Source: Eledone cirrhosa | Lineage: Eukaryota | Assembly: GCA_964016885.1 (NCBI GenBank) | Contig: OZ024742.1 | Span: 248,372,001-248,436,000 of the forward strand | Length of the DNA stretch: 64,000 bases | Direction: 5' to 3' | In this document: positions 1 to 64,000 of the stretch, piece after piece | Layout: every line of letters begins with the position of its first letter | Position numbering within the stretch: position 1 is the stretch's first letter | Position numbers and translations under genes: made by a program | Notes under the pieces: model-generated | The model's input: the letters and a program-made list of their open reading frames with translations, nothing else | Told to the model about the DNA's origin: nothing | The model's database searches: none

Positions 1-82
1 CGATCATTCCACACCTCCCTCTGGAAGAAACAATTGTTAGCTAATAAATGTTCTAAATTAAAATTTGATCGTTTTAACACTT

Positions 83-158
<76 letters not shown>

Positions 159-824
159 TATATATATATATAATAAACAAGAAAGTCGGTTTCATTTGTC
201 CACCCCTATCTGTTTTGTTATACATTATTCACTTCGGCGACTAGCAAGTATATGCATGCTAGTCGCCGAAGTGAATAACTCGTATGAACGGTAACATATA
301 AATGAACATTTACATCTCATGTGGAATTTTGTCTGAATAGAACACGTAAAGCAGATGTTATACAACTGCCATACATCTTCGAAATACGTATAATAAAATA
401 AATAGGAACGGACAAATGAAACCGTCTTTCTTGTTTATATATATATATATATCATAATTAAGTTTGTTTTGAAATATCCAGCGAGTTTTAAATAGAAAGA
501 AAATATTTCGCCATACTTTTTGAGTAAAGAAAATTTGCCTGATAGCGGGGTTTACAACGCTCTTAGAAATCGAAAAATATTAGTACTATTCAATATATAT
601 ATATAGTGAAAACTATATATATATATATATATGTAGATAAATCTACCAAGAGTTTACGGTAGTGTCCAATCCGTATGAAGAACTCAATGTATTCCGGATA
701 TCATGGAAAGAAGAGATGTAATGAAAATCCAATTTCGGTGAAAGATAAACGGTATACAGAGTCAAGATAAAATATTAAACAAATAATGAACAAACAATTC
801 CTTATATTAAACAAAAAAAGTTCA

Positions 825-971
825 CTATTTAACGATCGTTTCTAGGGTATATATGTGTTATAATTGGTATGCATATTTAACAGATCTATGTACAAAATTA
901 TACAAACTTATACAAATTATCAAGATTAAATATACATACCTAACTCATATATACGCCGTCTTCAGAAATAA
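825..971 (-). ncRNA. Hammerhead motif with about 115-nt stem II domain
   Basis: TATTT-CTGAAGA-cggcgtatatatg...catatatacccta-GAAA-cgatcg-TT^-AAATA. Confidence 0.68.
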
Positions 972-1743
972 TGAAGTATATTTATTGATAATAACAACAA
1001 TTCAAAATATCAGTTCAAAATTGACCAATGAAAACACAAAGGGCTAAAAATCAGTTTGGTGTGTGTATATACATGTAAAACCCCACACACATTTTACAAT
1101 AATGTGTGTATAATTTGTATGTGCATACTAAAAAGATGGATGCAAATAAAAAATTTCAAGGTTAATATCTCTGTAAGCTTAATGCGCTGATAAGATACGC
1201 AATGATACTTATGGAGTCAAGCATATAAATATATTTTTTTCATACTCACACATATCAGTATAATCACACATACATGTGCGTATATATATAAATATACACA
1301 TAACCACAAACACACAAACACACACACTCCCCCACTCACATTTATATATGTGGATATAAAATCATAAGCAAATAGAAATTAAGTCACTCACATAAACACA
1401 CTGGTACACACATTTCAAGATCAAGATACAGAAATTAGGTGGGAGGGGGGGGGAGGGGTCAGTATTAGGTTGTCAGACCAGACAGCCTAATATAAATGTA
1501 TCTATAAATTATGAAAAATAAAAAAATAAAAACAATAAAATATAATACATATAATATAATGTACATACGCATACAGATATACATACACATACATACATGT
1601 ACGCGCACATAGAGATATCTACACATACATACATACACACATACCTATACTGTCATACACACACATACATTTACACGAACATACACATACACATATAAAA
1701 AGATATAAATACGGACACACACACGCGCAACACATACACACAT

Positions 1744-1782
<39 letters not shown>

Positions 1783-1937
1783 AAAAGAGCGTTAGCAAAA
1801 GTTCTATACAGATTGCGTAATATAAGAAAAAGTTATAAGTAAAAGGATTTGAAAAGCGTACCTGGCATAGACTGTATATATAAATGATCTTTCTAACTTG
1901 TACAAATCCTTTTTCTTTTATCATTTTCTTTGTATAA

Positions 1938-1973
<36 letters not shown>

Positions 1974-2001
1974 ATACATATATACATGTATATTTATATG
2001 T

Positions 2002-2102
<101 letters not shown>

Positions 2103-2325
2103 GAGAGAGAGATTGGATATGCTTGAGTTATGTAAGTATGTATTATCTGTATTTATATAGATATGTCTGATTTTGTGTAACTGTGAATGGATGTATGACG
2201 TGTTTATAAATAGATATTAATTTTATATGTAGAAGTGTGTTAAATACAATAGGATGTAGAGGACAATGCAGGTAATAAGGACAATAACCTAGAATAAGAT
2301 GACATTACACAGAGGATGATACAGC

Positions 2326-2363
<38 letters not shown>

Positions 2364-2529
2364 CAAGGACGACTATGATGAGGATGATGGAGATCATAGT
2401 GGTTCTCGTGTTGTTGATGGTGTAGGTGGTGCTAGTGCTGACGATGATTGTGAGGGAAATGATGGCAGTAAGCGTGCTAACTCTGCTGGTGTTATTGAGG
2501 ATGAAGATGATGATGATAATGAATGGATG

Positions 2530-2932
2530 TGATAATAATTATTTCTACTTTTTGCACAAGGCCAGCAATTACTCCAGTGCATTACTTGGGCTTTATTTTA
2601 TCGACCCCGTAAGTTTAAAAGGCAAAGTTAACCTTGGGGTGATTTGAACATATGTCATAAAGGGACGTAACTCTATATTGTAAAGCATGGCGTCTGATTC
2701 TGTATCGATACTGCCAATTCAACGTCAAGGAATGTGATAATAATTATTTCTACTTTTGGCACAAGGCCAGCAATTATCTCAGTGTATTACTGGTACTTTA
2801 TTTTATCAACCCCGTAAGGATGAAAGGCAAAGTTAACCTCGGCGGGATTTGAACTCAGATTGTAAAGGGACGTAACTCTTTGCTGCAAAGCATGGCGTCC
2901 GACCTCCTACCGATATTGCCAATCCCCCGCCC
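2530..2932 (-). mobile_element. Two tandem SINE copies (Meta-domain-like core GCCTTTCATCCTTACGGGGTCGATAAAATAAAGTACCAG, (ATT)n tail)
   Basis: tRNA B-box-like GAGTTCAAATCCC plus a conserved core that recurs throughout the window. Confidence 0.85.
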
Positions 2933-3577
2933 TATGTGATAATAATATAAGCCAAAATTATGACGAAGACAATGGAAATATTGCCGATTATTGCGATAAA
3001 GACGCTGATGAGGATCATGATTATAAATAATGCTGATGTTATTAGAATTAATACAAAACTCCAAATCGAAAAGAAGCCGAAAAATGAATATACAAAATAA
3101 AAATTAAGTAAATAAATAAATGAATAAATAAAAAAATTACAAACAAACAAAGAAAAGATACAAAAACAACGGGATCCACAACAACAAAATTAACGACAAT
3201 ACCAGTGCCACAGCTACTAGGAAAACAACAACAATAAAGAGAGCAATGACAATACAATTAAACAACAATAAGAACACCAGCCTAAAACGTTATTACTTAC
3301 AGCTAATTACTCACTAATTACAGAACGTTGATGTGAAAATCTTTCCCCAATTTTCAAAAATAAACCAAATGTATATAGAATAGAATGGATATTGAAGAAT
3401 AAGAAACATTAGTGTGGAAATTACAGTCGTGTAAGTAATGAAACGCACACACATAATGACTCAGTCCACACACATATAAATGTAGCCAAGGCATACCTGT
3501 ACGCAGAAACATACACTCAATCATTCATATTTATATATGAATATACATATATATATATTTATATAAATATATATATA

Positions 3578-3610
<33 letters not shown>

Positions 3611-3664
3611 TCGTGTATGTGTGTGTGTGTGAGTGTATTTATATATGTGTGTGTGTGGGTGTAT

Positions 3665-3707
<43 letters not shown>

Positions 3708-3902
3708 TAGGTAGATAGAGAGAGAATGACTATGACACCGCGTGCGTGTGTATGAAAGAGAGGTGTTAACTTGAGAATAAGCTAATTAGAAAGGAAATTA
3801 GTTAGGTATAAATAATACGTATATAGCATGGTTACAATTAGACATTTCAGTCGACACGTGAGATGGGAAAATCAAATTAGAACATTTGTGAAACACATTG
3901 TA

Positions 3903-3951
<49 letters not shown>

Positions 3952-4243
3952 TTATAGCGTTTGTGAAATGCATTGAGTAAAATCATTTCAAATACAGATA
4001 TCATGCATGCATTAGGTTCATTTCATCGACTATGTCTCTTTCGTAACGTTACTACTTCTATGCATGCTTCATTATTTGTTCGTTTTTATATGTGTGACTT
4101 GAAAGTGGATGTGTATGTTTGTTTGAAAATGTACATGTATATATGCAATTGTATCTCTCTTTCTCTCGCTAAATATATATATATATAGACAGACTGAATA
4201 AAAAATGGCGTAGACATACAACACAACAGGAGGAAAATATAAT

Positions 4244-4285
4244 ACCACTGACGATGTTGCAGATGTGCAACGAAAGATTTATGAT
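4244..4285 (+). ncRNA. Minimal hammerhead of the PLE 3'-end family; degenerate relatives at 18856-18897 and 53483-53525
   Basis: acca-CTGACGA-t gttgca gatg tgcaac-GAAA-gatt-TA^-tgat. Stem I is weak. Confidence 0.65.
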
Positions 4286-4566
4286 AAACTATATATATGT
4301 GTTTGTGTCTATATTGTATCTGTATTATTTTTGACCGTCAGTCAGTCAATGGCAACATTGAGGACCGAGTAAGTTAGATTACAGATATAAAAGACAGCGA
4401 GAAGCGAAAACCAACCAAACAGTGAGTGTGTTCTGTTATTAATTCTGGCAATATTACACAAATATGACCCTCCCCAAGTATAACAATATATATATATATA
4501 CACACACCACACACACACACACACAAAAGGCAGACAGTAATAACATTACAATCGAATATGAAGAAT

Positions 4567-4657
<91 letters not shown>

Positions 4658-5709
4658 GAAGTTATATTTAATTTGTTGGGATACAACAAACAAATATTTT
4701 TATAACTGATATAAAGCACTCAACTAGAATTTGGAGTAAAAATACAATATATTAACAAATGGAAACTATATTTATAAAACCATATTTATTTCATTATACA
4801 TATTTTTCTTTTTCTTTTTTCCCTATTCCAACGGCGTATTTTAAATGTACGGGATTTAAACCTCTCCGACACTAATTTGCATAATAGACCAATAATAAAA
4901 TTAGTAACCCCACTATCCGGGAGCTTCCAACCGACATGGTCGCATTCTTTAAGGGTATGTCAATATTTGTTTATAAAACTGATCTATATTATATTTTATC
5001 TGATGAAAGCGCACCATAATTTGCTTTGGTGTCCTTGAGATATGTATAATGAAATAAATATGGTTTTATAAATATAGTTTCCATTTCTTAATATACTGTA
5101 TATATATATATGTATATATATGTATGTATGTATGCATAAAGTAAGTGTGAGTGTTTGTTTGTATCTATGTGTGATTTCTCCAAGGACTTTGCTAGAAATT
5201 GAATGAAATAATCTTTTCCGCAATAACCGTTTTCATAACCCTAAATACACATACAAGCGCACATAGATTCACACACGTACACACATATAGTACATATATA
5301 TATATATAACTAGAAACATGCCAGACTCACACATATTCACACACACACACACACTCACACACAGAGCGTGAGATTGACTCGAATTATATATATAAAACAA
5401 GTATATTTTACCAATTTAATCTATATTTACAAAAATTAGAGGACGCCTTCCCAATGTATGTGTATTTACAGAATCTGAATAGAACCTGTATTTACATAAG
5501 GCTCTGGTCTCGTTTGCCTTCTTTTTGTTCCTGGTTATATATAACAATAAATGTGTTGTGTTCTATATCTCGACTTAAACGTTCCCCCTTAACTGCTCGT
5601 CTTGTGTACAAGTTAGAATGGATATTGAAGAATAATGGTTGTTGTTTATGATACTGCGCATGCACAGGTACTCCCAAGCAATAAGGTTCACAGCTTAGAC
5701 ATGTGTGCG

Positions 5710-5861
<152 letters not shown>

Positions 5862-5980
5862 ATTCTGGACTAAATTAGTCAGACATAAATCCAGAATTAG
5901 CCGTCGAAACCGCTTGAGCTCAGCCGTCGGGGTCCTACTCGTTCCTATATATATATATATATATGAATAAATATGTATAT

Positions 5981-6955
<975 letters not shown>

Positions 6956-7139
6956 GTTTATATATATATATATATCTCAGTGAGAGAATATGATCCGAAA
7001 GCATTAGACGTGTTCGTCGGACCTGCGGGTCCAGAATCAGACAGATCCACATAATCGTCGCGTCTAGACCTGTCCGCCGGGGAAACAATTGTAACACACA
7101 ATAAATTGAGTTCAGATGCATCAGTGATTTTTCGTTTGC

Positions 7140-7520
<381 letters not shown>

Positions 7521-7756
7521 ATATACATATATTTGTGTATGTGTGTGTCCTGTGTATGTATCTATCTATCTATCTATCTATATCAGAATTAGTATCAGAA
7601 TATATATATTCTGATACTAATACTCCGTTTTACATCATCTAGCTGTTCCCTTGAATGGAATTGGAGATATACTAATGTGTGGAGAACTTAATATTACTAA
7701 CAAAAATTTGTTGGACCGTTTTGCACAACCAACAATACACCTTACTATATAACAAA

Positions 7757-7806
<50 letters not shown>

Positions 7807-7841
7807 CACTCTATATATATATATATATATATATATAATCA

Positions 7842-7906
<65 letters not shown>

Positions 7907-8059
7907 CACTCTATATATATATCTTTGACTCTTAGTCCTTAGTTTATTATATTTTATTCGTTAAAATTTCTTCTTCTTTTAACCCTCGCCCCGTTGTTAT
8001 CCATTACATCACCGTGTTCTACTATCACATCACAATCTATCATTATTATTGACATTATT

Positions 8060-8362
8060 ATAGTTAAAATTGGCAGTATCGGTAGAGGGTTGGACGCCAT
8101 GCTCTCTAGCATAGTTACGTCCCTTTACAGTCTGAGTTCAAATCCCGCCGAGGTTAACTTTGCCTTTCATCCTTACGGGGTCGATAAAATAAAGTGCCAG
8201 TAATGTACTGGATAATTGCTGGCCTTGTGCATAAAGTAGAAACATTTATTATAGTTAAGGTTAACTTTGCCTTTCATCCTTACGGTGACGATAAAATAAA
8301 GTACCAGTAATCCACTGGATAATTGCTAGCCTTGTACCAAAAGTTGAAACAATTATTATTAT
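8060..8362 (+). mobile_element. SINE plus partial tandem copy, same family
   Basis: Same core and tail as 2530-2932. Confidence 0.85.
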
Positions 8363-9215
8363 TGGAATAATCATTATACATCTCTAGTTTACATCTATCA
8401 TTTACATCTATCATTTACATCTATAGTTTACCATTAGATATAGTACATCTAATAGCATTGTTACTACATTTAATATAAGAAACTTTAGTATTATTTTTAT
8501 TATCACGATCATCGTCTTCATGATTGTAAATGTTGCTATTGTTGTTGTTATTGTTGCCATGGTAGTTGTCATATCTTCAAAACACTGTGTAATACTGTAA
8601 TATATCCGGGCTATTTCACTGCCCTAATGCTATTATGTTTATGCTTTGATATGAACGGTGTATTAATTTTAGTCGAAAAAATTCTGTTATTTCAATTAAG
8701 AAAATCATTCAAAGAAGTAGTTGATAATCACGAACACAAACATAAGCGTGTCTAAACCACTATTTTTAGGCATGTATAATATTCTTAATTTTTGGCGATA
8801 AAACAAAAAAGAGGCTCGAAGATGTTGATGTGTAGAACATTGATATGCTTCATGTAATCACAGAATCGTTTAAATACAAATTTCTGTAAAGGTAATCATT
8901 GCAAACAACATTCCTTCTAAATTTGACATCTAGAAGACAGAAGCAATACACTATAATGTGATAATGTGCGGAGTTGTAAAGATAAAATTAAAACGAATGC
9001 CTCCAAACATTCTTGGCTGACATTTAAAATGCCTAACAAATAACAGGCCAAACGGATGGCAATTTCTTCTAGCAGAGTTGTTTATTATTAAAGATTTTAC
9101 TCTTATAAATGGCAATATTGACCTGGTCTCAAATTGCCAAATAAGCGTTATTACTTCATGAGACAATTCTCAGATATGGATGAGCGAAATACCTGAATCT
9201 GTTTATTTATCCATG

Positions 9216-9300
<85 letters not shown>

Positions 9301-9326
9301 ATATCTCTCTCTTTCTCTCTCTCTCT

Positions 9327-9399
<73 letters not shown>

Positions 9400-9426
9400 T
9401 GTAATAAACAACATAAGATAATTATT

Positions 9427-9485
9427 TCATTTACCAGTGGTTTCTTGAAGGCAGATGTTATGTCTGTCTTCAGTCGTCAGAATGA
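9427..9485 (-). ncRNA. Type I hammerhead motif, same family as 12930
   Basis: TCATT-CTGACGA-c tgaagacaga cataaca tctgccttca a-GAAA-ccactgg-TA^-AATGA. Confidence 0.85.
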
Positions 9486-9551
9486 CTAAATAACATGGTG
9501 TTTTCATTAAATATGGATTTGAAACACACACATGTATACATATATATATAC

Positions 9552-9608
<57 letters not shown>

Positions 9609-9627
9609 CATATGTATACATACATAT

Positions 9628-9701
<74 letters not shown>

Positions 9702-9910
9702 GTATATGTATATATATGTATATATATATATATATATACATATATGTGTGTTTGTGTGTATAAGAAAAGAGTTAGGACCCCGACGGCAGAGCTCCTGTTG
9801 TTTCGACAGCTGTCGAGGTCCCGGCTCTTTTCCTATTACCCATTCTACTATCTTAAGTATCGAGCACTCTGGTGCGTTATGTTCCACCTGGTATCTTACC
9901 ACACTTTCTT

Positions 9911-9954
<44 letters not shown>

Positions 9955-10087
9955 CGAAGGAGTTGTGGTAAGGAACCAGATGGACCATAACGCACCAGAG
10001 TACTTAATATTTAGAGTAGTAGTTCTGAGTCCGGAAATAGCCGTCGAAACGGCTTGAGCTCTGCGGTCGCGGTGATACATTTTCATA

Positions 10088-10172
<85 letters not shown>

Positions 10173-10728
10173 TTCAGCGAGAATCGTATTTCGGCTGGTA
10201 GAAAAAGCGAAACGAAACGCAATATATATATATATATGAGATATATGTCTGTGCGTGTGTGTGAGTATGTGTTTGTTGTAATTGATTAAAAAATGCACAC
10301 GTGCTTTTTCTCCAAATAATTCTTTCCATTTGTTCTTTTCTCTTCTCACTCTCTATCTTTCTCTTTCAAATTTTATATATTATTCTATCCACTGGTGAAG
10401 GACACGTGTCCGAAACGTTAATACACTTTTGCAGCCAACGGAAGACCGGAAGACGATACTTTGGTTCGTGCAGACGTTCGCTGGCAAAGAACGGAAAAAA
10501 CAGACAATACGTTATTAAATAGAATTTTAGTCTACGACTTCAGATATACCATAAACGTGTTTTTGTCTTTGCGTGTAATTGTTCTCATCGGTCCACATAA
10601 TGACGTTTTTTTTTTCCGTTCACTACCAGGGAAGTCTCCACGAACCACCTAATAGAATATTTGTCTACGACCTCATTTATACCATAAACGGGGTTTTGTC
10701 TTTGCGTGTTCTCAACGCTCCAAATAAT

Positions 10729-10821
10729 TGTTTCTACTTTTGGCACAAGGCCAGCAATTATCTCAGTGTATTGCTGGTATTTTATTTTATCGACCCCGTA
10801 AGGATGAAAGGCAAAGTTAAC
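10729..10821 (-). mobile_element. 5'-truncated SINE with 18-bp target-site duplication
   Basis: CTCAACGCTCCAAATAAT occurs at 10711 and 10822. Confidence 0.85.
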
Positions 10822-11157
10822 CTCAACGCTCCAAATAATGACGTATTGTCAGTGTTTTTTCCGTTCTTTGCCAGGGAAAGTCTCCACGAACCAAAATATC
10901 GTCCTCCTGTCTTCCTTCGTTTGCAACGTTTTTCGAAATATTTACTTTTGCGTTCACAGATTGATTTTTTTTTTATTTCAGAAGATCCCATTGAGGGTGG
11001 AAGCAGCGATTCTTTGCTTAAAATTTAATCTGTTATTTTAATAAATATTTGCTCTACAGTTCTTATATATTTGATATATATTTATCCTTATTTATCCCAC
11101 TTTGGATTTTAGACTTCAAATTTATTATTATTACTATATATATATATAGTAATAATA

Positions 11158-11412
11158 TGTCAAAAGTGACACAGAGGAGATTGAGGTTAGCTGGTACATG
11201 CTCACCGACATCCAGTGTTGACATTGCACTCAGTGCTCCTGTGGGAGCCCCTGCATGGACACACTTGAAGAGGAAGGCCAAGGTCAACGTATGTTAATGC
11301 CCTAAGGACAGACACTGGTCTGGTGGAGACGCAGGACATGGAAGCGATAATGAGGGACAGAGACCGCTGGAGAGAACTCGTCCATGGATCTCGGGAATTT
11401 TACCCGCCCTAG
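11158..11412 (+). mobile_element. RTE-type LINE 3' end fragment
   Basis: QRRLRLAG..LLWEP..RGRPRSTYVNALRTDTGL..MRDRDRW. Related copy at 46548-46830. Confidence 0.75.
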
Positions 11413-11443
11413 ATATATGTGTGTGTGTTTGTTTGTGTGTGTG

Positions 11444-11478
<35 letters not shown>

Positions 11479-11899
11479 ATTAATAATTAGTAGGAACAAG
11501 GTGTCAAAGTGTTATTAATTTTATTCAGGTGTGACGCGCATTTTGTGACAGACCAGCTGAAGATTCGATCTGTATCAATCGGGCCCGACTCTAGAGCAAT
11601 GAAAATTATTATTTAATGCTTGATAGAGTATAAAAAGAGTAATAACGTTTCGGACACGTATCCTTCACCAGAAGATAGAATAATATATAAAATTTGAAAG
11701 AGAAAGATAGAGAGTGAGAAGAGAAAAGAACAAATGGAAAGAAATAATTTGGAGAAAAAGCAAGTGTGCATTCTTTTAATCAATTACAACAAACACACAC
11801 TCACACAGACATATATCTCATATATATATATATATATATATTATTTATTTATAAACGGAAGAAATGAAACGAAATTTCATTTCCCACTCTTAGTACGGT

Positions 11900-12655
11900 T
11901 GTTACTTAAATATAAGTATGTATATGTACATACATATATGTATACAGACGTACAGTAGTATGTATATATATATACATACATGCACACATATATATATGTA
12001 CGTATGGATTCACCGAACATTTATTATAATGCTCGGTGTGTTGTAAACAAACATCACGTATTAAGCCGTAGCGTCTAGCAACCATCGTTGCTCGTTTGTT
12101 CAACACTGACAAAGGAAAGATGTACTAGTTTCAAGTTTATTAGCTATCGTCAGCAACGTATACCTTCCTGCCAGATGATTGAACGTCTGAAAGTATATAC
12201 ATTCCTTTTGCATATTAACGGCTGAGCAGCCTAATTTGCATTATAGGGAGATGAGAAATTAAATTTCGTTTCATTTTTCTGTTTATCGTTTTCGGTGCAC
12301 CCGGCCGATTAACTCACTCGATATACAAATTAGGCTGCTCAGCCGTTAATATGCATAAGGAAAGTATATACTTTCAGACGTTCAATCATCTGGCAGGAAG
12401 GTATACGTTGCTGACGATAGCTAATAAGCTTGAAACTAGTACAGCGTTCCTTTGTCTGTGTTGAACAAACGAGCAACGATGGTTGCTAGACACTACGGCT
12501 TAATACGGGATGTTTGGTTGCAAACACACCGAGCATTATAATAAATGTTCGGTGAATCCATACGTGCATATATATATGTGTGCATGTATGTATATATATA
12601 TACATACTACTGTACGTCTGTATACATATATGTATGTACGTATACATACTTATAT
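11900..12655. repeat. Inverted repeat with about 340-bp arms; third copy at 48720-49160
   Basis: Arms about 11900-12240 and 12325-12655 are reverse complements. Confidence 0.9.
12406..12446 (+). ncRNA. Minimal hammerhead, same family as 49001; inverted copy near 12118-12159
   Basis: CGTTG-CTGACGA-tagctaataagctt-GAAA-ctag-TA^-CAGCG. Confidence 0.8.
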
Positions 12656-12929
12656 ATATATTTATATATATATATATATATATGTGTGTGTTTGTGTATT
12701 TGTGTGTATATGTATGTATGGATATATATATATGTATATGTATATATATATGTATATATATATATATATATATGTATATGTGTGTATCCGTGTGTGTCTG
12801 CGTGTGTGTTTATATACTGTTATATTTATTATTCTTTTTCTCCTTTTCTTCTTCTTCCTCCAACCTCACTTTCATATTTATTATAATTTTGTTTTTCAAG
12901 ACCACTCTCAATAAATACACCAAGATTTT

Positions 12930-12989
12930 TTTCATTCTGATGACTGAAAGCAAATTTGTTTGTATTCAAGAAACCACTGGTAAATGAAA
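12930..12989 (+). ncRNA. Type I hammerhead motif
   Basis: TTTCATT-CTGATGA-stem II (tgaa..ttca)-GAAA-ccactgg-TA^-AATGAAA. Confidence 0.85.
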
Positions 12990-13084
12990 TAATTATCTCA
13001 TTATATAACTTATTCATAACTAATTAGCTCTATAACCTACATAGAGCCCTTTTTTACCTGGACCTTTCCGACGGAATCTCTTCA

Positions 13085-13130
<46 letters not shown>

Positions 13131-14290
13131 AATATGCATATATAAATATATATATATGTATATATATATATAAATATATATAAATGAGTGTGTGTGTGTG
13201 TCTGTGCCTGTCTGTATGTATGTATATATATACGCGTGCATTCATTATATATATATATATGATACTTGCATTTCAATAACTACGTGCTTTCTCTCTATTA
13301 ACTGAAACAAGTCATAGAATAATTTTGCTGGTTATAGATTCCCATAGGGGTAATCTTTGTTTCACTTCCTTAATTTTCTAAATCGTTATTTATTATTTTT
13401 TTTTTTTTCGTCTATAACATTTCAACACATTCTTTTGCGGCTGTCCTTCTAATCACACCTGGAAAGCTCCACAATGAAAAATTCGTAATTTCAATCATTC
13501 AAAATTCACTTAAATCGATATTTTATTCCTTATTTGATACAACATTCTTATTTCATTATATATACATTAACTGCTGTATAAATCATAATTTTGAAAGAGC
13601 ATAATTTACAGCTTCCTTTATATATCTTTATCACCACTTTAAATTATACCGTTTTTAAAAGAAATTTCTATATGCGTTATAATAATAATAGTAAAAAAAA
13701 AAAAAAAATAATAATAATAATAATATTAATAATAAAAATGATATCATTATATTATTATTATTTTCCTTGTAGTATTATGTTTTTTTAAATTAGTTTTGTT
13801 TTAGCTGCTGTTTCTATTAATTCATCCTTCTATAAGTTTTAATAACTTTTTAAAAAAAATTTCAATTAAATCCTGAGAACTGCCAACACAGTTTAAGAAT
13901 GGTTGGCAAGCCGCTCACTAGTTCTTTGATTATTTCAGGAATGAAGCCAATCGCTAGTCTTACACACACATACACATGCGCGCATACACTCGCTCTAACC
14001 ACTGTGTCCTCAACACTAATTACATTTGATTCCAATATCTAAAAGCTCTTTTACTTGACAATTTGATTGATTTTCGATCTTTTTTCTTCTTTTGTTTTAT
14101 TGTTTGTTTTTGATTATTTTATTTTCTTTACTCTATTTAATTACTTTTGTAAAAATCTTCCCCATTCACCTTTCCATTCATTCTATCGTCACTCTCTAAA
14201 ATTATTTCTACCTCTCATTCTCTCTATCTAACTCCATCCCTCTACCTCTTTCTCTCCAACTATTTGCCTCTCTCTGTTTAGCTCCCTCCA

Positions 14291-14402
<112 letters not shown>

Positions 14403-14909
14403 TCTGTCTACTTCTCCCAGTCACTCTTTGTTACTTTGTCTCTATTTCTGTGTCTCAAACATTTCCTTCCTTCCTTCGTCCTCTTTGCTATTTTAAACAC
14501 CGTTTATTTGATGATTTCCAACATTAACTTGCTCAAGTCATTGCTTTCATTCTTTTATATTTTCTATGATTTTATATTATAATTTTGTTGTAATTTTTTC
14601 CATCTTTAAAAACTAGTCATTAGTCTAAAGAGATGTTGCTTGTTTTAGTTAGCTAGTTGTTAGTTTTATTGTTCTCTTTGTTACATTTATTTTTCAGATA
14701 ACTTTATTAATTTCCTATTAGATGTTAAAATATGTTCTCGCCAACTCACCATCCACCTCTGCCATTATCATTATACAACGCTCACTTTATTTAAATGAAA
14801 CTGATATTTTAATCACACATGTGAAGTATTTCAAGCTTGGTTAAGATGTTATAAATTAGATCAAGTGGATTGAAATAGCTAAATAGCAACTTAAAGATTT
14901 TACTCCCTT

Positions 14910-14975
<66 letters not shown>

Positions 14976-15114
14976 GTAATTTTGTTTCAATTTCATACAT
15001 TAACACCTCCTCTTTCTTTATTCTTTATTGTGATTGTTTATATATGGGGTCCAGGCCACAATTCATTTAATTTATATCAATGCCGTCGTAACAAAGGAGT
15101 ATTATAATCATAAC

Positions 15115-15141
15115 TGTTGTTGTTGTTGCTGTTGCTGTTGA

Positions 15142-15196
<55 letters not shown>

Positions 15197-15357
15197 CTTC
15201 TTCTTCTTCTTCTTCTTCTTCTTCTTCTTCTTCTTCTTCTTCTTCTTCTTCTTTTTCTTCTCCTCCTATTCCTCCTTCTCAACCACCTTCTTCTTCTTCT
15301 TCTTCTTCTTCTTCTTCTTCTTCTTCTTCTTCTTCTTCTTCTTCTTCTTCTTCTTCT
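15115..15357. repeat. Compound (GTT)n(CTT)n microsatellite
   Basis: Direct reading. Confidence 0.95.
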
Positions 15358-15743
15358 CCGCCGCCTCCTCTTTCTCCTCGGCCCCTTCTACCTGTTTCAG
15401 CGCTAATGAATCTATACTATGTGGGCATAGATACATGTAAAAGTAAATATACCTTAGCTTACTATAGTTATCTATTCCTGAACAATTAAATGCTAGGTAT
15501 TATAGCAATTATTACACATACTTAACATATTTCTTCATATATTTTCACTAGACTTTTGGTAAGCTTCCAAGAATATGAAATGTGAATATATGTTGATTCA
15601 ATGAATTAAGTATATGAAATAATTCAAATATAAGAACATATGATTAAAATACGGTATGCGTATGTATATACACATACATAAAAATATATATATATACATT
15701 TATAATTATATATTTATATATATGTCTATAACTACATGTGCGA

Positions 15744-15878
<135 letters not shown>

Positions 15879-16241
15879 TAACCAGATTAGTTTTTTCGTT
15901 GTTTTGGTATTCTATGGTTGGTTTGCCTGCCTCAATTTTCAATTTGTCAAGCTGTCTAAACGTATGTTATTACCCTAAGGCCCTAACTTATTGAGTGCTT
16001 TGCTACTCATTCATAATTGTAGCTCGCATTGCTTGGCCGCAGCCAAAGTTTCGATTTTACTAAGCATCCACTTGTATATATATATGTATATATGTAAAAG
16101 GTAAACATAAATAACAAAGCAGTCGGAACAGTATATGGAAAGGATATATTAGGTAAACGCTTGAAAAAACAGTATATATGTCTCATGAACAGTCGCGACT
16201 ATGACGGCTGAGCTCTTCCCACTGCAGCATCTATATAGCTG

Positions 16242-16337
<96 letters not shown>

Positions 16338-16342
16338 TATGC

Positions 16343-16386
<44 letters not shown>

Positions 16387-16416
16387 ACACACACACGCAT
16401 ACACACACACACACAA

Positions 16417-16465
<49 letters not shown>

Positions 16466-16668
16466 AAAGTTCTATTTAAATTGTTGGGATACAACAAGCA
16501 AATATTTTTATAACTGATATAAAGCACTCGACAAGTATTTGGAGTAGATATACGATATTAACAAATGGAAATAAATATAGTTTCCATTTGTTAATATCGT
16601 ATATATATATATATATAAAATAAAGTAAAATAAATAACTCACATGTTTAAAATTTAGCTTCGTTTATT

Positions 16669-16723
16669 ACTGCTATATATATTTCGGTGACAGCCATCTT
16701 TGGCTGTGACCTCTTCAGGCAGT
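16669..16723 (-). ncRNA. Minimal type I hammerhead motif
   Basis: ACTGC-CTGAAGA-ggtcacagcc aaagat ggctgtcacc-GAAA-tatata-TA^-GCAGT. Confidence 0.88.
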
Positions 16724-16848
16724 CCGAATTAGTGTGGTATAGGCAAGTACATATGTTGTTGAGGTGTATAATTTTGTCAATACTCTGATATGCCCAGTTC
16801 CTGGTTGGGTTGTTATTTCATTGAGGAACTGGAATCATATGATTCCAG

Positions 16849-17680
16849 TTCAAAAATTGGGTATATTGTCTCAAAAATTGGGTATTTTGTTTCAAAAATT
16901 GGGTATTTTGTTTAAAACATTAGGTATATTGTTTCAAAAATTGGGTATATTGTTTCAAAAATTGGGTATTTTGTTTAAAAAATTGGGTATATTGTTTCAA
17001 AAATTGGGTATTTTGTTTCAAAAATTGGGTATTTTGTTTCAAAAATTGGGTATTTTGTTTAAAAAATTGGGTATATTGTTTCAAAGATTGGGTATATTGT
17101 TTCAAAAATTGGGTATTTTGTTTAAAAAATTGGGTAAATTGTTTCAAAAATTGGGTATTTTGTTTAAAAAATTGGGTATATTGTTTCAAAAATTGGGTAT
17201 TTTGTTTCAAAAATTGGGTATTTTGTTTAAAAAATTGGGTATATTGTTTCAAAAATTGGGTATCTTGTTTAAAAAATTGGGTATATTGTTTCAAAAATTG
17301 GGTATATTGTTTCAAAAATTGGGTATATTGTTTCAAAAATTGGGTATTTTGTTTCAAAGATTGGGTATATTGTTTCAAAAATTGGGTATATTGTTTCAAA
17401 AATTGGGTATATTGTTTCAAAAATTGGGTATATTGTTTCAAAAATTGGGTATATTGTTTCAAAAATTGAGTATATTGTTTCAAAAATTGGGTATTTTGTT
17501 TCAAAAATTGGGTATATTGTTTCAAAAATTGGGTATATTGTTTCAAAAATTGGGTATATTGTTTCAAAAATTGGGTATATTGTTTCAAAAATTGGGTATA
17601 TTGTTTCGTAAAATTGGGTATATTGTTTCAAAAATTGGGTATATTGTTTCAAAAATTGGGTATTTTGTTTCAAAAATTAA
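16849..17680. repeat. 21-bp minisatellite, about 39 units, consensus CAAAAATTGGGTATATTGTTT
   Basis: Direct tandem units with few variant positions. Confidence 0.97.
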
Positions 17681-17759
17681 AACCGTATTCTTTCAACAAA
17701 ATATTTCAAAAGTTAAATATTTTGATAATTTTCAGTGCGTTGTTATCAACAAAATTATC

Positions 17760-17932
17760 ATGCGGTGGATTGGCAGTATCGGTAGAGGGTCGGACGCCAT
17801 GCTTTGACGCATAGTCTTACGGCCCTTGCCATTCTGAGTTCAAATCCCATCGAGGTTAACTTTGACTTTCATCCTTACGAGGTCGATAAAATAAAGTACC
17901 TGTAATACACTGGATTTGTGCCAAATGTAGAA
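17760..17932 (+). mobile_element. SINE, same family
   Basis: Same head and core. Confidence 0.85.
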
Positions 17933-18897
17933 GCATCGGCAGCATATTCATCAAAGTCAATAACGTCATCGTCATCACCATCATCATCATCATCATCATC
18001 AACATCATCATCATCATCATCATCAACAGCAGCATTATCCATATCATCATCACAGCAGCATACTTATTAGAAACACAATCATCATCTTCATCATTAACAA
18101 CAACAGCCACATCACGATCATCACCATAACGACGGCTATTTCTGGTCTCCAGAAAAGCCGTCCAGCTCAAGTCGTCGAAACCGCTTGAGCTCTGCCATCG
18201 GGGTCGTGAACATGTTCCTATATATATATATAATATATATAGTTCTGATTAATTATTGTTTATATAATTCATTCATTTATAGAGCCATACATTTGAAGGT
18301 AGCTCACACTCATATATGTATCTATGATTATGTTTAAATATGTATGTGCCTAATGACTTTGTTCTATACTCCCTTATGGTTGACTAAACATTAGGCGGTA
18401 ACTAACTGCTTCCTCTAGCAATGAACTTCCTTGCCACCGGCCTACCCTTTACCACATTTCTATCTTGACCGCTAGCCACGTGATGATTTTCACCCCTTTT
18501 GAATTCGTTACTTACGCAGATCACTTTGGAAATTTCGCTCCTAACTGAGGGAGTCTCTTGATAAGCTCGAAGCTTCATGGATACTGCAACGATTAGACAT
18601 TTCCACAAGGTACGAACGAAATTGTTGACAGTCGGGACTAGAAGAATTTTTGGTAACATTTATCTATTATTTCTTCAAACTTACATTTTAAACTTAGCTC
18701 CGTTTAAATGATTATTTGTGTAGTTAATTTCTACGGACTCAGAAGAAAAATTAGGTAAATTTTGTCTGAATGTTCTTCAAATAAGAATGAATACACAAAG
18801 TAATAAAAAAAATATGGCGGAGACATTACAATACAACAATAGGAAACAGAATAGTACCACTCATGATGTCACAGATGTGTGACGAAAGAACTTTGAT

Positions 18898-18941
<44 letters not shown>

Positions 18942-19534
18942 TAAAAGGAAAAGAAAATGCTGACAAATTTTTCCCAGTGAAAAATAGTTTAATTAGGAAT
19001 AAGTATAAATTAGTAATAAGTATTGGTTAGTATTCAGTTTTAGTTTTAAGTTTTTACCGGTTGCGCATTTCTAATGCTTTTCAAAAATAATTTTGAGATA
19101 GAGCGCTCGTGATGTTTGCTCTAATCTGATCAGTTTTGGAAATTCTTCCTGCTTTATGTGAAAAAAGTGGCTCCAGAGGTATTAAGATTTAGTTGGTTGT
19201 TGAATGTCATGTGAAAGATTACTATAAATTTCGCGCCAATTCGTGTTGCAGAAATTCTTGTAGTCAAAACAATTTTGATTGGTCGGTAGAGGTCACGTGA
19301 ATGTTAAAAATTGATCTTGCGCAAAATGTAGGTTTGTCGAAGCGTATCCTTTTTCGCCTGATTGAGAAGTCACTGAAAAATAAGTATTTTAAGACAAATA
19401 TGTGTGTGTGTGTGTGTGTAGCGGAGTGGTTCGTGGTAGAGGGAATAAATTCGGTCAGTAGGATTGTGTGTGTACGTGTGTGGGGGATATTTTAACATGT
19501 TGAAAGATATTTTCAGCTCTTGTCTTATATGGAG

Positions 19535-19572
<38 letters not shown>

Positions 19573-20338
19573 CTCTTTGTATGTTAGTGTACGCGTGTGT
19601 ATGTGTATGTGTGTGTGTATATATGTGTGTATGTGTGTGTGTGTGGATGGACCAATATTTTTGTGATACTGGTAAAATGGTGTACATTATTCCATATTTT
19701 CAGTAATTTTCAAAAATGATTCTCTCAAAAGAACATAAAAAACATCAATAATAAAAGATCTGAAATGATGTGTGAGTGTTCAGATTGTACGTACTGCAAG
19801 GGGAATCCATTAGGCCCTGCCGTATGGGAATACTTGAATACAAATATGTATGTGCCCATCAGTGTGCAATGCATGTGTGCGTTTATGTACGTGTGTGTGT
19901 CGGCACGTTTAAATCTATAAACATCAAAAGGTATGCAAATTTGTGTATATTTGTGTTGCACCATAGAACATGTGTGTTTACGTATGTCATTGTATTTATA
20001 TGTGGAAAGAAATGTATGTAAGATGTATCCTGATGTAGGTATGTATGTTGACGTGTGTATGTTGTGGGTTCGTCTTAGGGAGAAGTGTTTAGACGGGGTC
20101 CGTATTTGTTAATAAAGTTATCAAGTTATAAAGTTATCTTTAAATTTGTAAATATATATATATATATATATCTGTACATTTAACTGTCGGTCAATCAATG
20201 TTCCTCATTGATTGCAAGATAAATTAACGATGAAGATATAAAAGATACAGAGGCGAAAACCAATCCAAACCAAACAGTTAGTGTGTTTATTAATATTTCG
20301 GCAATATTACAATAATATGACCCTCCCCACATATAACG

Positions 20339-20391
<53 letters not shown>

Positions 20392-22739
20392 TGTGTGTAC
20401 ATATAGTGGTCTATATAACATCTTTTACTCTATTTTTATATGAAATATATATGATTGCCTCGCTATCAAAGAGTATTTATTTTAAAGAGTAATAATATTT
20501 TTGCGATTCAAAAATATTATTTAATTCTTTTGTTCTGTGGACACGTCTCAGTATCTCAGTGGCAGTCGAGAATGCCCGACAGCACTGTTTGAAACTGTGT
20601 TATCGCTCATCAGTGATATATTGACATGGAAAGAGACTAGAATCTCTATATGTTTTGCGTGAAGAACATTTTCTGGTGATGCTCATTTGCACATACTACG
20701 AACTTGGATAAATTAATTAATTGGCAGTAGAATTAACATAACGTCGAGCGTGACGAAGAGATATTTGTCCTTAATCGCAATGCTCCCATATGTGTATTGT
20801 TTATAAACACATTGCTCAATATGCAAACGAGTATACCCAGTCTATTTTCCTTTCGGTAGTGGATGAGTGAATGTCTCCCACGAAACCGTGGTGTCTGGCA
20901 TTCTTGATAGATCTGACATTCTGTCACGTGTCCATTGAAGAAAATTGAGAAACAAATTTATCGTGACGTAATTTTTTTTCTTTCAATCAGTACATTTGGA
21001 AATCCAAAATTCTGTATTGATGTGACTGCTATATATATATATATATATATATACATATATATGGACTGTTTTGAGACTTTCAAAACGGTTTCATGTTTTC
21101 CATTGAAAAAGAATCGTTTATGAATATACCTTTGTTTCCAGATTGCTAACCCATTTTAAATTTACTACATATCAATGTTATAAGTATAATTGCGATGACA
21201 AATAGTAATGATGAAAAAGAGTCACATTGGAAGATAACCCCTTTTAATTTCTACTCCGATGAATACATTGCTAGAGTTCAACTTAGTCTTCCACTGAACC
21301 ATACAATTCAAAATAATATTTTTAATGTTTTCAGATATACCAAACATCTGCCGGCGTTCAACAATCCTGGAAAGAGACCTTAAAGTCAATCTAGGCCATG
21401 GACATATTTTTATGATGTTTTTGACAATGATTCAAAACTATCTCATTGATAACCACGTGATCTTTAGTATCGTGAGATCCATTCCTACATCATTTTGTTC
21501 CCTTATCAATATTCCTTCCTGTAAAAGAAATGTATATGCCTTCTGCACACACATCCCAGTAAAACCCTTTCATATAATGCATGCTATAGGGCGATAGTTA
21601 CCCACAATATTTCTCTTATTTCTATCATTTATTATATGTGTTATCATTCCCATTACCATCCAAGAGGATACTCCATTCATTCAATTGAGGGGTCAGTCAT
21701 ACAAGAATCTGGCTCCCGTCCGTGTTTCTGCTCCCGCTGTAACCCCTGTCCCTACATAACAAGCCCCAACACTATTACAGGTGTGAACCATTCTTTTCTC
21801 AGCCTACAGTACGGATATATATATATATATATATAGTATGTTAGAGTTAATGCTCTTATTTTGACTTCCGGCCAAGACAGCCTTTACTCTATATGCAAAT
21901 TTGGCTGATCAGCCAATGTAAATAGGCTTCTAATCTATATATTTTAGCTTATATTAATTTCCCGCAGTAAAAGGTCGTCATCACCAGTTTGATAATGACT
22001 AAGGTAAGAACTTATGACGTGATCATCCCTAGTTGCCCCCACTTAGCTTTTGTTGGAACACACTAGAGGGCGCTAAGCTATCAGTTTTCAAATTCATTAC
22101 TGAAGGCTTTCAAAATGTTTATTTATAAACATACCATATGACACCAGATATACATCTTCATGTATTTCATATATATATATATATATACATACATATATAT
22201 ATGAATAAAATTAGTCCTTCATCAGTGATCTTCCAACTTTCATTGGTATTTCATCGTTTTAAAAATCATATTCCTCTGTTTGGTGCGAGCAAAAACTAAA
22301 TAAAGTTATTGGGACAAGTAAAATAGGGTGAAACGAGCGAGACATGTAAACAAACAACGATGGTATTGCAAAGGAAAGATAGGAAGAGACAAGTACATGA
22401 TATATGTAAGCTTAAGCTTGATGAATTCATGGACGAAAGATACAGACCATCCGACATGGGTGAGATGTGAGCGAGAAAAGGATTTCACACAGGTCAAACG
22501 GGAGGAAGTGAGAGAGAGGGAGAAGCAGAGAGTGAGTGAGTGGAAGTGTGAGGAAGAGGCCAGTTGAGAGAGAGTGTGACTGGCAGAGGGGGTAAAAAGA
22601 AGGTGAGAGATACAGAGAGAGGGGAAGCAGTAAGAAAGAAACAGATAATCGCAGCTGAAGAAAAAATATTAATATAAGAAAAGTGGAGTGCTGTGTGGTT
22701 GCATATGGGTTACATATGAATAAAATTAGTCCTTCATCA

Positions 22740-22793
<54 letters not shown>

Positions 22794-23474
22794 GTGTATG
22801 TATGTATGTATGTGTGTGTGTGTGTGTGTGTTTGTGTGTGTTTGGATGGGAATACCCATGTAATCTCACATATCCGAAGAAGTGTCGATTAAGAGTCGGT
22901 ATACGATCACATGATCGAACCTCAGATGATCGATAGGGAAACCGATTGTAATTTGTAATAAAGTTTACAAAAACTTGAAATTCTTATATATATATCCTCT
23001 TAATCGCATTATAGCGATGGGATCCGTGTACATTTTATGTCCACAAAAAACTTTCGCTTATTCCTATCCAATGAGTTTGTTTCCAGTGTAAGCAACAGTA
23101 TTCTACGCATTTGTATTTGAGGCAATAAACCAGCTAGGGAAGATCGCTTTGGACGTTCGTTTTGTTTTTAATCGTTTTAGTTTGAAGTTTGAAAAGAGGG
23201 TGATAACGCGGTAAAATCTTGCTGAAATATACGGGGTAAAAACAATCCTTTGTTTGCATTGTATTGATCATACTTTACCCTTTATGTATTTCTACTGCCT
23301 TATACCGGCTCTCTCAAACTTATCACGCATTGATTACACATACCCCCCCCCCACACACACACCAGCACACGCAGAAACACACAAACACACAAGCATACGC
23401 ACAAACACACACACACGAACACACATATATATAAATGTAATTATTATTATTATTATTATCATTATTATTATTGT

Positions 23475-23675
23475 TAAGGCGGTGAATTCACAGTATCGGT
23501 GGAGGGTCGGACGCCATGCTTTCCAGCATAGTTACGTCCCTTTACGATCTGAGTTCAAAGCCTGCCGAGTTTGACTTTGTCTTTCGTCCTTAAGGGGTTG
23601 ATAAAATAAAGTACCAGTAATGCACTGGGTAATTGCCCGGCCTTGTGCCTAAAGTAGAAACAATTATTATTATTG
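23475..23675 (+). mobile_element. SINE, same family, bounded by (ATT)n
   Basis: Same core; ATTATTATTATTGTTAAG on both sides (TSD-like). Confidence 0.85.
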
Positions 23676-24623
23676 TTAAGATAACAGAAGTCTGATGAGC
23701 TTTTATTCCAGAATCGGGCACGATCAACAGAGACCGTACATTGATCTGCTCAATCGCGAAACGCACACCACAACTGGATAATCTTTATGAAAATTTCATT
23801 CCACGTTCATACAATATAGAGTTCTTATGGTAATAATTCTACAGGTCTAGAGCTCTTTTATTCAAAGAAGTCATCAACAAAATCTGATAATTTTTGTAAG
23901 CTTCAGCATTTACCTTTTTCTTGCAATAGAATTGAGAGGATGGTTAAATGTTGATTGTTGGGGGAATAGATAGATAGAGTAGGATGCGGTACTGTAGGCG
24001 ATGCAGTGCATTTGAATACATGGAGTGCGATATTATATATATTATAGGGAGTGGGATAGTATATATTCATATTATACATATCCTTCCATGACACTACTTT
24101 GCAATTATTTGCTATCAAACACCAAACATAACAGTGCTCTTCCATTCAGATTTTAGTGATTCCCTAGACCAGTATGTTTTCAGCATTCACCTTCATTCAT
24201 TAATGTTCATCACAATTCCAATGTCATCCACACACCACGTCCGCCTCATAAATCGCTAACTGCAAATTTAATGACCGTCTAATTGATTCTTTCTATTAAG
24301 CAGGTCAGAAGCGGTTCACCTTTGACCCGAATTTATCAATTAAGATTCCGTTTAAAGGTTTCATTGGTCATAAATGTTCAGATAATTGATTTTTGTATTA
24401 AATGGGCGATTTGAGCCTTAATGTATTTCTCTCCACTGTAATTTACCTCAGCGATCTCCCAGCCTCACTGCTTCATAGCCTTGATATAATGCTATACCTC
24501 CCTCCTCATTTCACTTCTCTGATGATCAATGGTGTGTTTGTGATTCCATGTAGAAACATACGGGTATTAATTGATGCTAATCTATCTCTTACATACCTAT
24601 CATATCGCAGTTAATACCTCATA

Positions 24624-24738
<115 letters not shown>

Positions 24739-27700
24739 GAGCAAACATCACGGACGCTCTATCTCAAAATTATTTTTGAAAAGCATTAGAAATGCGCAAC
24801 CGGTAAAACTTAAAACCAAAACTTAATACTAACCAATACTATTACTAAGTATCACTTATTCCTAATTAAACTATTTTTCACTGTGAACAATTTGTCAGCA
24901 TTTTCTATTCCGTTTACCAATATATATATATATATATACATCTAATCCAATGTCTTCCTCGAGGCTAAACAGGCAGGTTCTTATTCCGTGAGTAAAAGAA
25001 TCCTCCTTCACAGGATGCCAGTCCATCGCAGAGTTATGACCCCAAGTCATTTTCGGCCGAATATACTAACGCTAGATGACATTAAGTGTTTTGCTCCAGA
25101 ACATCACACACAAACTAGTCCAGGAATCAAATCCACAATATTATGATCCTACCACTAGGCTATGCGTCTTCACATTCATGGACACACAAATACAAATATA
25201 CATACATACTTACATATATTAGTAGATAATATATATTGTGACCACCATGTGTCAGCAAAGCCACTATTCGGTAAACTGCCTCAGATAAGTTTAGCGAACA
25301 CTGACATTGCTAACTAGTCCTGGCTATTTTGGATCAATATGAATAAGCCCCCTTATACAAAATTATATATATTGAGTTCTTCCTATTATATTGGCTATGA
25401 AAATTAAAACTCCTCAGCAGTATTCATCTTTTACGATTTTAATAGAAATTATTCAGTATAAAATACAAGGAACGTTTTCTTCAACAAGGCATATAAGCTT
25501 CTGGCAGTTATAAAATATATAATATTCTGAAATCCTGTTCATTTCTCTGAAAATTAATATATGATCTGAAGAGAAGTTCCTTCTAAGTTTTCCTTCTAAG
25601 TTTTGCATATACTCCAAATTTTCATGGAATCAACGATTTATGCCTTCTTCTCAACCCTATTTATACCAATCTATCTGACAATGTCCTCTCTTAGATGTAT
25701 GACGCTTTTTACTTTAAAGTGTTGATATTAACATTTAAATTTTCCATCACAATTTTGAGAAAGACCATTTGTTGAGCTGTGTTTCGAAATGTTAGCTGAA
25801 TAATGAGAAATTTAGTTATATTACTAATTCCTCCAAACTCTTGTTTATTTTCAATATTATTAAAATATCTTAAGTAGTGCATTTTATTTCAGATATGACA
25901 AGGAAAGTTTAAACTCTTCACCAATTTGAGATAATGACAAACGGAAGATATTCTTGGCAAATGGAATGGATTAACCTTTAGTTTTTCTCATTAAGACGCA
26001 TTTTTCCATCACGAAGACAACATTATACACATCCAATGTCGCACACACAGTGGGACAAAGTAGCGACGCCATTACAAGATTATGAACTGTAATTTTGTTT
26101 TAAGGAAATCATGATTCCTTTAAACTAATTAAGTGAAAATGTCTATAAAATTGTAATCTCACCCTGCGGATTTTTCGTGTAAAAATTTAAATATTCTAAT
26201 CAGAAGGAGAGGAATTCTGAATTTTGTTTTGACCAGCCATGTTGCGAATGTGGAGCGAGATTTAACTTAAGATTAGATGATTTTGATTTTCTTTTTAAAG
26301 AAATATTTTTTTCATATCACCGAAAAATATTTTTTCGTATCATATTGATAGAAGATTGTCTGAGATTTTCTGGTAATTACGATAATGAGTCTTTGATTGA
26401 TTAATTCAAATTACGGAACACCATTTTATTAACTTTATCTCTTGCAATATTGTAGAAATAATTAAACATTCTCTATATGAAGTTGCTAGAACCTGTATAA
26501 CATCGTAGAAAACATAACAACGGAGCCTATTTTGCCTGATTGTTTCAATGTTTTCTAAAGTCATTTCTATTTTGTTAAACGAATCGCCCACTCATTAGAA
26601 CACTTTTATAATTAGCTTTTAATCTACTTAGGATGAAAATTAATCAAAATGTTGGTAATATATTTCCTTCTCATGTGATTGATTCCTTTATTTCTTGCTT
26701 TTAATATCCCATTTCTATCCCTTTGCAATACATCACAGACACTCACACTTGCATTTACACACACACACCTACACACACATACTCGCATGCACACACACAC
26801 ACACATACACATATGTATATATATGTGTGTGTACACATATACAGATAGATAAATAGAGAGAGCAGAGTGCTAGACAACTCGACTGGTAACAAAGGAGCAT
26901 CATCTTCCTCATAAAAACTGTGATATAATTCCACTTTTGATGAATGTCTAAACATTTCAATCTACAATATGTTTGTAATTCTCAATTATTTCTCAGTTGT
27001 CACGTTGAACTAAGATCTGGGAAGGAACACTATAACAATCACTACTAAACGACGATTTGCACACGAATATTAGTGAAATATATATTAAGCTCCGCCTTAA
27101 TTTTACAAAGACGAACGAAACACGATGTAAAATGAAATAATACTTTTCTAATATTTATTCCGACCGAGGAAGACATATTGTTTCTGCCGATAATAACAGA
27201 AAAAAAAAGATAGGAATTGGAATTACAGAAGGAAAACAAAACAAAATGTAGAATAGAACTCACTGATAGTCAATAAAGAAAGGCGTGAAGATTGGATTTG
27301 AGAATCACAAACTAACGACAAAGAATTTAATTGATTACATTTTTGTTCTGGAAACAAATAAATAATAACAAAAATAAATTCGCTTAAAGAAATTTTCTTT
27401 AAAGTCTCTCGTTATTTATCTTCATTTAGTAATCATAAATAAACGTAACCGTAAATAACATTATGTGATGATGAATTTTTTGTTACATCGATCTACCTCG
27501 GTTTTTTGTTAAGGACAGAAAGTTATGATGGAACATATGGAAGATCTTAATTCATAACGTATGCTAAACAGAACTTACCTAAGTGAACGTAGGTTTAATG
27601 GATTTCATATCTATCTTTTTGAAATAAATAAAATCTTATATAAGTATGGCTATTCGTGATCTAGTTTTATTTGTGTCTGTGTGAATGTGTGTGTGTGTGA

Positions 27701-29064
27701 ATGTGTGCGTTTGTGCGTGTGTGTATGAAGGTGTGTATGTATGCATTTGTTATAAGTGAGTGCTATTAGAGTAAACGCCTTATTACCTTGGAATAGTTTA
27801 TTAGGGCAATAGAATTTACAAATTAATTATCTGAATTCAACATATAGCTGTAGTATATTGCGAACATCTCCTTATCCGATATACAGTTACGCGGATTATA
27901 TATATTTCAGAAGAGATATTCTCAAGTGTACTGCAGTGTTAAGAATATCGTATCATTAATGTTGAATGCCTCGAGCACTATAAACTGTTTTATCTTGTTA
28001 GCTTATTTTCAGCAACATACGCAGCAAAGTCAATTATATATATATATATATATATATATACATTTTAAAATGGCGGCAAGTGTATCAGACGGTAGAAAAA
28101 TGATATACCACTGTTCTTTACACATAATGTTATTTCTAGCATTATTTTCGCGATATGTGTGCTAGCCGTTTCCAACAACTTGCCCATCCCAAAGTAATCA
28201 TTGTGGCCAATAAAGAAATCATTATTATTACTATTATTATTATTATTACTATTTATTTATTTATATATTTGTTTATTTATTTATTTGTTTATTTGTTTGT
28301 TTATTTTATAACAAGTGACGCCCAATAACGTTAATTACAAGACAGAAAATATAATAATGTAGGCCTTGTTATTTTTATGTATAAAACTTTTGTAATTTCA
28401 CCATAATGATTTATTTCATTATTGTGCATATGCACTGCCGTTTGATTCATATGCAGTAACAACTTGAGAGAAGGAATGTTATAGCATTTAGAGAAGTAAT
28501 TTTGTGATACCAGAGATAATATCTTCTCTAATATGACAATCACGATTCCCAAACAGATGAAAGGCAATTTATTAATCAGAGAAAGTCTAATAAAAAGGTG
28601 ATTTTTAAATATATCATTGTGTATTGTACATAGCCTGAAGTGATTCTCATGTTTGTTCCATTTTCACACCTTAAATAGAGAACGGATTTGTTAATATGTG
28701 TTGTGATGTTTGTACAGCGGTGTATATTTATATCTATAAAAGCACATCAAATATTTTGTACATCTGTGTTACGATCAAAAACACACAAACATATATATAT
28801 ATATATAAATATATATAATAAGATATGTATGTGTGTAAATATATATGTATACCTCTACATGCCCGTATATTCAAAGAAACAGATGTAGACACACACGCAC
28901 GCACGTACACACACATATACACACACATATATATATATATATATGTATGTATACAGGTGTTTGTGTGCGTGTGTGTGTGTCCGCGTGCGTGTGTGTTTGC
29001 ATCTGTGTCTTTGAATATGCGTGCATGTAGAGGTATACATATATATTTACACACATATATATCT

Positions 29065-29127
<63 letters not shown>

Positions 29128-29155
29128 AAAGAATAGAGGTGTAACACACAAGTTA

Positions 29156-29689
29156 TTATATATTGGTAAACGGAATAGAAAATGCTGACAAATTGTTCAC
29201 AGTTGAAAAATGGTTTAATTAGGAATAAAAGAGTATTAGTGATTGTATGGGTTAGTATTCAGTTGTGGTTTTAAGTTTTTAAGTTTTTACCGGTTGCGCA
29301 TTTCTAAATGCTTTTCAAAAATAATTTTGAGATAGAGTGTCCGTGCTGTTAGCTCATGGTAGAGATGGTGAAATAGGCCATGTTGATGACGATACTGGAG
29401 GTGTTGGTGGTGCATGTGTCGCTGTTGCTGTTGATAGTGGTGGTGATGACGACAATGACGATGATGGTGATGATAAAGATAAAGATGGTATTGAATAAAT
29501 GAACAAACAGCACGGACACTCTATCTCAAAATTATTTTTGAAAAGCATTTAGAAATGCGCAACCGGTAAAAATTTAAAAACTTAAAACCACAACTGAATA
29601 CTAACCCATACAATCACTAATACTCTTTTATTCCTAATTAAACCATTTTTCAACTGTGAACAATTTGTCAGCATTTTCTATTCCGTTTA

Positions 29690-29697
<8 letters not shown>
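29156..29697. repeat. Inverted arms of about 195 bp around a 150-bp copy of 30652-30801
   Basis: Arms 29156-29353 and 29504-29697. Solo arm copies at 18938-19121 and 24739-24921. Confidence 0.92.
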
Positions 29698-29736
<39 letters not shown>

Positions 29737-30156
29737 AATTAGTATATCTACCAACATATGTATACAGATGCATACCTATGTTAGCAAATATATATGTTTT
29801 GTCTTAATAACTTTGTGGTTCTATGCAAGGGGGCTAGATTCCAAGACATTGAAAAATTCACTGCCTACTTGGTCAAGTGGCAAATTCAAAAGAATCAATC
29901 ACGTGACACTGAGGTTAATCCGCGAGGAGTGGGGGTGCTGGAATCTAGCCCGCTCGCTTTTTTCCATCCACTGAATTATTTTTATATAAGTTCACAGTGT
30001 CCCCGCATTGCCTGGAAGCTTAGCTGAGAATAGACGTAAGGCTTCTCTATGGATACGCTCCGTAACCATATTTATCCCCTTACAGAAACTAATTAGTTGG
30101 AGTGAAATTTTAGTAAGTCAATTTTCATAACTTTCTTATTTCATAACTTTCATATA

Positions 30157-30220
<64 letters not shown>

Positions 30221-30401
30221 TGTGTACCTATTTATGAATTACTCAATGGCGGGAATCAAAGTGCCATGGCCCATTCGAAGGCTTTCAAAGTCTAATAGGA
30301 GCGGAGAAGTAACGTTACTTCTGGCCATACATATGGTATGCACTCAATTTAGCTAAATGACAATTGGTCTCTTTAAAAGGCATATCCAAATACCAAATAA
30401 T

Positions 30402-30570
30402 TGTTACTACTTTTATCACAAGGCCAGTAATTACTGGTACTTTATTTTATCGACCCCGTAAGGATGAAAGGCAAAGTAAACCTCTGTGGGATTTGAACTC
30501 AGACCGTAAATGGACGTAACTATGCTGGAAAGCATGGCACCCGACTCTCTACCGATACTGCCAATCCACT
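30402..30570 (-). mobile_element. SINE with about 22-bp target-site duplication
   Basis: GCATATCCAAATACCAAATAAT occurs at 30380 and 30571. Confidence 0.88.
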
Positions 30571-31294
30571 GCATATCCAAATACCAAATAATGCAAAATA
30601 ATTAGAATATATTCAGATGATGATGGTGTTTGTACTAGTCTTTTATGATAGTCATGGTAGAGATGGTGAAATAGGCCATGTTGATGACGATACTGGAGGT
30701 GTTGGTGGTGCATGTGTCGCTGTTGCTGTTGATAGTGGTGGTGATGACGACAATGACGATGATAGTGATGATAAAGATAAAGATGGTATTGAATAAATGA
30801 ATTGTAAAAAAAAAAAAAACAAGAGAAATAATGAGGTGGTAGAATGGTGTGAGTGACGAATGTTGGAATGATGGTAGGATGATGTGAGAGAATAGCAGAA
30901 ATGAGGAATAATTATGTATATGTTGATTGCAGAACACAAAATTTAGTTGAAATACACAGCGAGGAAAATGTAAGTTATATATGTTAGATTCTTGACACTA
31001 ATAACTACATTGATGAGCATTTCTGTATAAACTAATGTGCATATATATTTGTAGCAATGGCGGTAATTTGGGTGGTGGCGATTGCCTGTTGGAGAGGCGG
31101 CGTTGTATGAAGGAATATTTGAACACGATTTGTGACAAGAAAATTGATACACATGCACACATACGTACACACATACATAGACAGACATACACACACACAT
31201 AGATTTATATGTATATATATATAAACAGTTTCAATGCTCTGACATAGCATTAAATGTACCACCGGTTGAAGAATGAAGCATATGCGACATACAG

Positions 31295-31377
<83 letters not shown>

Positions 31378-31774
31378 TAATATACACCCTTTAATAATAT
31401 TCGAGCTTTTCTTACCATCAAAGGAAAAGCACTGTGACACCAACTGGATTATTATCCGTCACCGTTTCCTGAATAGTGTCCCTCACCAAAGAGGCCTACA
31501 CCATCGATGCTAAGACAAAATAAACTGAAAACGTATAGTGTATTGCTTATGAACCTCGGCTGATGCTGCTCATTTTCATACAGAGATATATCATGGATCC
31601 TCGAATTAATGGGCAGTAGTAATGCTTTGACGCTTATTGAAACATAACTGTAGTTTATTAGAGTATATGTTTATGTATGAAAGACAAACTTCATCCTTAC
31701 AATAATTATTTTAATACGCTGTGATCAGGATACTGTTATCGTTAGCCACATGGTGAAAACAGCATGAACAAAAT

Positions 31775-34600
31775 TATTATTCTTGGCTGGCGTATATACA
31801 GTAGCTAGAGAGACATGTCGAGACGGGTGAGCTTGACCAAGGCGTCAGTTCCAGCATTATGGATTTCTTCCAGGACGCCGGGAAAATGTCTGAGTGTGTA
31901 ATCCCGAACATAACCCCATATGTTTGGTCATGGTCTCCACAGTCATACACTGGGCTCTCTTTAATTCTCCATCGATGTGGATGATAGGGTGTCCTGGCCT
32001 GTGCTGTGTCGATCCGATTAAGGGACAAACATTACGTTCTGGGCAGGTCAAAACCGTCTGTTTTAGATGAGGGATCCTGGATGAGGTATTAGTTGCCAAT
32101 TTGGACACAAACCATGATCTTCGCCACTCTTCCTTCATGTCAAATCTATTGTCTGGAGGGATTTTCGTTGATTCCCAGAAAGGTGTGCGTGTTTTCAGGT
32201 GCATGTTGGGAAGCTGTTTCAGGTCTTCATGGATGGGATAGTCAGGATTAGACTTGGTAAGAAGTGTTGTTTCGAGGATCATCTCGTGATGGCGCAAGTG
32301 GGAAGGTTGTATTTGTGAAATGTTAAGCAGCCATTGAGTTGTTGCATATTTCCATGTGCCACATATTATTCTCATTGCCGAGCTGACGATAGTGACAACA
32401 TGCTGGCCAGACTGGTGAACACTACTCTGTAATTGAGTATACAAATGCTAATCACGCAGTTCGGAGTTTTTGTGTATTAGAACCCCAGCTGTTTCATGCC
32501 AACTCGCGGATGATACTAATCCTAGTCGTGAGCTTTCCAGCAACCCTTATTAGATCCTCTCGGTAGGCGAGGCCTCGATCCAATGTTTCATCAACACAAT
32601 TGGTGTGTGTTTCATTCTTGACAGATCAACCTAAGTAAGGGACCTGATGTTCCGTCCTAGCTTGTCTGTTGCTGAGATTGAGGGCTGTTACGGTGGGCTT
32701 GCTTGGGTTGTGCCGAAGGTACAGTAGGAGTAGTAGTCCTCCATCTTCTTCATGTCTTCTGTAAGTGTAGATTTGAGCTTGTCAAAGTCAGTAGATTAGG
32801 TAGCCAAGGCAAGGTCATTTTCATATAAAAATGTTCTCCAAGTTGTCCGGGGCATATCATTTACGTAGATGTTAAAGAGAATGGTGCCATGACGGAACCA
32901 TGGGGAGGGCCATCATACATGATTCTGGTTGAACGTGGTTAACTTCCTACTGACACCGTGAATCTTCCCTTATTGAGTTGGATGTTCACAGTTGCCTGGC
33001 ATTTGATGGTACGTTTGGCCTTCAGAAGGAGGCGACATTTCCATACGATATCGTACGCAGAAGAGAGGTCCACTAGAGCAGCCATTTTATTGAGACCTCA
33101 TTGGTCGCCAGCCATGATGAAAATAATGAGGCCGAGGACTTGATAAGTGTAATTCCTTAGTCGTCTGAGCCTGCTTGGTCCTTAAGCAGGGTTGGTTATT
33201 CTAAAGGGGCAGTCCTGACCAAGAGGAGCCATTAAAATAGCTTGCAGGAAGTACAGAGGAGAGAAATAGGCCGGTAGCTTGCTTGATCATCTGCAGGTTT
33301 CCCGTGTTTCAGTTTGGCGATGACCTTCCCTTTTCTCCAGATTTTTGGGATAATTGCAGTTGCGTGGATGACTGTGAAGAGAGAAACAAGTCAGTCTCGG
33401 CAACTGGACCGAGGTTCTTAATGAATTCAGGATAGATGTCGTTGATTCCTGCTCCCTTGCCAGCTTTGGTTGATGAAAACCCAGTATTTATCTTACTTAT
33501 GGTGTAATGTTTAGCAAGTGAGGAACTCTTTTCTGAGGATGACTAAGCTCCTGAGAGATTCTCTCAGACTTCTTGGCGTGCCTCTTTGTTTGAAGGTACT
33601 TTGGAGTTGAGAAGTAGATGTGATGCAACTGCATTTTCAGTTACGTTTTCTGGCTGGTGCTGAACGGGAGATGCTTCACTAAGCCGTCTAAGGCTATGCT
33701 CTCTTTCTAGAGGGAGTGGAATCCAACTCTTCCACCATTTCCTGCTAGCGAGTCCTTTTAGCTGAGTCAAGGAAGTCTAAGAGTTCCGTAGTTAGGTACG
33801 GTTCACCTGAGGCATCACAGTTCTTGAGAAGCTTTTCAGACTCTGGGATCAAGAAAAGGGTGTAAGATTGACGGAAACCTCGGTGGATGTGGTTCTTGGC
33901 AGCATTCTTCATAATTTTAGAAAAAGCAGTATAATTCTTGCGAACAGTTTCCAAGTTGATGATTTGTTCATCTATCTCTGAGCTGAAAGATTCCCAATCA
34001 GCCTTTCTGAAGTACAAGCGTAGTAGTATCTTGGATTGTGTAACAGGAATCTCTATACGGATGTGTATCGCATCTGATCTCTGTTGGGTCTGGGGGAAGT
34101 GGGGTAATATATTGCGAGAAGCCTGAACAGGACGTCCATTGATTGATTTGGAGAGGTGGAAGAGGTCTAGGTTATAACCCGTCTTCCAGTGACTAGAATG
34201 GAATGTGCCAGGTTGTTTGGAATAATTGAGAATATAGCGGCCACTAACTGAAGCCCACGTCTCCAACTGTTCCCCAGACTCTTTGTTTCTCGCATAGACC
34301 CATTAGGAGTGATGGCTGTTGAAGTCACCAGCTTGCAGGCCCGGGTGGAATTGGACTTTCACAGCAGGAGAGGGTCAAGTACATCTCCGAGGTCTGTAAA
34401 GTTAGTGATCATAAATATGTCATCCCTGCAGGATTCCTCAAGGGCAGAGGATTCTATAATTGCATATCTGATTTATGTGGCAACGCAGTATTTTGAGTGG
34501 GTAATGAAGACATGTGCTTGTACCCATAGACACTTGACATAGCGTAGAGTTTTCCCAATGTGTCAGTAAGGCTGCTCCTTAAAAGGGTCCTTATGGTAAT
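31775..34600 (-). mobile_element. Decayed Vingi/Ingi-type LINE (single EN-RT ORF, many stops and frameshifts)
   Basis: ORF fragments KQPGTFHSSHWKTGYNLDL, FRKADWESF, AAKNHIHRGFRQSY, SWGSNTQKLRT, MRIICGT..TQWL..PSHLR match this group's typical motifs. Confidence 0.75.
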
Positions 34601-34629
34601 GACACATAGTGATTTATATTAAAAAAAGT

Positions 34630-35268
34630 TAATTGTACAAGGTGTGTACATGAAGAGCATATATTGAGGAATGGGTGAACCACGTGAATTTTGCCACGAA
34701 GACAGGTATATAATTATAGGCATGATATAATAGGAAAGGTGATTCACTGGCGTTTATGCAAACTAAATAATTTACCTTAATCTGAGAAGTGGTTTGAGCA
34801 TAAGCCAGAATCGGTGATAGAAAACAATCAAATGAAGGTGCTATGGGATTTCAGGATACAGACACACAAGAAATTAGAACTCAATAGGCCCGACCTGGTG
34901 GTTTTCGAAAAGGAAAAAAGGTTGTGCCTGATTGTATATGTAGCCTGTCTCTTTGACACAAGAGTACAAGAAAATGATAAGGAGTAAATTAACCAATACC
35001 ATGATGCAAAGTGGGAGTCAAAAAAGGATTTGGGACTGTCATGAGATCAAGGTCGTCAGATTGTCATAGGAGCACTCGGTACTATCGCAAAGAGTTTTCA
35101 AGGATGGTTAAAGAACATTAGACAACCTTTTTGGAACGCTTCAAAAGGCATGCTTGCTGGGAACAGCAAGAATCCTCCGATACATCCTGAATATCTGAGG
35201 CTGCAGGTAGCGGCATGATGCTCATTTGAACAAACTTTCCAGTTGAATAACATCCGTGACTGAGACTC

Positions 35269-35270
<2 letters not shown>
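34630..35270 (+). mobile_element. 3' fragment of an R4/Dong-type element (restriction-like endonuclease domain), decayed
   Basis: Translates as RHDIIGKVIHWRLCK..KWFEHKPESVIENNQMKVLWDFRIQTHKKLELNRPDLVV..IGALGTI, then ends in (TAA)n. Confidence 0.85.
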
Positions 35271-35310
<40 letters not shown>

Positions 35311-35564
35311 TAATAATAATGTTTTCTTTATTAACCACAAGGGTTTACATAAAGTAGACATTAAGGACAGTACAGGACAATACAGGATGGTACAAATGGG
35401 CATTTCTGCGTGTAAAAAAAACAGAGAATGAAATAAAATAACAAAGAAAAATTCCCCAATAGGGGGGAGACTTCCGAGGGACATTTGTGGAGAAAGCCCA
35501 TTAAAAGACCACAGTGGCCCTGGCCACCAGGGCAAGTGCCCTCTCCCAGTTTTCCACCTTTAAT

Positions 35565-38500
35565 TTACAGACACATACTCAGAGAAGGCCCATTCATTCG
35601 GGCCATACTTCCTTCTCTCACCCATCTTTCAACAAAATGCTGGGAAGAGAGCACTTCCCTCTCTACCCTGATTTTCCTTTTCAGATGAAATTTGAAAAAG
35701 TTAATCAGGGCATCACCGAAGAGGTAAGTGCTCGTCTTCAGCCCTTTCAAACGTGTCCACCATACTATCTCTTTCGCCATGGCCACCAGACAGATAAAAA
35801 CTGCCTGCCCTTCCCGGCTAAAGGAAGGGGGCGGGGCAATCCTCACGATGGACTCAGCTGATAGCTGGATCCGTCCTACACGTGACAGCAGGTGTTCAAC
35901 ATAAACCCACAAGTCAGCAATGCTCGGACACTGGACGAGTGCGTGCAGGACGGTTTCGTCGACCTGCGCGCATCTCGGACATGCCCGGTTGACGGCACCT
36001 CCATGCCTGTAGAGTTTATCCCGAACTGGCAAAGCTCCTCGGTAGCACTGCCAGGCCAGGGATTTCTGGAAATTGTCCATAGGCCCCGGCCCGAAAGTCC
36101 TTCCGAAGAGATTGGCTAGTTGATTTTCGTCGACGCCTAGAGTTTCTCCAAGTACGTCGTCGCTCTTCCCCTCCACTAATCCCCTATAGAACGCCAAGGA
36201 GGAGTTTCCACCGATCACATTGCCCGATTGGTCGAGGGCTGTGAGCGCCTGAAGACATTCCAGTCTCCAAGCGCTCCCTCTCGGTCTTCGCTTGACCCAG
36301 GACTGCAGCTCCGTCAAGGAGACGAGCTGGGGAAAAACGCGTCAAGCAAACGGCGACCACACCTGATCACCGTCGAGGAAGAGGTGGAGATGTCGTAGCC
36401 TGAGCGCGTGTCTGCGCATCATCAGCTACGGCATGCCCAGCCCTCCACGTAGCGGGTGTTGACAGCAGATGGACCGCCTGACCATCGGAGCGCGTCCTTT
36501 CCACAAGAAGCGAAACAGCAAACGCTCCAGCGCAGTCAGGCGGGGCTTAGGACAAGGTACGACGGTCAGGCGATAGTAGATGACGGATGCGATGTACGCA
36601 TTCGCCACCTCCGCTCGACCTTTCAGGGATAGCTTCCTCTCGGCCCATTTCTGGGTGAGAGAAGCCACCCTGCTCGTCACCTCGTCCAAGTTTTTGTCCG
36701 TCTGGAGGTCTGGACCGAATCAGACCCCTAGTAATTTAACCGGTCCGTCCGTCCAGCGCCCGACGACGCTGTTGGACGGCATGGACCTGCCTCTCCAGGT
36801 GCCGAGCTGCAGGCCCACTGACTTTTCCTGGTTGATCATTGCTCCTGTCACCGCTTCGTATTCTCTTAGTGTAGTGCCGATCGCCTCGATGTGTTTGGCG
36901 TTCGACACCACTACGGTGACATCGTCGGCATATGCTGACACGGATCTTCCGCATCCTAGTTCGCGCGGGACCCCCCTCAACGTCTCCAGTTTGTGCAGTA
37001 ATGGCTCGAGAGTCAATACGTACAATAGGGACGAGAGGGGACATCCTTGGCGGACCGAGCGCAAGATGTTGAACGGTTCCGAAAGGTGACCGTTCACTCT
37101 CACTACAGAGCAGATGTCGCTGTGCATGGCAGCGATCCAGCCTCTGAAGACGGGCCCAAAGCCAGCCGCCCTCAGGACTGCCGCTAGGTAACGATGGTCG
37201 ACCCTATCGAAGGCTTTCGATTGATCTAAATTGATCAAAGACCCACCCTTGCCAGGTTCCCTAGCTACCCTCTCTACGATGTATCGCATGAGGTGGAGGT
37301 TGTCGTGGATGGATCTGTCGGGAATGGCGCATGTCTGTGCCTCTCCCACCAGACCACCAACGACAAGCGCCAACCTCTTTGCTAGCACCTTGGCCAAAAT
37401 CTTGAACTCTGTGTTTAGCAGAGTTATGGGCCTAAAATTATCTATGTTATCCCCCTTGTTCGGATCCTTTCTCAGCAGCGCCACCGCTCCTCGGCTCACA
37501 GAGCTGGGAATTCTCCCGTTCTGTTGCCAGTTGCAGTAGACGTCCGCCAAGAGGCCTCCGAACAAGTTTGGCATTTGTACGTAAAGTTCATAGGGCAGAC
37601 CATCCAAACCAGGCGATTTACCCCTTGTGCAACTAGTCATTGCATCCCGTACTTCAGCGGTTGTTATCGGCTTTTCGCAACACTCCGCCTCAGTGGCCGA
37701 AAGCCGCGGCAGTCCGTCGAGGTAGACACTAAAGTCCATCCCTCGATCCGTCCCGCCACTGCCCCCGAACAGTTGAGCGAAGTGTCGCTGAAAAGCTTCA
37801 CACACTTGCCCGGGATCGAATAGCATGCGCCCGTCGTGGTCCACCAAAGACCGGATCGTGGCTTTGTTGCCATGACGCGCCTCCGCCACTCGGGCCCATT
37901 GAACGGCTTTCGTCCCCTCGTGTTTGAGTGCACGCACCCTAGCTCTGACAACGCAGCCTTCGTACTTTGCATTGAAGAATTGGTCAAGGGCCAATTTCGC
38001 CGCAAGTACGTCGGTAGCGATGCCTTTGCTAAGCGCCTCATCTAATTTTCTAACTAGTTCTCCCTCTGCTCCATTTTTCTCTATTGCTAAAGTCTTACTA
38101 AACCTAATGGACTCTATTCTAATTGCTCTTTTCAGAGCAAACCACCACTTGTTGTTGACGATGGCCCCCGTCAACGCCCGCTTAACTAGTTCGCTAATCC
38201 GGTCTCTGTAGGCCTTGCGCGCTGGTAAGGACGCGTTTAGCTTCCAGTAGCCGGGTCCTCGCCTATGAAGCCTATCTAAGTCAAGCACACAGATCACGAA
38301 TTTGTGGTCCGTGTAGCTGACTATCTTGAATTGTGGACAGCCTATGCTAGACCTATCTATTTCCCTACAAAATACTCTATCTAGATATGATCTGGATGAC
38401 CCTATGCGATTTGTCCAAGTCCACATTGGTACATTCGGGAAATCCATTCGGTACCTGTCAGACAGTTCAAAACGTCTGAGCAGGTTGGTGAGGGTCTTGC

Positions 38501-38984
38501 ACCCTCCTTCCCTATCCACTAATCCCACACAATCCCAGCGTGCATCTAAGATCCCGTTCCAGTCGCCCACTAACACTAAAGAGCGGGACGTTCCAAGAAA
38601 GGTCTCCAGACGCCGGAAGAAATCAGGCCGCCCTGCTCCTGTCGGGGTATAGACGGCCACTAACCTGAAAGCTTGCCCGTCTCCGCTGGTCACGTCCAGC
38701 ACCACCACCTTACCTTCTGGGTCCAGGAAGATGGCCCGTATGGTAAGATCCAAACCTCTCCGAAAAAGCACAGCAACTCCACCCCCCGATCCCGGACGGC
38801 TGGGAGATGCGTACACATCGTAGCGGCCGAAGATCGGTGCGAAAGCCTGTGCTTCGGAGATTCTGGTCTCGCTGATGGCCACTACATCTATGTTTAGTGA
38901 CCTGAGGTCGTTGAGCAGGTGGCCCTGCTTCCATGATGACTCCAAGCCACGCGCATTTATGCTGCCTATTCTGAGTGAGGTCAT
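35565..38984 (-). pseudogene. LINE ORF2: APE endonuclease, reverse transcriptase, C-terminal zinc finger; three in-frame stops
   Basis: EN motifs SINARGL, ISET, GDWN, YLDRVF, TDHK. RT motifs KSPGLDG, FRPITLLN, LDQSKAFDRVDH, VRQGCPLS, YADD. C-terminal CPRC..ETVLHALVQC. The three ORF pieces share one frame, with stops near 36720, 36426 and 36343. Confidence 0.92.
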
Positions 38985-39018
38985 GTTGAAAAGGAGTGGA
39001 AAAGATGGGAAAGACCAC

Positions 39019-40724
39019 TTACCTTACTTCTCGTAGGGGAAGGACGGTTTTTCCATCCTTTTCACTGCTTGTGGCCTCCTCAGGAAGGATGTCCTTATAA
39101 ATCCTCCTGGAGAGTGCTTGTCGGAAGTCTCCGATGTCTTTGGGGAATTTTTGTTTTAGTGTCATGTACGTTTTCTGTGTGATGCGAGTGATTTGTATGT
39201 GTGGAGGTGGTGTGAATTTTGGGGTTGTTGTGTAGTCTTTTTCTGTGATGCTGGTGTTGTGTTGGATGTAGTGTAATAATTGCTTGTTGTTCAAATTTAA
39301 TGCTGTGTAGTGTGTATCGTTTTGGTTGTTTTGTTTTGTTTGCGTTTGTTGTGGGTTTGTTTCTGTTTCGCATTTTGGTGACTTTTGTGGTGTAGGTGAT
39401 GGTGGTGCTGGGGTTAATGATGGTGAGGGTGTTGGTGTTTGGGTTGATGGGGTTGGTGATGCTGGTGTGGATGGTGGCATATATGTCCTAACTTTTTTGT
39501 TTTTTAATTTATTTGTTTCCCTCTGTATTTGGTTTTTGGAGGGGGAAGGAAGAGAATTATTTCTTTTTTGGTTTCTTTTTTTTTTTCCGGATATCGTTTC
39601 CCACTCCTCGTCGTCACAATCTGTCTCCAGTTGTGATAGGCCGGGGAGTGGAAAATCCTCCACAGCCGTTAGTTTTGGTTGTGGTGTGGTGGATGGTGTA
39701 GGCGCTGGTGCTAGTTCTGAAGCGTTGGGTGGTGGTGGTGTCGGTTTTGCTGGTGGTGGTAGTGGTGTTGGTTTTGCTACTTTTGCTGGGGTTGTTGCTG
39801 TTATAGTTGCTTCTGTTGTTGCTACTACAGTTGTTGCTGCCATCTCTGCTACTGGTGGTGTTGATGGTTGTGTCACTGGGGTGGGTAGGAGAGGTGGCCT
39901 CAACCTTTTAGCCTGAGGGCAGAAAGCCCTTAGGTGGGTTCCTTCACCACAAACGACACACCTAGGTCTTCTGCCCTCGACAATTACCGTGAGGTGGCTG
40001 CCGTCAGTGAGGTCTATTACCTCTGGGATCTCCTCAATGCTTTTTTGGTCCGCTTGGATCAGGAGCTCCATCCCAGATCCGGACCAGTTTTCCTGCTTTT
40101 CTTTTGCTATTGTTATTATTTTCGTGTTGGCCTCGATGCCGGCGAGGACAGCCGCTATTAGCCAGGGAATTTCGATGGCCGGTGGAACGTGGGTCACCCT
40201 GATCTTTACGAGTCTCTGGCCACAATAGCTTGGGACGAGTGTGAAATCGTCACTTTTTAATGGGGCCATGGAGTGTTCTCTAGCCTCCTCTGGTGTTTCA
40301 AAGAACACATCCACGGTTCCATACTTTTGCCCACGTCTGATGTGGGTTTTTCTTGCCCACACATGTCCCAAAGCTTTTTGGATTTTGGACTCGGATGCCC
40401 GTTCCACTCGGCGCGATTTTACATTTATTGTTCTATACGACACGGTGCATAGGCGCCGATGCTCCATTTTATTAGGTTGGGGGGGGGGGGGGTGAGGCTG
40501 ATCCTGTACCCATCTTTCTTTACCATTTGTTTGGCATTTTCTAAATCCTCCTGAGTTACCGTACAAGCTTCGAATTGTTTTGCTACTCTGGCGAAACTGA
40601 GGGTCGGTTTTATAATGTCATTGTTGTTGTTGTTGCTATCGTTAATATTAATTTTAGTTCCAGTTGTGGCGGTGGTGACGTCAGTCGTCTTTGGTGGGGA
40701 AGAGTCCATTTTGCTTGATTTCAT
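39019..40724 (-). pseudogene. LINE ORF1 (gag-like, CCHC knuckle), apparently frameshifted
   Basis: CVVCGEGTHLRAFC knuckle followed by a Pro/Thr-rich region. ORFs 40425..40724 and 39019..40566 overlap in different frames across a G homopolymer near 40480-40492. Confidence 0.8.
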
Positions 40725-41887
40725 TTCGACATCACGAGTTAATTTATTTTTTTATTCTTTTGTTTCTGTTGTCGCGGTGGTGGTGGTGGTGGTGGTGGTT
40801 GTCGCGGTGGTGGTGGTGGTGGAGGCTTTAACACCTGCAGTCATTGGTAATGGCGGGAAATGAATGTCTGCCTGAGACAAATTTAAAATATTGCTACTGC
40901 TTATATTTTTTTTTGTGTTGGCAAACGTAGTAACATTTACAATGGTGGTGTCGGTGTGAGGTGTTATTTTGTGAGGAAGGCTTTCAGCTGAATTTTGGGC
41001 ACAAGGCCCTAATCTTTTTGGGTGTCCTTTTCGGAAAACAATGTATGTGTGCTTATAAACAGTTAACAATAAAATTTTCCATAAATGACAATTTTTAACA
41101 AACGGAAATAACAAACCTTTGCGGAGCTCACGATGATACGATTTACTACGTAGGTCGCCAATAATAATAATAATAATGATAATAATATCGTCGTTGTCAT
41201 TATACACATTGCTATAATTTACATCAACCTCATCAATGTCCTCAATATCATCAGGATCGTCATCACTTCTCATTGCCATCATCAACAATAACACAATCAA
41301 TTTAATCAGGATCATCATCATAATTATCAAACACATGAAACATATATTACCACCACGATCGCTGTCTTAAGCATCTCCACTGTCCACTACACAACACCAC
41401 GGCGTAACCACCACCTTCACAACCCCAAACACGGACAATGGAAAAAAACCACCGGCACCACCGCCAGCACATCCTTATAAACAGAACACAAACACCACCA
41501 ACAGCACCACCACTCAACCCAGTGTAGTTATCCACAGTCTATTCCTCATACCCATTTCTCCTCAATACAACTTGCCCGTTCCCTCCACCAGAGCATACAA
41601 TGCACTAATTATATATCTATGTGACATTGTAAAAGTCGTTTGCTAATTTTAGCTGAGCGTGGTACGAAGAATGAAGAATGTTGCTATATTTGATAATAAA
41701 TTGATTAATATTATTACTAGTCAATGCTTAGATTCCTTATTCCATCAATTGTTGGTGTTAACCAAAGAATGGACTTATCTACAATTGTTTCCACCCTAAT
41801 AACTACTGTGTGTAGATATCATAGCTGATTGAATTATGTGCTATTAATGAAGAGGGCTTTGTTAGAAGTGCATAGACATAAATCTGG

Positions 41888-41944
<57 letters not shown>

Positions 41945-42004
41945 GTCTGTCTGCTTTTCTTTCTGTCTATGTATCTCTCTCTCACATACGCTCTTTCTCT
42001 CTCT

Positions 42005-42062
<58 letters not shown>

Positions 42063-42285
42063 TCTTATATAATGACTTGATTATGTATCAATCTGAATCT
42101 ATTATCATTCGTGTAATTTGATACATATATACGCATATATGCCTTTGGTATTTATATATTCATATTTGAATATATGTATATAGGTATTATCTACCACTCA
42201 GTCAATCTTTCTCTCGATAGACATAATTATCTGCACATGTATACATTCATACATACGTGCATCAAACACATATAGATGAAAAAAG

Positions 42286-42339
<54 letters not shown>

Positions 42340-42497
42340 GAGTAAGTAGCAGCTGCGATTAACATTTTTTAAATCAATCTTCAGAGGCTGACACGAAGCA
42401 CTCAATGAGATGGAATCGATAAATTCAGAGATTGTAACTCAGAGTAATAATAATACGTTAGGGGTGTGACAGTGAAAATTGCGCGGCCGGAGATATG

Positions 42498-42585
<88 letters not shown>

Positions 42586-42799
42586 CAATGGAGAGTGGAG
42601 GAGTAGGGGGAAGGAGAAAGAATTGGATAGGTGTTAATATGAATGTATATCCTATGGATATTTTCCGTGTTGTACCTGGTTATATAGGTATAAATATTAT
42701 GAATTACAGAATGATTATCATTGGCCATTTATACAGCCTGTCCCCATCATATATTTATTCTTCACTACATAAAAAAAAACCTTTAACGGTCCTAATATC

Positions 42800-43365
42800 A
42801 CCATAAAACCCAAATTCTTACGAAAGGTGCAGAAAATTAACAATAAGCCTATCATGGCTAAGGAGATCAATATTTCAACGAACACTACTGGAGAATGTTT
42901 AATATTACCTTGATACCTGTCATATGTAATTCGGGGAGGCAAGTTTATGTCTGCAAAAAGAAAGATATTCACCAGTTAGGTGCAAAGCACTTGTTTAATG
43001 AGTTGAAACATAAAGATGATAGAAATTTCGATCAAAGCCAATATGTCAACCAACGGAATGACATGTTATGCAGAGTCACTAAAGACATTTAAACGTTGAT
43101 ACCCATAATGTTTATGGCAACTGTGAAGGTTATGGGTTGCATGAGCAATACTGGAGATGCCATGCCTCATCACTGCAGAATATAAGAAGGGGTTGGAGAG
43201 TGTTGTGCGGCCTTGGATAGAAAGTGTGAGCAAAGGAAACCGCACACCTACCAACATAATTCTGCATCGTCTCATAAGGTCTCATAAGTATCATCCATGA
43301 ATAAAATAGTTACATTCCTCCGATCATGTCACCCCAAATATATGGGATCTAAGCCCTCCAGTCAT
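42800..43365 (+). pseudogene. Decayed Tc1/mariner transposase (DD37D/maT-like)
   Basis: Across frames: SYVIRGGKFMSAK, AKHLFNELKH, DDRNFDQSQYVNQRND, ATVKVMGCMSNTGDAMP, LESVVRPWIESV, YQHNSASSHK, DHVTPNIW. No TIRs identified. Confidence 0.7.
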
Positions 43366-44303
43366 GAGTATAAAATTTAAATTATAATAATTGATCAATA
43401 AATTGATTAATTATTATGTTTTATATTACAACTTTCTATGCTATATTTCGTACAGATGCTCAGTATTTTCCCATCTGTGTTCATTTATAACCCGATTAAT
43501 AGGTTCCTCTACCTATCTAGCGTACATGATATGAATAGCATACTACATATACTATAAAACATTCAATTGATAATCACTACCTCTCAACATTTAATGTTCA
43601 ATGTTGAACTCTATTTTCTAATTTCTAACATTAATTTATACATCTTCCCATTTATTTTTAATTATGTTTAAATGGTGATTCTGTAGTTTTATATTTTTTA
43701 TTTTTTTAGTTTTTAATATGGAATTCAAATTTCTAGAGCCTAGCATTAAGTTATCTATCCCCATTGCGGTCAACAGTCAACACATTATCTCATCATAAAG
43801 AAATGGTAGTAGCCGTGGTGATGCATGCAATCCACCACAGGATACTGATTTATTGTTGCTGGTGTCTGCTGGACGCTGGTGTAGCAGTAAACTAAAACAT
43901 TCAGGCTGAATTGAAATCTGTGGTCCTGGCATGTCACTTGCTGTGACGAAGGAGGTTTAGTATATGAGATAGGCTTGTCTATGCTGGTATAGAATTGGGT
44001 GGAAGTCAGATGGGCTGCCAGTCCTCCACTACTACGCCTGCGCAAAAACTGTAGAGAGGAACTAAAGTTCACAAGGGAGCGGACATTGGTTATGAAAACA
44101 TCATTTTTTGTCCGCTCCCTTAACTTTAGTTTGGATTGCTGCGAAAACTTAACCTTATTATATAATGATACTGTCTGATAAGATCGCATGACCGGTTACC
44201 TGACGGAACAATCAGGTAGCCACGATCATCATTGAACTATATATCACAGTTTTATTAATAAAGGTCTCATTAAGATCTACACCGAACATCGCATCTTCCT
44301 TAT

Positions 44304-44358
<55 letters not shown>

Positions 44359-44460
44359 CCTTATGTATATGTATGCATTAGTGTATGTGTATGCATGTTT
44401 GTGAAAGTGTGTGCATGTATATATTCAAGAAGGATTTGTCGCATGAAACCACATACATGT

Positions 44461-44626
<166 letters not shown>

Positions 44627-44627
44627 G

Positions 44628-44683
<56 letters not shown>

Positions 44684-44919
44684 AAGAATCAAAGAACTGT
44701 TCAAAACATTATTGTGCTTACAGCTGTTTCCTCCAAACCGAGGTTTGGATGCTTCGGAGCAATTTATTAATGCATGGACAGTTATATGACCTCCTCTTCA
44801 TTTTGAATATGTTTGAATATGTTATATGACCTCCTCTTCTGTTTGAATATGTTTGAATATGTATCGGTATGCCTCTCGGCTGAAGAGGAGGTCATATAAC
44901 TGTCCATGCATTAATAAAT

Positions 44920-44966
44920 TGCTCCGAAGAATCCAAACCTCGGTTTGGAGGAAACAGCTGTAAGCA
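44920..44966 (+). ncRNA. Hammerhead variant with CCGAAGA core; inverted copy at 44715-44761
   Basis: TGCT-CCGAAGA-a tccaaacc tc ggtttgga g-GAAA-cagctg-TA^-AGCA. Confidence 0.72.
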
Positions 44967-45167
44967 CAATAATGTTTTGAACAGTTCTTTGATTCTTATA
45001 TTTCATATAACTGCTCTGTAAATCATCTGATGTTTTTACATTGAGCTACTTAACTTACTGGTAATAAGGTAGTAATGCATTACTGCCTACCACTATTTAG
45101 GGTGTGTGTAAAATACTTATAACTGCATAAGATTTTGTATTTACATAACCATAAATGGTATAACTAA

Positions 45168-45205
<38 letters not shown>

Positions 45206-46257
45206 ATGGAGAAAAACACTGTTAAAGTGAAAGATTATTAAACAGAAACCGAAAAAGAGAGAGAGCTGGAGAGAGAGGGAAAGTGAGAAGGAAAGGGGGT
45301 AGAAGATAAAGAATTAGCCCAGTAAATGTTTTCTGTAGAAACCAGAGGAGAAAAGCAAGTGTAATCAATAAAACTGTAAACATATTGCCAAGAAAACAAG
45401 AAGGGAAAAAAATAAAATTTAGAAAAATAAGAAGAATTTGTTTAGGTTCTCAGTAATTCATTAGAAAATCTTCCCAGAACTGACACTTTTAATTTGGAAA
45501 TGGTGGAATCATTAGAAAATGGTTGATGTCTTTGAGAATAGCGTTTGACGGAAGCTGTAAAAATTGGTCTAAATTCGGATATAATCACTGGCTATTTGTG
45601 AACAATGTAAATTTAACAAAGTGAGGCCACAAAATTTGGAGCCAACAAATATATTGTGATGAATTTATAGATGTATCTCTTCAACTTAGTTTCTGTTTGT
45701 TTATGATGAGTTTTCTCAACTGAAGGAGAAAACAAATAAACAGAATAATGCATACAAAACAAAACAATTCCAAACAAATATTCACTTAGTTTTTGTTTGC
45801 ATTTATTTTCTAGAGATATCAGTCATATATACCTCTCTTCACACCTTCCCTTTTCTAGGATTAAATCAAATGTACACCTTGAAGAATGTGTATTTCTTGG
45901 TATATTTACAAAGTAAAAAATGATTTATTTAAGGCTGGGATGTCTATAATGATATGCCTTCTCTGTTTGTGTATCGACATACATATATACATAAGTTTGT
46001 GTGTTTGTATATATATATATATATATTTATATATACGGGGTAACAGATTATTGTTATAGGTAGTCCACTTAAGTGTAGTCCAGTTATGGTACTCCGAGTA
46101 GTAGATGATATCAACGCTTGGGTAAGTTTGACTCAACAAGGCGTTTCCATAGTGATGCTGCGAGTACGCGGTAATTTCTATGTTGTAAACACTCAATTGT
46201 CAGCAATGAGATTAAAAACCTTTTTTGTATAGCAAACCGTGTCACTCTTCTTTCCTG

Positions 46258-46338
<81 letters not shown>

Positions 46339-46478
46339 CGTAGTTGTGTGTGTAAGTATTTCTATATATATACACACATACATACATATTTTATTATTGT
46401 ACACAGCTGTCTGCTTCCTTTATCTGTTCTACGGAATCATTCAACACTACTTCTGTACCTATCTATCTATCTATCTCT

Positions 46479-46547
<69 letters not shown>

Positions 46548-46550
<3 letters not shown>

Positions 46551-46827
46551 AAGGCGGGTAAAATTCCCGAGATCCATGGACGAGTTCTCTCCAGCGGTCT
46601 CTGTCCCTCATTATCACAGCCATGTCATGCGTCTCCAATAGACCAGTGTCTGTCCTTAGGGCATCAACATACTTAACCTTGGTCTTCCTCTTCTAGTGTG
46701 TCCATGTAGGGGCTCCCAAAGGAGCACTGAGTGCAATGTCAATTCTGGATGTCGGTGAGCATGTCCAGCTAACCTCAGTCTCCTCTGTGTCACATTTGAG
46801 CTGACTTTTGGGATGCTCCCATACAGC

Positions 46828-46830
<3 letters not shown>
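46548..46830 (-). mobile_element. RTE-type LINE 3' end fragment (second copy)
   Basis: Reverse complement closely matches 11158-11412 and is bounded by (TA)n on both sides. Confidence 0.75.
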
Positions 46831-46881
<51 letters not shown>

Positions 46882-47019
46882 GTGTTGAGTGATTCGGTAG
46901 AACAGATATGCAGAACAGAAAAGTTAGCTTCTTTTGCTAACTCTAATAAGAGCACCAAAAGACAACCTGGGATACTAAAGTATGAAAGAGGAGGGATGCC
47001 CTTTTAAACAAAAATGTAA

Positions 47020-47400
47020 CACCAAAATCAGTCGATTAGGAACCCATAATTATACCAATTGTAAACGGTCTGCCGGATGCAAGTGAGAGTATTGCAATGT
47101 GAGAGTATTGCACAAAACTGCTTTAAAGTATGGTACTGCTCACATATTGCATCATTTAGATACCATCCTATCAGAAGAAATATGGTTTACGCCGCCCGAG
47201 TAGGGACACTTAATGACAAGTATATACGATACAAGATAGAATGGTACATCTTGGAGTAGACGAAACCAAATGTGTTCACTTTGTATTAGTGAGAAATACA
47301 GAATATTGCATGCTTTGAATTGATCCACCAAATCTTTAAAGAATACTGTCGTGATATTCAGAGAATGACAAAACATGAATACACGCATACTCTCAGCCTA
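47020..47400 (+). pseudogene. Decayed PLE-type GIY-YIG fragment related to 57475-57990
   Basis: FKVWYCSHIASFRY..YKIEWYILE..CSLCISEKYRIL. Confidence 0.65.
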
Positions 47401-47489
47401 GATAAGTAATATCACAAACCTACAAGAACCTTAAATAACACACCGGGAGACAAACATGCATATATACTACGTTATGGAACAAACCTTAA

Positions 47490-47730
47490 TATAATTGTTT
47501 CTATTTTTGGCACAAGGCCAGCAATTACGCTACTGCATTTCCTGTGCTTTATTTTATCGACCCCGTAAAGATGATAGGCAAATTTAACATGGGCTGGATT
47601 TGAACTCAGACCGCAACATGTCGTAACTCTACGCTGCAAAGCATAACGCCCGGCCGTTTACTGGTGCTTTATTTTATCGACACCGTAAGGATGAAAGACA
47701 ATCATAACCCCGGAAGTATTTCAACTCAGA
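47490..47730 (-). mobile_element. SINE plus partial copy, same family
   Basis: Same core, diverged. Confidence 0.8.
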
Positions 47731-47867
47731 ATGCGTGGTCAAAAACTTCGAACTACGTCAAATACTGGATTTGAAACCAATGGTAGTAACGAATCCTTGT
47801 TGCCGATAGTTTTTCTATTAAATATATATATATATATTTATATATATATATATACAGTATATATACA

Positions 47868-47925
<58 letters not shown>

Positions 47926-48109
47926 CGAGGGAATTGTGCTAAGGAACCAGGTGGACCATAACGCACCAGAGTACTCAATACTTTGGCTAGTAGAGTGGGT
48001 GAAAATGTATGACCCTGACGGCAGAGCTCAAGCCGTTTCGACGGCTATTTCACGACTCAAATAGCCGTTGAAAAGGCTTGAGCTCTGCCGTCGGGGTCAT
48101 ACCTTTTCC

Positions 48110-48156
<47 letters not shown>

Positions 48157-48435
48157 TTATATACAATGAGGATTTTCTGACCTGTGGTTAAATATACACA
48201 CATGCACACACATGCACACGCACACTCACAGGCACACGAATATATCTTTCTATCAGATGGGGTGTGGTAAAAACCACCCACATCATAACCCACCAGAGTA
48301 ATCGATACTTGGGGTAGTAGAGTGGGTAATATGAAAAGTTTCAGGACCCAACGGCTGAGCTCCGCTCGTTTCAACAGCTAGTTCGGATCTAGCTGTCGAA
48401 ATGGCCGCAGCTCAGCCGCCGGGATCCTGCATCTG

Positions 48436-48468
<33 letters not shown>

Positions 48469-48489
48469 TATATATATATATATAAAGGA

Positions 48490-48703
48490 ACTATCGACTT
48501 TCGTCAAATCGGACCGAGGGAACAATGTTTCCGTTGGTCTTTCCAGTTGCTAATACTATCTATCGGTCGCAACTCCAGGTAGAAGGAGCAACGTGAAATA
48601 AAGTGTCTTGCTCAAGGACATAACGCATCGCCTGGTCCAGGAGTCGAACTCACAACCTTACGATTGCGAATCCAATTCTCTAACCACTCAGCCACACGCC
48701 TTC
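48490..48703 (-). mobile_element. tRNA-derived SINE, second family (CORE/V-like GTCCTTGAGCAAGACACT)
   Basis: A box TGGCTGAGTGG and B box GAGTTCGACTCC on the minus strand. Relatives at 24950-25170, 52060-52170 and 60760-60880. Confidence 0.8.
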
Positions 48704-49000
48704 ATATATATATATATATATGGAAAATAATGAAACGAAATTTCATTTCTCACTCTTAGTACGGCTGATACTTAAATGTAAGTATGTATGTATACGTACA
48801 TACATATATGTATACAGACGTACAGTAGTATGTATATATATATACATACATGCACACACATATATATATGTACGTATGGGTTCACCGAACATTCATGTTA
48901 ATGTTCGGTTTGTTTGTTTGTAAACAAAGACACATCCCGAATTACGCCGTACAGTGTTCATGCAATCATCGTCGCCTTTTTGTTCAACACTGACACAGGA

Positions 49001-49043
49001 ACGATGTACTAGTTTCAAGCTTATTAGCTATCGTCAGCATCGT
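49001..49043 (-). ncRNA. Minimal type I hammerhead motif
   Basis: ACGATG-CTGACGA-t agct aata agct t-GAAA-ctag-TA^-CATCGT. Confidence 0.85.
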
Positions 49044-49457
49044 ATACCTTCCTGCCAGATGATTGAACGTCTGAAAGTATATACTTTCCTCATGCATATT
49101 AACGGCTTAGCAGCCTAATTTGCATATCGAGTGAGTTAGTCGGCCGGGCGTACCGAATATATATATATATATATATTTATTTATGATTTTCCCAACTATA
49201 GCTAAACATTTACGATTCGATAGTATATGGCAATAGAATTGGATATAATTTAGTTGGAATCTATATCTTCGGTGGCGGGGTTTTTATTTGATTGAAATCG
49301 GGTACGTGAGGTGAAGGGAATAATGTGAGATGACTAACCGGGAGAACCTGTTTCTCATTTGCATCCTCTTCAATTAAAGTACGCTCGATCTGTGAATCAA
49401 ATTAATGCCACGCCCCTGAGAAGATCGATTTGTAGCAATATTTTAAATTATATATAC

Positions 49458-49514
<57 letters not shown>

Positions 49515-50012
49515 TACTTTGGGAGGGTCATGTTTCAATAAGAAACACACGCACCAGTCGCTTTCATTTCAATTTATTATAAATTAAATTATAAATTTAA
49601 AAAAGAAATTTATAAATTTCCGGTTGGTTGGTTGGTTCCACAGCCGGACGGTTGTTCATATATTGTCAAAGTTCTTTCGTCACGCATTATAATAAATTGA
49701 AGTGAAAGCTTGTGGTGCGTGTGTTTCTTATTGGCATGACCCTCCCAAAGTATAACAACATCGGTTTCAAGACACGTTTTCAGGTAAAGGATCTTGCTAA
49801 ACAAATTCAGCAACGAAATATATATGTATATATATATAGAGAGAGAGAGAGAATTCACAGGAATCAAAGCTATGTTCAAAACATTTACTCACGTACAACT
49901 GATGTTCTTACATTGAGCTCTTTATCTTACTGGTAATAAGGTAGTAATAAATTACTGACCTTCCCTATTTATGGTTTAAAATATACATAACTATAAATAG
50001 TATCCTTAACAT

Positions 50013-50077
<65 letters not shown>

Positions 50078-50222
50078 TTTGAGTTTATGTTGGTTGTATA
50101 CCAACACCTCAGTATGCAGGCTGGAGCACTCGACGAAATGCGCAGGTTGGTTTGGTTACTCTGGAGTAGTGTAAAATAAAGTTAAATAAAATTCAAATGA
50201 TTAAAATTTAGCTTCGTTTATT

Positions 50223-50277
50223 ACTGCTATATATATTTCAGTGACAGCCATCTTTGGCTGTGACCTCTTCAGGCAGT
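50223..50277 (-). ncRNA. Hammerhead, same family as 16669 (left palindrome arm)
   Basis: Reverse complement of 50330-50384. Confidence 0.85.
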
Positions 50278-50329
50278 TTGAATTAGTATGGTATAGACAA
50301 ATACATATGTCTATACCATACTAATTCAA

Positions 50330-50384
50330 ACTGCCTGAAGAGGTCACAGCCAAAGATGGCTGTCACTGAAATATATATAGCAGT
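50330..50384 (+). ncRNA. Hammerhead, same family as 16669 (right palindrome arm)
   Basis: ACTGC-CTGAAGA-ggtcacagcc aaagat ggctgtcact-GAAA-tatata-TA^-GCAGT. Confidence 0.85.
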
Positions 50385-51477
50385 AATAAACGAAGCTAAA
50401 TTTTAATCATTTGACTTTTATTTAACTATATATATATATATATATATATACGGAGAGAGAGAGTTTTATTGATATATATTTATATTTTGATATATATATA
50501 CACATATATATATATTAGGAAAATATATATATTAGGAAAATCTGTTCAGGCGAACATTAATTCAAATGCATACATATCTCTAACTCTGTGTGTATGTGTG
50601 ATGGAGGGTGGTGCCGCCATTGTGTGTCTGTCTCAGTTTTGTTGAGGACTAACACATACGGAAAACGCTATAAATGACAAAACATTGGTTCTAGAAATAC
50701 TTCTTATGCTCAGGCAATTGTGTCTTCCAGGAATTGGATTTCTGTAAATAGTTACAATATTACAATAAAGACGCAGAGACACTGGCATTCTCATACACAC
50801 ATATACACACTCACTCGCATTAACATATACACACATATATATACACAGACAAATTATACACGCATATATTGTGTCGTTAATTATGAAATGTGTAGACATT
50901 TGTAGGAAAAAGAGAAATTTCTACAAATTTCATATTTGATGACCCAATATATTTATACATATATACGTATGAATGTATATACGCATAAACAAAAACACGC
51001 ATATGTATGTTTGTGTGTGTGTGAGTGTGTGGGTGTGTTTGTGTGTGTGCCTGCGTGTTCAAGCATATTAATTTAATTTATTTCGCTTGAGGCAAAAAGG
51101 TTTGAAAATTTCCATTATTGCTACAGCAGCTATTTCGTAGCCAGCCTTATATGCTTGAAAACGTACAATAATAACATGTGAAAATGGCAAAGTGATTACA
51201 TAAGATGTTAGACACCTTTGGTTTTTAGTCTGGGTATTTGACTGATTTTCCGCTTGATGTATAAAACTATGTCGTGCTATGTGCCTGAGAAGGGTAATCA
51301 CTCTCCAGTTTCGGAATTTTCTGATGGCATCTCCATGGGATTGGCACCTAGAAAGTTTCCCTCAAAAGTTTGTGCATGATTGTTTGTCTAAGACTAGCAG
51401 CCGCCTATGCACACTAGTCTGGTAGCAGTGACTTCGGAACTCATTTCTACAGCTGAGTAAACTGGAGCAACATCAAA

Positions 51478-51866
51478 CAATTGCTTCTAATTTTGGTACA
51501 ACGCCAGCAATTACTCCAGTGCATTACTGGTACTTTATTTGATCGACCCCTTAAGGATGAAAGGCAAAGTTAACCTCGGCCGCATTTCAACGCAGACCAT
51601 AAAGTGCCGTATCTCTTTGCTGCGAAGCATGGTGTCCGACCCTCTACCGATACTGCCAATCCACCGCCCTGAAATAATTTTTTCTACTTTTGGCACAAGG
51701 CCAACGATTACTCCAGTGAATTACTGGTACTTTATTTTATCGACCTCATAAGGAGGAAAGGCAAAGTTAACCTCGGCGAGATTTGAACTCAGAATGGCAA
51801 GGGGCGTAACTCTATGCGTGAAAGCATGGTGTCCGACGTTCTACCGATACTGCCAATTCACTGCCC
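51478..51866 (-). mobile_element. Two tandem SINEs interrupting an older tRNA-derived SINE
   Basis: Two cores. The flanks (CTGAGTAAACTGGAGCAAC ... ATGAAATAATGTCTCTTGCTCAA) belong to the second SINE family. Confidence 0.8.
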
Positions 51867-52475
51867 CGAAACATGAAATAATGTCTCTTGCTCAATAATG
51901 TGTCAACGAATTGAAGTCACAACTCACGATTGCAAGTCCAACTCTTTACACACACACAAACACACATATATGTACGTATATACATACACATATATGTGGG
52001 ATGGTGTTGTGTGTGTGTATATGTGTGTTTGTGTGTGTGTGAGTATGTATGTGCGAAGTCAATTGTTTTAGAGGTTAGAGCGTTGGGCTTGCAATTGGGA
52101 GGTTGCGCGTTCAATTATCGGAGAAGGTGATGTATCCTACAGAACGACACGTTATTTAATCTTGCTCCAGTTTCTATATATAAATATACATATTAATATT
52201 TGTATATTGACAAGTATATGAATGTATGTATAGTATATTTGGTAATATACTGCATGTTTAATTAAAAACATTTTGAAGACTATTCGTTATATGACTTACT
52301 TATTCTCGGCAAAAGCAAAGGAGAGTAATCGACAGTCCTGTATACATCGCTGTTTCAGAGCACCATTACTAATATATATATGTAGATGTGTGCGGGGGGG
52401 GGGGATATGTGTATGTGTATATATATGTGTGTGTGTGTGTGTGTGTGAGTGTGCGTATGTATATATATATATATA

Positions 52476-53236
52476 TGATGAGAAACGTGTCCCGCATGTG
52501 CAACCCCGAAGAACTAGAGAGACACATACGATACTTCATCCACCGTATGCTGTTCTCTGGTTACAATCAGAGAGATAAAATCAGAGTGTATAGAGGAGCC
52601 AGAACCAAATGTGAAAAAATGGTAAATAATGACACAAATGGGACCTGCCCCTTTTATAGGAGCAAATTTCGGAATAGAATAGAAAGAACTAGGAATAAGG
52701 CTAATAGAATAAACTCATGGTATGATAGCAATAAATACCGGAGTGTGATGTTCATCGATACAACCCCTAGAAGTGAATTAGCTTACAAATTTAGAAGGGC
52801 CCTAGACAAACATAAACTCAATATTAAGATAGTAGAAAGACCAGGTACCTCTGTAAAAACATTTATTAGCAAGACATACCCTTTTCAAAGACCCCCCTGT
52901 ATAGAAAAGAAATGTATAACCTGTAAATTAAGCCCCCATATTAACTGTAAAACTAGAAATGTAGTATATAGCATAAGATGTACTGAAGGACAATGTAGAG
53001 ACAAAAATATAGTGTACATAGGTGAGACAGCTCGTAGTGTAGGAGAACGGATAAATGAACACTGGCGAGACCTTCAAGATAGTAAAGAATCATCTGTACT
53101 CTACCAACATGCTAAAATAGAACATAAGGGTAAATTAGAGAACATAGAAATAAAAGTAGAATCTACACACAGAAAAGACGCAATGTTTAGACAAATCACA
53201 GAGGCAATAAACATTAAAAAATTACAACCAAAATGA
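52476..53236 (+). CDS. 5'-truncated Penelope-like element ORF: RT C-terminal linker, Cys motif, GIY-YIG endonuclease
   Basis: CIEKKCITC..NCKTRNVVYSIRC..VYIGETARSVGERINEH..RQITEAINIK. Open frame begins right after a (TA)n run; the upstream part of the 52388 ORF is microsatellite. Confidence 0.85.
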
Positions 53237-53735
53237 AATAGAAAATTTGAGTGGAACAGCAACATCACAACTTACAATTAAGGACAAAATGAAAACACAC
53301 ACGCACATAGAACAAAAAACCAACCTGTAACATGTAAATAAACAAATACATAAACGAATATAAACACACACAGACACTCGGATGTGGCACATGTGCAGAC
53401 TGATCACACAACACACAGACAGAAACAAAATGGCGTAGGACAGAACAAAGGAGAGGCACAAAAACAAAGAAAAGAATCCCCAGTCACTGAAGTGGTCACA
53501 GAATGTGTGACGAAAGAACTTTGACAATATATAAACAACCATCTGATTATGGAACCAACCAACCAACCGGAAAATTATAAATTCCTCAATTTATAAATTT
53601 ATTATAATAAATTGAAGTGAAAGCAACTGGTGCGTGTGTTTCTTATTGGCAACATGACCCTCCCAAAGTATAACAATATCGGTTTCAACACACGTTTTCA
53701 GATAAAGAATCTTGCTAAACAATTTCAGAAACGAT
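53237..53735 (+). mobile_element. PLE 3' UTR/pLTR region with degenerate hammerhead
   Basis: Follows the GIY-YIG ORF. Related pieces recur at 4200-4290, 18810-18900 and 49510-49820. Confidence 0.7.
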
Positions 53736-54004
53736 ATATATATATAGCTTTTACTTATTTTTGTATTTGGCATGCTTTAATGTGTTTTTTTGATATTTTG
53801 ATTTTGTGTTATTCCTTATGAAGAGCAAATATCCGTTACGTTGACTATGTAACTTATTCTTCCCCCACCAAACGTAAAACTTATACAATTCGAGGTATTG
53901 CATTCTCGTTTCATCTCGTTAGTTCATTTCCTGTCTTCTCTCTCTCTCTCTCTCTCTCTCTGTATATATATATATAGAAAGAGAGAGAGAGAGATAGAGA
54001 TAGG

Positions 54005-54038
<34 letters not shown>

Positions 54039-54059
54039 GGGGGAGAGAGAGAGAGAGGG

Positions 54060-54090
<31 letters not shown>

Positions 54091-54361
54091 GAGAGTGAGA
54101 GAGAGAGAGAGTTACGTAGGTAGATAGATGTTACAAAACCCCATAATAATTTCTAGGATATTTGTGTCGACAATCTGGTTTAAATATAAAAAACAGGGAA
54201 TTCTAGTCATATGACACTGGAACCTAATTAATATGGAATTATAGTAAAATTATTTTTAAAAAAATACACATACACACACATATATATATGTATAATTCAT
54301 ATATACACACAAATACAGACACATAAATATATTTATTTATATTTTTAATTATATGTATATG

Positions 54362-54485
<124 letters not shown>

Positions 54486-54540
54486 GATATTCAATAAATG
54501 GTAACTATAAATGGAAACTATATTTATAAAACCATATTTA

Positions 54541-54600
54541 TTTTATTATATATACTTCAAGAGTACCAAGACGACATTGGTACGCTTTCATCAGATAAAA
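54541..54600 (-). ncRNA. Degenerate hammerhead (GAAG); relative at 4995-5050 (+, GAGA)
   Basis: TTTTAT-CTGATGA-aagcgtaccaa..ttggtactctt-GAAG-tatata-TA^-ATAAAA. Confidence 0.72.
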
Positions 54601-54718
54601 TACAAAGTTTGTTTTATAAATAGAGACATACCCATGGTAAACATACCTTATCGGTTGGAAATTCACTGGATACATTTATGTTTGTCGGACTTCCAACAAA
54701 TTGAATACCACTTCTACT

Positions 54719-54766
<48 letters not shown>

Positions 54767-54805
54767 AAATTTACGAAATGGAAATGCGGGTATATAGAAT
54801 TTATT

Positions 54806-54922
54806 AGGTAACAATTGTTTCTATTGTGTATGAGTTACCTATACCTCGCTAATTGAATAATACACAAATATTATCAAAAACCGAAAGTACACTGTAAGCC
54901 AACACACCATGTCATCAGACCT
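54806..54922 (-). ncRNA. Hammerhead motif with long stem II domain
   Basis: AGGT-CTGATGA-catggtgtgt...atacacaata-GAAA-caattg-TT^-ACCT. Confidence 0.65.
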
Positions 54923-55311
54923 TTGTATTAGAATGATATGAAAATATTTTATACACTAGATAAAAGATAAAGAAGGAGGTAGGAAAAGAAGGGGAAGAGG
55001 GAAGTGAGTAAGGTGGAGGGAGTCTTAGGGTTTAAGACTGTCAGACTAGTAGAGATTGTGAAGAGAGAATGTTTTGGCAGCAGTTAGCTTAATGAGGCGT
55101 GCTAAGGTTGGCTGGGAAGTAGATACTTCTAGTGGTGTTGTTCGGACAAAATTTAGTTAGAGGGGTCAAAGTGGTACAATGTCACAGACAAGTTATTAGG
55201 GCTATTATATATATATATATATAAGTAGAAGTGGTATTTAATTTGTTGGAAGTCCGACAAACATAAATGTATCCACTGAATTTCCATATATATATATACA
55301 TATATATATTT

Positions 55312-55560
<249 letters not shown>

Positions 55561-56422
55561 TGTATATATAAATATATATATATATATGTATATATATATA
55601 TGTATATGTACATACATACATATATTTCTCTAATATTTTGTGCAGTCGATTGTATAATTCATTAACAATTTATTTAAATTTGTCGGTTTTCACTTCGAAA
55701 TGATTAAACCACCGAAATAGATTCGATAAATGAAATCAATTACGGTGTCTATCTTTATTACAATTTAATGCACAGACCATTATTTTTATTTATATTTCAG
55801 ACAAAAAAAAAATCACTGAATAATTGATTTCGAAAATTTAATTTAACTTGAAATTATCTTTTTACCTCTCTCTAGTCCATATTGCACACTACACACCGTT
55901 TCTTGATTATCCGCATTCAGCCTCTACCTGCATATATGTATATGATTATGATTTTCTTGTTAATTTATGCTTAACCACATGTGTATAAACATATGCATAT
56001 ACATACATATACACGCAGATACCACCGCACACACAAACACATACGTTTAGAGATATGTGTACTCACGCATCTATGTGGGTATGTATACACTGACATACTC
56101 ACACATAGTGACAAATACACACACACACACACGCACATTTATATTTATATATATATAAATATATAATATATGTGTGTGTATGTGTGGGTGTATATATATA
56201 TATATATAAATCATATTAGAGTTTTATTTCTCGCCCTAGTGCAGCTAATACGTAAATCTAAGTATGCACAGGTACACACACATATATAGATACACAAACA
56301 TATATACATATATATATGTGCGGCTTTTCATATATATATATATCACGATAAATTAACGGAGGCATAGGCCCTCGCTATTCCCTGTAAACAATGTGCTCTC
56401 TCTGGTGTGTTACATTTTCAAC

Positions 56423-56464
<42 letters not shown>

Positions 56465-56669
56465 TATTGAAGTTTCCGTTGAAAATTGAAAATGTCATAG
56501 GAGTGAAGAGTGCTCTATGTAAGTTACAGAGTTAAATTTAATGTATAATAAACAATACAATGTTTGGAATTAATTCCAATTTGCAACATACTTTTCGGTC
56601 TCCATTCATTATTTTGGGATAAACATGGTAAACACAGAAACACACACACGCACACACACACACACACAC

Positions 56670-56759
<90 letters not shown>

Positions 56760-56760
56760 A

Positions 56761-56828
<68 letters not shown>

Positions 56829-57474
56829 GTATAATAAACAATAAAATAATAAAATATAATTACCTCATTACCAGAGGTTTCCCGAATAATACGAATACAA
56901 GAAACGTCCGCATTCGTTTGTCAGATTAATTTAAAACAGTGAAATATTTGAAAAATCTTCTCAAGAAAGGCAAAAGTTTAACGGGCAAAAATATATATAT
57001 AAATAAAAGTAATGCAAGAGATATTGAAAATAAAATAAGGAAATATCGTAAGGGTATGTGTATAAATGTGTATATATGCACCTACAAATGTACATATGTG
57101 TGTATGTACAAATGCATGTGTATAGTGAAAAAATGTGTGCGTAAATATATGCATGAGGGCAAGCATATTAGTGTATGTGTGACCAGAAATACGTATATAA
57201 TATATGTTGAAAAAGGAATTGTAAGGTAATAGAGTTAGCGTACATACAGACTCAGGGACTAATGATTGAGATATATACACATACAAGGATGAAAGGACCC
57301 ACGCGTATAAACATACACACACGCGCAACCACATATATGTATGTGATATATACAGGCAAGGGAGTGTATCAGTCAAAGCAGTGTCAGACTGAGCTCTTAG
57401 ATAAACATTCCTAGAGCTCTTAGATAAACATTTCCCTAGAACACATAGATATTATAAGATCTTCAATAGAAACT

Positions 57475-57990
57475 GTGTCAAAATCAGCTATTCCTGCGGT
57501 CCCCCTATTAAATCTTATATCCTCAATAAGAAAATACCCAGAGAACATCAAAATTGCTCCCGTAGAGTCAAAAGTGAATGCCCATTACAAGGTAAATGCA
57601 ACAAAAAAAGCCAGTGTATATAAGGCTAAAGTGACAACCACCAGCAACAACCTACCAGCCACCAGCGAACGATATGTGGCTATGACACAAGACAAATTCA
57701 AAACGCGTTATTACTCACATGTCGCATCTTTCCGACATCCTGAAAAAAGATTTACAACAGCTCTGTCTAGCAGAATATGGGATTTGAAAGACCAAGGTAT
57801 CCAATATAAATTAGATTGGTTAATTTTGAACCAATCTAAAGAATATACAAGAGGAACAATAGAAGCGTACTCTGCATAAGCGAAAAATATTGGATTTTAC
57901 AGAACGTAAATTACCAAAATCCTGCCTAAATGCAAAATCAGTAATTTTCACCAGTTGCCCACACATGAAATCACACTTGCTTTCCAGGTC
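57475..57990 (+). pseudogene. PLE-type GIY-YIG endonuclease fragment
   Basis: VYKAKVTT..YVAMTQDKFKTRYYSHVASFRH..TALSSRIWDLKD..YKLDWLIL, then frameshifted LCISEKYWIL. Confidence 0.75.
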
Positions 57991-58468
57991 ATATAAACTT
58001 AACTCACTATCAAATACTTATCCTCCATAAACTCTTGTTCTTCACTTTCCTTAACTTACTTTCTTTAAAGAATTCTCTTTCTGATTTACTTTTATTTTTA
58101 TTTTTAAATTTATTTTTCATTCATTTCCACTAGTGACCGCCCCCCCCCCCCCGATTTTTGATTCACCTACTTTATATCTTCACAATTTTACATATTTTAC
58201 TTCCCCCTTTTCTTTCACTCACTGATATCACATGTCCCTAGTGTTTTCAACCATCATTGTTGTCCCTCAGCCGTTTTTATGTATGTTTACTTGCGTATAA
58301 TGTGTACCCATTTATTCATACGGCTGGTTTTTATATATGTATGTATGCGTGTATGTGTGCATATATGTGTATACGTGTTTGTATATGTATACGAATGCAT
58401 TCGTATGTGCGCGTCTATGTGTATATGTGTGTGTGTGTATGTGTGCTTTTACATCTATGTTTGTTACA

Positions 58469-58544
<76 letters not shown>

Positions 58545-59529
58545 GAGAAGAAAGAAGAATACTGCGTGGTTGCACATGGGTTACATATGATAAAAATAGT
58601 CCTTCGTCAGTGATTTTCCAACCATCATTGGTATTTCATCGCATTAAAAATCATATACCTCAGGTTGGTGCGAGCAATAACTAAAAATGTTATTGGGACC
58701 AGTAAATCGCGTAAAGCGAGGGGGAGAAGTAAAGAACATAGAAGAATAAAAGCAAACCAAAGATAGGAAAATAAACAAGCAACATGGTTGTCCGGTCAGA
58801 ATAACCTGGGTGGATTTCATGAGCGTGATATATATATATGGTCGCGTGCGTGCGTGTGCTTAGATGTGCATGTATGTATATATTCGTGTATCGTGTGTAT
58901 GTATGCGTGTTTTTGTATGTATGTACGCATGTATATGTTTTTGTCTGTACGTATATATATATTTATATATATATATATATATATATATGTGCGTACGAAC
59001 TTCTGCATGTTTTCTACTTTTTATTTAGTTTTTCTAGTGTTACTTTATAATTGATAATCCCTCCCACTTACTTTCTCTTAGATTTAATTTTTATTCTTAT
59101 ATATTATTTCCTTAATTTTTCATATTTTATATTTTTATATCTGTATCGATCTTCAGTCTGACACTGCTTTGACTGATACACTCCCTTCCCTGTATGTATG
59201 TGGTTGCGCGTGTGTGTATGTTTATACCGTGTTTATATCCTTTCATCTTTGTATGTGTATTTATCTCAATCCCTAGTCTCTGAATCTGTATGTACGCTAA
59301 CTCTATTATCTACAGTTCCTTTTTCAACATTTATTATATACGTATTTGTGGTCACACATACACTGATATGCTTGCCCTCATGTATGTACTTACGCACACA
59401 TTTTTTCAGTATATTTCATTTTATTTTTATATATCTCTTGCATTACTTTTATTTATATATTTGTTTGGCCCGTTAAACTTTTGCCTTTCTTGAGGAGATT
59501 CTTCAAATATTTTACTATGTTTTAAATTG

Positions 59530-59597
59530 CCTTGTCTGACGAACGAATGCGGACGTTTCTTGTATTCGTCTTATTCGGGAAACCTCTGGTAATGAGG
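59530..59597 (+). ncRNA. Type I hammerhead motif; degenerate inverted copy near 56863-56927
   Basis: CCTTGT-CTGACGA-a cgaatgcggacg..cgtcttattcg g-GAAA-cctctgg-TA^-ATGAGG. Confidence 0.8.
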
Positions 59598-59623
59598 TAA
59601 TTATATTGTATTGTTTATTTTAC

Positions 59624-59760
<137 letters not shown>

Positions 59761-59848
59761 TTGTCTGTGTTTACCATGTTCATCCCAAAATAATGAGTGA
59801 AGACCGAAAAGTATATTGCAAATTGGAACTAACATCATATCTCTCACC

Positions 59849-59887
<39 letters not shown>

Positions 59888-60132
59888 ATGTGTGCATAAA
59901 TGCATTAACAGCCACAATAACACACACACACATATATATGTAAAGATATATAAACACGGGTATATATATGCAATATTAATTATGTACCAATCCGTCATGT
60001 TTACTCAGTTGGATACAAATATGTTCGCTTTAGTATGTTTTTTCGTCTCGAGCATTTTCCATCTGCATTCTTATGTAGACACAAGGAAAATGAACGCTTC
60101 GACAACGTATGATGATGTGATAGTATTACTAA

Positions 60133-60210
<78 letters not shown>

Positions 60211-60306
60211 CAGCGGCAGCAGCAGCAGCACAGCATCGTTATGTGGTCCTTCTGATACTTTTTGACGTTTTATTTGTTTATGTTGAAGCATCTTCGTTTG
60301 CATGTG

Positions 60307-60368
<62 letters not shown>

Positions 60369-60418
60369 ATATATATAAATAAAACGTCGAAAACTATCAG
60401 AGGAACCACATAACCATG

Positions 60419-60504
<86 letters not shown>

Positions 60505-60505
60505 G

Positions 60506-60557
<52 letters not shown>

Positions 60558-61987
60558 TAATTATACATATATAGATATATAATGATAATGGACCTTCCGT
60601 ATGTTTCGACGAATTACATTCATTGTTAAATATCTAGCAAGATAATTAAGTTGTTTGTAATTGAATATTCAACAGACACGTATGTCCTTAAGCTAAGAGC
60701 AAAAACGAATCAGTGTCAAAATACTTGAGATTTGGATCACAGGAACAATCCGTCTATTCACTTCTTCCACAGTTTATGTCTAATCAGTTTCACTTACAAG
60801 GCTATAATAAAATATTTTCCCATCATATCACGCAGATCGAACTAGCAACATCGTAATTGAGAAGTGAACATCTTAACCATCCATCCGTAAACACGTTCAC
60901 AATTTTCAACTGTTAATAATTATTCGGTTAACGAACTGACAATAAAAGTGTGTCACACACTCATTTTACCAGAAAAACACACATCCGAAATCGAGTGGAA
61001 GTATATCATCACGTTTACCGAAAAGAATAGATTAATTAATTAATTAATGACTGAGAAATAAAACGTATTTTTGTTTACTCTTCAACTATTTTTTTCTTTT
61101 GGTTTCCGCCTATCTACTTGATGAAACCAGAGTCAAACAAACTCAAAACGCAATCGTTAGTAGTTCAGTCATCTTATTAATTAAACGAATCGTTTATCCT
61201 TAAGTGATATTAAGAACCTAACACGAAATGATTTTATCATGCGAAGTGATTATATATCTGAAAATTCAATATCATGTGTAAATGAAATAAATATTTGTTG
61301 TTAGAAATGTGTTTCCTTTTTCTTGACTTATCTAATAATTTTGAAAGACAAGCAAATAAAATTGGAAAGAGGAAAGCCCTGCTGGTTACATTGTTACAAA
61401 TATAGAACGCTTGTAATTAATTGTTTTTGTTTTTTTTAAAGAGATATTTATTTTTATAGTGACTAGAATTATTTAAGTTCATTTAAACTTCTTAACGAAG
61501 AGAAGAATGACAAACATTCTACGTACCAATTTATGAAGTAGGTGTTGTGTTCTAAGTATGTCATATGACAAATAGTTTATAATAAAGAGAATACTACATA
61601 GTTCTTACGTGGAATCGGGTTTAGGAAGCGTTTATGTCTTAAACATCTGTATGTATTACACACGCAAAGAGACACACACCACCACATACACACACACTTT
61701 CACACACACAAACACACACATAGATATCCGTTAAATATTGATATTCGCGAAAGTGAATAATCAAATCTGTAGAAGTTAAATATACTAAGGTCAAGTAAGA
61801 CATTTGCCAGTACATTTACAGGGTCATTAAACAAGACTAATCTCTCTGTGGGTAAAGATAATCCATTTCTTTAGTTGTTTCTTCGGTAATGGACTGTGAA
61901 TACGAATTCAAATGTCAATAGTGACATATCTCTGGTTTCATCTGCTAATGAATATTATATATATATCGGAGACGAACTTGTATAAAA

Positions 61988-62079
61988 GCATATCTGAAGA
62001 GCTTTCGATTACAGAGTCACGTTCGATCTACAATGAATCTTGCATCAAGCTGATCGATAGAAACACATATGTAATTTGT
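61988..62079 (+). ncRNA. Probable hammerhead with extended stem II; relative at 22869-22955
   Basis: gcatat-CTGAAGA-gctttcgatt...gatcgata-GAAA-cacatatg-TA^-atttgt. One stem I mismatch. Confidence 0.55.
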
Positions 62080-62126
62080 TAAATATACTATGATAAAACA
62101 CTGAATCCATGTTCCTCAGCCTTATC

Positions 62127-62158
<32 letters not shown>

Positions 62159-62267
62159 CAGAGGAGTTGTGGTAAGAAACCAGATGGACCATAACGCACC
62201 AGAAATAGCAGTCCAGAAATAGCTGTCGAGACGGCTTGAGCTCTGCCGCCGAGGTCATACTTTCTCC

Positions 62268-62299
<32 letters not shown>

Positions 62300-62649
62300 A
62301 TATATATACATATATATATGTAGAATATATATATATAGAATATATATATACATATATATATGTAGAATATATATATACATATATATATATTCATATATAT
62401 ATATATATATAGATATAAACATATATGGAAAATAAGAAATCAATAGAAAATGGTAATAGAAGTTTATCATGTAAGAAGAAAAAAACATTTTTTAAAACCA
62501 ACTTTTAGTACCGGTTTCAGTCGAATATAACTTATACTTCATCATAATAGAAAAAATATAAGAAATATAGCAAAAAGTTAAAGTGTATATTAATTAGAAG
62601 AGCATATTAGAAAACATAGTTTACATATATATAAGTTCACATTTGCGTT

Positions 62650-62730
<81 letters not shown>

Positions 62731-62764
62731 TCTCTCTCTCTCCCTCTCTCTCTCTCTCCCTCTC

Positions 62765-62795
<31 letters not shown>

Positions 62796-62972
62796 CCGTT
62801 GGTGATGTGGTGGTAGTAGCAGCCAAAATAGTAGCAGTTGGGTTGTCGCCTTTCGCTCTCTGACCCCCCCCCCATATATATATATAAGAAGAAATTGAAA
62901 GATGGTTAGAAAAGTTCCATGTATTTTATTATGCTCACAAGTGTCTTTTTTAAGCTTCATATCATGTCTCCC

Positions 62973-63043
62973 TATTTTATCTGATGAGAACGCAAATATC
63001 GTCCCTGGATGATATTTGTTTTTGAAATGCGCATAATAAAATA
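62973..63043 (+). ncRNA. Type I hammerhead ribozyme motif, intact core
   Basis: TATTTTAT-CTGATGA-[gaacgcaaatatcgtcc ct ggatgatatttgttttt]-GAAA-tgcgca-TA^-ATAAAATA. 8-bp stem I and palindromic stem III. Confidence 0.88.
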
Positions 63044-63400
63044 CATGGAACTTTTCTAACCATCTTTTAATTTCTTCTTATATATACTCCAGTCCAATAA
63101 ACTGTTGAGTGCTACTTATCCGATATTTGCATTGCTTTATTGTGCTACAATAAAACTCACCTCCGACACACACAAATATATATATATAACAAAGGAATTG
63201 TGGTAAGGAACCAAATGGACCATAACGCACCAGAGTACTCAATACTTAGGGTATTAGAGTGGGAAATAGGAAAACGTATGACCCCGACGGCAGAGCTCAA
63301 TGTATATATATATATATATATATATACATTATCACTGATGAGGGACTCATTTTATAACATGTTATCCATGTGCAACCATGCAGTATTCTGCTCCCCATTT

Positions 63401-63488
<88 letters not shown>

Positions 63489-63747
63489 TTATATACTGAA
63501 GTAAAAATTAAGTGGCAATATCCAAGAGTATGAGCACTCAGTACATTGGACCAGTTTAGTATAAATATTACAACAGTGACATGAACAGGCACTCAAGTTT
63601 CGTTGGGTTCTGGCCATCGTTGTTTTCCATTTTTCTCGAGACAGGCTGAAGAAATTGGGGCCCAGAACCCAACGAAACTTGTGTACTTGTTTATGTCTCA
63701 CACACACACTCTCTCTCACACACACACACATATATATATATTGGGAA

Positions 63748-63838
63748 AATAATTGTTTCTACCTTTGGTACATGGTCACCAAGTATCCCAGTGTATTACT
63801 GGTACTTTATTTTATCGAACCCGTAAGGATGAAAGAGC
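63748..63838 (-). mobile_element. Truncated SINE, same family
   Basis: Tail and core only. Confidence 0.75.
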
Positions 63839-64000
63839 AAAATAATAACAGCAAAACATCTTTTTAAATTTCCGGTTTCAGCTGATAATTGTTTCAGTTT
63901 CTTCATGCTACAGGAAATATGATAAAAAGTATATAATAAAATTAAGATGTATATTAATAAGAAGAGTGTATTAGAGAACATAGTTTTCATATGTATAAAA

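Follow-up and report, generated by a model that had tools for sequence, protein, structure and literature searches.

An inverted, 5'-truncated copy with a tail of 30 to 40 bp at one end is typical of Penelope-like elements (PLEs) as described in PMC8557442 and PMC3846280, and the tail extension is also described in PMC11167929. According to the latter source, a PLE protein in purified form can extend both strands of the DNA, using two start sites on the RNA, the interval between which corresponds to the tail. Self-priming was proposed for the origin of the inverted structures in PMC3846280, and PMC11167929 presents the steps past first-strand synthesis as unvalidated. In a rotifer, host DNA is reported between Penelope repeats in other arrangements, including unique spacers before a 3' pLTR (PMC3846280). 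For LINE-1, 22 templated insertions were reported among approximately 3,600 (bioRxiv 10.1101/2024.08.27.596794); they are shorter than 250 bp and typically copied from ≤15 bp from the site, and three more such cases are given in PMC11702581. Primary tracts made by Pol theta rarely exceed 10 bp and usually originate within 30 bp (PMC7165422).

The locus described here lies in a 64,000-nt window (C3:248,372,001-248,436,000), the whole stretch of DNA that was analyzed, in a 3.0-Gb genome rich in microsatellites. The insertion, its donor and two older relatives comprise the following features.

29068 to 29123, no strand: left (TA)n target tract, read from the sequence
29124 to 29157, minus strand: 34-nt Penelope tail extension, on the left arm only, read from the sequence
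29158 to 29355, minus strand: left arm, a 5'-truncated terminal repeat (pLTR) of a Penelope-like element assigned to the Neptune/Nematis type
29284 to 29321, minus strand: putative minimal hammerhead-like motif on the left arm, mirroring that of the right arm, placed by arm register
29354 to 29503, plus strand: templated spacer, a 150-bp direct copy of 30652-30801
29504 to 29699, plus strand: right arm, a 5'-truncated pLTR without a tail, delimited by comparison with the left arm
29535 to 29572, plus strand: putative minimal hammerhead-like motif of the right arm, predicted from its fold
29694 to 29733, no strand: right (TA)n target tract, read from the sequence
30652 to 30801, plus strand: donor, host DNA that begins 960 bp beyond the tail-less arm
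18932 to 20117, minus strand: older, longer truncated copy of the same family, outside the event
24739 to 24919, plus strand: older solo arm lacking a tail, within a (TA)n/(CA)n tract, outside the event

From 5' to 3', the insertion (29068-29733) consists of (TA)n, tail, minus-strand arm, spacer, plus-strand arm, and (TA)n. The first-pass annotation reported near-identical inverted arms around 29354-29503, and closer comparison confirms this: the arms differ at 2 of 196 positions (29352 to 29157 on the minus strand versus 29504 to 29699 on the plus strand), and spacer and donor agree at 149 of 150, the sole mismatch being G at 29466 versus A at 30764. The left arm was correctly recognized but drawn too short, since it reaches 29124 and includes the 34-nt tail that is absent from the right arm. 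Its 5' end coincides with a truncation hot spot of the arm family, and the final bases of the right arm merge into (TA)n. Two further copies had been described as solo arms; the one at 24739 is a true solo arm, whereas the one at 18938, which is 83% identical to the left arm, continues for approximately 1.2 kb into the element.

On sequence comparison, the arm "cassettes" are known Penelope-like pLTRs. The left arm with its tail matches the arm of an ORF-bearing copy (L045) at 230 of 233 positions, one arm 25-mer has 4,350 exact matches in the genome, and long arm pairs enclose an ORF in which RVT_1 is accompanied by a GIY-YIG domain at the C terminus. In L045 (3918-6269), a copy split into two frames, Pfam detected RVT_1 (E = 2.6e-7) and C-terminal GIY-YIG (E = 2e-6), and the translation contains DKG before the RT, a Cx4CxxC linker upstream of GIY-YIG, and CCHH in the endonuclease. 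The linker and CCHH together rule out Poseidon (no linker) and Hydra (CxCX5C, no CCHH). The criterion given in PMC8557442 for Neptune or Nematis is a CX2-5CxxC linker upstream of GIY-YIG, and by the motif definitions published there the element is assigned to the EN+ Penelope-like elements, of Neptune or Nematis type. Two arms placed head to head, only one of them with a 34-nt tail, correspond to the textbook form; across the 163 loci collected, a single tail was present in 61 of 64 complete pairs, two tails in 3 of 64, and none in 0 of 64.

Other repeats are present in the window. At 6070-6847, a different PLE-like family has the classic partial-tandem and short inverted layout between (TA)n tracts, with repeats of 216 bp at 99% identity and an inverted 80-bp end. 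An open frame at 52373-53233 ends, by eye, in a GIY-YIG-like domain with a Zn-finger linker and is assigned by these motifs to the 3' part of another PLE family. A 21-bp minisatellite array of approximately 50 units occupies 16700-17780.

The right-arm hammerhead-like motif has a U3-A8 core variant, of a kind described in PMC4209133, with helix II at 29545-29558, a palindromic helix III (ACCGGT), and a noncanonical C at core position 13. As judged by eye, covariation of helices I and II is present in a related pLTR at L021. No Rfam hammerhead was found among the 150 of 269 matches listed for the window, which were subthreshold and driven by microsatellites. The arm motif GAAATGCGCA had been likened to the 3' half of a hammerhead at 62973. 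The likeness holds in kind but fails in register: within the arm, GAAATGC forms the 3' strand of helix II, and at 62973 it makes up the core and helix III. A direct relationship between the arm motif and the 62973 core was rejected. The latter hammerhead has a canonical core (CTGATGA...GAAA, palindromic helix III) and lies inside an inverted-repeat insertion (62897-63075) of a family other than that of the arms.

The donor is continuous with its own, similar flanking DNA, and it is therefore the original copy. A genome search with the spacer, in which 40 of 136 candidates were scored, returned two local copies (100% and 99%); the remaining scored matches were partial (71 to 93%) and in GAT/GGT-rich low-complexity DNA, with no close nonlocal copy among them. 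Besides misassembly, the first-pass annotation had set two readings against its own, a dispersed repeat and a constant part of the family. The latter two were rejected, the former because only the local donor matches closely among the scored candidates and the latter because host DNA occurs in 0 of 29 unselected pairs. A MITE or other DNA transposon with terminal inverted repeats and constant cargo was also rejected, since the spacer has no close match except the local donor among the scored candidates; the arms belong to an RT-encoding element with variable 5' truncation, unlike a MITE with cargo. The further proposal that these insertions offer a route for onward capture of local sequence is not supported, because the spacer's only close match among the scored candidates is the local donor. 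At the left junction, the TC microhomology noted earlier is present at 29354-29355, common to arm and donor, and can be read as 5 of 6 bases with a one-base bulge; the right junction of the pair has no exact microhomology. The donor ends just past an AATAAA, with a 15-nt run of A starting 4 nt farther on (30793-30820), an arrangement that may be due to chance or to an old retroposed 3' end.

The frequency of such capture was assessed in an unselected sample of 60 loci from the first 100 arm 25-mer matches, which included 29 complete pairs. No flank-derived DNA was found between the arms of any of these 29; ten further pairs were left out because a gap of 20 nt has no room for it, and their inclusion (0 of 39) gives an upper bound of approximately 7.5%. 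At ordinary junctions, the arms were joined directly, by way of a GATC palindrome or some other microhomology, or were bridged by element-derived patches. An enriched screen with seven junction patterns (three with at least 100 matches) aimed at one truncation hot spot provided 64 candidates chosen by eye, plus one locus from the first arm search. Local capture was recognized in the window pair and at four further loci, three through the junction screens and one through the first arm search, all five cases being picked by eye. Captured pieces are 23 to 197 bp long, with donors 135 to 960 bp away. The four further loci are as follows.

L115: 197 bp, 98% identity, donor 184 bp away, 1-nt microhomology at the tail-side junction
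L121: pieces of 23 and 28 nt, 100% identity, donors 528 and 864 bp away, with TGA and AATT as linking microhomologies
L126: 69 bp, 98.6% identity, donor 135 bp away, second arm at most vestigial
L156: 75 bp, 100% identity, inverted, donor 795 bp away, both arms tailed

The longest local match at L121 is 26 nt, versus ≤14 nt in 200 shuffles; 49 of the 69 nt captured at L126 belong to a repeat present at 8 other loci. A strict 16-mer test found local 16-mers in 4 of 64 pairs (the window pair, L115, L121, and L156), and the spacers of these four had no match of at least 95% over at least 22 nt in 127 other sequences. A generic scan for TA-flanked inverted pairs of any family (93 sequences, 974 kb) found 46 pairs, 32 of them with a gap of at least 15 nt, and recovered the window pair and L115; a third flag, L123, arose from wide pairing, and four pairs with unique gaps were rejected as microsatellite filled or as a different element. 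Local capture is recurrent and rare, affecting probably approximately 1% of pairs or fewer.

The remaining candidates comprised element patches, (TA)n joins, and single arms joined to unique DNA or other repeats. Single arms joined directly to unique DNA (L110, L114, L117, L125, L152, L160, L165, and others) have no donor and no facing partner within about 15 kb, and they are possibly completed microhomology joins with target-site deletion; for seven such arms, neither was found in the next 10 kb per side, and a deletion is likely. At L124, L130, and L147 the second arm is little more than the tail (23 to 43 nt), consistent with a very short tail-primed cDNA. L059 (C1:3,570,7xx) has a tail arm followed by a perfect 434-bp nonelement palindrome centered on (TA)n and then 19 bp of a second arm; the palindrome is either a foldback duplication of the flank or a long-read artifact. 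At L088 and L134, the arms border near-perfect tandem arrays that switch orientation, with units of 468 bp and 310 bp.

Donors were sought symmetrically, for approximately 5 kb on each side. For the window pair, L115, L121, and L126, the copy is in direct orientation and its donor is found past the tail-less arm. The probability of three further cases falling by chance in the same one of four geometries is 1/64, or 1/16 without L126, in either case for a small number of loci. The side rule is inapplicable to L156 because both of its arms are tailed. The direct, opposite-side geometry is what would be expected if the tail-arm cDNA annealed to the 3' strand exposed at the other chromosome end, although each geometry has one 3'-overhang reading and the sequence therefore cannot tell which cDNA end jumped.

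Nonlocal DNA was captured at the same junction. The pair at L154 (C2:353,304,5xx-353,304,9xx) encloses 168 bp of an abundant tRNA-like SINE, near full length, whose best copy within 25 kb on either side is just 87% identical. Its orientation, with the SINE sense presumably as given by Pol III box motifs, is that expected for cDNA extended from the tail arm, and L154 is likely to represent a jump of the RT onto SINE RNA. At L164 (C27:6,648,1xx), a two-tailed pair encloses 110 bp with 95% identity to L170 (C8:10,571,272-10,571,389); the match on C8 lies directly after a stop codon, and the insert is a probable 3' UTR from another chromosome. A piece of the element ORF was patched into the junction of L145. 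The SINE and UTR pieces would have come from RNA. Foreign spacers occur in 2 of 3 two-tailed pairs, which hints that the arms of such pairs derive from two RNAs.

The first-pass annotation proposed that, during insertion, the polymerase switched from the element to local chromosomal DNA and back. The four other local copies support the switch, but "and back" is too simple: the arms are opposed and end at the two different 3' termini of the element (with and without the tail), and they are therefore better read as two separately primed cDNAs with a local copy patched between them. The presence of foreign DNA between arms also means that a simple foldback cannot be the source. In the preferred explanation, held with moderate confidence, the 150 bp are a copy of host DNA approximately 1 kb away, made by the element's own RT while two separately primed cDNAs were joined. 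The element endonuclease would cut both (TA)n strands, and each chromosome end would prime one cDNA, the distal start site giving the tail arm and the proximal one the tail-less arm. Synthesis of both cDNAs would stop by run-off close to the 5' end of a short RNA, and their free 3' ends would usually be joined through a few bases of microhomology. In rare cases, the end of the tail-arm cDNA would first pair, by TC or by 5 of 6 bases with a bulge, with the 3' strand left exposed at the opposite chromosome end, and in the window pair it would have been extended by 148 nt, released, and joined to the other cDNA. The element RT is the most likely enzyme for the copying, since these junctions also contain pieces for which RNA templates are the best explanation.

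More tentatively, the two independent cDNAs may have fixed roles, with the tail-bearing cDNA as the one that jumps, its end being held by a telomerase-like RT and priming on ≤1 kb of exposed opposite DNA or on SINE or mRNA. If so, the captured pieces constitute a genome-wide fossil record of the unseen joining step in Penelope integration and speak against self-priming foldback as a general explanation for the inverted repeats.

A possible but less probable alternative with the same event and timing is that a host repair polymerase, through Pol theta-type end joining or SDSA-like synthesis, copied local DNA while bridging the cDNA-extended ends. PMC7165422 describes two TMEJ classes, direct copies made from the opposite resected end and inverted ones made by snap-back, with serial pieces and microhomology as typical, and L121 and L156 may be compared with these. 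An SDSA-like process was proposed for templated insertions of LINE-1 (bioRxiv 10.1101/2024.08.27.596794). Against this, single tracts of 69 to 197 nt from 135 to 960 bp away are atypical for Pol theta, and the SINE, UTR, and element-ORF patches indicate that RT jumping was probably already available at the junction. Because tract lengths and distances exceed the Pol theta norm and RNA-like patches occur at the junction, copying by the element RT is favored over copying by a host polymerase.

The RT could instead have jumped onto a nascent host transcript crossing the locus, which would make the template RNA and not chromosomal DNA. A local transcript would be readily available where the element inserts, and L154 and L164 are probable captures of RNA; however, such a mechanism predicts no link between the tail and the side or orientation of the donor, whereas all 4 of the 4 side-definable cases share one geometry, and no host exon was identified among the window ORFs listed. 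A nascent transcript is therefore an unlikely template. Later entry of the spacer, by break repair at the fragile center of a preexisting palindromic insertion, is considered very unlikely. Near-perfect palindromes of approximately 400 bp are plausible break sites, and several pairs (L063 and L081) have lost most of one arm, but both arms of the window pair are intact up to the normal truncation points of the family, divergence between spacer and donor (1/150) is similar to that between the arms (2/196), and later repair gives no reason for the tail-linked geometry.

Read evidence bears on the assembly. Contigs from three short-read runs (X1 to X3, sample S1), including a 649-nt contig that covers 30546-31196 and the donor, pass unbroken through the donor and contain neither the junction nor the empty site, which contig simplification, the other haplotype, or another individual could explain. 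RAD-seq run X21 had no coverage of the donor. The contigs differ from the assembly at two further sites, and at the variant site they carry G in X1 and A in X2 and X3; the spacer G allele is considered a real variant because G occurs in an X1 contig. An assembly artifact at a hairpin-forming repeat is therefore hardly credible, even though palindromes trouble assemblers and none of the three runs of sample S1 gave a junction-spanning contig, because the spacer allele is found in X1 reads and four other loci, at three other or distant scaffold positions, have the same structure with microhomology junctions.

Comparison with described systems places the arms among Neptune/Nematis EN+ elements, with which they share an RT with C-terminal GIY-YIG, a Zn-finger linker, and microsatellite targeting, as well as head-to-head arms, a one-sided tail, and, putatively, a minimal hammerhead-like motif (PMC8557442 and PMC3846280). 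The junctions that these two sources describe for published EN+ elements are palindromic or overlapping, and host genes framed by pLTRs are described as well; a copy of neighboring DNA at a head-to-head junction is not among the structures in their relevant sections. No prior report of locally templated DNA at such a Penelope junction was found in the open-licence PMC and bioRxiv literature, a scope outside which older Drosophila virilis papers fall; bioRxiv 10.64898/2026.07.22.740005 contributed nothing further. PAc Poseidon in vitro is similar in that it cuts and extends both strands and has a tail delimited by two RT start sites (PMC11167929), but it belongs to a different clade, and the relevant part of that study is silent on cDNA joining. 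Direct and inverted local copies, short microhomologies, and serial pieces resemble Pol theta TINS (PMC7165422). These are usually 3 to 30 bp long with a donor within approximately 30 bp, versus up to 197 bp and up to 960 bp away here; only the L121 pieces are as short, yet their donors are 528 and 864 bp away.

For change in the host genome, the captures are of minor importance: they are local duplications, both rare and short, and the genome search with the window's spacer gave no sign of further spread. Their interest lies in the one-sided tail, which labels the two cDNAs, so that the scars open the step at which Penelope cDNAs are joined to testing; in a genome that carries near-identical copies by the thousands, they could show which end jumps, on which strand, and how much target DNA is exposed. 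The closest counterpart is LINE-1, in which the duplication of nearby genomic DNA is likewise rare and shorter than 250 bp (here 150, 197, 23 plus 28, 69, and 75 bp) and in which twin priming with template switching gives chimeras with other RNAs joined between oppositely primed cDNAs, as probably here (bioRxiv 10.1101/2024.08.27.596794 and PMC11702581). Unlike in LINE-1, donors lie 135 to 960 bp away rather than typically within 15 bp, the element is of another class, and the tail tells the two cDNAs apart, making a side bias readable. The element, its layout, and the type of scar (from LINE-1) are thus known, while its occurrence in Penelope, the longer reach, and perhaps a tail-linked polarity are possibly new.

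Follow-up and report, generated by a model that had tools for sequence, protein, structure and literature searches.

A probable two-armed insertion of a hammerhead-bearing Penelope-like element 3' end in the genome of Eledone cirrhosa, and the spread of arm ends across its family

The segment 62875-63190 of the Eledone cirrhosa DNA studied here very probably represents one insertion of the 3' end of a hammerhead-bearing Penelope-like element (PLE) into a (TA)n microsatellite, with the two arms likely primed for reverse transcription from both strands of the cut target. Coordinates refer to the window, that is, the whole 64-kb stretch that was analysed, and positions in the repeated unit are given as r numbers, with r1 at 62938. 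The same two-armed layout, with variable inner ends, is found at about half of the insertions of this family, and its main traits, an inverted 5'-truncated arm at TATATA/(TA)n and a one-sided tail, are already described for PLEs. Because arms stop anywhere across the family, the ribozyme is not a dedicated switch point, and at 62875-63190 it is likely not the place where the reverse transcriptase (RT) turned.

The locus opens with the left target microsatellite (62864-62886), which reads as a C run followed by (AT)n and runs into the first TATATA of the inverted arm. This 5'-truncated arm, on the minus strand at 62879-62934, covers the unit from r149 down to r94 (window 63086-63031), as found by repeat search and by BLAST to a natural reference copy; it starts at the internal TATATA, carries no tail and aligns by BLAST over r95-149 with an overlap of 2. 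The direct copy, on the plus strand at 62932-63168, extends from r-5 to about r230, as judged from a comparison of copies and BLAST, and lacks about 22 nt of the short-form 5' end (ATATGTTGTTTAGACACTACCT). The internal TATATA of the direct copy (63081-63086, plus strand; r144-149) is where all tail-less arms have their 3' end, and is the putative inner start site of the RT. It is followed on the plus strand by the tail (63087-63168), a 3' extension of about 80 nt which is present on one arm only and has AATAAA at 63149-54, 10-14 nt before its end. The right target microsatellite, (CA)n(TA)n, occupies 63169-63190.

The arms meet at a TGC microhomology (62932-62934), which supplies both the innermost bases of the inverted arm (r96-r94) and the 5'-most bases of the direct copy (r-5 to r-3). 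This junction was defined against copies that have ...CCTTGCTCA ahead of CAAGTG and, checked against 30 other copies and by coordinates, reads TTATTA-TGC-TCACAAG. With the TGC shared by both copies, the inverted arm thus ends 2-5 nt upstream of the predicted hammerhead cleavage site. An initial annotation, made from the sequence alone, had described 62875-62936 as the reverse complement of 63029-63088, with the right segment beginning at hammerhead stem III. The inverted repeat is real, with borders at 62879-62937 and 63028-63086 in the repeat search (59 nt, 97% complementary, 90 nt apart), and the right arm does begin, at 63028, with the predicted helix III (63028-34).

Outside the window, 4.9 kb downstream, lies a 411-nt duplicate of the right part of the locus (L005; 248438328-248441485) that spans the junction, the direct copy, the tail and the next element, and has its left edge inside the inverted arm. 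We considered L005 as an independent insertion with an identical junction and rejected this reading because the 411 nt in common include the downstream flank, which makes it a local duplicate.

A search of the assembly (3.0 Gb) with 62938-63095 as the query returned at least 1212 candidate copies of the unit genome-wide; 40 of these, when scored, gave 61 matches, the best of them at 97-100% identity, and the family is young. Comparison of 30 loci showed that the unit reaches up to 27 nt 5' of 62938 (ATATGTTGTTTAGACACTACCTTGCTCA) and that the sequence following TATATA belongs to the element, being a conserved tail of about 80 nt which ends 10-14 nt past AATAAA. Most copies are a non-coding short form of 177-254 nt with a discrete 5' end at r-27. 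Two 3' ends occur within pairs, r149 on one arm and about r226 on the other. The pattern expected of a tail-less end, (TA)4 joined to the reverse complement of r122-149, had 337 matches in the genome against 0 for the reversed control. The flanks of the compared loci are mostly (TA)n, and the family shows an insertion bias for (TA)n targets. The tail was also sought as a copy of the element 5' end in three 8-kb loci, where its sequence was not found elsewhere; the elements in these loci are 5'-truncated.

The unit is the 3' end of a longer element, into which 25 of 128 mapped arms continue, and many tail-less copies extend at least 1.5 kb upstream. At locus L126, a 598-aa open reading frame (ORF; L126:5051-6847) ends about 1.1 kb before the 3' end of the unit and displays, by eye, a YRDD motif, a Cys-rich linker (CNCPNRTKCPLNNYC) and a GIY-YIG-like block (LVYECKV...YFGST). 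The longer element, with its RT/GIY-YIG-like ORF, is therefore taken to be Penelope-like, and probably an EN+ PLE with a Neptune/Nematis-type linker, an assignment that is well supported by the architecture but only indirectly by domains. Pfam detected no RT or GIY-YIG domain in the L126 ORF, which is degenerate at its N-terminus, and nothing relevant in four of its homologues. Many of its 33 homologues carry PF26215, and the neighbouring clusters in the ESM atlas include HTH_animal, RVT_1 and GIY-YIG, with RVT_1 and GIY-YIG in 12-41% of members. The L126 copy is degenerate or 5'-truncated. A 141-aa zf-RVT match in L125 was discarded, as it lies outside the aligned element. The L126 ORF begins with a low-complexity (IY)n stretch, a translated TA/CA repeat, and no N-terminal part of an RT was found upstream of it.

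A candidate minimal type-I hammerhead was identified by hand on the plus strand at 62973-63043, from a script motif scan, sequence reading and folding. Its predicted helix I, of 8 bp, pairs TATTTTAT (62973-80) with ATAAAATA (63036-43); the core box CTGATGAG (= CUGAUGAG) occupies 62981-88, the long helix II of 13 bp 62989-63023, GAAA, by sequence reading, 63024-27, and helix III 63028-34, where T-GCGC-A would form 2 bp with the palindromic loop GCGC, the TGCGCA as a whole being palindromic. Cleavage is predicted after A63035. The type-I core CUGANGA...GAAA is present as CTGATGAG and GAAA, as are the A15.1-U16.1 pair (A63027/T63034) and the cleavage nucleotide H17 (A63035). The centroid fold contains the 8-bp helix I and the long helix II (z = -2.0; 8 of 200 shuffles fold equally well). 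Rfam at gathering thresholds yielded 0 matches in the window, and so no hammerhead. At E<=10, none of the 150 listed of 414 matches in the whole window was a hammerhead, those listed being microsatellite look-alikes of miRNA families, and none of 5 matches on the 171 nt at 62930-63100. Because Rfam makes no hammerhead call, the label rests on motif and fold. Intact hammerhead cores were counted in 100 of 256 hits among the copies, a rough figure, since helix II is self-complementary and so gives hits on both strands.

Minimal type-I hammerheads of metazoan PLEs, as characterized by Cervera and de la Pena 2014 (PMC4209133), have a helix II of 7-8 bp with an extra 5' base, while their helix III is short and palindromic; the authors also note motifs that occur in pairs, on opposite strands and separated by 100-700 bp. 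The motif at 62973-63043 resembles this description in its CUGAUGA...GAAA core, long helix II with an extra 5' base and very short helix III with the palindromic GCGC loop, which points to dimeric action of the predicted hammerhead. It differs from the description in its 13-bp helix II and in that the predicted motif escapes the Rfam models.

Pairing of arms was assessed on arms picked regardless of their inner ends, from the first 100 places of the 337 pattern matches and from three fresh pattern sets. Arms and partners were mapped by BLAST onto one natural copy (L024), so located to within a few nt. From 172 unique arms, 32 with less than 90% identity and unreliable ends and 12 from a biased first search were dropped, which left 128. 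Of these, 25 run on into the long element, 32 reach the short-form 5' end (r-32 to -20) and stop there, and 71 are truncated, with ends that are scattered. In these unbiased, pattern-ascertained sets, 70 of the 128 arms have a head-to-head partner no more than 60 nt away. Likewise, BLAST found an adjacent inverted copy at 17 of the 30 best-matching loci, each starting at r149 by (TA)n and lacking the tail. Among the 70 pairs, 8 have two full-length arms, 17 have exactly one, and 45 consist of two truncated arms; the overlaps at the junctions mostly fall between -5 and +7 nt. Tail-less copies that stand alone show the same spread of 5' truncations.

This layout is close to that of known PLE insertions, which the account of insertion structure in Craig 2021 (PMC8557442, citing Evgen'ev and Arkhipova 2005 and Arkhipova 2006) presents as 5'-truncated and often preceded by an inverted 5'-truncated copy, with a tail of 30-40 bp at one end only, a preference for (TA)n in some clades and hammerheads in the pseudo-LTRs (pLTRs). 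The locus shares with that account the inverted 5'-truncated copy directly upstream, the one-sided tail, the (TA)n target and the terminal-repeat hammerhead, and the L126 ORF recalls the Neptune/Nematis clades described there in its Cys-rich linker ahead of a GIY-YIG-like block. There are differences from the same account: the tail is about 80 nt long, most copies are the non-coding short form with its discrete 5' end at r-27, and the direct pLTR tandem is absent at 62875-63190.

A biochemical parallel is provided by PAc, a Poseidon element of Anolis (Frangieh 2024, PMC11167929). The purified protein cleaves and extends both DNA strands in vitro, the RT starts at two internal sites with the interval between them forming the tail, RNAs with a dead hammerhead insert just as well, and none of the RNA reads had an end at the cleavage site. 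The two alternative 3' ends of the unit fit two RT start sites with the tail between them, and the two-armed copies fit cleavage and extension of both strands, for which a hammerhead is not needed. However, the PAc start sites lack homology to the cut DNA, whereas the inner site TATATA matches (TA)n; moreover, PAc belongs to another PLE clade and host and is known from biochemistry, the present element from genomic copies. For the latter, priming from both strands would thus be carried over by analogy from another clade.

On this basis, we propose that the GIY-YIG endonuclease of the element would nick the TA repeat on both strands. Of the resulting 3' ends, one could then prime a cDNA at the outer start site, at the tail end just past AATAAA, and the other at the inner site, UAUAUA, which would be able to pair with the TA target. 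Each cDNA would stop at the RNA 5' end (r-27) or earlier, and the two cDNA 3' ends would be joined via microhomology or a short snap-back. At 62875-63190, the arm from the inner site would have come to its end 2-5 nt upstream of where the hammerhead is predicted to cleave.

Two other known modes of retrotransposition were rejected for this locus. L1 twin priming, reportedly described by Ostertag and Kazazian in 2001, is said to yield inverted and direct segments that cover different parts of one RNA. It is similar in that an inverted segment joined by microhomology results from a second priming event on the opposite DNA strand, but at 62875-63190 both arms cover r94-r149 instead of different adjoining parts of the RNA. 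Copying one 3' region into two arms calls for two templates, two passes or a snap-back. Animal non-LTR retrozymes, with which the names of Cervera and de la Pena (2020) are associated, are said to be non-coding hammerhead units that use PLE machinery, and are depicted as such in a recent preprint (Li, Clavereau and Pollet 2026). Retrozyme units are arranged in tandem and give circular RNA. The unit at 62875-63190 differs from them in being single, not tandem, and the 3' end of a coding PLE; it continues into the ORF-bearing element in 25 of 128 copies.

The alternative that survives best, although improbable as the origin of this locus, is that only one cDNA was primed and that, after its stop, it folded back and primed its own second strand, which would become the inverted arm. 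At the junction, the TGC could allow a cDNA that ended at r-5 to pair with r94-96. Across the family, inner ends lie within 15 nt of each other in 19 of the 70 pairs (for example, 112/111, 22/22, 56/56 and -28/-28), and pairs with both arms full length number 8 against about 3.8 expected (Fisher p=0.015), so that full length in one arm is not entirely independent of full length in the other. This excess and the near-symmetric pairs suggest that some pairs likely arose by snap-back of one cDNA, not by two primings, and the pair at 48001-48108, symmetric around an 8-nt loop, also fits. Nevertheless, the inner ends of the two arms at 62875-63190 fall about 100 nt apart on the unit, the inverted arm has no tail, although one would be expected if it had been copied from the first cDNA, and 51 of the 70 pairs are not symmetric. 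Priming from both cut strands remains the preferred reading of the locus.

The window contains further fold-backs, which were found by repeat search, dust-filtered self-BLAST having missed most of them. Six of the seven others listed in the initial annotation are indeed head-to-head pairs. The seventh, 60230-81/60371-422, is a real inverted repeat (45/52), but (TA)n stands between its arms, and its geometry therefore differs from that of the other fold-backs. An additional, full-length head-to-head pair was found at 50176-50431 (arms 50176-302/50305-431, 127 nt, 98%, 2 nt apart) with a hammerhead motif in each arm.

The fold-back at 4737-5106 (arms 4737-4803/5040-5106, 67 nt, 94%) belongs to a very abundant family, and its short arm, tailed on the left side, extends as far as helix III of a hammerhead that has decayed (CTGATGAA ... 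GAGA). A 22-nt motif of this family has 17,686 exact matches in the genome (8818 + 8868), which makes this hammerhead-bearing family one of the major repeats of the genome. In its first 100 places, counted by eye, there are 18 close neighbour pairs, namely 13 head-to-head, 4 tandem and 1 back-to-back. The short head-to-head pair at 16545-16607 (arms 16545-71/16581-607, 27 nt, 96%) is of the same family and too short to extend into the hammerhead. Together with the 70 of 128 paired arms of the unit family, the preponderance of head-to-head pairs upholds the earlier proposal of an insertion mode shared across families, which is a known PLE signature and is far from random.

A related, small family (18 matches, with the hammerhead mostly read through) accounts for the fold-back at 173-438 (arms 173-230/381-438, 58 nt, 83%), whose inverted arm reaches GAAA and from there skips to the direct copy's palindromic 5' terminus. 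At loci L004 and L010, and at 173-260 of the window, inverted arms keep the 3' part and the last 10-20 nt or so of the 5' terminus, with the middle skipped. These arms look as if the enzyme had jumped along or between templates. The fold-back at 44672-45009 (arms 44672-800/44881-45009, 129 nt, 99%) has a right arm that starts 1 nt into a CTGAAGAG box.

A family with a 483-nt unit is represented at 6140-6851 (arms 6657-6741/6767-6851, 85 nt, 99%). A tailed minus-strand arm about 1.3 units long, with a canonical hammerhead at 6247-6336, occupies 6140-6766, and a tail-less plus-strand arm, 6767-6851, stops 5 nt past the cleavage site. At the loci compared (L221-L250 and L329-L368), 5 of 47 arms are at least 995 nt long and exceed one unit, as in retrozymes, and L230 is almost exactly one unit; multi-unit arms are seen in this family only. 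From sequence, this family looks retrozyme-like, with a template that may be tandem, circular or reached by end-to-end jumping.

The near-symmetric head-to-head pair at 48001-48108 (arms 48001-50/48059-108, 50 nt, 92%, 8-nt loop) represents another family, also found at 63190-63300 and at L251-L280. Each of its arms ends some 10 nt upstream of GAAAC, where short forms of the family usually have their boundary, and this boundary looks like a discrete short-form 5' end. The boundary lies inside helix II, so that most copies keep only the 3' half of the motif; they begin inside helix II, and the box is absent altogether. Long copies have UUGACAAG in place of the hammerhead CUGAUGAG, with positions 3 and 8, which are paired in active hammerheads, changed together to U and A.

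The initial annotation had further proposed the ribozyme hairpin as a switch point and suggested mapping the breakpoints against the hammerhead. When this was done in the unit family, no preference emerged, and a general role of the hairpin as switch point is not supported. Truncated ends of tail-less arms spread from r-18 to r123, with 23 of 46 inside the whole hammerhead (r36-106) against 24.0 expected, 5 of 46 at r87-99 (GAAA to the cleavage site) against 4.4, and only 2 arms ending exactly at the cleavage site, r99; a chi-square test of uniformity gave p=0.17. A candidate hot spot of tail-less arms at r79-90 (helix II base/GAAA; 5/30 in the first sample, p=0.12) was rejected, as it was not replicated on fresh loci (1/16 and 4/23, not significant). 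The main hot spot, r-27, lies 63 nt upstream of the ribozyme, and small recurrent stops occur at r5-10 and r44-48.

These data bear on the decidedly improbable reading that the hammerhead, through its helix II hairpin or self-cleavage, is a specific stop or template-switch point of the RT to which breakpoints are tied. The initial annotation had several arms stop in or near stem II/GAAA, and in the window the inner ends of five arms (62934, about 385, 5040, 6767 and 48059) lie 3-33 nt upstream of a predicted cleavage site. The impression is largely a base-rate effect, however: the hammerhead makes up about half of the span where a short arm can end, so that an arm ending in or near it is what chance predicts. 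Tailed partner arms of the unit family start at r79-90 in 8 of 55 cases against 2.7 expected (p=0.005, for a window chosen post hoc), which suggests that RNA structure near helix II may have some influence, and single snap-backs centred on helix II exist, for example at L192. Against this stand the absence of a preference among the tail-less arms, the position of the strongest hot spot at r-27, the 4737 family, in which only 3 of 26 arms end inside the hammerhead, and the in vitro insertion of hammerhead-dead RNAs (Frangieh 2024, PMC11167929).

The residual support for a role of the ribozyme is family-specific. In the 483-nt-unit family, 5 of 27 tailed arms start within -2 to +5 nt of the predicted cleavage site (p=3e-4 versus local density), although only 1 of 42 tail-less arms ends in that interval. 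In the 48001 family, a single 13-nt stretch immediately 5' of the helix II 3' strand accounts for 18 of 30 arm ends, as well as for 14 of 16 partner ends. It is conceivable, though doubtful, that in these two families the ribozyme does set arm ends. If so, the tailed arms at the cleavage site would be the genomic footprint of self-cleaved RNA serving as a template for PLE RT in vivo, in contrast to the in vitro result with PAc, and the fixed boundary inside helix II of the 48001 family would split the ribozyme, leaving most copies with its 3' half. Maps of arm ends would then report, family by family, on germ-line hammerhead activity, and family-specific pile-ups would offer a cheap genomic read-out of hammerhead cleavage before reverse transcription.

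The useful result for the unit family is negative: in 128 unbiased arms, breakpoints show no preference for the hammerhead, in agreement with the dispensability of the ribozyme for insertion in vitro. The genome holds many textbook PLE insertions, and annotators should expect head-to-head structures with a one-sided tail in TA repeats.

Long perfect palindromes are unstable, and a full symmetric palindrome might have formed first and later lost its centre through DNA-level processing. This account, which fits the short junction microhomology and the existence of full symmetric pairs (8 of 70; 50176-50431 in the window), is highly improbable because both arms should be trimmed, yet 17 of the 70 pairs keep exactly one normal 5' end, while solo tail-less copies are truncated with the same spread although partnerless, and L004 and L010 skip the middle but retain their 5' termini in a manner resembling template jumps.

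In at least three families, full-length 5' termini start with CATATG or directly beside it (50295-50312, 16752-16760 and about 255-262 in the window, and unit-family loci), so that full head-to-head pairs are joined at a short palindrome (for example, CAACATATGTTG). The ends of solo short forms coincide with this CATATG point, and the agreement suggests that the RNA has a fixed 5' end, which may be a transcription start.

The window as a whole is rich in AT and in microsatellites, except that the GC content is 0.44-0.52 at 32000-40000 against about 0.30 elsewhere; this rise could reflect a gene or another element. Just beyond the locus (window 63330-63400), a stray CTGATGAG at 63336-43 lies between two (TA)n runs without a GAAA partner and probably represents a piece of a further hammerhead element within this microsatellite nest.
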